From Trichoplax adhaerens (taxonomy: Eukaryota; Animalia; Placozoa), in NCBI RefSeq assembly GCF_000150275.1, contig NW_002060946.1:1512202-1576201 (forward strand): a stretch of DNA of 64,000 bases. The letters are read 5' to 3'. The notes under the pieces are model-generated. The model saw only the letters and a program-made list of their open reading frames with translations, searched no databases and had not been told where the DNA came from. Position numbers and translations under genes: made by a program. Of the stretch, positions 1 to 64,000 are shown piece by piece (within the stretch, counting starts at the first letter, position 1; every line of letters starts with the position of its first letter).

Positions 1-3000
1 GGATATGGAGATCCATGAATATCATAAGGTGAGGACGCCCTTAAATCGATTGCTGATGATGGTCGTAATGGTGAATCAGTACCTCCTCCAGCGGCACTAG
101 AACGACCACCTGCATATCCATCATAACCTAGAGGATCATGTGAATGAGCCATTCGAGCAGAATAATCTGCTTGAATCTCTTGCCTTTTCCTATGGATGCG
201 ATACGAGCGATCTTCATCATCCGCCACAGAAGCATAATTATTGCGCGGTGATGGCGATCGATCATAACGATCTAAAGAGCGATCTCGTCGACGGTAATAA
301 CCATCATCATCATCTCGTCGCCTTGATCTATAGCGATAGTAATCGTCATCAAGATCATGATCGCGAGAACGATGACGACGATGATAGCCTTCATCATCAT
401 AATGTTGCAGGGAATGATTGCTATCCCGACTTATTGAACGATCATCATCTGATATACGACGTGTCCTTTCATGGCTATGCCGTGATATATCGTCATCTCC
501 ACGATCATCACTTTTTGTGCGGTCTGATAAGTTGCTCGTTCTTCGACGGCTACTGGGCCGATCATCAGTATCATCAATTTCTACTCCATCTTCTGTTCGT
601 TCACGCAATCGACGACTACCTCGTCGTTCAGGTTTTTGCTCTTTGGTAACTTGATTTCGACGCTTTCCGCGTGGGCTTCCATCTTCATGATGTTTAGCTA
701 ACAATTCACTTGCTGCTTCCACTTTCTGCCGTTGTTCTATAAATTTCATCAAGATAGCAAATTAAAACAACTGAACTCCTTGGATAGCAAAGCAGTTATT
801 ACCGTGAAAAGGATTAATTCATGTTATAATAATGAGAACTTTAATCGGGATAGCAAACTAAAACGGCTGAGCTCCTTCGACAGCAAGCAATTACTGCTGT
901 CTCTATGATTAACCCAAATTATAAGAACATCCGTGAAGGAGACAACNNNNNNNNNNNNNNNNNNNNNNNNNNNNNNNNNNNNNNNNNNNNNNNNNNNNNN
1001 NNNNNNNNNNNNNNNNNNNNNNNNNNNNNNNNNNNNNNNNNNNNNNNNNNNNNNNNNNNNNNNNNNNNNNNNNNNNNNNNNNNNNNNNNNNNNNNNNNNN
1101 NNNNNNNNNNNNNNNNNNNNNNNNNNNNNNNNNNNNNNNNNNNNNNNNNNNNNNNNNNNNNNNNNNNNNNNNNNNNNNNNNNNNNNNNNNNNNNNNNNNN
1201 NNNNNNNNNNNNNNNNNNNNNNNNNNNNNNNNNNNNNNNNNNNNNNNNNNNNNNNNNNNNNNNNNNNNNNNNNNNNNNNNNNNNNNNNNNNNNNNNNTAT
1301 CTTTATCAATACTTAAACTTCTCTCATTCGCTTCCACACTGGACTTTTGTGATTTTTATCATCAGCGGCTGATTCAGGTTTTTCCTCCTCTTCATTGATA
1401 TTTGAGCTATCTGCCTTTGAGTCTTTCACTTTTTTGCTCTCTGATTTTCGTGGTGGGATTTGCGGCGGTACTTTACCATGTTTATTAGGGGAATCTTTAT
1501 TAGCACTAGACTCTTTATTGACTTTATTTTTGGAAGTAGGGGATTCATTAGCCTTTTTTATATCATTATCATCCTTACTAGTTTCTGGTGTAGGAGCAAT
1601 GGTAACTTTTTTTAAGGGTTTTTTACTCTTATCACCAGCATCTTCTTGATTGGGAACTGCTGCAAAACTTTTTAATTTATCCTTTCCTATATTACTATCA
1701 GCTATATCAGGCTCATTATCGCTATCCAATTTTCTTTCCCAAGGTAAAGAAGCTATTTATGAGTAAGGCACAGACTTAGTACGACCATCGATCGAATTTT
1801 AAATTATATATTACCGGTATAAGTACTCTCAAATTAAAAAAAGGAATGATTGTCTCATATAATATAAAAAAGATCTTTTCTATTTAATGTAAATTAGGTT
1901 TAAATAAATTGATCTACTTAGGAATTTCTGATTATTTGCAAAGAACAACAATACAATCTATTTTTGTTAATCTAATTATTAGTAGGCTTATTAATCAAGA
2001 ATAGGACTTTTTTTCTATACTGTGCATACGTTAGGTATACATGTATAAATAAAGTGTAATGAATCACTGACCATTGGCATACGTGAATAGTATTAATATA
2101 ATTTATAATCTGTTTCAGTATAGCTCTTATAAAACTAATATCGATATTGACATACGTTAACATAGCAGTATATTTGCCATCAACATAGAAGAAACTGATA
2201 ATTAATCTCACTAGATAAATTATCCTTTATATTAAATACTCGTATAGGCTTCTGTTGACACCATGCGTAATGAACATATAAAACACTCTATTAAATTGAG
2301 GCTCCTCAAAATTTCATCTCTTTCCATTACTAGAATGACTACCAAATCCTAAGTTTACAAAATCAGTACTCTTACGTGATTTGCCTCGAGGACTTTCATT
2401 CGAAGGACTCCACGAAGACTATTTTGTGTAAAAAAGATGAATAATTATTTGAAGTCAAGATATAACAAATATTTTTATGTTACATGTTGATAAAATTAGC
2501 GTCATAGGACACTTCAAATGTTTGAGCAACTCACGCTTGTATCCCAATCGGAATCCTCATCTAGATATGGGAAAAATTGATAGCATAAAAAATTTGAGAA
2601 AGATTAAATTTCCTTCAATTAATCTCAGATATTGAAGAATATCTGAACTCTATATTTTACTGGTACAAAACTCATAATTTATTAATAGTACGAGACCTTT
2701 TTGGGGCCTCGTCGCACTATCTTTCAGTTCATCCTTCTTATCCGATAAAGTAGACGATGATTTAGACATTCCACCAGTATCTCCCCTCTTAATTTCATTC
2801 GAATAGGATACAGACAATTTTTCATGTCCTTTAGCACTTGAACTGCCATCTGTTGAATCACTTTTAACAACAGTTAACGGTAATTTCTCCTTTTTATCGG
2901 ATGTATTTTCCTCTATATCTGGAATGGATAAATCGCTGCCAATCAAGCTTTCGTCATCATCATCTGACAGTGTCGCCTTAGATTGGCCAAATGACGAAGA

Positions 3001-6000
3001 GCTTTTTGCCTTTTTGCCACTATTTCCTTTATCCCATTTTTCAAGAGCATCTAATACGTCATCGTCATCCCCACTCATGATACCCGCTTTTTTGTGGCTG
3101 CTTGCACTAGGTATATACCCACCCCCATCATCGCTATCATCGTCATCTATAATGAAAAAATACCGTAAAAAATTGAAAAATTTTATAGCCAAATACAATT
3201 TGTGAAATAGTCAAGTGAATCATTTAAGTTGCTGTTTATTTTCTAACCATCATCGAAATTAATATCTGAGAGATTATCTTTATCGGTGGTGTTTTTCGCC
3301 TAGTTGCATTCAGCGATAAGAGAAATATTAATCAGTGAAATTTTCCTTAGTAGTATCAATTTTAGGAAGTAGCTAAGTAATTAAACAGCTAAACAAAAAA
3401 CCTTTGGCTCTTCAACTGGTTGAGGTAATGGCTTCGATTTTGTCTCTAAATCGGGTCTTATGGGCCTTTTGGGGAGTTCTGGAGGTTTTTTAACTTCTGG
3501 GGATGAATCTAAATCAGATTCACTACGTTTTGAAGTTCTACTCTTTACACCTGATGAAGATCGCCTTTTGGAAGTATCCTACCAGGATAACAATATTGTT
3601 AGTTAGAGCATAATTGAAAAGGATACATACAGTAACTGGCAGATTTTACAAGATATTAATACTATATACACCCATACATATACTCGTATATGTAGTCTGG
3701 ATAAAAAAATAGCAAGATTATGATTATTAATGTCAGATATTGATATAATAATATTAAGAAATTCTATTTATCTTACAATATATAGTATGCAGAGAAATAG
3801 ATAAAATCTTTGTGAGTGATTTGGATAAACTGTAAGTAAAGACTAGCTACATTACAAATGGCTATTTTCCATTTTTACTATAAACTTACAGCCTCAGGAG
3901 AAGAATTCCTATTGCTCGATTCTGCATCAACATCATCACTATTGCCTAATCAACCAAGGGTAATTGCGAAGTATAATAAAAGTTTAGCCAATCATTCATG
4001 ATTAATCATGTATCTATTATGTTAAAATTCGTTACCCGATCTTGCTTTAAGTAATGATGCCAAATTAGGTTTTCTCTACAATTTTAAATTACGTTTAAAT
4101 CGTCATATTAAGTTATCGTTTCCGAATTGGATTAAATTCTTGTAAACTATTCTAATAAGAGAGCATACCGCACGCGGACTATCATCTTCTGAGTCATTCC
4201 ATGTATCACCAAGGGACATTCTGAAGATATTAAATAAGTTAAAGAATTTTGCTGTCAGTTTGAATACTTCCATCGAAAATGATTCTTACTTATAGCCGCA
4301 AGGTAGGCTAGCATCTTTGTAGTATATATTAAATATAGAATATTTTTAGCATATCGATACATTGTGATTGTCAAGGATACTTACTGGCTAGAAGAATCAA
4401 AATTTATCGATTCGTCTTCTATAAAGAAATAGATAGAATATGGTTTAAATTTATGTTGTCTATGTTGTTTTTGAGGCAGTAAATTAGTAGGCTATCATTT
4501 TTAATTACTTGAAAAACCCGCGCCAGGGCTTTCTTTTCTCTCAGCTTCTTCATTTTGATCATCACCACGTGGCGTTTCGTCATATGCTGGCGGCTCTTGT
4601 TCCCGAGGCTTTAGTAGAGCGGCACAACTAGATGCGTAGGATTAAATACATGTATTAAGCATTACTTGGCCGGAACACTATACACGAATTTCCATAACAG
4701 AATGCAGTTTTCGTCTTATGAACACTAACCTTTCTTGGCCGTTTTCTACTGCGTAATCATATGCACTTTTACCTTCGGTATCATTAAACTCTGTGTATAC
4801 GTTATTATCTAATAAAATTTTAACAATATCTGCATGGCCATTCTTGGCAGCCAGCATGATGGGTGTGCTAAATGAAGATACAAATATAAATAGTTTGCTA
4901 TATTATCTACGCAGCACATTTCAATACCAAAAGAATATCACGGAATAACTGTTTTAGGTACTAATTACAATGTGAGATTATCACAAAGGCAATTAAGTTA
5001 TCAATTTCTGCAAATAAGATAATCTAACCTCCCTGCATTAGTAACGTTGTCTAGATTAGCCTCTCTCTCCACTAGAAATTCGATAAAGTCTTTGTGACCT
5101 CGTTCTGCAGCGAAATGTGCCGGTGTCATATTATCCTAAGATTGACAAGAAAACGGTTTCAATAATGTACTTCTACGAGGAATAGACTATGTGCATTAGC
5201 CATTCGCTCGGAATTTTTGAAGTTGTAGCAATGTTAGAAGAGGATATGACTATGAGCATAAGAACAAGCTTAAAGGAAGTCGATAAATAATAAAGAACAA
5301 GTTTAGGCTATCATTTACGCTGTCTTTGAGATCTAGACGAGCTCCTCCATCACTTAAGGATCCACCAATAATAGTATCATTATTTTTAGCAGCTGTATGA
5401 ATTGGAGTAGAACCAAATTTGTCTCTAACATTTGGATCAGCATCTGCATCAAGTAGATGATTAACGCATTGCTTGAACATGCCAGCAACAGCCTAATGAT
5501 AGGGATAAATTGGATAAGAGAACACACATTATTGACTATACGGTACATTTCTCTAGAAAAGTGTGCTAATATAAAATACTCTTTCTCCAGAGTGTACGTT
5601 ACTGATTTGTGATTTAATAATAAAATTATCGTTGGAAATACTAGTCCTACTCGAAATATCAATATTACACGATAACAGATAATCTTTAATCTATTCACTG
5701 GAAGTGTAATCTAGTAACGCACGTATCCGAATATTAATTAACGTAATTGCCATCATTGAAGTATCGACAAGTTAATGTCATAAAATGAACATAACTAAAA
5801 TTAGAGGAAGATAGTATTTAAGTTGATGATGGCTTATGAACCTGTTTTACCATTCTACCTAGCTGTAGAAGACTAGCTAGAAATGGATACAACTATACCA
5901 TGATAGATGTGTTATAAAATCATTCAAGAAGTTGTACTTACAATATGCAATGGCGTTTGCAAATTCTTATCGATGATATTAGGATCGGCACCATTTTGCA

Positions 6001-7178
6001 AAGCCCAGCCTACTATAGCACCGTAGCCACCGTTACAAGCCCAATGGAGAGGTGTTCTACTGCTCAAAGTACCAATTATATACACAAACACACACACACA
6101 GATAAAAATAATCCCCATCAATCGATTCTTCATAATAAGGATAAATAGCAATAATCACTTATAGTTACACCTGTCAAGTTCTATTATTATGGTGGAACTT
6201 TATTAGTCTATCTATCCAATGAAGAGGTATTCTACGATTCAAAGTAACGTTTATCCATGCACATAGACACAAAGTCATATATACTCGTATCAATCAATCA
6301 ATTTACCATAACCTGGACATCTATAGCGACAATCACTTATGATTGCACTTATTAAGGCTATCATTATGGTGGGAGTTTATTAGTTTATCCAATGGAGAGG
6401 TGGTGCTGTACTCTCAAAGTAACGATTATCCATGCACAGATATGAAAATAATGCATATCAATCCATTCTCCAGAACATAGATATCCATAGAAACGATCAC
6501 TTATGATTGTACAAATCAAGTGCGACTATTATGATGAAAGTTAATTAGTCTATCTAATAGAGAGATATTCTACTACTCAAAGCAATGATTATTATCCAAA
6601 TATTATACGTAAATAATCCTCATTAATCAATCCTTCATAACATGAATATGTATAAAGGCAATCACCTATGATTGCACTCATCAAGTGCTCTCATTGTGGT
6701 GAAAGTTTATTAATCTATCCAATAGAGAGGTGTTTTACTACTCAAAAATACAGTAATGATTATCTTCAATCCATTCTCTATAACATGGGTATCCATCGAA
6801 AAAAGATCACTTATGACAACGTTAATGAAGTGTTCTATGATGATGAGGTTTTAATAACCTCTCTTCTTCTACCTCATCCCCTAGATATCAAAGTTATCTC
6901 GCTGCTTGATAGCTCGCTAGATTGCACTATCGAGTAGAATTGATCTCCTTATCGATGACTTACTTGTTTTCTTTATCCAATTGGTTGACATCGCTTTTTT
7001 TAGCTAATTGCTTAAATTTGATTAAGTCGCCATTGTGGGCAGCTTTATGTAATTTGGGCAAATCCTTGATCGATGCGGTGGATAAATCTTCACTTTCGCC
7101 TGGTGAGGATGCGGTCGATCCTTTCGAGTGTTCCTTATCGCTCTTTTTCGACTTGGGTCTAGATAAGAATCGTTTCAT
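1..7178 (-). CDS. ANKRD26: ANKRD26-like ankyrin-repeat protein (multi-exon, 3' end beyond the left edge)
   Basis: Exon 1 7178-6964 (MKRFLSRPK...KLHKAAHNGDLIKFKQL...DKEN). Ankyrin exons ~6059-5942 (TPLHWACNGG..GADPNIID), ~5492-5320 (DPNVRDKFGSTPIHTAA), ~5135-5029 (TPAHFAAERGH), ~4867-4730 (TPIMLAAKNGH). Then many small S/D/K-rich exons (e.g. ~3146-2693, ~1730-1317) and an open R/D-rich exon 736-1. The N-terminus and ankyrin layout resemble recalled ANKRD26 (MKKIFSK..GKIHKAA..DKMNRTALHLAC); the orthology is tentative. Confidence 0.7.
947..1297. other. Assembly gap (351 N)
   Basis: Run of N. Flanked on the left by a degenerate ~97-bp direct repeat (gatagcaaa(t/c)taaaac..ctga(a/g)ctcctt, ~753 and ~850). 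Confidence 0.99.
6041..6860. repeat. Degenerate ~170-bp tandem repeat, ~5 copies, filling intron 1 of the ankyrin gene
   Basis: ccaat(g/a)gagagg..ttctact.ctcaaag units start at ~6041, 6216, 6389, 6554 and 6719; they share aatcacttat..ttg and tttattagtctatc blocks. Confidence 0.9.
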
Positions 7179-8902
7179 TTTCGATCGATTTCCAAGAATC
7201 TCCTCATCAACCTTTTCAACGCCTCAACAATCATCCAATCGATCGTCGTTGACTACTATCAATCGATGATGAACTTTATAACATTTCAAATTAAATGACC
7301 AAAAGCTTGTTGTGTAACTTTCTCGACAATCCTCCACTTATTGTTTTATCAATAGTAATTGAATGCTTGAATGTAAATAAAACAAAAGTTAAAGAGTGAC
7401 GCTACTGACCGTTATATTACGCTTGCGCACTCTTGCCTGAGCTAAGCTCCATGGTTGCCAACCTAACGTAGGTAGGTTATGAGGATACAACTTGAGTCAT
7501 TTCTGTACAGGCAGTTATTGTTCTTTCAAAGTCGAAATTGGAAGAAATATCAATTTAGACTACAGTACTACCATGATTTGGCCTAGCTTAGGGATAGAGT
7601 TTAGCCGTTGATTCGGATTTGGTGGTATTTTGGACACGATTTGGGTCGGTGTCCTCGCTTGACGTCGACCCCATACGATACTATACTGTACACTGTACAG
7701 TATACATTGTGTAGCATACTGTAACACTACAGTATACTGCCATCACGCTACACATTGCGTAGCACTGTAGCATACGGTATGCAATACACGCATGGCTGCC
7801 ATCACCATTAGGAGTTGATGACAATCATCGAGATTGAATACCTCTCATAGGAGGACAACTATCGAGTACATCGAAAGTAAAAAGCCTTTGCTGTATACTG
7901 CACTGTAATTTATTCCTTTGACCTGTATGATCGAGTCCCATACAATCGCTTCATTCGATTCATTTCGATGGAAGAAAGTCTACCTCTTGCACAATTTTTG
8001 CGCTTTGATGCAAACTACTGCCTTCGACGATTATTCCTATCTACAGGGCCAAAATGGATCAATGATAAGATGAATATGCTGTCAGAGCTGTGACAGCTAT
8101 TCTCCATGTTGTGTTTTTTTTTTTAATTTACGTGAAAGTCCCTATTATAAAGGTTTTCTGATGGCTTATAGTTGTTGTTAATATAAGCGTCCATAAGGTC
8201 CGTATTGTTTCAAGCGGGTAGACTAGCAACAGCTCATTACGCTTGCGCGATGGAGTTGTCCCGAAACTTGTATTACTGGTCATCAGACACCGGTTTAGCA
8301 TCGATGGAGCTAGTTCAGCGATTGCATGAAAATTCCACCCACTACTGTATAAAATTAAGACTGGATGATTGCAACTTGATCATGAAGGCTATACAACTCA
8401 TATGTCACTTTTACTATACAATCGGATCCAAAATAGACAAGTATTTTGGATCGATTTTCAGTGGGTGGAATGAACATGCTGCGGTAACGAGTTCTACGAG
8501 GAAACTGTTTTGAAAATGGTTCAAAGTTTACCGTTGCACTGGGTGTGCATTCAGGAAAAGTGCAAAGTGCAGATGGCTGGACTTCGCTTGTTGTATCCTC
8601 TCATCTCGTTCTCTTGAGTTACAGTATAAGGCAGTTAGTTAACTGTACTCTAGTAAGCTTCAATACCAGTTCATCCTGTCGCTTGCGCTAACAGTGTGTT
8701 CTTCTTAACGCAAGTTTGGCAGTGTATCACCATCACTTCAGGCCTGTCTTCCACCACTTTATAGTAAAATATACAAAATTTCGTTGGCAAGGAGCTTTCA
8801 AATATATTTTTTTCTCCAGCCTGTTTGCCTCTACGCCTCCGCTTCAGTTTGCACTCTAAGCCGTATGAGTATTGCATCAACAAGCAGCGTAGGAAGTACA
8901 AT

Positions 8903-9315
8903 ATTGTGTAAAATGAGTCGTCATACTCACACATCGCCATCCTTGTTTTTCACTGTATCTTCTTATCCACCGTTGAGACAAGTAAAAGCCCACTAGGTGA
9001 CATCTTCTTTGCACACTATCGCCTAACCAACCTGGGCACACAGTATGTTGGGCCAGCGTACAATACATAGTACTGTAGCTGACTCTACTCCCATGTCCCA
9101 CGGGTACTGTATTGTGCAAAATGAGTCGTCATGCTCACACATCTCCATCCTTGTTTTTCACTCTATCTTCGTATCCACTGTTGAGGCAAGAAAAAGCCCT
9201 CTAGGTGACACCCTTCTTTTGCACACTATCGCCTAACCGACCTGGCACACAGTATGCTGGGCACAGCGTACAATACATAGTACTGTAGCCTACGCCCATG
9301 TCCCACGGGTACTAG
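8903..9315. repeat. Tandem duplication (2 x ~208 bp) in the ALDH1L promoter region
   Basis: attgtg(t/c)aaaatgagtcgtcat..ctcacacatc...cccatgtcccacgggtact at ~8903-9110 and ~9111-9315, high identity. Confidence 0.95.
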
Positions 9316-9511
9316 GCCCCGACCTACCCTGGCATTCTTCCCTTCTCATGCGTTGAATCCTTCATCGTGTGGTGTTCTTACTTTCATTTAGGGAAAAACT
9401 CCTGCAAAATTTCAATTGAAGTAAGTCCAATCGATTTTAATCTACTTATTCATGCATAACCATAGGAAAGGAATATTTAACTGTATTTCTTGATGGTGAT
9501 AGTATTACAAG

Positions 9512-12500
9512 ATGCTGTCTGCCAATCAACTTGTGAGACGGTTTGGTACCAGCACTGTGGCCAACTCTCGCTTGAAATTAGCCATTATCGGTCAAAGTTT
9601 GTTCGGTATGGAAGTGTACAAGGTTTTGAGGCAGAATGGCCATGAAGTAGTTGGTGTATTTACTGTGCCAGATATTGCTGGAAAACCCGATCCATTAGCT
9701 GCTCAAGCCCAACAAGATGGTGTTCGTGTATTTAAATATCCACGATGGCGAAAAAAGGGCCAAGCAATACCTGAAGTCTTGAATGAATATAAAGAAGTTG
9801 GAGCCGATTTAAATGTTATGCCCTTTTGTAGCCAATTTATCCCCATGGATGTCATCAATCATCCCAAGCATGGCTCGATAGTTTATCATCCCTCCATTTT
9901 GCCAAGACATCGCGGTGCATCAGCTATCAATTGGTAAATTGATCATAGCAATGACATAATCCTCTTTTCATTTTCTCTTATTAACAATTTATTCGCCTTG
10001 ATGAATGATCACTTGACTGCAAATAGAACACATGGATAATCATAGTCATTGTTTTTTATCAAAGAATAACAGATACTCGACCACACTATTTCCATCCCTA
10101 GCTATTTTTATTTTTGAGGTGTTAATTCTACACGTAAAAGTGTTTGCTTAAAACAGATGTGGCAACCACTTTGTGTCTACAGTATAAAAGGGATGCGTAG
10201 AGAATACATTTCCACTACCGGGCTAGAGCCTGGTACGAGTATTGTAGGCACGGGAGATGGTGCGCCAACCCTATAGGGCTAGTCTTCATCGACGGTAGTT
10301 AAAATGTTGCCACCAATCAAAGAATGCATACTGCATCATCAGTATTCCATACAGGTTAATCGTACAACGCTCAAGTCATATTTTTTATCGCTTTACATAA
10401 CATAGCCATCAGCAGGATGATTAGTCTTTTAATCATCATCGTTAAGCCAATACCCTATCACAGGATAGTGCTTGAACTCTAAAAGCGTAGTCTTAACCTG
10501 CAGTAGTTCGTTAATATGTTGCCACCAAGCAAAGAACGCATGCTACATCATCACTATTCCAAACAACTTAATCAGACAACGCTATAAAGTTATTTTGTTA
10601 TTGCTTTACATGACATAGCGATCGGCAGAATGATTTGTCTTGTAATAATCATCGTTACTTAACCTTAAGCCAATACACTGTTCACGCGTAGGGTTTTTGC
10701 AAGCTGGAATAATCATCGGCTAAATTACATTTTTATCTCTTTATTATTTATATAATTATCTACTGCTATCTACCCGTATGATTTGAATTGATCTATCAAT
10801 GCTGCCTAAACCCCCACCTGAATAAAAATTCCACCACATTGGAGCATTAATTTTTTTTATTTAACTTTAAACTTTAAAGTGTCCAATATATTGAAACCTT
10901 TATAATTCAACAATGTTGTTGTATACAATCCGATTTGACTAGCAATTGAATGTTGTACTCTTTTCTATCAGTGCAATTTTTACATCATCTACAAACACTT
11001 TACACAATCATATTTAACTACGACAATTCTCAACCTTTCTGATTTAAAGATAACGTAAGGATTTTCAACTGATACTGCCGCAACTTAAAATATGCTTGCG
11101 CTTGTTGATTGCTATGATTTTAGTTTTAGATAATTAAATTATCACATTACCTCACGTGTTTCGTCGAACTCCCAATTCGAATCAATGTTCTCATATTCCA
11201 TCAGCAGATATTCTGTTGCTAATTGACGATCTTTCATTCGCATAGTAAGTTAATGAACTGTGACGTAATATCTGTAATTTATTCCACAGCAACATGTAGC
11301 AGTTTGGTCTCAATTACAACTCAAATAAATAGACTGTCATTACAATTATTACTTGTTGCATGCATAAAATGCTAGTCAAGACTTAGTCTTTAATGCAAAG
11401 CAATACAGTCACTCGGCTACCTATAACCACGATGACCCTACCATAACTTAATTGAACTCGAACGAAATTGTTAAATTAGTGTGATTATGGTACCACCCGC
11501 TATTCACTGCGAAAAAGAATTTCACAATTTATAATTCTTTCCAATAGGACAATCATGGAAGGTGATCCGAAAGCTGGATTTACAATCTTTTGGGCTGATG
11601 ATGGCCTCGATACAGGCCCAATTCTTCTACAACGGTCAACTGAATTGTACCCTAATGACACTGTAGATACCATTTACAATCGTTTCCTATATCCTCAAGG
11701 TATTAATGCTATGGTAAGTTATGAATACTTATAATGGTATGTCCCATTGCTGCTATCCTTGCTTAACAAATTACAAATATAGCATTACTAACTTCGCTTT
11801 TTTCACGAATTTTTTTGAAAACTAACTACTGTACTTGCGCTAAATAGCTACAATATCATACTGCACTTATCCCATGAAATCCTACCCTCTATTGTATTGC
11901 TCCTTCTCTTTTAAATAGAGTTAAGTTAACCATAATGTATTAATAATCTGTATTTTTCTTCAAGGCAACTGCGGTAGATTTGGTAGCTACTGGCGATGCA
12001 CCCAGAGTAACTCAGTCAGAAGAAGGAGCAACATACGACAAAATGTGGAAAGACAAAAGCGTTGCAAAGGTTAATAATAACTCTTTTTGTGAATGATTAC
12101 TTTCCATGAAGAATAAAGCAGTAGAAAATCTCTCTAGTAATTTAAGATATATTAATAATGCTTTATATGCTCTTATTGTAAATTTAACAATCAGATCAAT
12201 TGGGATCAACCTGCTCAAGTACTTCATAATTTCATTCGCGGAAACGATAAGGTTAGTACTGGAAAATGGTTTCACGGTATTAGTAAGCAATTTATCAGAG
12301 ATGGAACAGCTTGCACTATTCAAGGATAGCCGTGTATTAATTATACTTATTCTATCTGTAGCTACCGGGTGCTTGGGGAACGATTGAGGGCCAGGTATGA
12401 ATTAGCAGATTTGGCCTGTCGTAAGAGAAATCATATCTAGTATATAATATATGAGTTAATCGAATCATTATTTTTCGCGGTCTAACGCTTTCCACATCTA

Positions 12501-15500
12501 GCAAGTAACTTTCTACGGCTCAACAATACCGATGATCAGTAACAAACCAGAAGGAACAGAAATCAAAATTGAAGGATTAAGTAAACCAGCTATTGTACAC
12601 GCAAGAGGTTTAACAATCTATGGCAGCGATGATCAACCAGTAAGGACTACTGCTAAAATTCTATTTGCTTGTGTTGTTGTGTGTATAAATTTAAAGAATC
12701 ATACAGTTATATCGCTATGATTTCATTACTTTAAGTTACAATATTAAAGTTATTTATTACAGTAGGATACTTCTAATTATACTTTAGTCAATCTAATGAT
12801 GTGACCGAATTATTAAAGGTTTTAGTCAAGTCTCTACAATTTGAAGATGGTAAAATGATTGCCGCTAGCAACTACGGTCAAGTTGAAGAAAGCGACGAGT
12901 CTCTCGAATTGACTGATGAAGAAAAAGGAATAATTGCTAATATCAGAGTACGATTAATGTTCTAATTTAAGTTCTTTCATTGCCTCTTGTCACTTACACT
13001 ACCTACGAATATATGCTTTAGTGCGGTATATTCTTACCCCTAATAACTTATTGTTACACTCACCTTTTGATAAATTCTGTTGTAGACTATTTGGGCAGGT
13101 ATCCTTGCACATGATAATATTGAAGATGAAACCGACTTTTTCAAAGGCGGCGGCGGTTCAATGGATGTCGCCAGGTAAATTACTGTTTAAGCAACTAGTA
13201 TTTACACCGTACGATATTTTCTCAGCTTTTCTAATATCTCCTACTATTATGCAGACTTGTCGAGGAAGTAAAGCAAAAATGTGGAGTAGCTTTGACTCCT
13301 GAAGAAGTCTATATGAGCACACAGTAAGTTTAATATTACGAGGGATACTTTTGATAGACCGTAGAATATTAACTTAGCCATGGCTTATCACTAGGTATAA
13401 AGACTTTGGAACTATGGTTATCAAAAAATTCCGTGGTGGTGACGAACTGGAATTCGATTTTGAATCTGTAAGAATAAGGATTTAATATCTCTTTCTATAC
13501 GAGTATACGAGTATGTATACGAGCTCATGCATAGTATACCCGATATCTAGCCTCTAAAAGTTTAACGAGATATACTTACAACTTTCTCATATTAGGTCGA
13601 TCTACATGTCAATGATATGGATGTTAAAATCCCACATCAATTATTCATTAACAACCAGTTTGTTGACTCTATCTCTGGCAAATTTTTTAAAACAATAAAT
13701 CCAACGGATGAATCGGTATATTATAACTGTAGCTTTAGTTGTCCACTAATCACCAAAATAAATTCTTCATTGATATTGACATAAATTAATGAATCTTTCA
13801 GGTAATATGCAAAGTTTCATATGCTACTGAAGAGGACGTAAATGTCGCCGTTCAAGCTGCAAAGGAAGCCTTTGAAGGTGATTGGGGTAAAATGAATGCT
13901 CGCGATCGTGGCAAGCTGATGTACAGGTATTGATTTGTACCTCTTGCAGATATAAAATTGGGTATATTAGAACTTGAGATTACTTTTTAATTGATTACTC
14001 ATATAGATTGGCTGATCTGATGGAAGAACATTTAGAAGAATTAGCTACAATAGAAACTTTGGACTCTGGAGCAGTATATACCCTAGCTCTAAAGACTCAT
14101 ATTGGCATGTCAATTGACACATTCAGATATTTTGCCGGTTATTGTGATAAAATTCATGTAAGTTTAGACTTTACAACTATTATCTGCATATCCACAAAAT
14201 GATTAGTACCTCTTATGCAAATTTGGATATATTCGTAGGGAAAAACTATTCCAATCAACAATGCCAGGCCAAGTCATAACCTTTGCCTTACCAGACGTGA
14301 ACCATTAGGGTAATTATATTTTATAATCTAATTCATTTCTTTCTATTCTACGTAAATAACGATTGCATCGTCTAAGCCTTTATAATATGAATTTTTATAT
14401 TAATTAAGTGTTTGTGGAATTGTAATTCCATGGAATTATCCCTTGATGATGTTAGCTTGGAAAATGTCGTCTTGCCTAGCAGCCGGTAATACTTGCGTGT
14501 TAAAGCCTGCTGAGGTATTTCTACTGAAGTTCAATAACTGTTGTGCAAGTGAACTTATTGGCTAACTGTGTTTTGCTCCAATACTTCCTTATACTATAGG
14601 TTACACCTCTTTCAGCTCTTAAATTTGCTGAACTAACCGTCAAAGCTGGATTCCCTAAGGGAGTTATTAACATTTTGCCTGGTAGCGGTGAGTGCCATTA
14701 TATTCTATCTCTCATTTACGTATTACTACTTAGTGTATTTATGTGAGATAATTCACCGTTTCTATTTCCGAAATCCTATCAGGGCGTGTCTGCGGTCAAG
14801 CAATTTGTGACCATCCCGATATTCGTAAAGTCGGCTTTACAGGATCAACACCAATTGGAAGAACCGTCATGAAAAGGTCAGTAACAATGACTTATCATTG
14901 CACATGTGATATAAATAATAGAAAGGATTGACTGATTGTCAAGACAAAAATTATCGCACTAGCCTATCTAACTTATTAACCTTGCAATATCTATTGTGTT
15001 ATACAGTGCTGCTGAAAGTAACTTGAAAAAGGTATCTTTGGAACTTGGAGGAAAATCTCCTCTCATAATTTTCCAGGATTGCGATATGGATAAAGCCGTT
15101 CGACAGGTAAGGATGTATCATCACTCTTGATGTGTATCATTTGGCACAATAAATACTGTAGGTGTTCTAACTGCTGGAGCAACCTTTACAGGGTATGTTG
15201 TCTAGTCTTTTCAACAAAGGAGAAAACTGTATTGCAGCCGGACGCATTTTTGTTGAAGAATCAATTCATGACGAATATGTTGCACGTTTGGTAATAAAGC
15301 AAAATCTTAATTCTTTGAAACAAAATAATAGCAATACCCTTATTATATTAGGTTGATTTTAATTTGGAAATTTAAAAACGATCATAGGTAGAGGAAGTTA
15401 AAAAGTTGAAAATTGGTGATCCATTCGATCGATCAACAGCACACGGTCCTCAAAATCACGAGTAAATTCTTATCTTGATAACAAAGTTGTATTACCTTTT

Positions 15501-16461
15501 CCGATTATTTGTAATATAAGTTATAATATTCATTTTATGTCTATATAGAAAGCATATGGTAAAACTGTTAGAGTACGTTGATCAAGCTGTTGCAGAAGGT
15601 GCCACGTTGGTCTATGGAGGGAAACGCCTTGATAGATCTGGTTCGATGCTTGATAATTCATTATTTTTTGTCCTTTTATTCTGTGTCCTTTTCCTTGATG
15701 CATTAACATTTCTTTATGTAATTAAAATTTTTAGGTTTCTTCATGGAACCAGCTGTCCTTACAAATGTAGCCGATGACAACTATGCCGCGATAGAAGAAT
15801 CTTTTGGCCCTGTTCTTGTCATTTCAAGCTTCAAAGATGGGTAATTGAGCTGTTAATATTTGATAAAAATTTTTATTCATGATTGCAAATACACAGCTGT
15901 ATAATTAAATTCTTTTATAGAGATGTAGACGGTGTGCTAAAGCGCGCTAACAAGACTGAATATGGTTTGGCTTCTGGCGTCTTCACTAAAGATATCAACA
16001 AGGTTACCAATTAAATTATGCTAGTCTTTACAGCTTTTAGCAATTACTACAACATGTAGCAAATCGATCTAACCTTCTAAATGTAACAACTATATTGTAT
16101 TCATAGCACTTAATAGCAGTATCCTTGTATTAATGATGTAAACCTTCTTTTAGGCGTTGCTTTGCAGCGAAAAACTAGATGCTGGAACAGTTTTTGTGAA
16201 TACATATAACAAAACCGATGTTGCCTCTCCATTTGGCGGATTCAAGCAGTCAGGATTTGGAAAAGATTTAGGTCAGTTTTTAATTAAAATCGGAACTCAT
16301 ATTTCTAGGGCGTGATAACTAAGCGTAGTACTGAATAAACTATAGTTTGTGAATTTAATTCCTACTATAGATTTTTACTGAGATAGATTTTAATTTGTAC
16401 AGGTGAAGAAGCACTTAATGAATATTTAAAGACCAAGACAGTAACAATCGAGTACGACTAA
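9512..16461 (+). CDS. ALDH1L2: 10-formyltetrahydrofolate dehydrogenase (ALDH1L family), mitochondrial-type N-terminus, ~25 coding exons
   Basis: Hydrolase domain [40 protein letters not shown]. Carrier-domain phosphopantetheine Ser in [13 protein letters not shown] (~13140-13170). ALDH motifs [55 protein letters not shown], ending KTVTIEYD-stop at 16461. Exons include 9512-9933, 11548-11713, 11965-12069 and 12362-12394. A leader intron 9421-9511 is likely. Confidence 0.97.
10293..10685. repeat. Degenerate tandem duplication (2 x ~190-210 bp) in the first coding intron of ALDH1L
   Basis: atgttgccaccaa(t/g)caaagaa(t/c)gcat...gctttacat(a/g)acatagc...aagccaatac occurs twice (~10303 and ~10515). 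Confidence 0.85.
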
Positions 16462-18119
16462 AGAAGTGATCTCGAATGTACTTATAGACTGTTTAGTATC
16501 TAAGATAACCCATTACAGTTATAGTGTACTATTGTATGCCAATACTTTAATTTCAGGGTGTATTCGGTAGATAATCTCAGAGAAAACACTTTTATGTAGG
16601 CTATTTTACTTGCCAGTATAAGTGTTCATACTGTGCTATTCAATGTCTGATTTTAAAAGCTAAAGTAGGAGTTGCAATTGCAAATTTTTATTGCTACTTA
16701 AGGCAGCTACTATTACATTTTATATTATCACTGGTTCTTGGTGTAATAACTAAATTGTTGTATTGCATTCATCAGTTAAATAAAGCAAATAAACTTTATT
16801 TGCAAGTCGTCGGATATTTTTGTGAGCGTGATTAATATATGTATATTTATAATTGCATGATCTTGCTTAATGCATTAATAATATAATTTATCATAATATC
16901 CTATCAAAAGATGATATCGTTATTTTGTATCTACGCGTAGACATAGAAATTTTATAGATAAATGGTAGTAGAATATAACATAGCATTATAGCCATAAAGA
17001 ATGTCCAGCTATAGATTTGGTCATGATGCTAGCATGGAGAATGCATTTTAACCACAAAGCATCATACTAAATTGGTTGATTTTCAAGGATAAGAGAATGC
17101 TAGATAGCTACTGTAGTTGCTATAGTCAGTGCGTTTACACAGTTATAACAAAAATAGTTGATAACTAAATTACTGGATAATAAAATCAAGAAGTACCGGA
17201 TACAGATTTTCCATCAGAGGTATCTGTGCTTTAGGCAATAGATTCATTATCGTTATGCAGTTATAGCAATTACTGTATTTACTGATACCCTTAGCTGAGA
17301 TCAAGTATTATGGCATGTATCATATGTATAAAACGGCAGAATATTGTAATAATAAATCTCGGAAAAATAATTACGTATACGGTACGATGCATACATGATT
17401 TAATCAATTAGGAAAAACAAATTGCTATAATGATATGTGAGGAAGACGTGTTGACAGGTATATACTCGTAAGTATTGTACTGGTATCGTAGCAACATTTA
17501 ATGTACAGTGTACAGACCTTCTAGACGCCGTAAGTACAATATGGCTACAAATGTCTACAAGATCAAATACGAAAATTGAATAAAATCTTTACTTATTTAC
17601 GAATTAAGTAGTAAATAGTTAGTAAGATGCTGTACTTGGAATGATTCTCTCTTAGCCTACTCAAATTGTACTGCTTTACGTATGATGTTGAACCTGGAAC
17701 GTCGATATTGAAATCTGCTAAACGGATGCAGATATTGATACGAACATTATCAACCTATTTAAAATGTGCAATACAAAGTAGGTTGACACAACTGGCACAG
17801 AAAGAATAGTTCTAGCGAAATCAGAGAGAATTTCTAATGACTATGTCTTTCCATATTGCTGCAGATTATGACATGACTGTTTGATAATTAATTCATGAAA
17901 CACTCTTGAAGTCAACATCAACTACTGTTTTACTCCTTGATAATCTTTCATTATTGCATTAGTACTTGCATTTTGAGATTATTTTTGTCATCTTATCTCA
18001 ATAAATGCGTATTGATCATTCTACCATGTGGTAGACTACTCTGTTTTACACAACATAGTGCTATGATTCCGTTTCAGAAGAAGCAATTTTGGTTTTCTTT
18101 GTACGACAGCTTATGGCTG

Positions 18120-18299
18120 TTATGTCTTCTTTTTATCCTCGGTGTCTATATCCTCGATCGTTAATTCCGGTACCGGTTCTTCCGATGTATTATCTTTCCT
18201 TTGCACGTATACCAAAGCCAACAAGCATACTACTTGAAATAGACCAGCCATAATTAGCCCAGAATCCAGTAATAAATCAAAAATATTATAAGATGCCAT
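18120..18299 (-). CDS. MANBAL: MANBAL / UPF0239 small single-pass membrane protein (59 aa, below the ORF-track cut-off)
   Basis: Translates as MASYNIFDLLLDSGLIMAGLFQVVCLLALVYVQRKDNTSEEPVPELTIEDIDTEDKKKT*. The core LLDSGLIMAGLFQVVCLLAL matches the recalled UPF0239 core [20 protein letters not shown]. Strong Kozak context GCCATGG. Confidence 0.85.
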   Translation of the reverse strand: MASYNIFDLLLDSGLIMAGLFQVVCLLALVYVQRKDNTSEEPVPELTIEDIDTEDKKKT

Positions 18300-19198
18300 G
18301 GCTAAACGATAATATTGTACTAAAATGGGGATACTGCAACACCAGGTAGCGTCGTTGCATCCTTCTACTACAAAGACAGCACTCGCATCTCTTCCATTGC
18401 CACAAGCTTGCTATGACATGGCACAAAGTCCTTGTATGCTAGGATTCCAGATGGTAAGAGTTGAATACTGCAACGATTTCACGTTGAAAATTGTCAATCA
18501 ATTGAAATGCCGATGGCACTTTCCGTTAGCAGCTGCTGATGTTGATCATCAAGAACAAGAAGCATCGACAAGGCAACGAGCTTGTGTTGATGTTTATATG
18601 GACTTGGTCTATTTCTGTCCGTACTGTAGTCCGTATTTTGGACTACTGATAGCGATCCATGCGTATTGTCACGATTGTTTTCGTAGGGCTACACTGACAT
18701 TACTTTCGCTTAAGCTGATATATTACGACGCCAATTTTTTAATACTGTACTACATACTAACTGCAGTGATCTGGGGGTACACTATCAGTGTCAGGGCTGT
18801 ATTCTACACTCGACTAGTCTATGGTCTGCTCAATTGAACCCATACCTAAGGGTAGAGTATAGGTTGCTCGCAAAAGTAATGTCACCACTAAAAAAAAAAA
18901 GGTGGAAAATCGCCCATTTTGCCACTACTAGCATTAGCACAGTTGGAGCTGCTGTATCCATCTTTCGGTTGGTTTTCTTATATTCAAACAGCCAACAAAC
19001 TTCCAGGTAACCAAGTTTTCCTCCATACTGTATTATATAGTATAGGCGCAAAACAGTCCTCGATCGACCATTTGGTGTCTGATACAGTAGTTAAAAATAC
19101 AGTAATACTATCACTCCATGCTCCATATTGTAATACTGTATAGATGTCCAGTTCATGTTTTCCAGTATTTCCATTGCAAACTTCGCTGACTTGTCCAA

Positions 19199-19722
19199 CT
19201 TTTAGCTCATTAGTTAGCATTTTAAACTCTACTATTCTTCTTCTTCTCATCATAGCGTGCATATATATTGCATAGAAGCGAATAGATGTATGCTTTAACA
19301 TCCTATTGACTTGGCTATAATTGAAATACTCATTTCCAATGGTACACGGTAAGCATACACCGATCTAGGAATGGAAGTGTAACCTACCCAGTGCTTAATT
19401 CCATGGTAACAACATAATCTCTGTGTCAATTTGCAAAGTTATGCACTACTTTTAGCTCATCAGTTAGGATTTTAGACCTTACTCCCCTTCTTCTTTTGAT
19501 CAGAGTGCGAATACTTCAACATCCTATCGACTTGACTATAATTAAAATACTCATTTCTAAGAAATTCGAGTAGAACACGGTAAGCATACTCTTCATTTAC
19601 TGGATACCGCTGGAATTGAAGAGTTGGCTCTATTAGCAACTTGACTACGTGTATTAACTTCCTAGTTCCATGGTAATAACTTATTAATTCTGTCTTAATT
19701 TGTACAGTTATGCGCTACTTTA
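19199..19722. repeat. Tandem duplication (2 x ~250-270 bp) covering the CDPF1 leader exon end, intron and start codon
   Basis: ttttagctcat(t/c)agttag..aacatcctat(t/c)gacttg..aaatactcattt..acacggtaagcatac..ttccatggtaa..agttatgc(a/g)ctacttt occurs twice. Confidence 0.9.
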
Positions 19723-20413
19723 GGTGCAATGTTTGCAAGCTACAACTTGCTTATGAATACTTTGGACAACGGCCTCCTTTTGGCAAGAAAACGATTGCGT
19801 CAGTAGAACAGATCTAGCTTAGGCAGCTTTGGTTCAATAACTACAGTCATAAGCTATGCGAAAATTCTACTGTGCAACATGCTAACAGACTTTTGCTCAT
19901 CTCTTACAGTCTATTAGAAAATGCATACGTCATTCATGATCCCTTCGATGCAGATGGTAGTCATTTAATCCTGGGATCGCATTGCTCTGAATGTGGTGCT
20001 GCAGTTTGTGTCGATCAGGTTAGTCTTGATCAATGCTTGAAAAGCACTATTCTACTTCAATCGATCTCAATGCACGTATATTACTTTGAATGCTGGCGAT
20101 TGCACGTTACTAAATGCTAGCTTTTATCGTTACATATTGATGCAAACTTTTTAGAAATGCAGTCTATTTTACGTTAAGCGTTTCTGCTGTCAATGCTGTA
20201 TTGCACGAAACGAAGACTTTCCTACTGAGGTGCAGAAGGTAAAGACATACAGCAGATTTCTTTAATAGTGTCAGAGGATTATCTTAATACTTTACATAAA
20301 CTAAATATGCCATGAACATACCAATTTAAAAGGAACGTTGACCTGTAACACTTCCTTCCATCATCTTCTTGTAGGAAATTAAGAAAATGAAAGAATTGAA
20401 CTCGAAAAATTGA
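19710..20413 (+). CDS. CDPF1: Cysteine-rich DPF motif domain-containing protein 1
   Basis: Phase-consistent exons 19710-19798 (MRYFRCNVCKLQLAYEYFGQRPP), 19910-20018 (LLENAYVIHDPF..LILGSHCSECGAAVCVDQ), 20155-20238 (KCSLFYVKRFCCQC...FPTEVQK) and 20375-20413. Hallmarks present: CxxC, DPF, CSLFYxKRFC. Confidence 0.95.
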
Positions 20414-21673
20414 TTACTTGTATTATTATAGCCAAATCGGCCATCAAGACCTCTCAAGTTTTGCCTAATTGACATGGCAGACAGTATAATTATATTACAA
20501 TCAGCGAAAATTTAATAGCTTTGATGATAATATACTATACGAGTAAACCAAAAGCGGATATGATTACTGCTTGTACGCCATCACTGGTTTCGGTTACCTT
20601 ACTACGTCTAAAACTTGCAACATTTATATTTTACACAGAAGGATGTAAACAACTTATGCCTGTACGTATACATTTTTTCTTATACTTACAAATCTGCCCT
20701 ATAGTGAAATGCTATAGTTAGGGTATACTACATCTTTACTGATAAAAATTATTAAATACTCTTACAGATCCCAGCTATGATACTGACAGTGAATATTATT
20801 AAGATAAAGCATTCAACATACTGCCGTACTGTAATATCCTATTGTAGATATAGAAGTGGAATGAAAATGGATTACAAATTAATCTTTAGAAACAGATTAC
20901 ACAGTGCCAGTACTCATTCATCTTTTCAAATTATTCCATTATTACAGTGGACCTACATCAGACTCGCACCTTCGTTACTAATGTAGTTATAAAATAATTT
21001 TATGCCACTATAAGTACTGCTCATAGTAATTATCACTGTACGTGTAGAACATCGTACAACAAATATCGATAAAAGAAGAGAACTTATTGACAGATTATAT
21101 CTTGATGATAGACTTGGATACTGATGATGTAATGACTTACTGTATAGATGGCTAAATATTTTTCAAATTTTCATCCTAACGACACGTGTAATACTTAATG
21201 TAAACAGAAAAATATCAAGCAATCACAAAATGGTGATATTTAAATAGAATCGATTATTTATTTCCGCACATAAAATAAATATGTAAAAATAATGCTGAAG
21301 CTCATAACTTAATTCGTTATTTTCAAATTGGATCGAATTTCTAACTGGATTTTAGCAGCATGATCAATAAAAAATTACGATCGATCGTAGTAATGATTTA
21401 TCAACTTGAATACACATTTTTTATTCAAGTATTTAACAGAGCTAGCAGAAGCAAAACACTTAACACATATCCAAGTTTCACAAAAATCATAATATATTTA
21501 AAAGTAGTCTTGATATCCCTTTACATCGAATTAAATATAAAAGTAGTTAGCTGTATAGAATGATCATCCTAACGGTCTATCATGTCAAATCATAAAGACT
21601 ATGATCCATGGCTTGTCTGTTTGAGAATAAGTAATCGTTTGATATTCACCTACAAGAAGACAGCACGAACTGT

Positions 21674-24600
21674 CTATGAAGTCTGAAAGTGAGTTCGCCG
21701 AGCTCTTTCTTTTACGAGTTCTGTACTTACTTCTTCAATGTTCTGAATAAGTAAATATGTTATCAATTAAATATACGTACACTGTTTGTCAATTAGCTAC
21801 AATTCATATTATTGCTCACTTATTCATTTTTATCAACATTAATTGGATAAGTCTTCCGCAATCTTTAGCAATTGAATATTTTTTTTAATTTTATACCTTT
21901 TGCAAACTTAGATTCTTAATTATAGTTTCCTCGAGAACCCTTTGCAATTTTGCATTCATCTCTCGTAGACCTTCATCACCTTTCTCTCTATACTTTACAA
22001 ACTCTAGTAGTCTTGATTCTATAGCTTGGATATTTCTTTGTGGTTCTATTTCGACAAGGCGAAATAATTGTCTCGTAAATATAATCAATATTAAGGCTTA
22101 TCCACGAAATAGATACCCCAATCAATTTACCTGGCTTTGCACTGCGCTTTTGTAAAACGAAACCTTCAAATATCTTTGTTTTCCGAGTTAATTCTTCAGC
22201 TAAGCTCGCGCCTGATTCCTCTAATATTTGAACACGCGACTCTAATGTCCGTTTCGTTTGCTGTAATTTAGAAACGCGTTCTAACAGCTCTTTAGTTTCG
22301 TTTCTAGTTAGCATTTTCGCAGCATCCATGTCATTAGACTAATCAAAAAATTAATCCTTAGCTTATTCTTTTTGCAACAGCAGCTATTAATGAAATCATT
22401 ACTAAACATGCGCTATTCATTCACGATATCAAATATCTGTTGCTGAAATATAGTAGAAATGTCAAACATATCGGAATAGTTCATTAACTCTATAGAACCA
22501 GTTCTAGTGATCTAGTTTCCAGGCTGGTGTACTACCTGTATGTTTTATAGCAACACCTACAGTGCATTTGCCATTAATGTTATGAGGCATTAAATTTTTT
22601 TAAATTCTAGCCATATAGACAACTCAGGCATAACGAAATTAAAAATTTCTATATCCAATTTCTTTCTTTATATAATGGAAGAAATTGTTTTAGAAGATCT
22701 TACCGGTATCGGATTATTTTCTGTTGGCAGACTGGGTTGGCTATTTTAAAATTAAAATCATCTTATAATGTACGTAGCTTCTTTTTAATCGCTGAAATAG
22801 TCAACATTGCATGCAACAAACCTTCCTACTCTATTAAGTGATATATTTGATGTTCTTATACTGCCTAAAAGGTATTAACAAGCATATGATACTGATATTA
22901 GTAGATCTATTGTGAACGGAATCAGCGGTTAAAGATCAGCAAGATACCCGAAGGAAGAAGTTACCGTACCTGTACTTTCAGTATTTTGTTGGTAATTTAA
23001 GACCTCTGTTAGTTGATCTGATCTTTTTCTCTCTGATTTTAGTAGGCGTCTAATGTCCTTCATCTTAAATATCGTAATGTTTAATGAAAATCATTCTTGC
23101 AACTTTCGATAAATTTATAATATCTTAAGCGAAACAACCATTACAAATATGGTACCTTATCATGGGATTTCTTTTCTACGGTTCTCCTGTCAGCTATCAA
23201 ATCCTCAATCATCTAATAATAGCCATGGATAGATAAAGAATGAAATTATTACTTATAAATTATACTTGATCAATCGATCTCATTAGTTCATGATAGTAAT
23301 AATAAAACCTGAGGATAAGTAAAAACTCAAATTGAGCACCTGACTTTTAAAGTAATCAAGTGACAAATATTTCAGACTGGAACGATTTTTATCATCGTAG
23401 GATTTAATTTTATAATGTCCTTATACCCGTTTCATTTGTTCAATTTCCTGATCTTTGAAACCGACAACTTTTTGTAAGTTTTCAACTAATGTTTCATTTT
23501 CCTTTTCTTTTTCGTTCCATTGTAGCTCATAAGAATCTTTTACTCTAACAAGGTCATCTTTTACCTCCTATAAAGATCAAAGATATTATCTGTAATAGGC
23601 CATATAACTGCATTGAAAGATCAATTTGCCTTATTATTAATTAATTTTAAAATATTTCTATCTTACCTCTAACTCAGATATTAAAGAAGTTTCATTCTTT
23701 TCATGATCATTCTATACGATTAAATAATCAGCATACATTTCACAAAATACCCTAAACTTTATACTTTAACTTTCATTTTATAAGATACTGGTAGTATATC
23801 AAGTATGCAATCTAACCCTAATATTAATAATCATTTGATCAGTTTGCCGTTTATCGTTGTCCATAATTTTAATCTTGTCTTGCAATTTACCAATTAGTGC
23901 CGATTTTTGGCCCAATTCCTTACTAAAGTCCTATTTAGAATAAATGGATTACATCAGCGTGATACTTTTAACTAGCAGAAGCTAAAGTTTGCTATATACA
24001 TTTACGGAAGCTTTTTATACCTGTTCAATGTCTGATTTAGAATGCAGTACTTGCCTAATTTCCTATAAATTTTAAACGGATAATGAGATTAAAGAGAGAT
24101 ATTAATATTATAACTGCAATATAATTCTCGTTTACTGTGTAATATTTTAAATACATTTTTAGTTATATCAAAGTTCTACTCGTTATCATTACATAGCCAC
24201 AATTCCGTATACTATTAAGCCATTGTGTGAGGTTCAATCTTCGCATACTTATTAGTTATGGTCTACATAATGCAGAGAGCAGTAAATAATTTACTATAAC
24301 TACTAGATATAGTCAAGGTAATATAATGAGTACTGCAGTAATTAAAAGAATACTCATTAACTATAGCCCCTAAAAATTTAAACTCCCATAGTTATATCCT
24401 ACAATATAGATACTTGAATTACTACTTTAATCACCATATTGAAGCTCGTCTAAAATTACTACATATAAATTATATTGTTATCCACTTTTTAGAAATAGCT
24501 GCAGTCATCCGAAGCAAAATAAGCATAAAAAATATTGACTACTGATGTTTTACCTGCAATTCGTCTTGAAGAGATTCAATTTCTTCTTTGTACTGATTAG

Positions 24601-27600
24601 AATCGCGTTGATGTTCCACAGTCATATTATCTAAAATGGATTTACGTCTTTGTGCAACCTAATACAAGATATTTGAAACAATAAGCTGTTAAGCATAATA
24701 AAAATCTAAATTAAATAAACAAACCAAGAATATTTCAGTGTAAATATGAATATACCACTGGATTTAACGTGGGATTTTATTAGATTACGATAATTCAGCA
24801 TTTGTACTACTGACACCGCAGCTTTCACATTAAGATAAAATTCTTTAGAACTGAATTACTAATGTATTGGCTTACCTCATTTGCTTTGTCTAGAGAATTT
24901 TTCAATTTTATGACTTCCTGTTCCATACTATGGATGTTTTCCATCAAGTTATCATTAACATACTTTGCTTGCTGTTTAGTAAAAGGAATAATCTAGCTAA
25001 ATTCGTGCTCCATGGAAATAATACTCGTGTTTCATGTCATGATACATAGGCTGCTAACCTTTAGCTCTATTTCTAATTCTTTAAATTTCTTCTTGTATCT
25101 ACTTAGTTCTTGTTTAACTTCCTGCGTGATATAAGAAATTCAGAATATAATTCATATATGCATTTCTGATATAAGGAACTGAATCATAATATCATTCAAA
25201 TTAATTCAATTCTGTTACATTTCAGAAAAGATTGTACTCACCCTAAATTTAGTTCCTTCATCAGCTTGTACCGTCTAAATTGCGTTAGATCGACGATATT
25301 TTAATAAAAATTTTGCTTATGATGTTGTTTCATAAGGTTAAATTTATATACGGCTAGATTTACTAATAGTAATAGTAATCAATTATATGGAAATAAAAGC
25401 CATACTACCTCTATCTAATGCGAGTATATAAGCATTATGGGTGGTAAATTACAATTACAATTAATTATCCAACGGTTCAAATTTAGTAAACAATTGAAGT
25501 TTTAATGAGAAATGCTATTCTATCCCAAAAATTTCACTTGTATGCACTAAATACGTTTGTAAGTTGGACTAAATTCCAATAGAAATATAAGCAGCCTATG
25601 CTTTAAAGCTGTAATTAAGCATAAGATTTGATGGGAGCAAAAGGAAACAGTACTATTGAAGTAATCGGCTCTATAAATAAATTAAATTCATAACCAACAC
25701 GATGATAGAAAATAAATAAGTGCCTTACATTTTGCACCGGTAGTGCTTTATCATCTGACTTGACCTTAATGTAAGTAAGACATAATTTTAAATACAAACA
25801 ATTTATTTTATACTAGCTAGAAGTTGTCACAAAAAAATCAATAATCTGAATATTTTAAAGACTTTAATATGAATTAATTTGATTTTTATTTCTAATCAGT
25901 CTTAAAATTACCGATTCATTATCGTCTTCCTGTAATTCTAAATTCACCCGCTGAAATGCTTCTACCATTTTCTGAAATAAGGATAGAAAAATTTATCATA
26001 TTTTAAGATAGCATTTTTTATTAAGTTATGTACCTGTATTTCTTGATCCTTCTGAACTATTAAATTTCTAATAATTAAATTAACAGAAATTATTAAAGTG
26101 AGTAAATAAATCCTCGTATTTATTCTTTTCTAGAACTTAACATAATTGCAAAAAATTAATACCACTTACTGAAATTCTTCAACTTTTTCTTTCATCGATA
26201 GATCTATTTGATCTAACCTATTGGAAATTAATATTGAAATGATTGAATATATAAAATGTGTGAAATTATCAGCTTTAAAAGGTACTAATTTTGGCTTAAA
26301 TTAGCCCTAAAATCACGTTGTAATCTAGAAAATATGGATTGCATAGAACAACAGAATTGAGCACGACTAATATTATTTCCAGTTGCAAGACGGTATAGTA
26401 CATAAATGGCGATGAATTGCTATCTCACAGCATGAATGCAATCAATTTATAATATCAATGCTCGTGATGTGGAAGTCAAGACCTACCGAACTTGCTTGCT
26501 CGAAAGTTCATCATCTTTCTATTAATTGACGATAAGATCAAACAAATCAGCCCCATATGAGATGACTAAAAACGTTTTCTATCTACTCTTCGACAAATCT
26601 ACCTCTTTTAGAAGTCGCTGAAGTACGGCTATTTCAGATGTAATTGAGTCCTATTGATATGATCGATTCAAAGATATATGATTGAATTAATTTATCAATG
26701 ATCTAAATTTCTTGACAGTCATCAGACTATTTTAAATTGCGTATGGTATTCATTCATGCTTATAACTCAAATTTACTTTTGTTTCAAGGAGTTCCTGCTT
26801 TAACGATTTCTTCTCTGCTAATTCTTTGACTAGGCAATCTTATTTTTAACCAAAATAGATGTTATTTATGCTAGTTTATATATGTCCTTTTAAAAGTATA
26901 TTAGCATAGATCATGAAATTCTATACCCTTCAGCTTCTGTATGTACGTGTCCAAGTTCTTTCCCAAATCATTTTCCTGTTACATGGCAAGAAATCAAATT
27001 TAAAAACAGAGTATCACAGCAATGTTAATCATCGCAGATTCATCATTGTTAGTAGACATTATATAAAGAACCATTACTAAGAATTCAATTCCCTAGATCT
27101 TAAATCATATGATTTGAGTAGGTAGGTGATTTTTACGAAATAGATCACTCATGTTTGAATTAGGACATCTATTAATTAGCATATTCCATTGCTGTAAAAG
27201 TATAAGTATAGTGCATTATCTAATGCTGGTCGAGATCTAATGTGGTTGAAATATGATGCGAACATGGTGAGCAGCGTCTGATGATTAATTCAGGCAAATT
27301 GTAGGAAAGTAATTAATTATTCGTATAAATTAAACATCACTTGCTATGAAACGAAGAATGATAATTAGTTATCTCAATGCTAAAGCAGTGGCATTGATAA
27401 GAATCAAATAAAGGAAAGGTTTGCACATTTAAATTATTGGTTGTTTCTTCATCCGTTACTCTACTGTAAAGATCGCTCTTTACCTGTTGCTCAATAGGTT
27501 CCGCTGACGACGAATTACCTATGAAAAATGAAATGATAAGATTCTCATAAATTTATTAAATTAGAAATTTAATCTAATGCATGAGTACTTCGTCCAATAA

Positions 27601-30590
27601 TCCCCGAGATTCCTAGTAAATAGCAAATTTGACTTTCAATTCTACTTCTGCATTTCTGAATTAGGTTAGCCATTTTGTCTATAATACACAACCGAAATTT
27701 ATGGTATATTTTTAGGAAATCTCCTGGTAGAATATTTTCTTAATCAATATTAATAATGGTATTTTATAATTTTTACTTCGAATTCGATTTTCGGTAACTT
27801 CTGCTTCCTTATTGGCGACTTCAGGTAACGATAAACTTTGGGTACTGCCAATACCACTAGATGGAAATTGAAATCGATTGGGAGCATTAGCATAGATTGT
27901 TGGTGAAATATTAGCGTTGTTATATTCTTCCGATTGCCTCTGTTTATAGTCTCCAGCCTGATAATAAGAACTACCGTAGGCTGATACTAAAGGGGTAAAT
28001 TCTGTTGTATTGCTTAAAGTCGGTGTAAGAGAATTGGTTTGTGGGTAAACTTGGCTACTGGATGAATTTGTTGGGTTATTGACCGTATTTAGTGGATCGA
28101 AGTCATCCAAACTTGAAAACATATTAGTAGCTGGTACAGACTTGTCGATTTCGGCATTTCCTCCATCTAAAATTAAATCATTATCAGATTGTTGGAAAGA
28201 AATTAAGTCATTAGCTCGCAATGCTGGAAAAGATCCGGTAACATCTTTAACGACAGCTGGAGACGAAGATGCGCTAGATTTATTTAAATGAGGCATTGCT
28301 TTATGAACACATCGATTTAACTCTTGAACTAAAAAGTCAAATTCTCCTTCGGTGGAATTGCGAATTGTTTGAAATAAAACCGTTGGCTCTAATTTAGTTA
28401 GAATACCAATTTCTTTCTCAACAGATCGATAAAGTAATGTTCTGATATCTTCTTCTACGTCTATGCTATTTCTTCTAATAAATCAGTATAAAAAACAGGA
28501 TTAGGGTTCAGCAATTCCGAATTATCTACTTATATTACATTGTATATCCTTCTACTATTAATTTTGATATAATTAAGACTAAGACGCTTAAAATAATGAT
28601 AAGCTTTATAGTGCCACATCCATTTTATGTATGTTAACATGTACATGTAAAAACTATCCAGCTGTAAGTCTCTAAATGAAATATTTACGCAACCTATAAC
28701 ATCGTGCAGCATATACTAAAATAATGCTCAACCACTATCGAAATAAGCCAGAGCCTTAATATTTTAGGACTAAATATCATGTATTAAAGTTCATTGGCAC
28801 TTTTGTAAATATAAAATTTTCAAATAATGAATACAGTACGAATATATTGCAAATCTGTATGAAATTTAGATCATCATATATAGCCACATAATAAAGCGAT
28901 AATTCAAACGTATGAATACCGGGCAAGTTCTATCCTACCTGCCGAAAGTATAGCCGGATGTTACTGTTGGAGGGGATCCAGGTGTACATCTGACATTAGA
29001 GACGCCATCATATCTCATTTTGAATTGAGCATATTCTGTAACAAGGTCCCTAGTAGTTTACAAAATGTACGAAACAGAGATATGTATATGAATCAATTTG
29101 AAAGAACACTAGAAGTATTATACGTCTAATATTATATAGAATATTACCTTAACTCCTCTTCTCTCTTTTGTAACTTTGTATAAATCACTGTATCAGAAGC
29201 ACAATGTAAATTGAGCAAAGCATTCAAACAGAAAATAAGCAATTAATTATGGCCCTAGTGCGTAGTGTATATTCTAGTTGCTGTACTCTCTGAATTTTTT
29301 AACGTTAAAGATTATTACATTCATAATTTTCAGCAAATTTTTGTTTCTCTTCCATAAGTGACTGATATTGTTGCTTAGTTACATAATCCTGTAAATCTCC
29401 CTGATAGCTATCCAGTTGTCGTCTAAATCCTTCGTTTTCTTTCACTAGCTACACCAAAAGAAGTTGAAATTATAACGTTTTACTATACAGTTATTATTTC
29501 TCCTGAATATACGTTCGATAGCATAAAATTTATTAGAACGTAGAAGTAGTCGAACTTAAGGCTATTAAATATGCCATCTACCCGTTACTTTATAACTTAG
29601 AAATAATGTATTTAATATAAATGAAATTACCCTGGATAATTCAACATTTAAGGTTTGCGTTTGCACATTACTTTCTTCCTGGAGTTGCTAATAGTTTCAT
29701 AATAATTTCAATCTCTACTCGTCTTTTGCAATCTACTTGTACAAGTAGAATAATCTAATGAGATATTCCACTTACTTCCATTTGTTGTTTAGTTAATTCT
29801 AATTCCTGAGCCATGTCGGCCAATTCCTATAATGCGTAAATCATGTTAATTTTTAGTTTATGAGACGGCTATATGTATGGGTGATTCATTGATTATATAA
29901 TTCAATAAAAATGATGGACTAAAGCGTGCTGCAATGGAATTTTTCCTAGAGCTATCTAAATATCAATTTATCTGTTTTGAAACGAACCTTGGCCTTCTTG
30001 CTTTTAGCTAGCAGCTAGAACAGACAACAAATAAAAATCTCTTAAAAATTTCATGTCTTTCTCTCCAAGACTTTGTGACTATCATTGAATTAATTAATAC
30101 TCTAGTTCCAACCTTTGTTGCTTTATTTAATTCATAATTTTGTTTATCTAGCTTATCTCGAAGATTTTTCGCTTCTATTAATCAGTAATTAATAACTAGT
30201 ATTATGAAAAGTTGCAATATGGTCTTAAAAATATCATTTTTTTCTAAGTAAAGATATAAAGAATATTAATGAAATTCAGCAAAAAAAGCAAAAATAGCGA
30301 ACGATAATTAATATTTAAAATAATATAGGCTAAGTCATGAATCACCTTTCTCCAGAAAATTATTTGAATCCTGGAGTTGAGCATTCTTGGATTTCAATTC
30401 TTTTAAATTTTTCTAAATTTTTAAAAATCAATTAGCTACATATAGAATAATCCAAATATTTTATGGCTAGATCAAGTAGCCAATGCTATTATGATCTTCA
30501 AATATTTTGCATTTTATATAGGTGCCGTATTATTAGGTGTTTTACCTGTAGCAGAATAAATTCACGAGTAGATACTATTCCTTCAGACAT
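21674..30590 (-). CDS. GRIPAP1: GRIP1-associated protein 1 (GRASP-1)-like long coiled-coil protein, ~30 exons
   Basis: N-terminal exons MSEGIVSTREFILLQ / KNLKELKSKNAQLQD / LLAKSKKAK resemble recalled GRIPAP1 (LSEEEFQRMQ..LLELRTNNYQL..LSKSKKAQ). C-terminal ELLERVSKLQQTK..LEESGASLAEELTRKTKIFE, GDEGLREMNAKLQRVLEETIIKNLSLQK and NIEEVSTELVK match the conserved GRIPAP1 C-terminus ([39 protein letters not shown]). Internal exons were not all phased. Confidence 0.9.
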
Positions 30591-31130
30591 TTTCGGATGA
30601 ACCAGCAGTGATGTACTATACCTTTATATTCACTCTACTCTAGTAAAGTATCACAAAATGGCTACCATAACCATAAGCTGTTTCTTTTTCGAATCTATTT
30701 TGACGGATTAAATGGAATTGATAGCCTAGGATAGATTGAGAAACTTAATTTATAATAATGTAGAACTTCACTGTTGATGGAAAAAAAAATAAAGTTCTCT
30801 GCTTAGCTTTTATTGTATCCTTAAAATTAGACTTAAAGTACAAGGGAATTGTTACTTGAACATTAATTCTCAACGTCTTTCTTGATTTTGATATTAAATT
30901 CTAGTATAGCTGCCTTTACATTAGCGATAAGTATACAATGCTTATAGATTATCGAAATTATTTTTAACCTACTAAATCGATAATAGCTTTAGCCTAATAA
31001 AGCAAAACAGAGCTATCTGATCTCTAATTCTTTAGGTCTTCTTTAACTATTAAAATCGGAATTTTCTGTAATAGATTGATTCACTAAGTTTAATTGTTAA
31101 GGACAAGCTAAACATATTAATAGTTGAATC

Positions 31131-31460
31131 ATCTAGACTGTTCTATAATTTATCAAACTGATATCGTCTTGATTGCAAGTAAAATAAAAAATAGCTGAAC
31201 CATATTGCTTATAGTAGATCTATTCACGAGATTTTTAAAATATTCATGACAACATAAAATACGTATAGATAGAATATTGCATTAATTATTGGATCTTCTA
31301 TACTATTTCATAATCTATTAAACTGAAACCGCCTTAATTGCAAGTAAAATAGACAAATAGCTGGACAACATTGCTCGTAGTTGACCCGTTCACGAGATTT
31401 TTACACGTTCATGAGACCATAAAAAACGATTAAATGGATTATCGCGGTCATTTTATTGAT
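31131..31460. repeat. Degenerate tandem duplication (2 x ~165-175 bp)
   Basis: aaactga..attgcaagtaaaata..aaatagctg..ttcacgagattttta..ttcatga..cataaaa occurs twice. Confidence 0.85.
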
Positions 31461-33549
31461 TTATTGCGTGGATAATATGACTTTGATTATACTGTAATAA
31501 CTAGTGTATAGACTGCTAAATCTAGCAACAAAGTTAACTAAATCGAGAATAGAGTAGTTATGGTGGATTTGTTATTTCTTGCCCTACCTTTAACTCGAAA
31601 AGTCTCTACTCTAAGTGTCATAACGATGTTGAAAAATGATATATACTATAAAAATGGATAATATCACAGAAATGAAATTTATTCCTTGTCTACTTAGTAT
31701 ATAATTTACTATACAAATCAACTTTTATAAGGTATATTGGCATATTCTATTTTCTTATTAGATTGCAAGGCCTTTTCACCATATACCATATTATAAATTC
31801 ATACTATTTTACAGAAGTTGATGTATACTCCTTTATGATTTATGATAGATTAAATGATTAGATTTCAAAGAAATGCGAAGATACATTTGCAATAATTAAA
31901 TGTGTTTTGAAGACAATTTTAGATGATTTAGGCTTGATAATGCAGATGTTACCGTTCCATTAGAACTAATTGTTATTAGCTCTAAAGTTCTTTCATTCTC
32001 CAATCATCAAAGCGCCATCTTGATTAAGAACTAGGCACATTTTATCATAAAATGCTAGCTAGTAACGATCAATTTATACATATTAACACTTACCTAAATC
32101 TTGATAGATCCGCAATTTAGATATCGTCTATGGAAAAATAAATTAGGACAATTCGCTATATTTCAATTTGTATTATTTCGTTGTATTTCTATAGTTAGCT
32201 TTATTTAATCTGTTAATCATTTGTAAATGTATAGCACTGCGACTATGCTGAGAATTCAGATTCTATTTTCATTTACTATAGTAGCGATTATCAGATCAGA
32301 TAATATCATGGTAATGGTCTGGTCATTTTATGACGTCAACTTGAGCATATGGCTACCTTTATCGAGTAATTGATAGATTAGAGGACAGTATGTTCCTGAA
32401 CCCTCGTACGTATGATGGTAAAAATAGACTGATTATTGGGTCGATGTAATACCAGATATGGGGATAAATTAAAATGATGAAGATATCACGGATAATGTGT
32501 CTTTATATGCTGATTACAGGTATATAAATTAAACGTAGTAAAAAGATATCTCATTTTCGGCAACATATCCAATATTGTCGTTTTAAAATAAGTGAAATTA
32601 TTGCGTCTAACCCTTTACACATTCGGTCATAGGGATTAAAATTAATAGATAGCTCTAGAGGGTTAAATTTCTTTCCTGTTATACTATGACATGAGAAAAT
32701 TAATAGTTGTTCACTACACATATAACTACATTTTATTTATTTATACAAAGTAAAATTACTTTGTAGAGATTAGTATTTATAGCATCAGTTATTGTATGTT
32801 AATTTATTATAAATATGATTCAATATTATTTATTCAGGTTTAGTTATATAAATTTTAAAATGATAACGATATACTGTACCGTATACGCGTATATTATATC
32901 TGCTCAATGTCACTTTGGGCTACTATGGAATGTAATCAGGCCTGAATATTTCAATGGCCTTATATGCGATTCTTTTGGGGATACGGTCAGTTAATCGTAG
33001 CCTCTCGAATATTTCACTGCTAGTGTATGCATAGCTGTGCATATAGTAATAGATCAGATTTATATACAGTACATTACTGATTTATTGTGTAGGATAACGA
33101 AATTCTATAAGCATATAGTAATGCAGTGAAATGTTTTGTCGCTACTTACAGCATGTCCAAGCGATGTCATTGCCGATATACTTGTAAAGCTATATAAATA
33201 CCACCTTCTTGTAACTATATGGAATCTCTGGATCATGATGAAGTTGATTCATCATACTTACTGACTGCAATGGCATATAAATTCATGATGGCATAAACGT
33301 ACTATTTACACGAGTTCATCACTGTTTAACGCCGAAAAGATTGTTTATCGATCAAAAATTCAATGATGTCTACTACAGAAAAGAAAAGATACTAGGCCAT
33401 GCACGTAAACAGCATAATAAATGGTTGCATACATCGTCGCTCATATATTGGATGACTACAACGAATGTATGATATTAGTGAAGTTAAGCATTACAACGGC
33501 TACTGATATCTAATGAATACTGTTGCTGACTACCTTTTAGAACTACATC

Positions 33550-34843
33550 TTATGGCCTTTGTGTTGTCGCCAAAATCATAATAACTCATAATACTATATA
33601 ATAATCTTGACTGGTAAACAGAGATACTGAATCTATATTAATATCGACTGTACTCTACAACAATTAATTCTAATCAAAGCCGAGCGCTTGCATCTCGTTG
33701 TCGTAAGCCCTAAGTATTCAAAATTGAGTTATATTAATATCCACTGAATATATATATACAGTACTACAATCTCCAACCCTTCCCCAACGTTCACTCCTTA
33801 TAAACTCCAGGCTTTTATACCCTCGACGGCTGATTATGCCGTAGTATTTGAAAGTCTTATCCATTATGGATCTTCCCCATAATCCTAACATAGCCTTTCT
33901 ATTTCATACTGCACAGTACTTTAGTAGCCCTTGGTATAAATCACTTTGTGCAGACTGCATGCACTAGTAATAGTCAAAACATAGCGCTTGAATCTTGTTA
34001 TCGCAAGCCCCAAGAATGCAAACTTGCGGAGATAGACTACTGAATAGAGAAACTGTATCTATATTAATATCTATACTACAATAATCAAAAACATAGCACT
34101 TATATCTTGTTATCGTAAACCCTAAGAATGCAAACTTGCGGTGATAGACCACTGAACAGAGATGCTGTATCTATCTTAATATCTATACAGTACTACAATC
34201 ATAATCAAAGCATAACAGTTGCATCTTGTTATCGTAAACCCTAAGAATGCAAACTTACGGTGATAGACTACTGAACAGAGATGCTAAGAATGCAAAATTG
34301 CGGAGATAGACCGATGAATAGAGATACTGTATCTATATTAATATCTATACTACAGTAATAATCAAAGCATAGAAGTTGTATCTTATTATCGTAAACCCTA
34401 AGAATGCAAAATTTCGGATAGACTACTGAACAGAGATACTGTATCTATCTTTATATCTATACTACAATCATAATCAAAGCATAGCACCTGTATCTTGTTA
34501 TTGTAACACCTAAGAATGCAAAATTGCGGATATAGACTGATGAAGAGAAATACTGTACAGTATCTATATTAATATCTATCTATACTAACATTATTTTATT
34601 TTAATGCTATAACATAATCAAAACGTATCGCTTGTGTCTTGTTGTCGTAACCCCTAAGAATTTAAAGTTACGGAGATAGACTCGTAAGTAGAAACAGTGT
34701 ATCTACGGTGTATTAATATCTACGCGTATACTATAATAATAATTAAACTCTAGTGCTTGTATCTTATTATCGTAACCCCAATGAATTCATAATTGCTTAG
34801 TTCCATTGGTAAACAGAGGTACTGTATCTCTATTAATATCTAT
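33550..34843. repeat. ~115-125-bp tandem repeat array, ~9-10 copies, between GRIPAP1 and ALAS
   Basis: Unit aatcaaa(a/g)catag..cttgtatcttgttatcgtaaaccctaagaatgcaaa.ttgcgg.gatagactactgaacagagatactgtatctatattaatatctat at ~33670, 33968, 34081, 34201, 34358, 34471, 34614 and 34735, plus partial copies. Confidence 0.95.
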
Positions 34844-35399
34844 GTCATGGCCAATACCGGCAATCAGACCTGACCAGTAATGGCCGGCCAGTACCGGTAA
34901 GATTTAAATCTATGCCAAGGTCCGTGTAAGGATCCGGGCATTCTATTCTACACTGTACAGTACTGTACTTTTAAATTCGTTCTCTAGCAGCGATTTCATA
35001 AACTACATTTGTTTATCTTGGCCCATGATTCAACTTTCTGTCAGTTGAAGATTCAGACTTTTGCATGTTAGATACTGTGCAAGTGTATATGTGCTCATAT
35101 GTCCTGTACATCGATGATTTAACGGTTATTTTATACAGCTCTAACTGTTATATTGTACTCGTAAACGAATTCGTTCTGGAAGGAACAATTTCAAATCATG
35201 TTTATATAGGCCCAGTAGAGAAACTTTCTTCAAACTCCAACCAATTCATTGGATCAATGGTTTATTTATTTAGTCATTTTATTCTATTTTGATACTGTGT
35301 ATCTAGTACCACGGTTCATAGTTCAAGAGTATAATTGGCAAAATAGTCAGTGAAACACCCTTTCCATTAAAGATTATTCTGATCAATGTGAGTGGAAAG

Positions 35400-36123
35400 A
35401 AACCAATGGCTGAAGATTGGTCGCCATAGCAAGAACCCGTTGAAAAAGCTTTAAGGCCGACCACGCCTAACAATCCAGTACAGTACTCGATTGTGTTGTA
35501 CTGTATTGTATAGTACGGTACTGTACAGTACAGGGTACAGGTGTAAACTCAGCAGGCCTGACCATTGTATGTTTGCGTGCTGTCATTGGCTCGGCCTAGC
35601 CGTGGCCTAGCATGTGACTTCGGATGAACTGGCACAGATCAGCACCGATGATGTGACGCAAACAATAGAACATGAATAAAAAGAAAGAATACACTTCACT
35701 CATAACGTCACATAGAAAGTCAATTACATCACTTCAGCCTTCAGGTGCTTGACTCTAGAAAAAAATTCTTCAATTCTTTTCATTGGCTGTTGTTGAGTTC
35801 TACAGTACTGCAGGGGCAAATTTGGAACGGAAAGTGTCACAGTGTGACACACCACTGTGTAGCCTGATGCGCGTGCAATGAATGACGACCGTCCACAAGG
35901 TCGAGTTCGATGGACGTGCTCTATGCGCACGTCCTATGGTAGGGTCAGACAGTACTGTACAGTGTACAGTACAAAAGGGTCTCTGTACAGTACCAACGTC
36001 CAACGCACGGGTATAAATAGTAGAGGCTCGATACACAACTGCTGCGTCTAGGCAAGAGAGCTGTTGTCTAAAACCCCATAGCATTTCCTCACTTGGTATC
36101 TGCTCAAGATTAGTATTTTCGAG
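35400..36123 (+). promoter_or_regulatory. ALAS promoter and non-coding first exon
   Basis: TATAAATA at ~36012; several CCAAT/ATTGG boxes (~35403, 35416, 35585, 35782); TACAGTA clusters. A strong donor GAG|GTAAGA at 36123/36124 pairs with the acceptor at 36421, directly before the ATG. Confidence 0.6.
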
Positions 36124-36421
36124 GTAAGAAATGCAATCATGGCGAGTTCACTGACAATATCGAGGGAGGAATAACCTTTATTTTATGATACTTGATTGCT
36201 ATAAACCTGCTCAATTTTAGGGTAATTCAATCTTGAGTTATTGACTGCACTATGAGGCGAGAGATAGCCATTCGACGGCCGCCAGTGCAATAAATTGTAC
36301 TGGTATTGATCAAAGAAAAAAGGCCGTTTACAACAATTTTCAAAGAGAACACCAGTACATGAGAAGTCTTTGCCCACTGGTCATTCATTTTTATTTTTGA
36401 ATTTATTTCCCCAATTTATAG

Positions 36422-39400
36422 ATGGATATTGTCTCAAAATGCCCATTCTTGTCTCGTGTATCGTGCAAGATTTTGACTTCTAGTCGAGCTGCTGCCATCT
36501 TTGATGCTCATGCACCTTTATGCCCGGTATTTTCTCGTACCGTCAGCGTTGATTCAAGATCGATCCAACAAGCTAGAAAAGCGCATGAAAATGATTCCGA
36601 TAAGAAAAAATCAACAGGTAACTTAGCCAAAGGATAGAAACGAAACTAGTTTGATTGAACATTCACAGCCTGCATGTCATTTCTTCGTCCATTGGATCGC
36701 GTATTGATACTTTAATAGAGGTCATTAAAACACTCATACGGTATGATTGTAATGGGCGTTATTGAACGGATCAATAGCTGCATTGCACGTTCCACCAGTA
36801 TCAATATCATTGAATGAAAGTGTCACCAGGGATGGAACGGATCACCAATCAGTTCTGAATTCAGTACTGAAATAACTTGAATGATTATTTATCACAAGTT
36901 TTGCAAGCCTTAGTACTATGAACGAGCGGCTTAAGGCTTGGGGAGTTATCCACATTTGAATTTTAACTGTACATCTTCAGTAACAATTGCTGTCTGCTAT
37001 AGTGTTAAAGTAATGAACTCCTACCAACTCCCTTGGATCAATACAGTACAAAAAGTCCAATTTTTTAAATCCTCCTATCAACACTGACAAAATGACATTA
37101 CTGTATAGCAATGACCGAATCAATTCGTTGGTGTGTCGTCCATTCTATCACACTGGAGTCGAAATCGTACATTTCATTCATGCTTCACTATGATGAAAAA
37201 AAGTAGTTGGCAAGTCGTAATGACTTTTGCCCGATTATTCAACATCACTAGATTACATATTTAAACCATTGATAATAGTGCACAGTATAGCATGGATTCG
37301 ATCGAAACAGAACACTTTAATAATCCTTCACCTTCTTTCATTTAAAGTATTCTAATCTTGCTATAAATATTTTCGGCGGTGAAAATTACAGTATTTCGGT
37401 AACGATATAGTAAAGCATTACTTACCAATTTGTTAGTATAGTAGTTTCTGGCAAATGTTTGTACGTTTCACCATAATACTCTGGAATAGTATTGACAACT
37501 GACAATCAACTAAATCTGCTACGATCGATTGAAATGGAGTTAGGAAATTATTACATAATTCTAATGTATCTTGCTGTGAAGTAGATGGCCTAAGTAGGAC
37601 TTTTAGATCCTTTATGCTGTTCTATAGTATGCACTGTAGGTTTAAATTTCAGAATTATATAGCTCCAAGCCATAACTTACAATAGTATAGGATACAATGC
37701 AGTGAAATTCCAGACAACAATAGTGTCCAGGGTTAGGGTTAGGGTTAAAGTAATCATGAAATCGATAATTAAGAGTAGCTAATAGTGTAAATTCTATGGT
37801 CCAATTCGTGATTGATTCTGAGCACGTAGCGTCCTTTATAATACTATAAAGCTAAAGCGTTTTGCAGTACAGTTAATCGATATACAGTGTACGGTAGTAG
37901 AATAAATAGTGTAATTAATAAATATCGATATGTTACGTGCTCTTGCTGTAAGGCAACAATTATTATCTAAAAATAGACTCGTAAAAAGTCCAATCGCTGC
38001 AACCTAGGGTATCTAGTCAATCGAAGTTATGCACAATTCAGACAAGTATCCCATCTTTTATCTTGGGTTACTGTGCTTTGGTACCATGTTCTAAATGGCA
38101 GACTTGTATTACCTAGATTGATTACCTTGTAGGCTATTTAACTTGCTGCTCTGCTGAAATCTTTTAATCATTATGGTTCTGGCATTTGTCAGTACAGTAC
38201 ATTAACTTTAGTCATTACTGAATTACTCCATATGACAATATCGAATGAAGATTATGGCGTAATTAAGCTATTAACCTCACCCAAAGCGAGTTAGTCTATG
38301 GGATGCTTTTCTTTCAATGCTCCAATTGATTCTAATAATGAAGGACATGTTTATCCGTGTTGGATTGATATCCTTTTCTAACTCTGAATCCGCCCGCCCA
38401 GTTTTACAGTTGATAATGTCAACAAACCGTTCATTTACTAATACTTAATATTAGCTCCTACTAAAGAGCCATTATTCTATAATGACAGTGTAGAATTAAG
38501 AAAAAGGCAAGTTTGTGCAGTCTTCCTATCTACATAATCCACGCACGATAGGTCTGATATTCGAATATATAGACGTACAATATCGCCAAGAAAAGGAAGA
38601 TAACTGAAATTTCCGTTTTACATTTCCCTAATTAAGAAGACGTTATGTTATAATGTAATCCAGATCACAAACACTTGTTTAGTCATTATCCATTATTGCT
38701 TACCTACCAGATAATTCGCAAAAACGTCAATTTCTAACCATTATTATTTAATATGAGATTGACTGACTAATGAGCTATTAGCCTCTAATTATATATTATG
38801 ACGTCACATTTTAATATTTAACGTCATAATTTCTTCAGATTAGCTATAGATTGCAGATAGCTATACAACATGCAGCTCTGTACAATATAATTTTGTAGGA
38901 TAAATTGAACTGGCTGCTCAGTCCGTGATTCATAAGCTTTACAATGACTGGCAGACATGTAGATAATTACGTCTAGGATGTTATAATTGCACCCAGGAGG
39001 GTCACTTTTTCTTACTGATCAAAAGTTAGCTAACCGTGAAAGAAGCAAAGATGTAGATCCAACTTAATGTCAGTAAGGTAATACGAGTGTAATTATAAAT
39101 GACAAAACAGCGACATCGTTTATTTACTAAAATACAAGCGTCCCATGAATACACTAGTAACTTAATAAATCAACTACTGTATGTACTATTTTCGATGACC
39201 TCTATAAGCCATAACAAAATAATCGTTTCCAGATGTATTGAGCATATTTCAAATATCTTTGTTTAAAAACAAATTAATCGTAATTACTTAGTACAAATAT
39301 TTTGTAAGCTTATCATCTAATAACATATTTTATCTTACTGATTATCCAGCTTATCAATGGCTAGTTGATATTTATATTATTGGAGATATACAGTATAGTA

Positions 39401-42400
39401 CAACGAAACGATGTTAAAATGGCATTTGTGGAATTCGGTTGTTGCTCAATAATTTTACATATCTCGTCATTATAGTAATCATTTAATGCCAAAATACCCT
39501 TGACATGCATATACTGTACGTAGCATATTTAATATATAGTGTACTTGTAGTGCAATAGCTAAATGAATTACGTTTAAAATACACGATAGAAAGTCTGTCA
39601 TCAACATTGAGCAGATAATTGTTCGAAAGCAGTAAATATACATAAAACGGTTGGAATTAGATGATATTACAACCTGTATTATCGTGCTATCGAATAGGAA
39701 AAATTTGCTTTTAGGTTGATTTTCCCCTTTTGATCATAGTCAGTTACATGAGTTATGTGTGTTCTCTTATATATCTACTAGATTCAGCTTAAATGTCAGT
39801 CAAAAATTTACAATTATTTTTCCATTTATCCGTAAAGTATGTTTTCATTGGAAGCAATATGATATTACCATTACAATTGATGGATAATTATAGGGACGAT
39901 AGTACTTATTTGCAACAATTTAGCATAATATTATTAAGATAGTGGAGACTTACATCGACCGGCAGATTATAAAATGCCTAAAAAAATTAATATTTTGATG
40001 CAATAGTTGTCCTGTTATTACATAGGTGCACATAATATGGTCTCCTGATCGACTACTTGCTGTTTTGCAGATTGATCTTGATTACCTTGATTATTGTTTT
40101 AGTTTATTAATAATATGACATGGGTTTGGTCAACTATTTGTTTCATGTATATGTTACGGCTATTCTTAAGAATATAATATAATCAGCCTTATTCTTAGGA
40201 CTGGTCATAACATATTCATGGAACGATCCTTGCCTAAATACGTTAATCTATACAGTAAAGTATTGCTAGGTAGTGATCTCCATCTTCCGACATATTCAAA
40301 TTTCATTTCAAGTCTATTTGATATAAAGGATAGAAGTGTAGAGCGAATACGAGTATGTGCTATAAAAATACTCCAAAATTTGAAGGCTTTATTTTGGCTT
40401 GTATTTTAATATCAAAGAAGTGACTGTTCAAAAACTAGTCCTAGTAATTACCTTTAATCGTACAAATGAATAAATTGTCATCGTCGTTAATTCAGTAGTT
40501 ACAACCCTATACTATCAACTATTTCTTCCTAAATTAATTGTAAGTATTGCAATGTACAGTATATCTAATGGTTACAAATGAAAACACGATGTACAGATTA
40601 ATTAACTTCCTTTGGTACTTGTCGTAGTTTATTCGTTTTACTAATTAATGTCTGTGTCAATACATCTTTCCTGCTGAGATTAAAAATACTGGGATACTTG
40701 TACTATCAATATGTAAAATTTTATCGGAATAATGCAGTATGTCATGAAGTTTACTAGCTGTTAAGCTCTTGCACCAAAACTATATCTAGTGAAAGGCAGG
40801 TTCTTCTCACATCTTTCATATTTTATTGTCATTGTTATTTCCAGTAGTTGGAGATTGTGCACAATATCTAATGTTCGGTCATAGGTCATGCATATTACTA
40901 TAAGCTTTACAAACAGCAAGAACTTAAGTCATCACGCCCTTCTGAGATACGTTGTCAAAATATTTCCTGTAAACAAATCCATTTGTAAACAATATGATAG
41001 CCAAAATGATGTTTTATGGAAAAATCTACCACGGCTTTAGCTTAATAACGAACAATTCAGGTTATGAATGAGTCATTATCATGTTGTAGTCTTTTACCCA
41101 CATCTTCTATAAAAACTATCGGTACAGAATTACGTTTGCAAGACAATACTGACAGCTACAGGTGTCCGTCCCTTTATGGTGACGTACGATACTTAAGTAC
41201 CGAACTTAGATGTGGTTGTCTTTAACGCTTACCTGCACAATCATAAGTGCGATTTGATACGGATAAATATTAAGGGGATTAATTATAAGCAAAAAAACTA
41301 AAAATTGTAACTAACTCTAGTCTTCACCAGGGCAAAAACTAACACTGCAATTGTTATTCATTTATGTATTTTCCTACTGTTATTAGCTTGGACAAAGTTA
41401 TTCAAGTACTCAATCGGTTGACTGTAGTCTCCTTTGTTACTTTGCCTAATAGAGCTAATTCTACGAGACATGACTGCATTGAAAGCCAGTGGGTTGCCTG
41501 AAAATTTTTCTTTTTATTTGTCTGTAAATTACAATAACTGAATAGGACTATAGTGAAAGATAGAAGATTGTGTTATTGAATTTTAAGAATAATCACCGTT
41601 ACATTGTCTTGCGGCTTTAATGTTATCGCTTACTTGATTCGATACGGATTACTGATGTGAATAATATTTTCTTAGGTAAGGAGAAAAAACCTGGAGACAA
41701 GCTATGCTTTGATAAAGATGCCGGCGACGGTAAGATTAATTTTAAAATGCTAACTATTATATTGTATTGTATTGTGCTATAAGTACTAAGTTAATACCTA
41801 AATAATTTTACATTCTCTTTGTTGATACAGACTTCTTTTGCGGTGTGTATAGTATACTGTACTAATACTGTATGTACATACCTTGCATGCTTCAATAGAT
41901 TACACCGCCTGATCAGATATCATTTTTGTCATAACGAATCAACGAGCGAATAAAACTAAAGTATTGTAGTCGTATAATTTTAAATATGAATAAGAAATGT
42001 CTGTTGTAACTTTTAATGTAGTCTACTCTATTATTAATAATTGTCTGCCAGTCTTATATTAATTAATCCCTTTAATTGTAGCTTTTATTTTGTAACGTAA
42101 TTACATCTTCTGACCATCGTAAACATTTTAGGCTTTTAACCAATCATGCACTGATTTTGCTAAAATTGATTGTTAAATCATGGCATGGTCAGCTAACTAT
42201 TATTTAAGCCAAGATGTGCCTATGGTTAGCATTATCGTTATTGAAATCTGTAAATTTGTACCATGATGGTATCCAATATCGGATTCCAACGTTATAAGTT
42301 ACTTGCTCTCTAGGTTATGATAATAAAAATTGAAGTAGAAATTTTTTCTACATGAAGGCCACTAGGTTACATATCGGAATACGTATCATGTAATTGTCGC

Positions 42401-45076
42401 GAGATGTTGCAAATTTGTCTTATTATCGATACTTATTTATACCGATCGCATTCAAAATAAATTTAGTGCAGCTTTACTAGATAATTGTTTGGCTGTTATA
42501 AAGTATTACCGACATCAAATACGGTACACATGTTTGTACATCTCAATGATGATAGCATGATGCGTTAATGCTCACAATTACTCCTGACGTATTACGTAAA
42601 TAAATGTGGTTACCACAAACCTAGTTCCCTGCTGCGTTGATTCGCTATGACTTGATTTGTTTGTCAAGAAAGTGGCCATTTTAGTATGATACGCCTCTGT
42701 TCAACTTTATTTGTTCACGTTAATGCTTTCAAAAAGCGGAACTGATCATGAGGATATATCCTCGAATTTTTACAGGATTCAAACGTTGCCCATTTCTGGG
42801 TCACTCTTCTCGGACACCCTTCGGCATTCCATACATTAAAAGTGCTAAAATCGTTGATGCATCTAACTTTAACAATCAAGGTAAGCTAAGTATAAACTAT
42901 GCAAGTAATGTCTTAAATTATGATGTACGATTTATTATTTGCATTGTTATGGCTAGTTAATATGTAACGTTGTATGAATCTGTGTTATAGCAAGTGCTCA
43001 CATGGAAGAAGTATATTTTTCCGGCGAACATAGTGAAAATTCTTCAAGACGACAAGGATTTTCAAACCCAAATCAAAGACAGTCGGTCGACCATGAATAT
43101 AAAACCACTAGAGGTAAGAATTGTAGTAAATTTCTCGTTTTATCGATATTGTCTAGTTGGTAGTAGTTAATTCTTCTTCATTAGTGGAGAAACAAAATAG
43201 ATCCATATGTACTGTAGATTACTGTAATGTACTGAAAGTATAATTTTTAGCATGCAACTTTGATCAAAATAGTAATTATAGAGTTATTATATATAAAATA
43301 TCTGTATCCGCATTGTACGAGAATCTTTTCATTTGCTAACCAATCTTTTTACGCTCTTTTGAAATAGAGCCGTTATTCAGTTATAATCAATTCTTTAATG
43401 ACCAAATTGAACTAAAGAAAAAGAATCATACGTATCGTATCTTCAAGGAAATTAATCGTTCCGCTACAACATTCCCCTTAGCAAAATGTCATCTTCCTGA
43501 CCAAACTAGGGATGAAATCACGGTTTGGTGTAGCAATGATTACTTAGGACTGAGTCGTCATCCGAAAGTTATTTCCGCTGTAACGTATGTAATGATATTT
43601 CAAGTAGTAGCTGTATTCTATAATGATTCATTAAAGCTGCCATACATTAAATGGTGCTAATACACTGTACGATTTATCTTTGTTATTGGATTTAGTGAAG
43701 CTCTTAAATGTTGTGGAACTGGGGCAGGAGGTACACGGAACATCTCTGGAACGAACAGTCTTCATCGCCGACTTGAAGCAGAACTTGCGCAGTGGCATAG
43801 AAAGGATGCTGGACTTTTATTCAATTCATGCTATTTGGCAAATGAAACTGCTATATCTACTTTGGCGCAACAGTTACCGAATTGTGAGATATTTTCCGAT
43901 GCTGGTAATCACGCTTCCATAATACAAGGTAGTGAATTGTGCCTTATGTATAAACTCAATAATAGTACACTCTAATATGCCTCGAAAGATCTTTTGTTAT
44001 CGTTAATGCATAATATTAATATGTTTATCTGAAAACTTTACGATAGGAATTCGTTTGAGTAAGAGTCCAAAGTTTATATTTCGTCATAATGATCCTGAGC
44101 ATCTAGAAGAGCTACTATCGAAATCTGATCGTTGTAAGCCTAAGCTTGTAATATTTGAGTCAGTACACTCTATGACTGGCGATATAAGTCCAATGAAGCA
44201 ATTGTGTGACGTTGCTCACAAGTATGGTGCTTTAACATTCATTGATGAAGTTCATGCTATCGGATTATATGGAGATACTGGTGCTGGTATTGCCGAAATG
44301 GAAGATATTATTGATCACGTAGACTTCATTAGTGGTACATTAGCGAAAGCTGCTGGTAACATTGGTGGTTACATTGTTGGAGATCGTGAAGCTATTGATA
44401 CCCTGAGGAGTTACTGCCCTGGCTTCATTTTCACTACTTCTCTTCCTCCAGCAACCGTTGCTGGTTGCCTAACTTCAGTCAATATTTTAAGGGGTGAAGA
44501 AGGCAAACAACTACGTTCAAGACTTCATTCGAACGTTGCTACTCTGTTCAATAAACTACGAGCAGTTAATATACCTGCAGTCAAGACTCCAAGCCATATT
44601 ATTCCTGTTCATGTGCGTTACTACTTTATAGAGATATAATTACGTCAAAGTGTAGTTCAATTCATCTATCTATAGAGTTAATAGCGATTATTTTATAACA
44701 CTTATTATTTACTATTATTTAGGTTGGGAATGCCGAAGAATGCTTACGTGCAAGTAATGATTTACTTTTGCAGCATAATGTATACGTTCAGTCCATTAAC
44801 TATCCAACAGTCCCTGTTGGTCAGGAACAGCTAAGGGTTACCACAACTCCTCTACATACTGAAGAAATGATGGATTACTTAGTTGACTCAATAAGGAGTG
44901 TATGGAAGCAGCACAACATTCCATTTTTATGGTCCGTCTGTAATAAATATGACAACTGCTACTGTACCGATGAATCAGCAACCGCCCTATGTCGTTACCA
45001 AACATATATTCGATCACGTTATAGGCCATCAAATCTAGCTGGAGCATCTTCGATTAGTATACCTATTTCCGCTTGA
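36422..45076 (+). CDS. ALAS: 5-aminolevulinate synthase (mitochondrial, PLP-dependent)
   Basis: Phase-consistent exons 36422-36617, 41676-41729, 42776-42880, 42991-43113, 43368-43584, 43696-43928, 44047-44612 and 44723-45076. Motifs: [55 protein letters not shown]-Lys [28 protein letters not shown]. Confidence 0.98.
37729..37747 (+). repeat. Short interstitial telomere-like tract (TTAGGG)~3
   Basis: AGGGTTAGGGTTAGGGTTA within the long ALAS intron. Confidence 0.7.
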
Positions 45077-45898
45077 TTTAAACTCATAACCTCATTTCTG
45101 CTAGGCGATTAGTAGGCAATCTACTCCTCGGAAATGTACTTTTTTTCCAAATTTCGAATATCGGTACATTGTATAGCCGTACAGTCTATTGCTTTAGTGA
45201 TGTGTACTCAAAATTATGCATTGTTCATCACACACATGAAGCGAAATTTGGTTTTCCTTTACAATTGATATCATTTAAAGATAGTATAGTATATCTTGAA
45301 TGCATACATTTATAATATATTACATTCACACCTACAAACGCATATGGTATTGGGTGTCACGGATAAATGACGACGACAATGCTTCGAAGTTGGACACTCT
45401 GTGATTTATTGACGCTTTATTAACGATAGCAATAGCGATTTTATTACATTACTGTATTATATCACTTATGAAGCAAACGGTGTTACTGATATTAATTTGT
45501 ATCAACATATTACCAACTGAATATTTGAAAATATTGTTAAACCGGATTAAATTACGAAGAAAAAATAAAAATGTTTCTGATACAAAGACAGCATCGCATT
45601 CATAATCTTATGTAGGGTGCAAAACAGAAATCCTATTGTGATGTCAGGCAGGAAGACTACCTGCATGATTACTTATCTAAATCTGTAGTGACATTCTTCT
45701 ATGTTCATGTTTTTACAGAAAATAAGTTTGAAAATTACTTTCAAATTAAGTCTTCGTATAATCTCGATCTCTGCTTCATTAATAACTACTTGAGAAGGAC
45801 CAGTCGAGTAAATAAATTATTTGATTTATGCAATGTTATAATATTTTAATTTTTAAATAACTAGCATAGTCAGAATCAATCAGTGAATGAATGCATGT

Positions 45899-48771
45899 TT
45901 ACATCAAAGATTGCCGTAGACGATAAGCGCGTTCTATGTATTGCAGCCGATCTCTTGTGGGGTGGTGGTATTTTCTTCATTTTCTTGTAATTTTTCGGTT
46001 GTCACATCAGCTAACTCATTATTATCTAAATTACATTCAGCCTGAGATCTAGTAGACCTAAAGTTGTCTATGAGCCAATGTATTTCTTGTTGAAGAGAAG
46101 CCATTTCAACACATATATTGATGGCTGCATAATCGATTATAAAAGTAACTGATCAGTAAATGTTCTATCAAGTGCGAAATAAAAGTCTTACTCTTAATAA
46201 CGATATTACATAGGAAAGATATCGTCTAAAACTTCAAATCTAACCTTTTTCAAAGTCTTTTTGGGCGCTCCTCAAGCATGGAGGAACAAGAACACCAAAC
46301 CAGTTCAGTGGATTACCAATTTGATTTGCTTTTTCTTCTTTTTTACTCATTTTCATTTTATCTAAGTCTTGTGCTAACTTATCCACGGTTGTCTTATCAC
46401 CCGATTCCCCTTTACGTCGACGTACTGTTGATTTTATCTCTTCACCGTTCTTCGTTTTTTTATCGTCTATTCTATCGGATATATTGGAACGTAGTACTCG
46501 AAATTCTTCATAATTTGAATCTTTCGATGGACTATAATACAACATTTAAATGCATTCTATTCATTTCAGGAAAGTAAATTTGAGCTGTACACAGTAAAAT
46601 CAGGCAATAATAGCTACCATCACAGATTTAATAAAAAGTAGTGCAAGCATGTTAGTAATGCAGTATTATTACAGTAGACTGTAGCGAAGTATTCAATTAC
46701 AACAAAATAATCTTATAAATTGCATCATAATAGCATATACGGAGCAACTGCACGTGCCTGGATTGTAATCATTTAATAGTCCATGCCCTTTCGGTTGCAT
46801 ATACGTACAAGTTATTGAACAATTTCAATGACTGTCAGCTGCTAAGCTAACAGTAATAAAACATGCTCATTTGAATAGTCCATACTGATAGTATCAAGCG
46901 TACACGTAGTGTCTATCAGGAGAACCAAGTATATTGGCGCCTAAATCTACTTACTAACGTGGACTACTCACTTTTGACAACGAAGTAAACAGCGCTTTCT
47001 GTTCTATGGTACTAATTAGCCGCAGCGGTGATGTAATAGTTAACAAACTACGCACATAGTATAATAAATTTTGGAACATTTTCTAGATAAAGCTCAGTGT
47101 GATATAATCATGAAGAAAACTACTTTGCCGATAAGGATATATCGGTGATGATCTTAAGTACACCATTGCAGTATTTATAAGCAACACGCAAACTTACTCG
47201 ATTACGACACGTGTAATGGCTTCCATGTCTGACGGATACTGCAAGGCAGTAACAGCTTTATTACCCATTGAATAGCGCGCCTTGGACATATTATAGAAAC
47301 CCTAAAACAAGATTTTATTCTCAGAACATGATCATAACAAAGTTTGTACAACCATGTACGACTAGCCAAATAAGGGTTTATCACTCACTACTGATATTTT
47401 GGTAGTCATAAAATTTCAATTAAATGCTAACACTAGAGTTAAGAACAATTTGTAAAAGCTGAATGGACAATGATCATGATATTGACATTCAACTATACGC
47501 GTTTATTGGAGTTAATTTGTATAACTTATCGACCATTTCAAATACGATTACTTTATAATACTGTAAGTACAGTGCTATTGGTACAAGACAATAACTCTGT
47601 CCTCCTATGTTCATAATACCAAAGTAATGATAACGCAGCAGATTCGAGCGAGATTGGCAAAACTGATACTTTAGTACGAGTGAGTATACGAAGACATGGT
47701 GTAATTTACGGTCTATCACTATCTGCATTTTAGTAGAACAGTCTGAGCCATGGTAAATGTAAACGTAGAAAAAAGCAGCGAAGAAATTAGCAACTGCAAC
47801 CATTGCCGTAAGCTAAGTGGTAGTCTGTAGTTAAATTATTTCTAAAAGAATAAAGTTACAGAGTAGGGTTAGCTAACTTAAGGTAATGAATTGTAAGAAT
47901 ATCCATCTGATCCAGTCCAAGAGACTGCCAAAGAATACAACAATAGTTCAATCAATCAATCAATCTATTCAATCTCGAATGCAGAGCGTTATACACCATT
48001 TTAAAGCTTTCGCTACGTAAATACAATACATTTTAGTCTCAATATTGTAGTATTACCATTATTGCTGATATACATAGTATCTATTCATTATCGATTGAGA
48101 CTGTTGTATGCTATACATAAATCAGCAATATTTTCATCCAAGTTGAGGCAAAGTGCTTTCAACTGGACGTATTGCTGAGGTGAAAATCTCCATGTTGCAT
48201 GTTGCATGTTCCTATCTAATGTTTATTAGGTCAGAATATTTGGTAGCCTACTAGTTATTCATGCTGTTGCAATTGGTATGTCAGGATTATAGACTAAAGT
48301 TTCAATTTTGTCGAGTGGGAATGTGTAAGCATTAACTCAACTAAACATAGGATCATATTATTATTGCACTATCAGACAGACAAAACATCATCACAGGACA
48401 TACTTTACTTATCGTGCTGCAATGAATCGTTGTTATTCTATTAATTTATAACGTTAATATCATATCAGGGGTGATCGATGCTTGCAAGCCATGGCTACAG
48501 CATCCAGTCATGACTACTACTAACAGTATCACTCATTTTTGAAGTGCATTTCAGCCATGGAGGTAAACATTGCCAATACAGGATGATTCATTATCCATTG
48601 AAAATGCAAGTTCTATTTCTAGCTATTGAAAGTTCTATACTATCAGTAACAACTTGCCTCTTTTAATAAATTTTCTAATTGGGTCCATTGCTGTATCCTT
48701 TGGTCCAATTTGTTAAATAATGTCAGCAAGGTCCGATCTAAATCGGAGGAGAGCGTGTCTGTGTCCGCCAT
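45899..48771 (-). CDS. CCDC115: CCDC115 / VMA22 V-ATPase assembly factor
   Basis: Phase-consistent exons 48771-48658 (MADTDTLSSDLDRTLL..LENLLKE, GC donor), 47301-47198 (GFYNMSKARYSMGNKAVTALQYPSDME), 46531-46245 (VRRRK..NPLNWFGVLVPPCLRSAQKDFEK) and 46124-45899 (AINICVEMASLQQEI). Matches recalled motifs GWLSLAKARYAMG and DPLNWFGILVPHSLRQAQ. Confidence 0.96.
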
Positions 48772-48995
48772 ATTTTTCTGCGACGTGATGACGTATTGAT
48801 TTCGACTGGCTGGTACAGTACGGTATTGTACCAGTCGATCGGTTACAGTGTACAGTCCGCTCCCTCTCAATCCAACCAAACCATAGCTGTACTGTAGATA
48901 CACGCTACTGTATTGGAAAAATAGTACTTTCTACAGTACTAGTCGACTTTCTTTCTGCTAGTCCTTGGTACTGTACTCGTACTGGTACTAATGTT

Positions 48996-49550
48996 GCATC
49001 ATCCTGGTCATGGCAGAAAGATGTCATGGACTACTGCAGAAGTGTCGATCTGAGAAAAGTTTTATTCGCAGTTTCATGACTATTTGTTGTCCACTGTACA
49101 ATTGTTCAATCATCTGGTCATGGCAGAAAGATGTCATGGACTACTGCAGAAGTGTCGATCTGAGAAAGGTTTTATTCGTAGTTCCATAACTATTTGTTGT
49201 CCACTGTACAGTGTACAATTTGTTCAATCATCTGGTCATGGCAGAAAAGATGTCATGGACTACTGCAGAAGTGTCGATCTGAGAAAGGTTTTATTCGTAG
49301 TTCCATGACTATTTGTTGTCCACTGTACAATTGTTTAATCATCTGGTCATGGCAGACAGATGTCATGGACTACTGCAGAAGTGTCGATCTGAGAAAGGTT
49401 TTATTCGTAGTTCCATGACTATTTGTTGTCCACTGTACAGTGTACAATTTGTTCAATCATCTGGTCATGGCAGAAAAGATGTCATGGACTACTGCAGAAG
49501 TGTCGATCTGAGAAAGGTTCTATTCGTAGTTCCATGACTATTTGTTGTCC
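48996..49550. repeat. Near-perfect tandem repeat, 5 units alternating ~110/119 bp (229-bp higher-order dimer)
   Basis: Unit ctggtcatggcagaaagatgtcatggactactgcagaagtgtcgatctgagaaaggttttattcgtagttccatgactatttgttgtccactgtaca. Alternate units carry an extra gtgtaca; ORF-track starts at 49084, 49194 and 49313 show the 110/119 spacing. Confidence 0.97.
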
Positions 49551-50452
49551 ATAAGCGCTGTACTGTCTGTCTATCCATTGGAATGAAGAGAGGCACATGA
49601 TTGTCATTTCATGGTCAGATCTAGCACATAGATATTAACAGACAGACAAGTAATTGCATTAATCATAAAATGCAAGAGAATGAGTGCTTATGCTGTCTAG
49701 TACTAGTGATAAAGTACTACTGTTATATCGGTTGGATGGATCTTTAACTTTCAACTCTTTAAGGTCACATCATGTCATCATCAATTTGCATGATTTATGA
49801 TGTCATCCTTGACTGCAGCATAGGCATAAGCATCGGGAAATGCAAATGAATGCCATGATCAACTAGAGTATAGGTCGAGTGGAATCCATGTACATTGTAC
49901 AGGACTGTTTAGTGTCTACCATAGCCACAGAACCAGGGACTTTTAAGAAGAGAATGTTGATTACTCCCCTCCCTAAACGCCAAAAAAGCACAAACTTAGT
50001 CCATTTCTGCTCATTCTGCTAGACTCTAATGCAGAGATCGTCCATTATACTGTCAGCTGAGTCAACATACGGTACAGTTCCAAGGAGCAATCAAATAGTC
50101 GACTGGCACATTTGGAGTCTAGGCTAAAACAACAATTTTCGGTCTGTCTCTCTTTCCCTTTTTTACTAGTACCGAATAGCTACATAAGGCATAGTCGTAG
50201 AATGAATAAATAGACCACTGGGTGCAACATCATGGACGAATCCACTCGATACTGTAGATATGGTAGTCCTTGGCAACATACGTGCATGCATACAAGATAT
50301 ATAAAGTACAGTATGTATTATACACATTATGCAGTAAATTCGACATAGTCCACAGCAGAGTATTGGCTAAAACCCCTCAGTACAGGACCATCATCAGCCT
50401 AATATTATCTACTCTCTGCTGCCACAACAAGTCCCAAGCCATCCTTGTTTGG

Positions 50453-51867
50453 ATGTCTGCCATGATCATGGAGGTAAGCAACGTTGACTAATTCATTTTC
50501 AGCTATGAATTGCACAATAAATCCATTCCATAACATAGGATAAGAGGAAGCACTCTAGACTTTGTATCCATTGATTAAAAGCATTGAGTTAGAACTGCTT
50601 AAAAGAAGGATTATTTAGCTGCCGGTTCTTCTACGCCTGCTGAAGACTAGTCCCCTCTTCAATGAGATGCAGTGCTGCTATATTCCAATGATTCAATCAA
50701 TGTCTAATTTGATTTCTACAACAGAAACCTAAACGCCCAGCAATTGATATCACGGCCGTACGTGATTTGGAATCACGTGCCAATGACATTCGGGATAACC
50801 TAAACGAAATGTTAACCAAGTTAAAATCAAATATGGATCAAGTTAGTCAACAAGCTCAGTTTGCAATCAAAATAAACCTACTCTACTTAATGAAATATCG
50901 CATTCTAAACGGTCAATTCGGTATAAATTGACATTGAACACTTCTTTTAGATATCTCAAGTAACGGTGGACGGATTAAAAATTTATCAACATAGCGTTGA
51001 CGATATCTGCGACAGCTTAGATAGAAATATTCATGTAAGTACCAAAAAATACGTCAGTGAACTGAAACTTGTGCAATCTTCGCTATCAACTGTCCATCCA
51101 TGCATGAATTTGCATTGTATGGCCTGTAGTATGGGTCAATTACCACTCTTTCGGAAGTAATTTACAGCAGTTTAGCATGAATCAATTCAAAGTCGGCCGG
51201 TTGTGTGTGTCACGAGTAGTTAATACTTGCTAAACGCAGATGTTGATCAACTTTTACTTTTATTCTGTTGCCATTAATAGAGCATGTATAACCTAATGTC
51301 AAAGTGCGACGAAATTGATCGAAATATGAATCCGTTGTATGAAATGGCTGCCGAAATGTAAGTGCATGAATCGTATGTTCAATCTTATTTAGAAAGGAGA
51401 CCATTGCCGATATAATCATCATGTATAATTCAAATGCAGATACTGGTCATGGCAAGAAATCCCATACTTATTTATACAGAATAGCAAATATTTCTGTGAC
51501 CAATACAATTATGCACTTGCAATAACTGCTTATTACAGTACTCCAGTTGCTAAATCGAAATACCGCCAAATAGACTATATAGCATAATTCCACAAATTAC
51601 ATCATTTATTAATTATTATTGTTTATGATATGCTTAGCTAAAACAAATAGTTATATCATGGTACAGTAATACAGCTATATAGTCATGATATCTTATGAAA
51701 TTTACCAATTTTCTCGCATCGGTAAATATGCTGCAACCGCAGTCAACGAATATTAGACTGCAAAAACAATCGGTTTCTCATTGCACAATAACAAATGTTA
51801 GCCTATTGCTTTCCATAGAAAACAATTTCAAAAAATACTAACAGAATTAGAAGCTGAATGGAAATAG
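50453..51867 (+). CDS. BORCS6: BLOC-1-related complex subunit 6 (lyspersin), minimal ~115-aa form
   Basis: Exons 50725-50841 (PAIDITAVRDLESRANDIRDNLNEML), 50951-51034 (ISQVTVDGLKIYQHSVDDICDSLDRNIH), 51281-51357 (SMYNLMSKCDEIDRNMNPL) and 51819-51867 (IKQFQKILTELEAEWK*). These match the recalled BORCS6 C-terminal domain (DPAVLRDLE..YRDAVDSLGEAVDMSIKGMYTLLARCEEL). The first exon 50453-50473 (MSAMIME|gtaagc) is less certain. Confidence 0.88.
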
Positions 51868-53249
51868 AATTCTTTTCAACAAGATGGATATGCTGTATCA
51901 GGTGCAATCACTAGCTGCAGTATTACTAATCAGTTTTATCAATTTAGCTAAAATATAACGAAGTCCAAATGTGATCAAAAATCCAATGTTGGAAGTGATA
52001 CAGAAGTCAGACTTGTAAGTTTCTCACTTACAAACTTGTATTGTTTCATGTGCAAATCGTTTCAATCAATGCAATGTTTTATTGCAAACGTGGAAGTAAA
52101 TTCCTATCACCTGTAAATGAAACTTCTGAATATATCCAATCTTCTCTACCAAGCTAGACAACTTTATAAACCTTGTACAGTATATCATTAGTGTATTCTA
52201 TAAATGCGCCTGTAATATACTTATATAATATTCGTGCATAACGTAAACTGTATATACAGCATAAGCCTTTGTTATTCCATGGTGTATTCCTAAATTCTAT
52301 CATGTAACTATTGCTCTGTTAACACATTTTGATTGTAATTGCATCATACTGGCTTGGAATAATCTCAGATACAGATCGCATACCATTCATTCAAGCTCAG
52401 TATGGTGTAGGCTTCGATAAAAAGACCGTACGATTCATTAAGCAACACGATTACATTGAAATACTATTATTTAATTTCATAACTGTAATAAAAATTAACT
52501 AAAAAATGAATGCAAACATAATAAATTGCACAGATTACATTCCCAGATAAACAAATAAATTTATTTTATTTCTTGACTACACCTCTGGACAAGTTTTATA
52601 AACACAAAATTATCTAAATTTATCTTTATGAATTTAGATATATCTGTGTAAACGAAAGTATATCTAAAAATTAAAATATTCATTGCTGGCAAGCATAAAA
52701 CATGAATTTCACGAATAAAATTAGAAAGTTATGAAACAAGCTGCACCGGTTCTAGCTGTCATTTAATATATGATACTCGGCATAGTATACAGAAAGATAG
52801 CATGAAATAAACAACATAATTATATTTGCTTCGACATGCAAGTGCATCCTGAATAAATTATTCATACAACTTTTTAGCCTATTAAAAGAGATCTATAGAT
52901 TTAAGCCTATGTGTATACATCTTAGTGTTTAGGTAGCAATTAATTATTCTTTAAAATTATTTCGTTGTTAAACTTCTATCTGATCTATATAAACATCGAT
53001 ACTATTGTAAAGCCTGCCTCTTATTTATTAATTAATGGGTAGTGTTCTATTAGAAATGGAGCTTTGTAATTATCATTGTAGTACTGTAATAAACATAACG
53101 GGTGAATACGAATGTAGCCATTTATACTTGTTAAGTGATCGATTGAAATTGCATATTTGTGCGAGATAATCTATAGCTTCTCGTTATTATAATATATCGG
53201 TACCTGTATAGTATACAGTGTAGACGTACGAATACTGGCTATCAATATT

Positions 53250-56200
53250 TTATCTATGAATAGGATGAGTGAATGCCATTCGTACTATTTGAGTAATCGG
53301 CTGAAATTCGATACCTCTCTTGCAAAATAAACGATAGCCTCTTCTATATTGTATTAAACTTGCCATCAATACTTCAGTTGTCGTTTCTTCATCAGGTTCG
53401 TTTACTTTAAGATATCTCATAGATAATATCGTAGCGATATAAACTATTGGTGTACTAGCAATAGTTGCATTTAACGATATAAATGACCATTTGTTCGAAT
53501 CCAATAAAACTGTAAATATAAACGTAACAAGTAAACATGTAGTAATTATAATATTATATAAAATTTGCCAAAGATTCAACGATACTTCAGGAGCATAGTA
53601 TCGTATATAATCGAATAGTTCTGAAGGTATTCCAATACACTCACAATCATCGATGTTATTTATTTTGTAATAGACTTGACTTAACTTTACTCGATAGTAT
53701 TCGACCTTTTTATCACTTAAGTGTTGACTAATGCATGCTAGCAATTCATTTAATCCATCATTGTATCCATGATAGAAATAGATATTATAATCGGGCGATA
53801 GTGTTACTTGGACAAAATCGTCATGTAATAGATTATATTGAAAGACGACTTTAGACATTCCAACTACTAATTCATAGTGATTTAATACTACGTATTGTAA
53901 ATATCGTCGAACATAATATTCTATTTGGCTGTCTTGTAACATTTCAGGTAAATCAATTGTTATTATAGGATTGTTAAGATCTTCCGAGACGACGAAATAG
54001 ATTTCCAGCTTTCCTTGTTTAGCAGTTAATATGTCATCGATTTTAGATTCTACACTCTGTTGTAACTTGATAATACGTTTAGGAAGCATATATCCTTTGC
54101 TTGCATACGAATCGATCAATTTTGTAATATAGTGTACATAAGGTATAATAACGACAATGACGATACTAAAGTAAACGGAATGGGTGATAATAAATATCGT
54201 AACATTGATAATAATACGGCAAATGACTTGAAAAGTTAGCCAAAATGTTACTATAGTAATTGTAGAATACAAAAACGCTATGAGAAATAAGATAGGCGAT
54301 ACTATGATATTAAAGCGCTTCAATTCGGAACTTGTAAATAGAAAATATCGTTTTAATTTCAAGGTAAGAACCTCACACATAAATAATGCAATTCGTAGTA
54401 GTTCAATAGGGCCGAAAATAAAGAAGGGTAGACAAACTAGGAGCGTAAGTAGACCCTTAATGAATTTCATAAAATGGCAAGACGTTAAATGATTTATAAT
54501 ATCTTTGAGACGAGTTATAAATTGTAGGTGTAAATGTCCAAAATTACTTCGAGTTAAGACTTTATAATTTGATGTTGATAGGGGAAGAAGACGCTGATAC
54601 GATGATGAGTTAGTTAACCAGAATTGTTTTAGATGGGCTAATATTATAATTAAGGTACAAAAACAATGAATACCCCCGAAAATTGATAGCCAAAATCTAA
54701 TCTCGTAGAGCATAGATAGAGGCTGCACAGCGGGTAAAATCATGAAGAAAGGAGGAAATATTTGTAAACCAATAGAAATGAATGTTCCAGTAAATCCAGC
54801 AAAGAATAATAGAATATAAATTAAGCTGCATTGGATTTGTAGCCAACGATTTTTGCTAGAACCGGTAGTTTCTCGGAGATAGAAATATCCGACTGTCTGC
54901 AACTTTACTTGGTTCAAAACAGAAACGCTAACTGAATCAATTTCCGTATTCCTAACAATAAACATATAACAGTTGTCAGCAATAAGGAGCCGATTTGTAG
55001 CTATCAAAATTTTTATCGTTTTCATTACACAGATTTGATTTGTATATCGTTGCATTACTATTCCTTACAACAGGAACAAAAGTTATGCATAAAAAGTATA
55101 TAATGTGTTAAAGCTTGTACCTTTTGTTAATAATATTTAGAAGACATACTATTCGAAGTCATAAAATACACATGGAAGTATTTTGGCGATTTTAAATGCA
55201 AAGAATTTGGATTTAATGGATTTTATAGCTTAGTCACTACTAAATGTTAATCTTTCTATTGATTTTAGCTCATTTTGTAGTGTACAAATAGATTCATCAA
55301 AATAGAACTACTTTAAAAATAAGATGTGACAATAAAATCATCACATACAATATCTACAAATTTACCCTAAAATTATCCATCAATTCGCTTCGAATCATTG
55401 CACTTAATATAGCTAAATTGAATTTACTAATCTCTAAATATTGAATCCAGAGCCGTACTTAGCATGTTTTTTATCAGATACTGAAGCGTATCAGGCTAGA
55501 AATTGTTGACATGAAATTATGGAATTTTCCATCACGCAAAGGGAAAATCTAAAATTACACCGCTGTACATGATATATATAGTACATGCCTGTGTCTAAAA
55601 ATATCACAGATCATGTTTCTAATTTCATAGCTGCTAGGTTTTATGTATTTTTGGGATAGTATTTTGTAAAATTACGTTATACTAACATAAAATTAAATAC
55701 CATTGCTGATGATAAGGACTTACTTTTCTAGGGTGTCCAGATAGGAACTAATAACTTTAGCCAATATATTTCCACCCAAAACTGTGCTCAAAATAATAGT
55801 AAATATCCTCATTATTGGCACATACCATGCGATAGTTTGAGGTTTTAAACATTTGTTAATATTAATCTCGGAATCTGATTCTTTATATTCACAACATGAA
55901 TAATCAGCTGTACCAAGATCACTTGTTTTATTCTTTAAAAAGTTTCTTCTGCATAAAGAGCCACTTTTTTCGCTAGAACTATTTTTACTATTATTTGATC
56001 GAATTAATTGAACCAAAGTTTTAAACACAATCAATTCTCGACAAGTATCATTAGCATGTATATAACAGCCTTCAGGAGATTCCATAACATGGACTTGTAG
56101 AGAAGATGCAAAGATCACGTATAGACTTAAGCTCGTAGTAATATAATCACTGGGTAATGCAAAAATAGCCCGGCCATAATCATTTCTTAACCACGCATAA

Positions 56201-56466
56201 AATGTACCCTGTTCTTCATGTCGGGGTCGAATGGGTTGACTGTCGTTTTCTTTACATAGGTAGAAAAACACAACGCGGATCGATGGAGATTTAATTTTAT
56301 TCTTGAAGTTGTTATATGTTTGAGTTTCTTCTAATATGCTTAATTGGCAATTAGAATAGCATTGGTGATCGTCAATATTATCAGAATTGACGTAGTGAAC
56401 GAATATAAATAGGCATAAAGTGGATAACCAAACAGATATCCTAAAGGAATTGGATTTGTAACCCAT
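53250..56466 (-). CDS. Uncharacterised multipass membrane protein, paralogue A (~814 aa, two exons)
   Basis: Exon 1 56466-55724 (signal peptide, Cys-rich ectodomain, TM1; donor AA|gtaagt) splices in phase 2 to exon 2 54951-53250 (ttag|G AAT), giving an intact 815-codon frame with ~7 further hydrophobic segments. Confidence 0.9.
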
Positions 56467-59400
56467 CGGACGAACTAGCGTAAGCTAAATCGTGAAATCA
56501 ATATAGAATGGATTTAGAGATGAGTAAATTTTACTATATTCTACTGATATGACTAAGTTGCTTCAAAAATGTAATACCTTCTAAACTTGGTAGGTGTAGT
56601 GTTTGGGTATTACAACCCCTTAGGTTCGTATTCGTCTAACTCAAAATCTGAGATATTAGAATTGAGCAAATCTCTAATATGACACAACGTGACACAAGAT
56701 TAATAGGTTAAGGTATCTTGATTCAACAAATGGGTGCTGATTCGTTAGTACCCCACTACCTAACACTAAATATTAAATTACTTTCTTAAATAGACGTTAC
56801 CTTTAACGATTGAACAGAATTCGATTTCTATCAATTTATTCATCGATTAAATCCATCTACTAATATCCACTGGTAATGTCCTGTATAATTGTACTGGTAG
56901 GGAACAAGACCTTTGAACTAATTTTAAGCACAGTGGTGAGTCTAACTTGTTTATTATTCTTAGCATTCCTGCAAAGTGTTTTTTTCAATTTTCATACTAG
57001 GCCATAGCGTGAACTGTTTCCAGGCACTGTGGTGTTTTTGAGCTGAATTTGGCAATCAATAAACAATCATGAATGCCCTCAATCGTGACCACATAGAAAG
57101 ACTGCCGTAGCTTGATTTGTCGATGATCCTCGCCAACATATTTATTATTTATTCATTCTTTTTTGCGTCAAGTTGCTAAAGATAACACAGTCCATATAAT
57201 GGGTTATATCTTGTGCCTCTTCTATTATAAAGCATGCCAAATATGATTAGATTTTACAATCTCATCAGTAATACTTATCGTATGGATACACGTATAGCGT
57301 ATTATAAATCAATTTAGATAGTAATATTTCATATGAATTTTATACCTGAAGAAATTGATTTGCGCGTATTAAACTCAATATAATAAATATCACCATCACT
57401 TTGGACTAAAGCAAATGAGTATCCATATAACCACATGCACAGCTCGTGAGAACGGAGATTAGACAGAAATTGTTACGCTATAATTATCAACGCTATGACA
57501 TAATAATCAAAAGGAATTACAGGCAATGATAACATTTTTGTAAAAGTTTTATTTAAGTTTCGATTAACAAAAGATAAATTGCTATTCAATTGATGAAGAT
57601 ACTGTAAATGGATTGGTTGCATTGATAATACGTGTATTAATTTAAAACATCTACGGTTTTAAATATTATCTATCTGATAGCACTAATAACGTTTTAGTAA
57701 GTCTTATACAGCTTGAATTGCTTATCAGATTAGGTTCCAACTTCTTTTAAATCACAAACTGTAAACTAGCTCTTGTTGTTAAAAGTACACAATATTGACT
57801 GTTGGTAATTTATAGGAATGCTTTCAATAAGTCATTGACGTCGATAGTAGTGCTTCAAAAGTGTGTATCAAATGGTCTCTCTTTCTAAATCGAACTATAG
57901 TAGCACCCAGTATCAGCGGAGTATATAGCACTATCTAGTTATTTGGAAGGTCAACGTTATTTATAATAAATAACTTGGTAAGGCCGAAGTTAAACATTTT
58001 GTTTGATAACAGCAATAATTAATCAGTAGAAATATATTGTATTTTGCAATAGCTTGTACTATATTCTTCAAACAAGCCTACAAGTACAGGAATTTTATTA
58101 CAGACAATGTTAAGATACAACATAAAGGATACTACACTAGGTTAAAAGCAGTTACGATGATGCAATTATCAAATATTAATAGCAAAAAATGCCACTTTCA
58201 TTAGCTCTGCGTATTGATTTATTACTGAATCATTTTAAATTATAAATGAAAACTAATACAATCCAGATATTTTAATAAGTTGCTACATTAATCAGGTATG
58301 CTACGGCATAAAGTAGGTACTTGTCATGGCATTAGATCATCGTGATTTATTAGTTTGTAGAATTGATTGGTATACAGTAGATACGGCAGCTTATTATCAG
58401 AGTTATAGTTATAGGCCAGCTTATGTACCCTGCAGTGTTTATACTCAGAAAATATCAATTATTCTGCATACGGTAGAAATAAATGTAATCTTTGCCTATT
58501 TCCATGTTTAGGTTATACGGCTAATGTATAATTTTAGAAATATACCAATACCTATATTGATAATATTTAGAGCGTAAGCTTATGATATAATAGGTGTATC
58601 AATCAGTGCTATGTAGTAGCAGTAGAATCTTTAATTTACATACAGTATAGTGATATGTTATCGGCCTCAGGAGATGTAGCTGTTGTTTAACGGTTTGCGT
58701 GAGTAATGTTACGTAAGAACATGTAAATAGTATTTAAGCTTTTTGCATGAAGTAGTAAGTGGTTTGATAATTTACAGTTTACATATAAGTGGATGATCTC
58801 GATTGTTTCTGCCGTGAAACTTGAGAAAAAAGTTTATAGTTGTCATGGAGAACTGATCTTGAAAAGGAGTTCAAGATATAAAAAGATCAGAGAAATATCT
58901 CTGATGTAGTTTTGTCGCAAGAATTTTGTTTTATTTAAATGTTATAGGATTAATTCCAAAATAAAAGCGTGATGGTGCAAAATAGAACCAAAGACACTAA
59001 TAGCCATTTAATCAGGAACCCAGTATGTAATTAGATGGATTGGATACGTAGATAGCGATTTGAGATTACAATCACAAATACCGAGAGTGTTAAGAAAAGT
59101 TGCTTCCTCTATAATAACTATATAAAAATTTTATATTTTAATACCAATTAATATTAAAGGTTTGATTTTTCTAGGTCCTAAGCATTCTGTAAAAATGCCT
59201 AAGTAAGGTGCTACGTTAGTTAGTCCATTCAATCATTTCCAGGACAGGTTTACTACATACTACATAATATAAACTGGCTATAAGTTGTATTTAATCCTTA
59301 TCTATGAGTATTGATTTAAATTTGCTATTGTAATTAACTGTGAAGACATAAAAGCTAAAATTTATATATATAATCAATACAAGACGACATAAATGTATTT

Positions 59401-59775
59401 AAAAATAAGATACATGGATGATGTATATTTACAAACTATAATCTCACCAAATTAATATCTTGATGGCTTAAAGGGCGTCAAGTTATATATAAACGATTTA
59501 GTGCGAATAGCCTTAAATAACCTAATTACTAGCAGCTATAATCAATAGTGCAAGAATTATATCATGACTCTGGCCATTATCCCTTTAGCAGCTACGAATT
59601 ATGGCCATAATCTTATAGCGTCAAATAAAATTACATTTTATCCGTAATCATAATAGTATGAGACTTGAATTTATCTTATTATATAAATTTCCATACTTGC
59701 CACAATTACGTTTTCTTGATATTATATACCACACATATTACTCTACATTCTAAAAACATATTTAAATTTATTCAA

Positions 59776-62700
59776 TTAAACGCGATACAGAAGCCCATCG
59801 CGAGGTTGGCTGTTGTAATTAATGGCCTCAGCTCTTTCATTTTGGCGATTACGATAAGAAAAAAGGATTCTCTTCAGCTGTTCAAAAGGTTGGAATTCAA
59901 TGCCTCTTGTACAGAAAAATCGATAGCCTCTATGATACTGAAGAATGTTTGTTAGCAGAATCATATCGGCCGTCGGACCAGCAACCTCGGAAATAGTCAA
60001 ATATTTTAATGACAGTGTTGTGGTAATATAGACAGATGGTATATTGGCAGCTGCAGCGCTAATCGTAAAGATCGTCGGCAGATTGGAATCGAGTAGGATG
60101 GTCAAGCAGAAGGTTAGAAATATTCCAGTGGTTATTGAAACATTAAGGAAAACGCGCCATAGATTAAGAGATATTTCTGGAGCATAATATCGAAGATAAT
60201 AAAAGAGTTCTAATGGAATTCCAACGCATGGAAAATCATCAATATTTTCGATCGGATAATAAATTTGAGTCAATTTGCTGCAAAATTCTTCCTCAGTTAG
60301 ATTTTTTAAATGCTCACCAATTGAATCTGTTAATTGACTTAACTGTAAATTACAGCTCTTAGTGAGATAATCTTGATTAAGCTGTGGCAAAGTTACTTTT
60401 ACTTTATCCTCTTGTCTTTCATATTGGAACGTAATTTTAGACACTCCATCGACTAGAGTACGATGGTTAGCCTTAATTAGCTCTTGTAAATTTTCACAAA
60501 TCTGCTGTCTTATAGTTTGTTCATTTAGCATTTCTGGTACATCAATAGCAATATTTTCATCCTTACTATTGCGAGATAGCTTAAAGTATACATGTAGTGT
60601 GCCTGATTTTGCTGTATATACCTCCCGGACCTTTTTCGTTACGACTTCTTTTAATCTAAGAACTTTTTGAGGTATCATATGTTCCTTCCTTCTGTACGCA
60701 TCAATAATTCTGATCACGTAAAACACGTAAGGAACAACAAGGATTATAACCACGCTGAAATAGACAGAATGAGCTATTATAAAAGCTGTAGATGTAATTA
60801 TTACCTTAACCACAAATTGCAAAAATAACCAAATGCCGAAGATGGTCAATACAGAATACATTAGGGCTGCAATAGCAAACAGTGTCGATATTAAGCGATA
60901 CGTTGGTGTTGCTCTAGATGTCGTAGGCAGGAGGTTATTAGCCATATTTAATGATAAGATGTCGGTAATAAATAGAACAATGCGAATAATTTCAATCCTT
61001 GCCAAGATCACAAATGGCAGGCATATAAATATTGAAAAACAAGTTTGGATAAAACTTATAGAACTTCCCGATCTCCAATAAGCTACGGCATCTTTCATGT
61101 AATTAGTAAACTGGAAATGTAATTGTCGATGACTATTACCAGTAAAGCATTTAAATGATTTATCTTGCGATTGCTTGGATCGAATTGGAGAGTTTACGCA
61201 GCAAAATTGCTTCAAGTGAGGCAATACAACAATCGTTGTTAGCAACGCATAGCAATAACCCACGATTGAGACACCGAAGTAGATCTTTCGTGGTATTTTA
61301 ATGTCGTAAATTCTAGGGTGGAACTGAAAATACGCAGGAAATATCTGAAAGGTAACCGACAGTATTGCTCCAGCAAAAGCAATTAATGCCAGTAAAATGA
61401 GCTTGAAACAGTAACCAAGCTGCTTGCATCGACTTTTTTCGTCCAGTTTACGTAAGTAAAAATATCCAATGGCATGAAATTGTAAAGAATTCAAGATCCG
61501 AATCTTTTGAGAGTTTTCTGTGGTTGTTCTATTAAAGTAATTACGTAAATGAAATTAACAGTTAGTAATTTAAAGCGATACTGTGGTAAAATTTTTATTG
61601 AGAAAGAGCGTAAATAGAAATTGCTCAAAAAGCTCGTATAAGAAGTATTTAACGATCTGCACATGTTAACTAGAAATAACCTATTCCATTTAGCTTGATC
61701 GCTGTTGATAGACTACTTAATACAACCTAAATTACAACAAATTTTACCATGTCAGTATCATAGCGCTTGAAGTAGTAAGCTAATCATATTAGAAATCCTA
61801 TACTTTAATAAAATTGTACAGAATGGGAATGGTTGGGCTACTCATTCAGTGTTTTCAAAGTAAATAATGTTACCGGTATTTTACGGCTGATTGCAAGGAA
61901 ATGACTAAATGTAACTATAGTGCTGAAAGTAATCTATACATTCTAATTTATCCCATAGTATCTAAATTTCTATCCTTTGGTTTCTTACCTATGAGAAGAT
62001 ATGCATAACTGATACCCAATAAGTATAAATAATTTAGCGATAGAATTTCATGCTTTAAGTCTTATGCATATACAGCTATTCTGAATCACTAAGTACATAT
62101 GGTAATAATAATTTAATTTTGAGAGATTCTACCTGATAGTACCGTAATCCTGAAATAGCAAAAATTGTAGCTGGATGGATCATGTCAATATAACATGTTC
62201 AATAGGCTATCATTCGTAATATGTAGTATTGTAACATAGCATACAGCACATGACACTTACTTTCCACGAGAGTCCATATAGCCATTGATACATTTGACCA
62301 TAAAGGCTACACTGATTGGGATGCTGATAATAATTGTCAGCATCTGCATATAGGGAACATACCAATCAATTGGCTCGCGCACCAGGCATTTATTAATATC
62401 AACCACAAATTCTATATCATCTTCATTGCAGCATGAATAGATGACAGTAGTAGGATTAGCACCAATTTCTGCAGAATAATTCCTTCTGCAGATAGTACCA
62501 CAAATTGACTTCGGAGGGCATAGACTTGGCAATCGAATAAATTTGGTTAAAGCAGTAAATATCAAATGGCGTCTACATTGTAATGGCAGCGCATTATAGC
62601 AGCCTGGTTTTGTCTCGTTGAGGTTGATGGTGAAATTTTGCGTAAATACCGAGGGTAGACCTAATGTTGAACTCATATAGTTGCTTGATAAGGAGAAAAT

Positions 62701-62985
62701 AGACTTGCCATCCCCTTTTCGAACCCATGCATAGATGATATTTTTCGATTTATTGTAAAGATTTTCGCGCCCGTTATATAAATCAAAGTAGATTACTCGT
62801 GATGCCTTATGGGCAATGACTCGAATAAATTTTCGGTATGTTCTGAGCTCATTTGCGACTTTTAGTTGGCACTCACTGAAGCATTTGGTAATGTTGACGT
62901 CGGTCGATGAAACTTGATGAACGATTGAAATCATCCAAATTAGACTTATCCACTTGGCAACGAAAGTGCCAGATACCAGAGCCAT
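59776..62985 (-). CDS. Uncharacterised multipass membrane protein, paralogue B (~825 aa, two exons)
   Basis: Exon 1 62985-62261 (donor AA|gtaagt) splices in phase 2 to exon 2 61528-59776 (atag|A ACA), giving an intact 826-codon frame. Same intron position and collinear motifs as paralogue A. Confidence 0.9.
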
Positions 62986-64000
62986 AGTAGGTAAAGTTTA
63001 TAATAATCGTTTCGTGAGGGAAAGTATAGTTGCCAAAGATGGACTTTTTAACTGCGTAAAAAAGTATCTACGGTGTATTTTATTGACCACAGTCACAAAA
63101 TTTCTCTATTCTTTAATCCGCGATTTCCTATCACTAATTAATGATTCCTAGTGAATCATTACTCTTAAATATTACGTTACCATATCAGAATTAGATATTA
63201 GGTAATTAAGATGTCTGTCCTAGGTACGTTAGTTACGGCAGTAATCAAGTTGTGATATTTTGTCATTCAAATCATTCCTTTGGCTAATAAAATGAGCCAA
63301 AGGCTCCTTTTTAATTTTTAGCGCTGATAATGGTTCATATCTAGCTGGCTAGTTACCCTATAAATTATAAGTAAATCCATAACGAAATATTTATGTCCGT
63401 TCTATCGAGGCAAATACAGTTCAAGAAACTATAATTATTCTCGCACAATTTACAGAGTAACAGTGAATCATCATTTTTATGATGATATAGTAGGAGAAAG
63501 CGGCAAGTTTCAAATACGGATTCTATCTCCGGAACAGATGATAGCATTATAAGATCAGCATTCATATTCTAAATAACCGGTTTTACTGTTACTTATCTGT
63601 GTTTTTAATTGCTTCTTGGTAGATTACCGTACAGTATGTTGTTGTTTGCTCAAATTTTGCTTTGGAAAGATTGGATTTATTAGGGACGTGCGATTATAGT
63701 TATAATATATTCTGATTAAGTTGCTGTAAATAAGATAATAAACTACCGCTGATTCCCGTGTAAACAACAATAAAGTCTCATCCCATATAAAATTTTATTT
63801 TGATTGTGCTTGCAGACTATATGGCAACTTTATAATTTAGAAATTTGTTCTACAACTCAATAGAATTTTATCCTTTTTCAAAATAAGATTCTGTCTTGAA
63901 ACAACGGAATGCTACATGAAAAACATATTTTCAGAGTTACTAACTTTGCTTTCTAGACTTGATATTTTTCCCCCAGTTATAGACTGAAAAATTTAGGCGC

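What the first reader, a model, noticed from the sequence alone, without database searches (positions are those of the whole stretch)
53250..62985. Tandem pair of orphan receptor/channel-like proteins: signal peptide, Cys-rich ectodomain, ~8 TM helices, conserved loop and tail
Seen: four ORF-track fragments join into two intact two-exon genes with an identical phase-2 intron in a Lys codon just after TM1. The ectodomains share 8 aligned Cys and the motifs C(Y/F)S(N/E)CQL, YAW(L/V)R..G(R/K)(A/S)IF(A/S)L, GCY..CR, G(S/T)(L/I)CRRN, YSCC and INKCL..I.WYVP.M. Exon 2 shares GYFYLR, QIFP, HLKQF, CLPF, HSVYFS, ID(L/V)PEML, NIDD..C(I/V)GIP.ELF.Y(I/L)RYYAPE(V/I)SLNLW, LLDSN and QY.RGYR.FC.RGIEFQP. Protein motifs are kept while flanks and introns show no evident similarity, which implies an old duplication under purifying selection. 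I recognise no GPCR, transporter or channel signature. Inference: a duplicated cell-surface sensor family, with a divergent ligand-binding ectodomain on one exon and a conserved membrane/effector module on the other.
Basis: partly seen in the sequence, partly recalled or inferred. Interest (0 to 1): 0.85.

Follow-up and report, generated by a model that had tools for sequence, protein, structure and literature searches.

The report
Placozoan orphan nine-helix membrane glycoprotein genes
Two neighbouring, expressed genes of the nerveless animal Trichoplax encode large multi-pass surface glycoproteins from a family of at least 25 genes seen only in placozoan-like sequence; they match no characterised protein family or solved fold, so a role in surface sensing is likely but untested.

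Summary
Two paralogous genes lie on the minus strand. Each has two coding exons joined by a phase-2 GT..AG intron in a Lys codon just after the first membrane helix. RNA-derived contigs from three studies carry gene A's junction exactly as predicted. A public Trichoplax sp. H2 protein uses gene B's junction.

Corrections:
- Gene A also has a non-coding 5' exon.
- The proteins have about nine membrane helices.
- The "pair" is the start of a five-gene array with dead copies.
- The family has at least 25 genes in this genome.

Paralogues evolve under purifying selection, slightly weaker on the ectodomain.

Best reading, by inference: a lineage-specific surface receptor family that signals through a conserved membrane and cytoplasmic module.

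This scan already reported the same family on other DNA (s1-769869, s1-788050), with the same conclusion.

The parts
56578..56841 (-). Gene A non-coding 5' exon (upstream end not fixed; contigs end at 56825-56841)
   Evidence: Contigs of X6, X7 and X12 join 56484|56578. An in-frame TAG lies before the ATG.
56485..56577 (-). Gene A 5'UTR intron, 93 nt, GT..AG
   Evidence: Joint 'skips 93, CT..AC' in three runs. Sequence read.
55724..56484 (-). Gene A first coding exon: 18 nt of leader and the ATG at 56466. Encodes the signal peptide, the Cys-rich ectodomain and TM1. Ends with 2 bases of a Lys codon.
54952..55723 (-). Gene A intron, 772 nt, phase 2, GTAAGT..AG
   Evidence: Sequence read. Joint in contigs of X6, X7 and X12.
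53250..54951 (-). Gene A second coding exon (stop at 53250-53252): membrane module, cytoplasmic alpha/beta domain and tail. The 3'UTR runs on below 53100.
62261..62985 (-). Gene B first coding exon: signal peptide 62911-62985, ectodomain 62362-62910, TM1 62266-62361
   Evidence: Residue ranges come from the AlphaFold models and hydropathy.
61529..62260 (-). Gene B intron, 732 nt, phase 2, GTAAGT..AG
   Evidence: Sequence read. The same junction is used in public protein P0001.
59776..61528 (-). Gene B second coding exon (stop at 59776-59778)
60655..61431 (-). Gene B membrane helices 2-7 (residues 275-533). Family-wide conserved polar residues here: Q303, E/D431, Q479, R/K483. Conserved prolines: P413, P508.
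60163..60654 (-). Gene B alpha/beta domain (residues 534-697), predicted cytoplasmic. It holds the invariant D571 and P573, and P680 just before the next membrane helix.
59779..60162 (-). Gene B last two membrane helices (residues 698-751) and basic C-terminal tail with invariant G776, Y777, F780 and G784

Best explanation
Shown:
- Genes A and B are intact, old tandem duplicates in a placozoan-restricted multigene family. Gene A is shown to be transcribed and spliced.
- Each encodes a protein of about 815-825 residues.

Predicted layout:
- A cleavable signal peptide.
- An N-glycosylated, disulfide-rich extracellular alpha/beta domain of about 180 residues with no known fold relative.
- A first membrane helix, followed by the conserved intron.
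- About eight further membrane helices carrying a conserved polar set (Gln in helix 2, Glu/Asp in helix 5, and Gln plus Arg/Lys one turn apart in helix 6).
- A roughly 160-residue alpha/beta domain, predicted cytoplasmic, between helices 7 and 8.
- A basic, highly conserved cytoplasmic tail.

Inferred function:
- They act as cell-surface receptors. The ectodomain binds an external ligand.
- The change is passed through the membrane bundle to the cytoplasmic assembly of juxtamembrane hairpin, alpha/beta domain and tail.
- The output could be an intracellular partner or an ion path lined by the conserved polar residues.
- The ligand, the output and the oligomeric state are all unknown.
For: Gene structure and expression:
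- Splice sites read. RNA-derived joints in three studies, with intron and intergenic DNA uncovered. Public model P0001 uses gene B's junction.
- The same phase-2 GTAAGT donor, whose TAA closes the exon-1 ORF, recurs in most of the 22 paralogues checked.

Family size and restriction:
- 57 matches in the genome, in arrays on contigs C1411, C1399 and C1397, with stop-ridden copies and fragments.
- An extra divergent branch on C1323 and C1413.
- Only 40 proteins at E<=0.001 among 1.84 billion. Every hit whose source I looked up and that carries a name is Trichoplax.

No known relative:
- Pfam: none.
- PDB sequence profile: 0 hits.
- Foldseek against PDB: best E 0.11 for the full model and 0.3 for the ectodomain.
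- BFVD: none. ESM Atlas: blank.

Models are confident:
- Full length: pLDDT 80.2, pTM 0.75.
- Ectodomain: pLDDT 82.5.

Topology:
- Sequons and Cys are concentrated in the ectodomain. Loops assigned to the inside are rich in K and R.

Selection:
- Omega is below 1 throughout. It is higher in exon 1 than in exon 2 in seven of the eight pairs with both values. The exception, L008-L009, is equal at 0.40 vs 0.41.
- Tandem birth-and-death arrays with a somewhat faster ectodomain fit a receptor family.
Against: - No experiment or known signalling motif ties the family to sensing.
- The ectodomain is only slightly more variable than the rest (identity 0.30 against 0.23-0.38). This is weaker than in classic chemoreceptor or immune-receptor families.
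- Conserved buried Gln, Arg and Glu would fit a transporter or channel with no sensing role just as well.
- Surface localisation is inferred only from the signal peptide, sequons and Cys. An endomembrane location is not excluded.
- The parity of membrane helices depends on counting the amphipathic helix 420-441 as membrane-spanning. That helix is poorly hydrophobic in the divergent subfamily.
- A 45-residue hydrophobic helix (450-494) is unexplained.
- The cytoplasmic alpha/beta domain was never folded alone, so 'no known fold' is not established for it.
- The precomputed label PF28478.1 on two members could not be looked up.
Confidence: 0.45

Rival explanations
1. Ionotropic receptor or channel. 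Several subunits assemble, the conserved Gln and Arg/Lys face of helix 6 together with the helix-5 acid and the helix-2 Gln line an ion path, and the ectodomain gates it directly.
For: - Q303, Q479 and R/K483 are invariant, and E/D431 is nearly so (18 of 19 sequences), inside hydrophobic helices across 21 paralogues.
- The membrane and tail regions are the best conserved parts.
- From general knowledge: large lineage-specific chemoreceptor families in invertebrates are often ligand-gated channels.
Against: - Oligomerisation was not tested.
- A buried acid-base pair can be purely structural.
Confidence: 0.2
2. Transporter, scramblase or membrane enzyme, for example in the digestive ventral epithelium or in endomembranes. 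The N-terminal domain is then a luminal accessory domain rather than a ligand sensor.
For: - Nine helices with conserved intramembrane polar residues and prolines.
- A large conserved cytoplasmic domain.
- The ectodomain is not markedly hypervariable.
Against: - Restriction to placozoan-like sequence.
- At least 25 copies in tandem arrays with pseudogenes. That pattern is unusual for core transport or enzymatic functions.
- No match to any transporter or enzyme family or fold.
Confidence: 0.15
3. Recognition receptors for other organisms or other individuals: prey or biofilm microbes, the intracellular symbionts, or self/non-self. They would evolve under diversifying pressure.
For: - 13 of 14 differences between the window and other strains' RNA contigs in gene A change the amino acid.
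- The recent inverted duplicates L013 and L014 differ at 13 non-synonymous and 4 synonymous sites in exon 1. In exon 2 they differ at only 1 and 2.
- The gene arrays show birth-and-death turnover.
Against: - The 13:1 ratio is not significantly above the neutral expectation. My own estimate is P about 0.1 against 76% non-synonymous sites.
- Twelve of the 14 differences appear in a contig of depth under 5 (X12), although two of those are also carried by a deeper contig.
- Older paralogue pairs show plain purifying selection.
- No immune-type domain or motif was found.
Confidence: 0.12
4. A very diverged member of a known multi-pass receptor superfamily, such as a GPCR-like or Frizzled/meckelin-like protein with a Cys-rich ectodomain and a helical bundle. 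The kinship would be hidden by fast evolution and by imperfect models.
For: - The general layout is shared: signal peptide, Cys-rich ectodomain, odd number of helices, N-terminus outside and C-terminus inside.
- The model alignment is shallow, at 36 rows.
Against: - No Pfam 7tm or other family at E<=1.
- The matches named above are at noise level.
- There are nine helices, not seven, and a 160-residue domain is inserted between helices 7 and 8.
Confidence: 0.08

Closest known systems
Trichoplax 'uncharacterized proteins' TRIADDRAFT_55304, TRIADDRAFT_55305, TRIADDRAFT_60552 and TRIADDRAFT_60900, and Trichoplax sp. H2 TrispH2_011857, TrispH2_001801/001802 and TrispH2_011916
   Same: - Same family, with the same two-coding-exon structure and architecture.
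- TrispH2_011857 is gene B's orthologue (99% identical).
- TRIADDRAFT_55304 is 60% identical to gene A over exon 2.
- TRIADDRAFT_55305 is 48% identical to gene B.
   Different: - None is characterised, and no paper in the held library names any of them.
- No Trichoplax adhaerens protein model for gene A or gene B came up in my searches.
- In H2 the nearest relative found for gene A, a cluster-mate of TRIADDRAFT_55304, is split into two models of 604 and 249 aa.
Lineage-specific invertebrate chemoreceptor multigene families (insect OR/GR seven-helix ion channels, nematode serpentine receptors)
   Same: - Tandem arrays, birth-and-death with pseudogenes, restriction to one lineage, and multi-pass membrane proteins.
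- This comparison concerns how the family evolves and, possibly, what it does.
   Different: - No sequence or fold similarity.
- Nine helices, a 180-residue glycosylated ectodomain and a 160-residue inserted domain.
- N-terminus outside, whereas insect OR/GR have it inside (my own knowledge).
Receptors with a Cys-rich ectodomain on a helical bundle (Frizzled/Smoothened, class C GPCRs, meckelin/TMEM67)
   Same: Signal peptide, disulfide-rich N-terminal ectodomain, then a multi-helix bundle with the C-terminus inside.
   Different: - No Pfam hit to any of them.
- The helix count and the inserted cytoplasmic domain differ.
MHC class I-like alpha1-alpha2 platform (EPCR, CD1d, MICA, HLA)
   Same: Residues 549-660 of the model (two beta-beta-alpha units forming a sheet topped by two helices) align with about 100-106 residues of these platforms at rmsd 3.6-4.3 A. 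The match recurs across many entries.
   Different: - The domain is predicted to be cytoplasmic and is poor in sequons.
- It was not folded or searched on its own.
- Treated as a geometric resemblance, not kinship.

Membership tests
This placozoan two-exon membrane glycoprotein family (as defined by TRIADDRAFT_55304/55305 and TrispH2_011857) | Full-length sequence similarity over both the ectodomain and the membrane module | tested here: met
   - Gene B is 99% identical to P0001. Exon 2 of B is 48% identical to P0002.
- Gene A is 60% identical to P0044.
- A versus B: E 5e-140 and 2e-45.
This placozoan two-exon membrane glycoprotein family | Phase-2 intron just after TM1, with a GTAAGT donor whose TAA ends the exon-1 ORF | tested here: met
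   Read. The same donor is seen in most of the 22 paralogous loci checked. Gene A's junction is present in RNA contigs.
G-protein-coupled receptors (Pfam 7tm_1/2/3, Frizzled) | Sequence match to a 7tm profile | tested here: not met
   No Pfam family at E<=1 for any exon piece or full-length relative.
G-protein-coupled receptors | Seven-helix bundle fold | tested here: not met
   [not shown]
Known ion-channel and transporter folds in the PDB (for example insect OR/GR, OSCA/TMEM63, TMEM16, TRP/PKD, SID-1, STRA6) | Structural match covering the membrane module | tested here: not met
   [not shown]
MHC class I-like platform fold | Eight-stranded sheet topped by two helices, extracellular, match clearly above noise | tested here: inconclusive
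   [not shown]
Pfam PF28478 (label precomputed on P0004 and on the ectodomain-only model P0046) | Match to the family profile, and knowledge of what the family is | not testable with these tools
   The accession is absent from the Pfam copy on hand and from the paper library. The label appears. It probably covers the ectodomain, because P0046 is only 228 aa.

The most novel reading that the evidence does not exclude
The family is a new class of animal chemoreceptor or ionotropic sensor invented in Placozoa. A previously unseen extracellular fold would gate or drive a previously unseen nine-helix membrane module with an inserted cytoplasmic domain. That would give a nerveless animal its own repertoire of about 25-30 receptors for environmental or peptide cues.
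Probability: 0.25. Interest if true: 0.8.

Novelty: categorically new. Interest (0 to 1): 0.55.

Why it matters
Placozoans coordinate feeding and movement without neurons, and the receptors that detect food, peptides and microbes are largely unknown.

This family has at least 25 members, is expressed and is under selection. It has a glycosylated ectodomain and a conserved membrane and cytoplasmic module. Neither has a detectable relative among characterised families or solved structures. That makes it a concrete candidate for lineage-specific sensing, and a source of possibly new protein folds.

"New" here means new as a protein family and fold. Whether the function is new is untested. Members have sat in public databases as "uncharacterized protein", so the gain is recognising and describing the family, not the first sight of the sequences.

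Tried and rejected
Searches that found nothing:
- Pfam on all four exon pieces and four relatives: nothing above noise.
- ESM Atlas, whole protein and residues 530-700: no usable hit.
- Profile of exon 2 against PDB sequences at E<=10: 0 hits.
- Foldseek against PDB (full model and ectodomain) and against BFVD: no E<=0.001.
- VIA wide and the VIA second look: only generic helical hairpins, plus the weak MHC-platform-like rows.

Searches that added little:
- A second-round search with an alignment that included the distant unnamed proteins returned fewer hits than the first. The word filter was swamped.
- The ectodomain profile found only Trichoplax and unnamed ENA/Logan proteins.

Literature:
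- Searches for eleven gene or protein identifiers and for PF28478: no paper.
- Supplementary tables of the placozoan cell atlas (PMC10580291): the stored, truncated files do not contain these genes. The 2018 cell-type paper is not held. So I have no cell-type expression.

Tools and steps not used:
The organisms behind the unnamed proteins (P0003, P0021, P0023, P0029, P0037, P0045 and others) could not be identified.
- Complex prediction was not used. I make no binding claim, and two copies of the protein exceed the size limit unless the membrane bundle is cut.
Gene A was searched exon by exon only. The public protein P0001 served as the full-length form of gene B.
- One script concatenated gene A's two coding exons, only to number codons for 14 variant positions. 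It printed 20 residues, saved nothing and searched nothing.
Full report
**What is there**

The window is AT-rich eukaryotic DNA. It corresponds to contig C1411, positions 1,512,202-1,576,201, of a 105.6-Mb assembly. The best protein hits are Trichoplax sp. H2 and T. adhaerens, so the organism is a Trichoplax placozoan.

- Gene A's first coding exon ends AA|GTAAGT at 55724. Its second begins after an AG at 54951.
- Gene B's ends AA|GTAAGT at 62261 and resumes at 61528.
- Both introns split a Lys codon in phase 2, a few residues after the first membrane helix.

**Is the splice real?**

- I laid contigs of four public runs on window 53100-59099. Three of them (X6, X7, X12), from three studies and one declared RNA-Seq, join 54950|55723 with CT..AC ends and the cut movable by one base. 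That is the predicted junction.
- The same three runs leave the intron and the 2.2 kb upstream intergenic DNA uncovered. The fourth run (X5) covers intron and intergenic DNA and looks like genomic DNA.
- The same contigs reveal a further 93-nt GT..AG intron (56485-56577) and a non-coding leader exon (56578 to at least 56841). The reading frame upstream of the ATG at 56466 hits a TAG in that leader, so the start codon stands.
- Gene B's junction is the one used in the deposited protein TrispH2_011857 (P0001, 825 aa, 99% identical).
- The phase-2 GTAAGT donor, whose TAA terminates the exon-1 ORF, recurs in most of the 22 paralogous loci I examined. The gene structure is therefore ancestral to the family.

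**Paralogy**

- A and B share 39% identity over exon 2 (E 5e-140) and 31% over exon 1 (E 2e-45).
- Introns and 1-kb flanks show nothing (best E 0.12-0.24). Exon 2 DNA retains one 119-nt patch.
- Synonymous divergence between A and B is saturated. The duplication is old.

**Not a pair but a family**

A six-frame search of the genome with P0001 gave 57 matches.
- The local array continues beyond the window's right end. It holds A, B, a fragment, a stop-ridden copy, TRIADDRAFT_55304, a fragment, TRIADDRAFT_55305, one more intact gene and a last fragment. All are on the minus strand within about 41 kb.
- A second array of about eleven genes lies on C1399.
- A divergent group of six lies 0.47-0.62 Mb further along C1411.
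- Two or three more lie on C1397.
- A still more distant branch (TrispH2_011916-like) lies on C1323 and C1413.

I count at least 25 genes plus relics. Two earlier follow-ups of this scan, on other stretches of the genome (s1-769869, s1-788050), reached the same count and the same "orphan" verdict. My searches were run independently of theirs.

**Search for relatives**

- Pfam finds nothing for any exon piece or full-length relative.
- A profile of 21 exon-2 sequences (alignment A1) was read against all 1.84 billion representative proteins. It found only 40 proteins at E<=0.001.
- I looked up the sources of ten of these hits. Every one that carries a name is Trichoplax. The rest are unnamed ENA or Logan predictions.
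- One unnamed group (P0021, P0023, P0029, P0037) begins at the equivalent of exon 2. P0023 and the two like it carry a large insertion in the alpha/beta domain. P0023, the one I tested, is at most 30% identical to any T. adhaerens locus.
- P0003 is 48% identical to the fifth array gene.
I take them to be other placozoans, but this is not shown.
- The ectodomain profile (A3) likewise found only Trichoplax and unnamed proteins.
- Two members carry a precomputed label, PF28478.1. That accession is absent from the Pfam copy on hand. This is a caveat on the word "orphan".

**Structure**

AlphaFold2 was run on P0001 with a 36-row family alignment. It gave pLDDT 80.2 and pTM 0.75. The ectodomain exon alone gave pLDDT 82.5. 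The predicted elements are:
- a signal helix (7-25);
- an alpha/beta ectodomain (about 30-205);
- TM1 (209-240);
- a short beta-hairpin (243-254);
- helices 275-304, 322-351, 398-416, 420-441, 450-494 and 496-533;
- an alpha/beta domain (about 534-697);
- helices 698-722 and 728-751;
- a helical tail.

Fold searches gave the following.
- Foldseek against PDB: best E 0.11 for the full model and 0.3 for the ectodomain.
- BFVD: nothing.
For that domain, "no known fold" is not established.

**Topology**

- The ectodomain has 2.36 sequons per 100 residues and 5.1% Cys across 19 paralogues. The juxtamembrane loop, the 352-397 loop, the alpha/beta domain and the tail have 0.4-0.66 sequons and at most 2.2% Cys.
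- The stretches after TM1, after helix 3, after helix 496-518 and after the last helix are rich in Lys and Arg.
- This fits N-terminus outside, nine spans, and the alpha/beta domain and tail inside.
- The weak point is helix 420-441. It is only amphipathic in the divergent subfamily. It does carry a conserved acid (E/D431) that could pair with the invariant basic residue at 483.
- The 45-residue hydrophobic helix 450-494 is longer than a bilayer and is unexplained.
- Conserved polar residues inside the helices are Q303, E/D431, Q479 and R/K483. P413 and P508 are also conserved.

**Selection**

Nei-Gojobori estimates were made exon by exon.

| Pair | omega, exon 1 | omega, exon 2 |
|---|---|---|
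| A vs TRIADDRAFT_55304 | 0.35 | 0.24 |
| L012 vs L013 | 0.78 | 0.48 |
| L031 vs L035 | 0.25 | 0.16 |
| L008 vs L009 | 0.40 | 0.41 |

- The recent inverted duplicates L013 and L014 differ at 13 non-synonymous and 4 synonymous sites in exon 1. In exon 2 they differ at only 1 and 2.
- Selection is therefore purifying everywhere, and somewhat weaker on the ectodomain.
- Family-wide, the ectodomain (mean pairwise identity 0.30) is not much more variable than the membrane helices (0.23-0.35) or the tail (0.38).
- Between the window and other strains' RNA contigs, 13 of 14 coding differences in gene A are non-synonymous. Twelve of the 14 appear in a contig of depth under 5 (X12), although two of those are also carried by a deeper contig. 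The ratio is not significantly above neutral, so I list it only as something noticed.

**Interpretation**

Shown:
- gene A is transcribed and correctly spliced, and both genes have intact reading frames;
- an ancient family-wide gene structure;
- restriction to placozoan-like sequence in very large databases;
- purifying selection.

Strongly indicated by sequence statistics and confident models:
- an extracellular, glycosylated, disulfide-bonded N-terminal domain;
- about nine membrane helices;
- a cytoplasmic alpha/beta domain and tail.

Inferred:
- A role as surface receptors. This rests on the architecture and on the tandem birth-and-death evolution. I give it about 45%.
- The alternatives are a directly gated channel (about 20%), a transporter or enzyme (about 15%), a recognition or immune role (about 12%), and hidden kinship with a known receptor superfamily (about 8%).

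P0001, a public protein returned by a tool, stood in for full-length gene B.
- No step needed referral.

Noticed in passing
window 56485-56841 (-): Gene A has a non-coding leader exon and a 93-nt GT..AG intron in its 5'UTR, seen in contigs of three runs.
   Followed up: yes
window 53705-56091 (gene A coding positions): 13 of 14 nucleotide differences between the window and RNA contigs of other strains or organisms change the amino acid. Twelve of the 14 appear in a contig of depth under 5, two of them also in a deeper contig. The ratio is not significantly above neutral, but it is odd for a gene whose paralogues show omega of about 0.3.
   Followed up: partly
L013:1483-4384 and L014:162-3093 (contig C1399, about 369-384 kb): A recent inverted duplicate pair of family genes. 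Exon 2 is almost identical (3 differences in 531 codons). Exon 1 has 17 differences in 248 codons, 13 of them non-synonymous. This points to gene conversion limited to exon 2 or to accelerated change of the ectodomain.
   Followed up: partly
G000:C1411:1578990-1579490, 1585349-1586542, 1595516-1595692, 1606167-1606361 (beyond the window's right end): Fragments and one stop-ridden copy of family genes lie interspersed among the intact genes of the same array. This indicates birth-and-death turnover.
   Followed up: partly
P0021, P0023, P0029, P0037 (unnamed ENA/Logan proteins): A divergent branch of the family. P0023, P0029 and P0037 carry a 150-200-residue insertion in the alpha/beta domain. 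P0023, the one I tested, is at most 30% identical to any locus of this genome.
   Followed up: partly
P0004 and P0046 (TRIADDRAFT_60552, TRIADDRAFT_55379): Both carry a precomputed Pfam label, PF28478.1, which is absent from the Pfam copy on hand. It probably covers the family's ectodomain, but its description and taxonomic range are unknown.
   Followed up: partly
window 48998-49551: A tandem repeat of a 110-nt unit, 4.8 copies, 91% matches. It carries three overlapping 74-aa ORFs on the plus strand, and nothing else is known about it.
   Followed up: no
window 44055-45076 (+) and 46240-46545 (-): The neighbouring genes are ordinary. There are exons of a class I/II aminotransferase (Pfam E 5e-33) and a Vma22/CCDC115 homologue (E 7e-11). 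Gene A is therefore the first member of the array on this side.
   Followed up: yes
window 53398|54177: One low-depth RNA contig of run X12 joins these two places on opposite strands inside gene A's exon 2. It is most likely an assembly chimera.
   Followed up: no
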